A stretch of 10,760 nt of DNA from Bdellovibrionia bacterium. GTDB taxonomy: Bacteria; Bdellovibrionota; UBA1018. Each line of letters begins with the position of its first letter. Positions within the stretch are counted from its first letter, which is position 1. Shown piece after piece: positions 1 through 10,760 of this stretch. Position numbers and translations under genes: made by a program. The stretch covers positions 1 through 10,760 of the forward strand of contig JBJMMA010000148.1 in the NCBI GenBank assembly GCA_045805065.1. The letters are read 5' to 3'. The notes under the pieces are model-generated. The model saw only the letters and a list, made by a program, of their open reading frames with translations. It did no database searches and was not told the DNA's origin.

Positions 1-42
1 CTCATTGTCTTCAATGACTAGGATAGTGGCCTTGACCCGCAT
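1..42 (-). CDS. Response regulator receiver-domain protein, N-terminus only (runs off the left edge)
   Basis: The reverse complement from ATG at 42 reads MRVKATILVIEDNE. ILVIEDN is the typical first beta-strand and acidic pocket of REC domains. Too short for the ORF track; only 14 codons are visible. Confidence 0.7.
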   Translation of the reverse strand, partial: MRVKATILVIEDNE

Positions 43-180
43 GGTGGCACCCAGTGTATTTCCAAGTTTTAAAAAAATCCATAGGGTGATCAAGCCGCCT
101 GCCTTGTCAAAGATTTGACTTTAATTTGAAGCAAGCAACAGAATCGCTTTTTCCCCTCACCGTGCGTTATCCTGATAGGG

Positions 181-1185
181 ATGCCGGTACGTTCGGGACT
201 CGCCATCATCAGCATGTCCTACTTAGCGCTTTGGAGTCTCTCAGGCCCATCATGGGCCTTTGCGAATTCCTGGGACGTCTACTTTTGCCCATCCTCCGTC
301 AGTCCTGAGGAGGAATCCTGCTCGTGCTCGGAAGACTCTCTCGTAGTCGACCAGGAATTTGACCTGACTCTTCTTGAAACCACGGGAAAAACTTATCGCT
401 GCATAGCGAGTCATAAACTCGTTGAGGATGTCGGATCCGAGCTTCAGGACAAAAACACCATCGCTCCGCAATTTCCCTGCAAGCCAGAGAGTGAGCCTAT
501 GAGCATACTGCGAGTGAACGGCAAAACCCCTCCGCTTGCTCAGCAGCAATTCGGACTTCCAACGCCTGCGTTGCTGGTTTCGATGTTTCCCACCGGATGC
601 GGCTACGCATGGAAGGACTTCAATGTCCGCGCTTACAAGAAAACCGTCGCAAATTTCTTAAAAACCGATCGCATCACGTGCGGTAACCGCAACGAAGTGA
701 ACTGCACGAGCGCCACTTTCCTTGTTTTTCTGAGCGCGCTCAAAAAACTTCGTGAACACGGCAGGGTCCTCACCTCGCAAATCACAGAATGGTCCGATCT
801 GAAAGGTCCGGCTTGGAAATACCTCAACGATCTGGCACGCCCTGATCTTTTAATGACCCAGCTCAAGGATGCCCGAGGAAAACCGCTGGGCACGGGCAAG
901 ACCCTTCGAAACGAGGAAATCCAGAATACTCCAGGCTGGCCGCGGCCTGGCGATTTCGTGCAGTTCTGGCGAGACGACCTCTCGGGTCATTCCGTAATCT
1001 TTCAAGGATTCCTCAAGGACAAATCCGGCCAGAACATCGGCGTTTGTTACTGGTCTGGCAACTACTCAACCAACGGTTATGGCTACCGCTGCGAGAAGAT
1101 CGAACAGATCAAAACGATGATCATCGGAAGACTCGATATGAACTTCAACACGAGCTTCAATACGAATAGGGACGGTCGCCCATGA
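181..1185 (+). CDS. Exported protein with a putative papain-like (NlpC/P60/CHAP-like) C-terminal domain
   Basis: 334-aa ORF with a signal-like N-terminus ending SWAFA. Motif order GYAW...NCTSATF (Cys at 703-705)...PGDFVQFW...GHSVIF (His at 988-990) parallels the NlpC/P60 pattern Y-x-W...DCS...PGDLxFF...HVGI. ORF is well supported; function is inferred. Confidence 0.6.
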   Translation: MPVRSGLAIISMSYLALWSLSGPSWAFANSWDVYFCPSSVSPEEESCSCSEDSLVVDQEFDLTLLETTGKTYRCIASHKLVEDVGSELQDKNTIAPQFPCKPESEPMSILRVNGKTPPLAQQQFGLPTPALLVSMFPTGCGYAWKDFNVRAYKKTVANFLKTDRITCGNRNEVNCTSATFLVFLSALKKLREHGRVLTSQITEWSDLKGPAWKYLNDLARPDLLMTQLKDARGKPLGTGKTLRNEEIQNTPGWPRPGDFVQFWRDDLSGHSVIFQGFLKDKSGQNIGVCYWSGNYSTNGYGYRCEKIEQIKTMIIGRLDMNFNTSFNTNRDGRP

Positions 1186-1568
1186 GATTTCTCCTCGCGG
1201 TTCTGGCAATTCCGAGCTTTGCTCTGGCAGCAGAAAAGCCGCTTTGCGAGATCCAATGGAAAGTACCGACTGGAAAGACGACGACGCTTCAATTCGCCTT
1301 CATTGAAAAAGGCTGTGCGATGGAAGGCGCATCTCGTGTCGATTGCTATGTAGTCAGAAAAAAGTCTGGGAAAGCCTGGACACTCGGAGAAGGCATCATC
1401 AGAAAAGGCGTGGCACCCTCAACTCTCTGCATGGCACCAGAGCTTTTCAATGAAGGCGAGATCCAGGCAAATCTCATTTGCGACTCGCAGAAAAAGCCTC
1501 AATCTATTCAACTCAGCGGTCCCGGCTCGGTTAAAAAGACCTGCCCTCTTCCTAAAAGGTTTCCTTAA
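1182..1568 (+). CDS. Small secreted Cys-rich hypothetical protein
   Basis: 128 aa with a clear Sec signal (MRFLLAVLAIPSFALA) and 6 Cys. ATGA overlap with the upstream stop indicates translational coupling. Confidence 0.75.
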   Translation: MRFLLAVLAIPSFALAAEKPLCEIQWKVPTGKTTTLQFAFIEKGCAMEGASRVDCYVVRKKSGKAWTLGEGIIRKGVAPSTLCMAPELFNEGEIQANLICDSQKKPQSIQLSGPGSVKKTCPLPKRFP

Positions 1569-1576
1569 AATCAGTC

Positions 1577-3886
1577 ATGAAGCCAAACACGAACCTTCTC
1601 GCACTCACCGCTTCGCTGATCGCAATGGCGCCCCTGACTGCCGCGGCCTATCCGATTTTCTATAAATGCGACGCCAATCGAAACCTAAGCGAAGTCCTGA
1701 CGGGAAGCGAGCTCGCCCAGAAACTCACAAAAATTCTCGCACTGCCGGACAGTCAACGACAGCAAGCCATCGAGACGGCGTGCGCTGGGCTTCAAGACTG
1801 CGAGCGGCAACTTGAGCAGGTCGCAGAATTAGCCGAAATCGATAGGGCTCTGACTGAAAAAGTCTTTGAGAATGAGCTGAAAAAACTCACCGCCTCTCAA
1901 CCGGCGTCTCCCATTCAAAAGCTTAGTCCGGAAGTTTTTGAAACGCAGAAAATGATCCAATCGACCGCCTTTCAAGTGACTGCATGTCGAAACACGATTG
2001 CTTCGCTGAGCACCGAAAAATTTGCGACATCACCCCATGACGACGAAGGCTCGATCTTTATCTATTATCCGTATCACTCCGAGTACACCTACGTCACCGG
2101 ATGCAGGCCTTTTGAAGACGGCAAACTCTTTTGCAATCCCAATCAAAAAAAGGGTATCAAAACCGCGATTCGCAATGCGCTCCTAGGCGGCGTCGATCCT
2201 TACGTTTACCTGGCATTGGGCTTAATGGAAGATGGCGCCAATGGTTGGAGAAGCTTGAAACTGGATCCCATTGGAAAAATGAAGGCCATGAGCTGCCGGG
2301 AAGAAGCAAGCAACTTGTCGGACGAAAGCACTCAAAAGCTCTGGTCCTACGGTAATTCTCACAAAATCGCCCCTGGCGTGAGCCGCGACGCTTCCCTTTC
2401 CGCTCGCCTCAATCGCTATCTCTCGGGAAAAGGAATCGAGCCAGGCCTTGGAAAAAGCTACTTCTGCCGAAGCACTACGGGAACCACTTCGGAAGCTACC
2501 TCCGATATTCTTTCTGCTCCCCCAGGAAATCAATGCTGCCTTGAACTCGGTTTCGATCTCAACACGCTGAAGCTTCGGAACAACCCAAACATAAAAACCG
2601 AGATTGAAAATGCGTTTGTTGCCGATCACCTTCGCAACATCCAGAACAAACAACTCGCCGGAAAAACCGATCCAGCTTTTCGTCTTCAACAGTTCAATGG
2701 TTTTAGCCGCCTCATGGGAGGCGCTGAGCCCGTTTCGACGTTCAGAAGCGGCGTGAACTATTACGAAAACCCTGCCTACGGTTACCAGGCCATGGACTTC
2801 ATCATCAACTCACTCGCAACAAATCCCTGGATTCGCACTGAGATCGAGCGCCAGTCCAAGGAGCTTCAGATCGCCCCTCCTAGCATTCTTTGCATGGACG
2901 TTGCGGTTCCCGGCACCTTTCAAATCGACAGTGATTCGTACTTCAAAAAACATCACGATGCCCCCCGCTTGAAAACGATTCGCGGCAAAAGCTATGCAAG
3001 CCTGACATCGCGCGAGAAAAATGTTTTGAATCAAGAGATGTACGATGCTTCGGTGCGGAACCGTATCAAAAAGCAGTTCGGAGACTTACCCAAGGAGCTC
3101 AAGACAACCTTGGATGCGGCTCAGCCCACAGCTGCGGTCATTGTATTAAAAGCCAAGGACGGAACGGGGATCAAAGTCATTTATTCTGCAGAAGGCTCTG
3201 ACGAGACAGGTGCGATTCAAGTTAAAAAGCTTGGCAAATACACGGGCGCAATTCCAACCGACTTAAAGAGCGTGAACGCTTTGGGAGTGGATCTCGATAA
3301 AGCAAAAAAAGGATTCGCTGTTACTTTAGAGAACACCAAGTCCACTCTCTCCTACTTTGGAGGCTACGCACCAACGGAAGATGAATTTAAGCAAGTCGTG
3401 GATAAAGGTTACAGCCTACCGACTCATGACGAGTATCGAGTCATGTTTTCAAACGGAGTCACTTACAAGGTCTCGAAAAGAGGCAACACTCAGGTACGTG
3501 AGTTCATCGATGCCCAGGGCAAACCCATCGAGCATGTGGACTTTAACAGTTACTCGGACCAGAACTTCCGAGTTGAGTTGTCTGATGGGAGCGGATTTAG
3601 CGTTCAGTTTGAAACTCTTCCAAAAGAGAAGACGCCTCCTGCTGGAACAAAGCAAATCGCTTACTCCGACGGAACAGAATACTCTTTAAGCTCAGACATC
3701 ATTCCAGCCACGCCAATCGGTAAATCGAAAAGCTCAGTCAGCATCGAAAAGGCCGTGAGCTATTACTGGAAGGAAATCTATCCTTCCCGCGACACAATCA
3801 GCAAAGCATCGCCGCTTCCTTGGACCAAGATGCCTGATTCGCTTTTGAAAGAAATCGCTGAGAAAGTTCGAAGCGAATCCCAATAG
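1577..3886 (+). CDS. Large secreted hypothetical protein with a possible divergent lysozyme-like/lytic transglycosylase domain
   Basis: 769 aa with a signal peptide (ASLIAMAPLTAAA), starting 8 nt after the previous stop. GVDPYVYLALGLMEDG resembles SLT motif I (GVDPxLxxAxxxxES). Later QFNG and NPAYGYQAMD loosely resemble the YNAG and Y-xx-kV motifs. Confidence 0.6.
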   Translation: MKPNTNLLALTASLIAMAPLTAAAYPIFYKCDANRNLSEVLTGSELAQKLTKILALPDSQRQQAIETACAGLQDCERQLEQVAELAEIDRALTEKVFENELKKLTASQPASPIQKLSPEVFETQKMIQSTAFQVTACRNTIASLSTEKFATSPHDDEGSIFIYYPYHSEYTYVTGCRPFEDGKLFCNPNQKKGIKTAIRNALLGGVDPYVYLALGLMEDGANGWRSLKLDPIGKMKAMSCREEASNLSDESTQKLWSYGNSHKIAPGVSRDASLSARLNRYLSGKGIEPGLGKSYFCRSTTGTTSEATSDILSAPPGNQCCLELGFDLNTLKLRNNPNIKTEIENAFVADHLRNIQNKQLAGKTDPAFRLQQFNGFSRLMGGAEPVSTFRSGVNYYENPAYGYQAMDFIINSLATNPWIRTEIERQSKELQIAPPSILCMDVAVPGTFQIDSDSYFKKHHDAPRLKTIRGKSYASLTSREKNVLNQEMYDASVRNRIKKQFGDLPKELKTTLDAAQPTAAVIVLKAKDGTGIKVIYSAEGSDETGAIQVKKLGKYTGAIPTDLKSVNALGVDLDKAKKGFAVTLENTKSTLSYFGGYAPTEDEFKQVVDKGYSLPTHDEYRVMFSNGVTYKVSKRGNTQVREFIDAQGKPIEHVDFNSYSDQNFRVELSDGSGFSVQFETLPKEKTPPAGTKQIAYSDGTEYSLSSDIIPATPIGKSKSSVSIEKAVSYYWKEIYPSRDTISKASPLPWTKMPDSLLKEIAEKVRSESQ

Positions 3887-3932
3887 CGAATCTCAATAGC
3901 GATTCTGGGCATTGTTTAGTATCCCCTAGGGT

Positions 3933-4751
3933 ATGAAGAGCGGGGCCCAAAAATCTGCCCGGAAATTTGCCAAGAAATCCAACGTCCTGACCATCCTGGG
4001 TTGCGGAACCTCGACCGGCGTTCCCTTCATTAGCTGCAATTGTCCGGTTTGCCGCTCGAAAGATCCCAAAAACAACCGCACTCGCGCGTCCGCCTGGATC
4101 CAAGTGAACGGCAAAAGCATTGTGATCGATACGGGACCTGATTTCCGCCAACAGGTCCTGCGCGAGAAAATAAAGCATATTGATGCCGTCCTTTATACGC
4201 ACCCGCATGCCGACCATGTTCATGGCATCGATGAGCTCAGAAGCTTCAATTTCATTCAGAAAACGACCATTCCGGTTTACGGCAATGACTGGATCTTTGA
4301 GGAATTACCCATCAAATTCAGCTACATCTTCAAGCCGGGCTACGTTGAGGGCGGCGGCATTCCCATGCTCACCCTCCACAAGCTCAACCCCCGGAAAAAG
4401 GAAGTAAAAATCTCGGATATTCCGGTCGTCTTAATTCCGCACCAGCATGGCTCAAAAGAGTCGTTAGGATACCGTATCGAGTCCGTTGCCTATATTGCGG
4501 ATTGCAGCTATATACCTCCCACATCGTTAGATCGACTTCGAGGGTTGTCGGTACTGGTTCTGGACTGTCTCAGGCTCGAACCACACCGAACGCATCTCAA
4601 CTTGGATCGGGCGCTGGAGCTGGTGGCTGAGCTCAAGCCTAAAAAGGCTTATCTGACCCACCTGGGCCATGAGTTCGATTACAAGAAATGGGAAAAGAAA
4701 CTGCCTAAGGGAGTTCATCTGGCTTACGACGGATTAAAAATCCGTTTTTAG
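3933..4751 (+). CDS. MBL-fold metallo-hydrolase, PhnP-like phosphodiesterase family
   Basis: LTILGCGTSTGVP, CNCPVC zinc site, IDTGPDFRQQ, THPHADHVHG (HxHxDH), YIAD, THL, LTHLGH and AYDGL motifs. Confidence 0.93.
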   Translation: MKSGAQKSARKFAKKSNVLTILGCGTSTGVPFISCNCPVCRSKDPKNNRTRASAWIQVNGKSIVIDTGPDFRQQVLREKIKHIDAVLYTHPHADHVHGIDELRSFNFIQKTTIPVYGNDWIFEELPIKFSYIFKPGYVEGGGIPMLTLHKLNPRKKEVKISDIPVVLIPHQHGSKESLGYRIESVAYIADCSYIPPTSLDRLRGLSVLVLDCLRLEPHRTHLNLDRALELVAELKPKKAYLTHLGHEFDYKKWEKKLPKGVHLAYDGLKIRF

Positions 4752-4791
4752 AGTGTCTCTAAACGACAAAGACAATCAAAAGGAAATGACT

Positions 4792-5898
4792 ATGATCGTA
4801 GGTGTACCAAAGGAGATCAAGAATAAGGAAAACCGCGTCGGTATGGTGATCGCAGGCGTTCGCGCCCTCACCGCTGCCGGCCACAAAGTGCTCATTCAGC
4901 ACAATGCTGGCGTTGGCGCAGGTATCTCCAATGACGATTATCGCAAAGCAGGCGCAACGATCCTCGAAACGGCCAAGGAAGTTTACGACAAGGCCGACAT
5001 GATCGTTAAGGTCAAGGAACCTCTGCCAGAAGAATACGCGCTTCTTCGCGAAGGCCAGATCCTTTACACCTACCTCCACCTCGCAGCTGATGAGCGCCTC
5101 ACCAAGGCTCTCATGGAGCGCAAGATCGTAGGTATCGCTTACGAAACCATTCAGCCAGCTGACGGCTCCCTCCCACTCCTCGCTCCAATGAGCGCAGTGG
5201 CAGGACGCATGGCCACCCAAATCGGCGCAACCTACCTCCAGCACGATCACGGCGGTAAGGGCATGCTCCTCGGTGGCGTCCCAGGTGTTGACCGCGCAAA
5301 CGTCGTTGTTCTCGGCGGCGGCGTCGTCGGTATCAACTCCGCGAAGATGGCTGTCGGTCTTGGCGCAAAGGTCACGATCCTCGACACCAACGCTCATCGC
5401 CTCGACTATCTCGCCGATATCTTCGGAAACGAGATCACCACGATGTACTCCAACAACGAAACGATCGAGCGCGCTGTGACCGCAGCAGACCTCGTGATCG
5501 GCGCTGTTCTCGTTCCAGGCGCTAAGGCTCCTAAGCTTGTGAACCGCGAAATGATCTCCCGCATGCAACCAGGTGGCGTCGTTGTTGACGTCGCTGTTGA
5601 CCAAGGTGGATCCGTTGAAACCTGCCGCCCAACCAGCCACGAGCACCCAACCTACACGGTTGACGGCATCATCCACTACGCAGTTCCAAACATGCCAGGC
5701 GCTGTGCCACGTACTTCGACCTACGCGTTGACCAACGTCACCCTCAAGTACGCTCTCCAGATCGCAAACATGGGCTGGAAAGAAGCCGTCGCTAAGGATG
5801 CAGCGCTCCTCAAGGGCGTCAACATCCTCAACGGCAAGGTCACGTACAAGCAAGTCGCAGACGACCTCGGCTTGCCATACGAAGCTGTTAAGCTCTAA
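4792..5898 (+). CDS. ald: Alanine dehydrogenase
   Basis: [45 protein letters not shown] Rossmann motif, DVAVDQGG and [16 protein letters not shown] Shine-Dalgarno at 4780-4784 lies 7 nt before ATG 4792, so this start is preferred over GTG 4753. Confidence 0.97.
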
Positions 5899-5926
5899 TT
5901 CTTAGTGTTCACATAAGAACTCTCGT

Positions 5927-5968
5927 AAGGGCCTCAAGTGCGAAAGCACGAGAGGCCCTTCGTTTTTT
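5927..5968 (+). terminator. Rho-independent terminator of ald
   Basis: AAGGGCCTC-aa-GTGC-GAAA-GCAC-ga-GAGGCCCTT stem with a GNRA tetraloop, followed by CGTTTTTT, 28 nt after the ald stop. Confidence 0.85.
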
Positions 5969-6091
5969 AGGTTTGCACGAATTGAGATCAAAGCCGTGCG
6001 TCATCCATGACTAGGGACCCTAAAACCGCGCCTTCCTGGCGCTTCCCTAACGGTTTGATCTCAATTCGTGCAAACCTAAAAAACGAAGGGC
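5955..6091 (-). repeat. Hairpin element 1: perfect 38-bp inverted repeat enclosing a double GGA-loop core
   Basis: 5955-5992 is the exact reverse complement of 6054-6091. On the minus strand, core 5997-6050 contains GCGCC-AGGAA-GGCGC and GTC-ATGGAT-GAC. Confidence 0.9.
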
Positions 6092-6168
6092 ACCGCTCGA
6101 TCAGAGCCCTCGGCGCGCTGTACCGATCTCTTTTCCTTCCGAATGGCGGTCTTCCCAGGATCGATTGG

Positions 6169-6379
6169 GAGCCAATTCTGCCAATTCCAAAAGCTGAGAG
6201 CTGGGACTGAGGCATGGAACTGAGCTGATTCGAATGGCCTTTAGGGAAGCGCCAGGAAGGCGCGTTTTTAGGGTCCCTAGTCAGGAAGACGCAAGGACAT
6301 TCGAATCAGCTCAGTTCCATGCCTCAGCGTCAACTTTTAGGCCTTTTCAATCTTTGGAAATCACTTCAGAATTAGGCTT
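6169..6379 (+). repeat. Hairpin element 2: perfect 30-bp inverted repeat with an imperfect outer stem, enclosing a double GGA-loop core
   Basis: 6207-6236 is the exact reverse complement of 6298-6327. Core 6241-6293 is an inverted copy of 5997-6050 (2 substitutions, 1 indel), with GCGCC-AGGAA-GGCGC (6249-6263) and GTC-AGGAA-GAC (6280-6290). Outer pairings include TTCCAAA/TTTGGAA, AATTCTG/CAGAATT and AGCC/GGCT. Confidence 0.9.
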
Positions 6380-6386
6380 AAGACTT

Positions 6387-7118
6387 ATGAGCGAAGAAAA
6401 GAAACCAGCTGAAGCCAAGCCCAAGGGCCCCAAAGCTTCCAAGCTTCCCATGATCCTGCTTCTTGTGAACTTCCTGGCCATTGCCGGGGCCATGTACATG
6501 CTGGTTTACGTGAAGTTCCTGTACAAGCGTCCGTCCATTACCGAAGAGACCGAGCGCGCCCGCCTGGCAGCCCTGGCTGCTGCCACCCCCAAGGCTCCTC
6601 TGGAGCCAGGCCTTGTGAGTTTCGATGCAGTAACCTTGAACATCGCGCCATCCAATGGAAGGCCCCATTACGCCACCATCGGCTTTGCATTAGAGATTCG
6701 GGACAAAACCCGCCAAACGGACGTTGAAACCGTCCGCGCCCTCATCATGGACAAGTTTCTGGGTCTTGTGGGCCGCAAACAAGCTCACGAGCTCAATAAC
6801 GTTCAAGGACGATTCATCCTTCGCACTGAACTGACTGAAGCCGCTAACAAAGCCATCTTTGAAAACGCAGGCCGAATCAAAGCAGCCCCTGCCCCAAAAC
6901 CTGCCGCCGCTGGCGGTGGTGAACATGGTGGAGGTGGCGAGCACGGCGGTGGTGGAGAACATGGTGGCGGCGAAGGCGGCGGTGAACACGGTGGTGGCGG
7001 AGGCGAACATGGCGGTGGCCATGGCGAAAGCGCTAGCAGTGCTGAACACCAAGAGCCAAAGCCTCCGATTCGCGACCTCGTCACGAACGTCTACTTCAAC
7101 CAATTCATGGTTCAGTAA
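6387..7118 (+). CDS. fliL: Flagellar basal body-associated FliL family protein
   Basis: Charged N-terminus, single TM segment (MILLLVNFLAIAGAMYMLV), FDAVTLNI...HY...LE, GRFILRTEL and C-terminal VTNVYFNQFMVQ, all typical of FliL. Start placed at MSEEKK (6387); the upstream ATG 6234 lies inside hairpin element 2. Confidence 0.88.
   Translation: MSEEKKPAEAKPKGPKASKLPMILLLVNFLAIAGAMYMLVYVKFLYKRPSITEETERARLAALAAATPKAPLEPGLVSFDAVTLNIAPSNGRPHYATIGFALEIRDKTRQTDVETVRALIMDKFLGLVGRKQAHELNNVQGRFILRTELTEAANKAIFENAGRIKAAPAPKPAAAGGGEHGGGGEHGGGGEHGGGEGGGEHGGGGGEHGGGHGESASSAEHQEPKPPIRDLVTNVYFNQFMVQ
6912..7028 (+). repeat. Coding (GGGEH)n low-complexity repeat within fliL
   Basis: GGGEHGGGGEHGGGGEHGGGEGGGEHGGGGGEHGGGHGE, encoded by roughly 18-nt units with varied synonymous codons. 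Confidence 0.9.
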
Positions 7119-7119
7119 C

Positions 7120-7355
7120 CAAAAGGTGGTCGCCTACTTTTGGTAGCGATACCGCGTCAAAGCTCGGTAACCGAACAAATCAAAACGAACTGTGAATTAA
7201 GATAAAAGACCTCGTTGTGACTTCCTGTCACATTCCTTTGGCCCATCCTGGGCCGGAACGACTCAGTTTTTATCTTAATTCACAGTTCGTTTTGATTTGC
7301 TGGGCTCACCAGTTGTGACGCATGTGCGCTACCAAAAGTAGGCGACCACCTTTTG
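7120..7355 (-). repeat. Hairpin element 3: nested perfect 29-bp and 32-bp inverted repeats enclosing a double GGA-loop core
   Basis: 7120-7148/7327-7355 and 7176-7207/7268-7299 are exact reverse complements, and the spacers pair partly (GCGTCA/TGACGC). On the minus strand the loop has GGCCC-AGGAT-GGGCC (7240-7254) and TGTGAC-AGGAA-GTCACA (7216-7232). Confidence 0.9.
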
Positions 7356-7372
7356 CATGGTAGAAATGGATC

Positions 7373-8578
7373 ATGCACTTCCCTAGCATCATTCAGGATC
7401 TTGCCGTCATTTTGGGCGCGGCTGCGCTTGCTTCGATTCTTTTTCAGAAGATCAAGCAGCCGGTCGTTCTTGGATATCTTCTGGCAGGCCTGGTGATCGG
7501 ACCTCATACTCCGCCCTTCTCGCTCGTTGTGGATGAACCTGGGATTCGGGTGTGGTCAGAGCTCGGTGTGATCTTTCTGATGTTCAGCCTGGGACTTGAG
7601 TTCAGTTTCAAAAAGCTGCTCTCTGTAGGCAAGACGGCGGCTTTTACAGGACCTTTTGAAGCGATCTTCATGCTCGCCCTGGGGTTTGCATCAGGTAAAC
7701 TCATCGGTCTTTCTTCAACCGACAGTATCTTTCTTGGCGCGATTCTCTCGATCTCTTCCACGACGATCATCATCAAGGCGCTGGAAGAACTGAAGATCAA
7801 AAAAGAGCGCAGCTCTCAACTCATCTTCGGGATCCTGGTGGTGGAAGACCTCGCGGGGATTTTAATCCTGGTAGCCTTATCCACTTTCGCTTCATCAGGC
7901 GGCGAAAGCGTATCCGTACCGGGCCTCCTTCTCGAAGCAGCTAAACTCATCGGAATTGTTGCAAGCTGGATTGCAATCGGATCATGGCTTCTTCCACGAC
8001 TGGCGGCTTCGGTCAGCAAGCGATTTGGAAATGAAGCGCTTGTTTTGTTCGCGCTATCGCTCTGCCTCTTTCTTGTTTCACTCTCCGCTTACTTCCACTA
8101 CTCAGTGGCGCTCGGAGCCTTTGTCATGGGCGCAATTCTGGGCGAAAGCTCAGTCGTTCACGAAATCGAAAAACTCCTCGAACCGATCCGCGATGTATTT
8201 GGCGCCATTTTCTTTGTCTCGATCGGAATGCTTCTCAATCCAGCCGACCTGCAGACTTATTGGAAAATGATTCTGCTCGTGACTGTGCTCACGATCGGTG
8301 GAAAGTTCATCAGCACTTTCATCGGCGCAAAAATCACCGGCCAGACTCGTGAAGACTCGCTCAAAGCGGGACTCAGTCTCGCGCAGATCGGCGAGTTCAG
8401 CTTCATCATCGCAGGACTCGGCGTCGACCTTGGCGTCATGAGCCGCTATCTTTACCCGGTTGCTGTTGCCACTTCGGTCATCACGACATTTACAACCCCG
8501 TATATGATCCGTTTCGCCCAGCAGATCACCACGAGCCGCGACACGGATTCAGAGCAGCGTAAACGATCGATTGCTTGA
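7373..8578 (+). CDS. Cation:proton antiporter, CPA2 (Kef/YbaL-like) family, membrane domain only
   Basis: KQPVVLGYLLAGLVIGP, ELGVIFLMFSLGLEFS, SISSTTII, GILVVED, ALGAF, FFVSIG and AQIGEFSFI motifs, with many TM segments. No C-terminal TrkA/KTN domain. Confidence 0.93.
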   Translation: MHFPSIIQDLAVILGAAALASILFQKIKQPVVLGYLLAGLVIGPHTPPFSLVVDEPGIRVWSELGVIFLMFSLGLEFSFKKLLSVGKTAAFTGPFEAIFMLALGFASGKLIGLSSTDSIFLGAILSISSTTIIIKALEELKIKKERSSQLIFGILVVEDLAGILILVALSTFASSGGESVSVPGLLLEAAKLIGIVASWIAIGSWLLPRLAASVSKRFGNEALVLFALSLCLFLVSLSAYFHYSVALGAFVMGAILGESSVVHEIEKLLEPIRDVFGAIFFVSIGMLLNPADLQTYWKMILLVTVLTIGGKFISTFIGAKITGQTREDSLKAGLSLAQIGEFSFIIAGLGVDLGVMSRYLYPVAVATSVITTFTTPYMIRFAQQITTSRDTDSEQRKRSIA

Positions 8579-10760
8579 TCAAGGGCCGGATGATTGACAA
8601 CGCTTGAGCGCCACGAAAGCATCGCCGCCGCGTGAGATCTCATTGAGCACGCAATCAGTTTGTGGACTCTTCATCCAGCTCAGGGTGGAAAAGACGTCGT
8701 TGTTCCATCGCAGCTTCTTCTCTCGCACATAAGTCGCAATTTTACCAAGTGCCGCGGATTGGCGCGCATCATTCACTTGAGAGCAAAAATTCAAGACGGA
8801 GCTGTGAGACGGATTGAGATAATCCGAGGCAACGACCTTATCAATACAATCGACGGCCAGCTTGTCGCGCAGACCCGAAATCCCCGTCAGAGCACCATCG
8901 CTCCACTGCAAATTTTTATCGCGCACGTAAGAAACAATTTTGCTGAGTGCCGCTATCTGGTTCGCATTTTCCACTCCGCTGCAAAAATTCAAAACGGAGG
9001 AGTGAGCCGGATTGAAGTAGTTCGCGGCAATGACTTTATCGATGCATTCGAAAGCCAGATTGTCGTTCAGATACAATACGCCGCCAAAAGCGTCATTGTT
9101 CCACTGCAGCCTATTATCGCGCACATAGGTCGCGATCTTCTTGAGAGCATCCGATTGCGCAAAATTCTTCACATTACTGCAGAAATTCAAAACGGAGTTA
9201 TGAGATGGGTTGAAGTACTTCGCAGCAATGACTCTATCCACACAGTCAAAAGACGCATTATCGGTCAGATACAACACGCCGCCAAACGCATCGTTGTTCC
9301 ATTGCAGCCTATTATCCCGAACGTAAGCAGCAATTTTACTGAGAGCATCGGATTGGTTGATGTTCTTCACCTGAGTACAAAAATTTAAAACCGAGCTTTG
9401 AGACGGATTGAGATAATCGGCCGCAATGACTTTATTGATACAGTCAAGGGACAGCTTGTCGCGCACGGATAAAATCCCATTCAGAGCATCATCGCTCCAC
9501 TGCAGATTCCTATCGCGCACGTAGCCTGCCACTTTGGCAAGTGCTTCTACCTGGTCCGCATTTTCGACCGCGCTGCAGAAATTTAAAACGGAGGAATGAG
9601 TCGGATTGAAATAGTTCATGCCGACGACTTGATCGACGCAATTGAGTGATTGATTATCTTGTATCATCGACAACCTCTGCAAGGTGTCCTCACTCCAGCG
9701 CAACCGCTTATCTCGCACATCTGCCGAAATTTTACTCAGAGTACTGGATTGATGAATGTTTTTCACGTCGCTGCAGAAACGCAATACTGAGGTCTGAGAC
9801 GGATTGAGAAAATCGGTGTCGATGATTTGATTGACGCAGTCGAAAGACACATTGTCCGTTATCGATGAAATCCAGGCTAAGGCGTCATTGCTCCAAGACC
9901 ACTGCTTGGTCCGCACTTTGTTCACAATCTTTTTGAGGAGATCGATCTGAGCCGGAGTCGGATCCCGGTCACAGAAATTTTCAGCAGAGGATCCTTGAAG
10001 ACCAACCGATTTAAGAGCGCTCAAGCATGGACTTACAGCCGCTGGAGTCGCACCATTTGCCGAAGCATCCTGAGCTTGGGTCGAACTCTGCGCTGTGGGC
10101 TGCGAGGGGGTTTGCTTTGATTTTGAAGTGAGCTTTTCCAAAAGGATAAAAAGCGATCCTCCTCCCAGAACAGCCAAGGATAGTCTATCCGGAGGACGTC
10201 TTGAGGAGCCTACGACTGCTGGCGCTACTCCCACCTGAGTCAGATGCTGAGTCACGCAAACCGCAGGCGAATACTCGCGCGTTTCCTGACGGGCTTTGAG
10301 CCTGGAGCCATTCAGCCAAAGAACGCCATCTTGATCTCCAAACCGGACAAAATCTTTTCCCTCAACCGCATTCGGATCAACATCAAACACGATGGGCAAG
10401 CCACGTCCATTGCTGTAGGCACCTGCATTTGTTCCCTTGGCCGTATAGAATCCGCGCCCAAATACGGCAGTTTCGCCAGGATGGTCTTTTCTCGAAATAA
10501 ATGCCCGAGGCAGAGAATCATACCGCCAGGAAATCAGACGATGCGCAAAGTCATTCGTCTCATGCGCGACTTGCTTGATACCGAGCTTTTCTGCGGTCAG
10601 GGCTCCATCGGGAGCTTGTCCTTCCGGCTTCACCGGGAGTGGATATTTATTGAGCCACGAGGATAGAGTTCCCACCTCATTGGCGCTTCCGCCGATCTGC
10701 ATGAGCTTATGACGAAGTCCGAGCTGATTGAGGATCCGAAGTGCCTCATTGGGATCATAA
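8579..10760 (-). CDS. Large multidomain protein (5'-truncated) with an ART-like segment, a hydrophobic segment and C-terminal 66-aa tandem repeats
   Basis: The frame stays open upstream of ATG 10702 to the window edge (YDPNEALRILNQLGLRHKLM), so the true start is probably outside the window. VAHET...FGRGFYTA motif, AVLGGGSLFILL segment, S/Q/T/A-rich linker, then the repeats. Confidence 0.8.
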   Translation of the reverse strand, partial: YDPNEALRILNQLGLRHKLMQIGGSANEVGTLSSWLNKYPLPVKPEGQAPDGALTAEKLGIKQVAHETNDFAHRLISWRYDSLPRAFISRKDHPGETAVFGRGFYTAKGTNAGAYSNGRGLPIVFDVDPNAVEGKDFVRFGDQDGVLWLNGSRLKARQETREYSPAVCVTQHLTQVGVAPAVVGSSRRPPDRLSLAVLGGGSLFILLEKLTSKSKQTPSQPTAQSSTQAQDASANGATPAAVSPCLSALKSVGLQGSSAENFCDRDPTPAQIDLLKKIVNKVRTKQWSWSNDALAWISSITDNVSFDCVNQIIDTDFLNPSQTSVLRFCSDVKNIHQSSTLSKISADVRDKRLRWSEDTLQRLSMIQDNQSLNCVDQVVGMNYFNPTHSSVLNFCSAVENADQVEALAKVAGYVRDRNLQWSDDALNGILSVRDKLSLDCINKVIAADYLNPSQSSVLNFCTQVKNINQSDALSKIAAYVRDNRLQWNNDAFGGVLYLTDNASFDCVDRVIAAKYFNPSHNSVLNFCSNVKNFAQSDALKKIATYVRDNRLQWNNDAFGGVLYLNDNLAFECIDKVIAANYFNPAHSSVLNFCSGVENANQIAALSKIVSYVRDKNLQWSDGALTGISGLRDKLAVDCIDKVVASDYLNPSHSSVLNFCSQVNDARQSAALGKIATYVREKKLRWNNDVFSTLSWMKSPQTDCVLNEISRGGDAFVALKRCQSSGP
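8582..9946 (-). repeat. Six full and one partial 198-bp (66-aa) coding tandem repeats
   Basis: Consensus xxALxKIAxYVRDxxLQWxxDAxxxxxxxxDxxxxDCxxxVIAxxYxNPSHSSVLNFCSxVxNxxQ. The DNA motif TGCAGCCTATTATC recurs at 9105 and 9303, 198 nt apart. Confidence 0.95.

What the first reader, a model, noticed from the sequence alone, without database searches (positions are those of the whole stretch)
5955..7355. Family of three long-stem hairpin elements, each presenting a pair of CsrA/RsmA-type GGA stem-loops
Seen: three intergenic elements within 1.4 kb share one architecture. A long perfect stem (38 bp; 30 bp; 29+32 bp) closes a ~55-60 nt apical module made of a short closing helix, an extended bulged hairpin and a second hairpin. 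All six small loops are closed by C-G and read AGGAA (x4), AGGAU or AUGGAU on a consistent strand per element (-, +, -). The small stems covary (GCGCC/GGCGC vs GGCCC/GGGCC; GTC/GAC vs TGTGAC/GTCACA) while the loop is retained. Established: CAGGA(U/A/C)G and ANGGA hairpin loops are CsrA/RsmA binding sites, as in CsrB and RsmZ, and a CsrA dimer has two RNA-binding surfaces. Inference: this is a repeated structured-RNA family offering one two-site CsrA-dimer platform on a long dsRNA stalk, possibly released by RNase III as a mini-sponge. I do not recognise it as a described element.
Basis: partly seen in the sequence, partly recalled or inferred. Interest (0 to 1): 0.9.

Follow-up and report, generated by a model that had tools for sequence, protein, structure and literature searches.

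The report
TwoAYGGAY-like palindromic repeats with GGA loops
The three hairpins are real copies of a dispersed repeat of about 48 copies, a divergent relative of the published but untested TwoAYGGAY RNA motif, whose two small loops look like binding sites for the regulator CsrA.

Summary
El1 (5955-6091), El2 (6207-6327) and El3 (7120-7355) each have a long near-perfect stem. The stem closes a 51-61 nt core with two small hairpins, and on one strand their loops read AGGAA, AGGAU or AUGGAU.

They are not a local oddity. About 48 such elements lie in this 4.2 Mb genome. The same architecture occurs in at least six other genomes of the order. Arms are copy-specific, while the core shows strong covariation and conserved GGA/TCC loops.

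The family is not undescribed in kind. Rfam's TwoAYGGAY model (RF01731) matches six sister copies end to end, always on the GGA strand, at 29-39 bits. That is below its 43-bit cut-off, and it does not match the three window copies. TwoAYGGAY was proposed as a CsrA-binding RNA in 2015. A 2026 preprint describes it as multi-copy, REP-associated and enriched in divergent doublets, and I see all three traits here.

csrA is present, of the FliW type, and flagellin leaders carry the same loops. However, transcription, the functional strand and binding remain unshown. Wobble pairs are almost absent and favour neither strand, which fits DNA-level upkeep of the palindromes.

This scan had already noted the family in this genome, and TwoAYGGAY-like repeats on other DNA.

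The parts
5955..6091 (-). El1: whole element (type B). Arms 5955-5992 and 6054-6091, core 5993-6053. The GGA loops read on the minus strand.
   Evidence: The 38-bp stem is perfect; z = -15.8 (+) and -14.0 (-).
6000..6011 (-). El1 small hairpin 1: 3-bp stem with hexaloop AUGGAU on the minus strand (ATCCAT on plus).
6028..6042 (-). El1 small hairpin 2: 5-bp stem with loop AGGAA on the minus strand. It sits inside an extended bulged helix.
6092..6206 (.). 115-nt spacer between the two members of the divergent doublet El1/El2. It is unique in the genome and holds no promoter-like match.
6207..6327 (+). El2: whole element (type B). Arms 6207-6241 and 6293-6327 (35 bp, 1 mismatch), core 6242-6292. 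The GGA loops read on the plus strand. The core is the reverse complement of the El1 core.
6249..6263 (+). El2 small hairpin: 5-bp stem with loop AGGAA.
6280..6290 (+). El2 small hairpin: 3-bp stem with loop AGGAA.
7176..7299 (-). El3 proper (type A): inner arms 7176-7207 and 7268-7299 (32 of 32 paired), core 7208-7267. The GGA loops read on the minus strand.
   Evidence: Model R1 scores it at 90.8 bits.
7216..7232 (-). El3 small hairpin 1: 6-bp stem with loop AGGAA on the minus strand.
7240..7254 (-). El3 small hairpin 2: 5-bp stem with loop AGGAU on the minus strand.
7120..7148 (.). Left copy of a separate REP-like palindromic repeat that brackets El3. It starts 2 nt after the fliL stop codon.
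   Evidence: it recurs at many loci. The G001 ortholog keeps this repeat but lacks the inner hairpin and core.
7327..7355 (.). Right, inverted copy of the same REP-like repeat.
5927..5960 (+). Intrinsic-terminator-like hairpin of the alanine dehydrogenase gene. Its 3' half and T-run overlap the start of El1's left arm.
   Evidence: I5. It is conserved in G001.
6387..7118 (+). fliL (flagellar basal-body protein), flanked by El2 and El3.
   Evidence: PF03748, E = 1.7e-12.

Best explanation
The three elements are copies of a dispersed, palindromic, probably mobile-element-like repeat family of Bdellovibrio-like bacteria. The family is a divergent branch of the TwoAYGGAY kind of element: a basal stem of free sequence closes two sequential hairpins whose loops carry GGA.

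Identity as such a family is well supported; I put it at about 0.85.

The most likely mechanism is inferred, not shown. I put it at about 0.4. When the GGA strand is transcribed, the two C-closed A(N)GGA(N) loops, about 23 nt apart, would bind the two RNA-binding faces of one CsrA dimer. The roughly 48 copies would then act as distributed CsrA decoys or local CsrA recruiters.

Spread and upkeep look like DNA-level processes. Copies sit at gene 3' ends and often form divergent doublets. The two arms of each copy are kept complementary, probably by one arm being copied from the other, while they drift freely between copies.
For: Family size: 45 elements were found by my own scans, plus 3 more by covariance model R1.

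Copy-specific arms: for 32 of 38 arms tested, the only genome matches are the arm itself and its partner.

Same architecture elsewhere: R1 matched G001 (8 copies), G046 (3), G066 (3), G018 (3) and G069 (1), that is 6 of 75 family genomes counting G000. G056, in another family of the order, has 40 copies of the hairpin-2 module, with arms up to about 75 bp.

Structure: 93.7% of cells are paired against 64.4% in shuffles, 21 of 23 pairs show double changes, and 0 of 500 shuffles reach the observed values (the alignment was fitted to the model).

Loops: NTCCT in 65 of 73 hairpin-1 loops and TCC in 67 of 74 hairpin-2 loops. The orthologous hairpin reads AAGGAU in G001, AUGGAU in El1 and AGGAA in El2, so only GGA and the flanking A are kept.

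TwoAYGGAY: RF01731 aligns over its full length (1-168) to six sister copies, all on the GGA strand, at 38.9, 35.7, 32.1, 30.5, 29.2 and 29.1 bits.

Shared genomic habits: in G000, 7 doublets are divergent, 1 convergent and 0 tandem (p = 0.0004 against 25%). The preprint reports 68.4% divergent doublets, REP association and multi-copy spread in Pseudomonas.

CsrA context: csrA lies between flgL and fliW. It is present in 119 of 127 genomes of the class. Two of 7 flagellin leaders have AUGGAU hexaloop hairpins. Bdellovibrio CsrA represses a GGA-hairpin leader in B. subtilis (PMC13443453, passages read).

Published proposal: CsrA binding of TwoAYGGAY was proposed in PMC4333381 (passage read).
Against: No transcription evidence. 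The three RNA runs laid hold only contigs of relatives' coding parts and none across the elements, so this gives no verdict.

No sigma-70-like promoter on either strand in 5850-7450 (0 found, 1.0 expected). El3 has only 17 nt between its end and the next start codon.

Wobble pairs are nearly absent and favour neither strand. In the core helices there are 1420 Watson-Crick cells, 11 G:T on the TCC strand and 17 on the GGA strand. In the long arms the counts are 26 against 22. A one-stranded functional RNA family usually tolerates G-U, so this pattern fits a constraint that acts on DNA or on both strands.

Both strands fold equally well.

In tandem gene contexts the GGA strand is sense in 15 cases and antisense in 14, so read-through would give UCC loops as often as GGA loops.

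The three window copies themselves get no RF01731 match at E <= 10, and no copy reaches 43 bits.

From my own knowledge: FliW-type CsrA systems are not known to use RNA antagonists. The abstract start of PMC4894983, seen in a search listing, points the same way.
Confidence: 0.45

Rival explanations
1. Purely DNA-level selfish or structural repeat of the REPIN or MITE kind. The small hairpins with TCC/GGA loops would be recognition features for a mobilising or processing enzyme acting on single-stranded or cruciform DNA. The likeness to CsrA sites would be coincidental or secondary.
For: Multi-copy spread, contigs that end inside copies, divergent doublets and preference for convergent intergenic regions (33 convergent against 7 divergent, p = 4e-5).

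The arms are near perfect yet unique per copy. Wobble pairs are almost absent and strand-symmetric.

In the G001 orthologs one copy has lost its arms, and the other has lost its left arm and core, as expected of unstable palindromes.

The core lies in the opposite orientation, relative to the orthologous left flank, in El1 and in G001.

Six Y1 HUH (RAYT/IS200-like) genes are in the genome, and El3 is nested in a REP-like doublet.
Against: None of the six Y1 genes is flanked by NTCCT hairpins.

Cores stay 90-95% alike among copies whose arms have diverged to saturation, and stay conserved across genera. That argues for selection on each core rather than recent transposition.

No near-identical whole copies were found; the best arm-to-arm matches between copies are 88-90%.

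The only invariant part of the loops is GGA with a flanking A, in both penta- and hexaloop form. That is the known CsrA rule (recalled), and the same loops occur in flagellin leaders.
Confidence: 0.3
2. Sense-strand RNA element at gene 3' ends. Transcribed by read-through, the long hairpin would protect or terminate the upstream RNA, as REP elements do. The UCC loops with a CCUC linker would act as anti-Shine-Dalgarno-like or anti-GGA seeds.
For: Copies abut stop codons: gaps of 0-15 nt in many cases, and El3's bracket starts 2 nt after the fliL stop.

Four copies abut tRNA genes and one abuts the 6S RNA gene.

There is a strong preference for 3'-3' intergenic regions.
Against: No orientation preference where it can be read: 14 TCC-sense against 15 GGA-sense in tandem gene contexts.

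El1 lies behind a canonical terminator.

Loop variants ATCCAT and ATCCTT break UCCU but keep GGA on the other strand.

I know of no partner for UCC loops.
Confidence: 0.12
3. Invertible DNA switch. The long inverted arms would let the core flip, changing what is presented on a given strand.
For: El1's core is inverted relative to the G001 ortholog, while the left flank is collinear. Both orientations occur equally among copies.
Against: The arms differ between copies, so no common invertase site exists. No promoter lies in the core. Only contigs were available, so no read-level evidence of both orientations at one locus could be sought. The El1/El2 state is equally explained by an inverted duplication.
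Confidence: 0.05

Closest known systems
TwoAYGGAY RNA motif (Rfam RF01731; Weinberg et al. 2010, PMC2864571; extended in bioRxiv 10.64898/2026.09.22.753630)
   Same: A basal stem of poorly conserved sequence closes two sequential hairpins with GGA-containing terminal loops. The model aligns end to end on the GGA strand of six sister copies. Like TwoAYGGAY, the family is multi-copy, forms divergent doublets about 150-260 bp apart, and is associated with REP-type repeats. CsrA binding is the published hypothesis for the motif (PMC4333381).
   Different: All scores are below the 43-bit cut-off, the best being 38.9, and the three window copies get no match at E <= 10. Loops are mostly pentaloops AGGA(U/A/C) rather than hexaloops AYGGAY. 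One hairpin sits in an extended bulged helix. Arms are longer and nearly perfect (30-75 bp). The host is a Bdellovibrio-like lineage with FliW-type CsrA. The published range is human gut, Gammaproteobacteria/Pseudomonadota and Clostridiales/Bacillota, and 'Bdellovibrio' occurs 0 times in the preprint's main text. Its supplements could not be seen.
CsrB / RsmY / RsmZ sponge RNAs of Gammaproteobacteria
   Same: Short hairpins present GGA in C-G-closed loops.
   Different: There are only two sites per unit instead of 5-22. There is no dedicated promoter or terminator. The element is a dispersed palindromic repeat rather than a single gene. No CsrB, RsmY or RsmZ model was listed in the Rfam scans. 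The tool did drop 1-2 lower-scoring overlapping matches from the same clan without naming them.
REP / BIME / REPIN elements mobilised by RAYT transposases
   Same: Intergenic, hairpin-forming and multi-copy, sited at gene 3' ends, with compensated arms. El3 is nested in a true REP-like inverted doublet, and RAYT-like Y1 genes are present.
   Different: The conserved part is the centre, not the ends, and the arms are copy-specific. No Y1 gene is flanked by the NTCCT hairpins.
Flagellin 5' leaders regulated by FliW-CsrA (B. subtilis hag, C. jejuni flaA)
   Same: The same loop type (AUGGAU in a short C-G-closed hairpin) occurs in 2 of 7 flagellin leaders of this genome. That shows what the resident CsrA most likely reads.
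   Different: Those are single cis-acting sites next to a ribosome-binding site. They are not repeats on long stalks.

Membership tests
TwoAYGGAY (RF01731) | Covariance-model score at or above Rfam's gathering score of 43 bits. | tested here: not met
   The whole genome gave 5 matches at E <= 1, none over the cut-off and the best at 35.7 bits. Locus scans gave 38.9, 35.7, 32.1 and 29.1 bits. El1-El3 gave no match at E <= 1 in the window scan or at E <= 10 in the locus scan.
TwoAYGGAY (RF01731) | Two sequential hairpins emerging from one basal stem. | tested here: met
   Folds of El1-El3, the consensus fold of 29 copies and pair counts on 74 cores. The RF01731 alignment places both hairpins and the basal stem.
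TwoAYGGAY (RF01731) | Terminal loops with the consensus AYGGAY. | tested here: inconclusive
   Only 1 of 6 window loops is AUGGAU; the other 5 are pentaloops AGGAA or AGGAU. Family-wide, hairpin 1 reads AGGAN in 65 of 73. GGA and the 5' A are kept, but the Y is missing.
TwoAYGGAY (RF01731) | Genomic habit reported for Pseudomonas: multi-copy, divergent doublets and flanking REP-type repeats. This is characteristic rather than defining. | tested here: met
   About 48 copies. There are 7 divergent, 1 convergent and 0 tandem doublets. REP-like brackets surround type-A copies. Compare section 8 of the preprint.
CsrB/Rsm-type CsrA sponge RNA | Transcribed as an RNA carrying the GGA strand, with its own promoter and terminator. 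| tested here: inconclusive
   No promoter-like site in 5850-7450. RNA-run contigs do not cover the elements. Reads that could show the strand were not available.
CsrB/Rsm-type CsrA sponge RNA | GGA-dependent binding of CsrA. | not testable with these tools
   This needs an EMSA or CLIP experiment. Only compatibility is shown: csrA is present and like loops occur in flagellin leaders.
REP/REPIN (RAYT-mobilised) | A RAYT gene flanked by copies of the repeat, with conserved ends carrying the recognition hairpin. | tested here: not met
   Six Y1_Tnp genes. None is flanked by NTCCT hairpins; one (C34) is flanked by a different short palindrome. The ends of the elements are copy-specific.
MITE | Conserved terminal inverted repeats plus target-site duplication. 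| not tested
   Type-A arms share about 12 conserved outer bases and about 9 inner bases. Target-site duplications were not examined.

The most novel reading that the evidence does not exclude
In a phylum where CsrA is thought to be checked only by the protein FliW, a self-propagating palindromic repeat has scattered about a hundred high-affinity two-site CsrA platforms around the genome. Mobile-element spread and global post-transcriptional control would then be coupled, with copy number setting the CsrA buffer. The stalks would be kept perfect by a DNA-level self-correcting palindrome mechanism, which would explain why the family shows compensated changes without wobble intermediates.
Probability: 0.25. 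Interest if true: 0.7.

Novelty: new variant of a known kind. Interest (0 to 1): 0.45.

Why it matters
TwoAYGGAY is one of the most widespread bacterial structured-repeat families that still lacks a function.

This branch extends the architecture to Bdellovibrio-like predators. The conserved part is stripped down to two A(N)GGA(N) loops on a free-sequence stalk.

The lineage has a single, FliW-linked CsrA, and Bdellovibrio CsrA has been shown to be active on GGA hairpins. That makes the CsrA-decoy idea directly testable with one protein and a 60-nt RNA.

The near absence of wobble pairs, together with strong compensation, is a warning. Covariation in palindromic repeats can arise at the DNA level and should not be read as proof of an RNA.

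Tried and rejected
1. Orientation against neighbouring genes. My first statistic was that the TCC strand is co-oriented with the upstream gene in 32 of 42 cases (p = 0.0009). It is confounded: in a convergent gene pair it is true whichever way the element lies. Split by context over G000, G056 and five other genomes, the counts are 33 convergent, 7 divergent, 14 tandem TCC-sense and 15 tandem GGA-sense. So there is a preference for 3'-3' regions but no strand preference. Gene calls were crude, taking the longest ORFs of at least 90-100 aa.

2. Sequencing runs. Of 20 runs, none held half of the words. I laid 3 RNA runs and 1 DNA run, and all were contigs. The RNA contigs cover the alanine dehydrogenase gene of relatives, a few short pieces in fliL and in the next gene, and short pieces (39-51 nt, 1-5 differences) on El3's arms and REP-like bracket that do not reach its core. 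None covers an element's core or spans an element. This gives no verdict on transcription.

3. Pattern scan with two CWTCCTG boxes in 61 genomes. It was noisy because CATCCTG is a common Ile-Leu codon pair.

4. Scan of genome contigs with a two-box pattern. Model R1 found only two weak matches in unrelated MAGs.

5. Arms as inverted copies of the native flank. I rejected this for type A, because its arms carry conserved outer and inner frames. It stays open for El1/El2.

6. Core inserted into pre-existing long palindromes. Only 1 coreless hairpin with type-A-like arm ends was found, at C60:70267-70329, among 9 short-loop palindromes.

7. csrA co-occurrence. csrA is in 119 of 127 genomes of the class, so this has no discriminating power.

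8. Enrichment near flagellar genes. Of 10 genes lying downstream of a GGA-sense copy, one is a flagellin and one a response regulator beside the flagellin cluster. fliL, downstream of El2, was missed by the crude gene calls. The numbers are too few to claim anything.

9. Literature. No paper linking such repeats to Bdellovibrio was found in four searches: Bdellovibrio + CsrA (13 papers), Bdellovibrio + repetitive extragenic palindromic (2), Bdellovibrio + inverted repeat + intergenic + hairpin (3) and TwoAYGGAY (13).
Full report
**1. The observation**

- El1 has 38-nt arms (5955-5992 / 6054-6091) that are 100% complementary, around a 61-nt core.
- El2 has 35-bp arms (6207-6241 / 6293-6327) with one mismatch, so a perfect run of 30 bp, around a 51-nt core.
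- El3 has a perfect 29-bp outer stem (7120-7148 / 7327-7355) and a perfect 32-bp inner stem (7176-7207 / 7268-7299) around a 60-nt core.

On one strand of each element (minus, plus, minus) the six small loops read AUGGAU, AGGAA, AGGAA, AGGAA, AGGAA and AGGAU. Each is closed by C-G. The El1 and El2 cores are reverse complements of each other (46 nt, 96%). Folding energies lie 11.6 to 15.8 standard deviations beyond shuffles, on both strands alike.

**2. Surroundings**

The window encodes these genes:

- a metallo-beta-lactamase-fold protein (3933-4751)
- alanine dehydrogenase (4753-5898)
- FliL (6387-7118)
- a Na+/H+ exchanger (7373-8578)
- a SWIB-domain protein (8579-10702, minus strand)

El1 follows a canonical terminator hairpin of the dehydrogenase gene (5927-5960) and shares its T-run. 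El1 and El2 are separated by a unique 115-nt spacer. El3 fills the gap between fliL and the exchanger gene, starting 2 nt after the stop codon and ending 17 nt before the next start codon.

**3. The family in this genome**

I ran two scans of the 4.22-Mb assembly (262 contigs).

- The scan for long inverted repeats gave 55 pairs. Of these, 38 have a 40-85 nt centre, and nearly all of those centres carry two small hairpins with (A/T)TCCT loops.
- The scan for pairs of such hairpins gave 42 pairs. I set aside 5 that lie inside genes without arms.

Merging the two scans, and dropping one arm-only pair, left 45 elements. Covariance model R1, built from 29 El3-like cores, added 3 more, for a total of about 48.

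The cores fall into about five sequence types. El3 belongs to the largest type, with about 31 copies. El1 and El2 are the only two of their type.

For 32 of 38 long arms, the only genome matches are the arm itself and its partner. Within the El3 type, the arms share about 12 conserved outer bases and about 9 inner bases around a free middle.

The outer 29-bp stem of El3 is a different, REP-like repeat that recurs at many loci and brackets many El3-type copies.

**4. Relatives**

The same-genus genome G001 keeps the gene order.

- Between the dehydrogenase gene and fliL it has one core, not two. That core lies in El2's orientation. Its left flank is homologous to El1's left arm and its right flank to El2's right arm.
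- Its small hairpins are intact (AGGAA and AAGGAU), but there is no long stem (z = -1.2).
- At El3's place it keeps the REP-like bracket but has lost the left inner arm and the core.

These palindromes are therefore gained, lost and rearranged on the time scale of one genus.

R1 found the architecture in 6 of 75 genomes of the family, counting G000: G000 35, G001 8, G046 3, G066 3, G018 3 and G069 1. Each copy has 30-55 bp copy-specific arms in the base composition of its host.

A 14-letter module of hairpin 2 occurs in 49 of 127 genomes of the class. The reversed control pattern gave 6 hits in all. G056, in another family of the order, holds 40 copies. There the arms reach about 75 bp and the loops read (G/A)TCCT and ATCCT.

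**5. Structure and conservation**

I counted pairs on 74 distinct cores from seven genomes. The alignment was fitted to R1, so the counts lean towards its structure.

- 93.7% of cells form standard pairs, against 64.4% in shuffles and 32-49% when the partners are slid.
- 21 of 23 pairs show changes on both sides.
- None of 500 shuffles reaches the observed values.

The loops are kept. Hairpin 1 reads NTCCT in 65 of 73 cores, and hairpin 2 keeps TCC in 67 of 74. On the other strand this is AGGA followed by U, A, C or G. The hexaloop variants are A(U/A)GGAU. Only GGA and the flanking A are invariant.

**6. Which strand, RNA or DNA?**

This question stays open, and several tests were neutral.

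- Both strands fold equally well.
- Wobble pairs are almost absent and symmetric. In the core helices there are 1420 Watson-Crick cells, 11 G:T on the TCC strand, 17 on the GGA strand and 48 other. In the long arms the counts are 26, 22 and 43.
- I first found the TCC strand co-oriented with the upstream gene in 32 of 42 cases. That statistic is automatically satisfied between convergent genes, so it is confounded.
- Split by context over seven genomes, the counts are 33 convergent, 7 divergent, 14 tandem TCC-sense and 15 tandem GGA-sense.

The elements therefore prefer 3'-3' intergenic regions (p = 4e-5) but show no strand preference relative to neighbouring genes.

Other checks:

- No sigma-70-like promoter is predicted in 5850-7450.
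- The RNA runs available are contigs that do not cover the elements.
- Four copies abut tRNA genes and one abuts the 6S RNA gene.

Strong compensation without wobble intermediates is what one expects if one arm is copied from the other at the DNA level. I tested it only through the mismatch spectra.

**7. Evidence bearing on CsrA**

- The genome has one csrA. It encodes 74 aa and scores 90.9 bits, and it lies between flgL and fliW. This is the FliW-CsrA module.
- csrA is nearly universal in the class: 119 of 127 genomes, and 75 of 75 good-quality ones. Co-occurrence therefore says nothing.
- Two of 7 flagellin genes have, about 60-70 nt upstream of the start codon, a short hairpin with an AUGGAU hexaloop closed by C-G. 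Others carry GGA in loops and at the ribosome-binding site. I read these by eye. This is the expected CsrA target context, and it shows the same loop as El1.
- A 2026 paper reports that Bdellovibrio bacteriovorus CsrA represses the B. subtilis hag leader through its GGA stem-loops. It also says that little is known of CsrA regulation in this predator (PMC13443453; passages read).

**8. Comparison with what is known**

An Rfam scan of the window gave only microRNA-precursor and snoRNA noise. Earlier notes of this scan on other genomes pointed me to the TwoAYGGAY motif, so I tested it.

RF01731 aligns over its whole length to six sister copies at 38.9, 35.7, 32.1, 30.5, 29.2 and 29.1 bits. All six matches are on the GGA strand, and all are under the 43-bit cut-off. 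The alignment places the free-sequence basal stem and both GGA hairpins. El1-El3 themselves get no match at E <= 10.

What the literature says:

- Weinberg et al. 2010 list TwoAYGGAY as a probable RNA, not cis-regulatory, found in human gut, Gammaproteobacteria and Clostridiales. I saw the table row and the supplementary alignment.
- Gardner and Eldai 2015 proposed it as a CsrA-binding sRNA, with validation still pending. I read the passage.
- Li et al. 2026 (bioRxiv) describe it in Pseudomonas as multi-copy (medians of 11-23, up to 202), often in doublets of which 68.4% are divergent at a median of 249 bp, and sited next to REP arrays. They discuss a Csr/Rsm sponge role and a mobile-element-like expansion. 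I read the abstract, all of section 8, and passages of the discussion and methods.

In G000 I find 7 divergent doublets, 1 convergent and 0 tandem (p = 0.0004 against 25%). There is one more divergent doublet in G001 and one in G046. REP-like brackets are also present. The family thus shares the architecture, the strand of the match and the genomic habits of TwoAYGGAY. It fails the formal score and differs in loop length, arm length and host lineage.

**9. Verdict**

The finding is real and well structured, but it is not a new kind of element. It is a new, sub-threshold variant of a known and functionally unsolved family, in a lineage where that family has not been reported in the papers I could search.

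It remains untested.

My best reading is a mobile-like palindromic repeat whose GGA strand, when transcribed, binds a CsrA dimer. I give the function about 0.4. A purely DNA-level repeat is the main rival, at about 0.3.

Noticed in passing
window 7120-7148 and 7327-7355; also G000 C34:40677-40726: A REP-like palindromic repeat brackets El3 and many sister copies and sits right at stop codons. The genome has six Y1 HUH (RAYT/IS200-like) genes. The one on C34 is flanked by two tandem copies of a related 21-nt palindrome.
   Followed up: partly
window 6912-7018: fliL carries a tandem 18-27 nt coding repeat with five copies in this stretch. It gives a Gly/His/Glu-rich stretch (GGGEHGG-like) near the C-terminus. 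G001 has a similar but not identical array.
   Followed up: no
G000 C60:70267-70329: A 30-bp near-perfect hairpin with arm ends like those of the El3 type, but with a 3-nt loop and no core. It may be an empty or core-deleted relative.
   Followed up: no
G000 C143:5850-5974 (L047:264-388, minus strand): A 6S RNA gene (54.6 bits, over its cut-off of 46.4) lies 4 nt from a hairpin element. Four other elements directly abut tRNA genes (C19, C175, C238, C39).
   Followed up: partly
G000 C39:1, C175:5, C102:1; G056 contig ends (C2, C8, C12, C13, C14, C28, C39): Many contigs begin or end inside these elements, so the repeats break short-read assemblies and copy numbers are lower bounds.
   Followed up: no
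G000 C143:555 and C143:1891, upstream regions: Two flagellin genes have a leader hairpin with an AUGGAU hexaloop and a GGAGGA ribosome-binding region. This is the expected FliW-CsrA control site.
   Followed up: partly
window 6330-6386 and L003 (G001) equivalent: A conserved stretch just upstream of fliL looks like a sigma-28-type promoter (TTAAG/TTTAG, then about 14 nt, then GAAATC). If real, El2 lies upstream of the fliL transcription start and is not in its leader.
   Followed up: no
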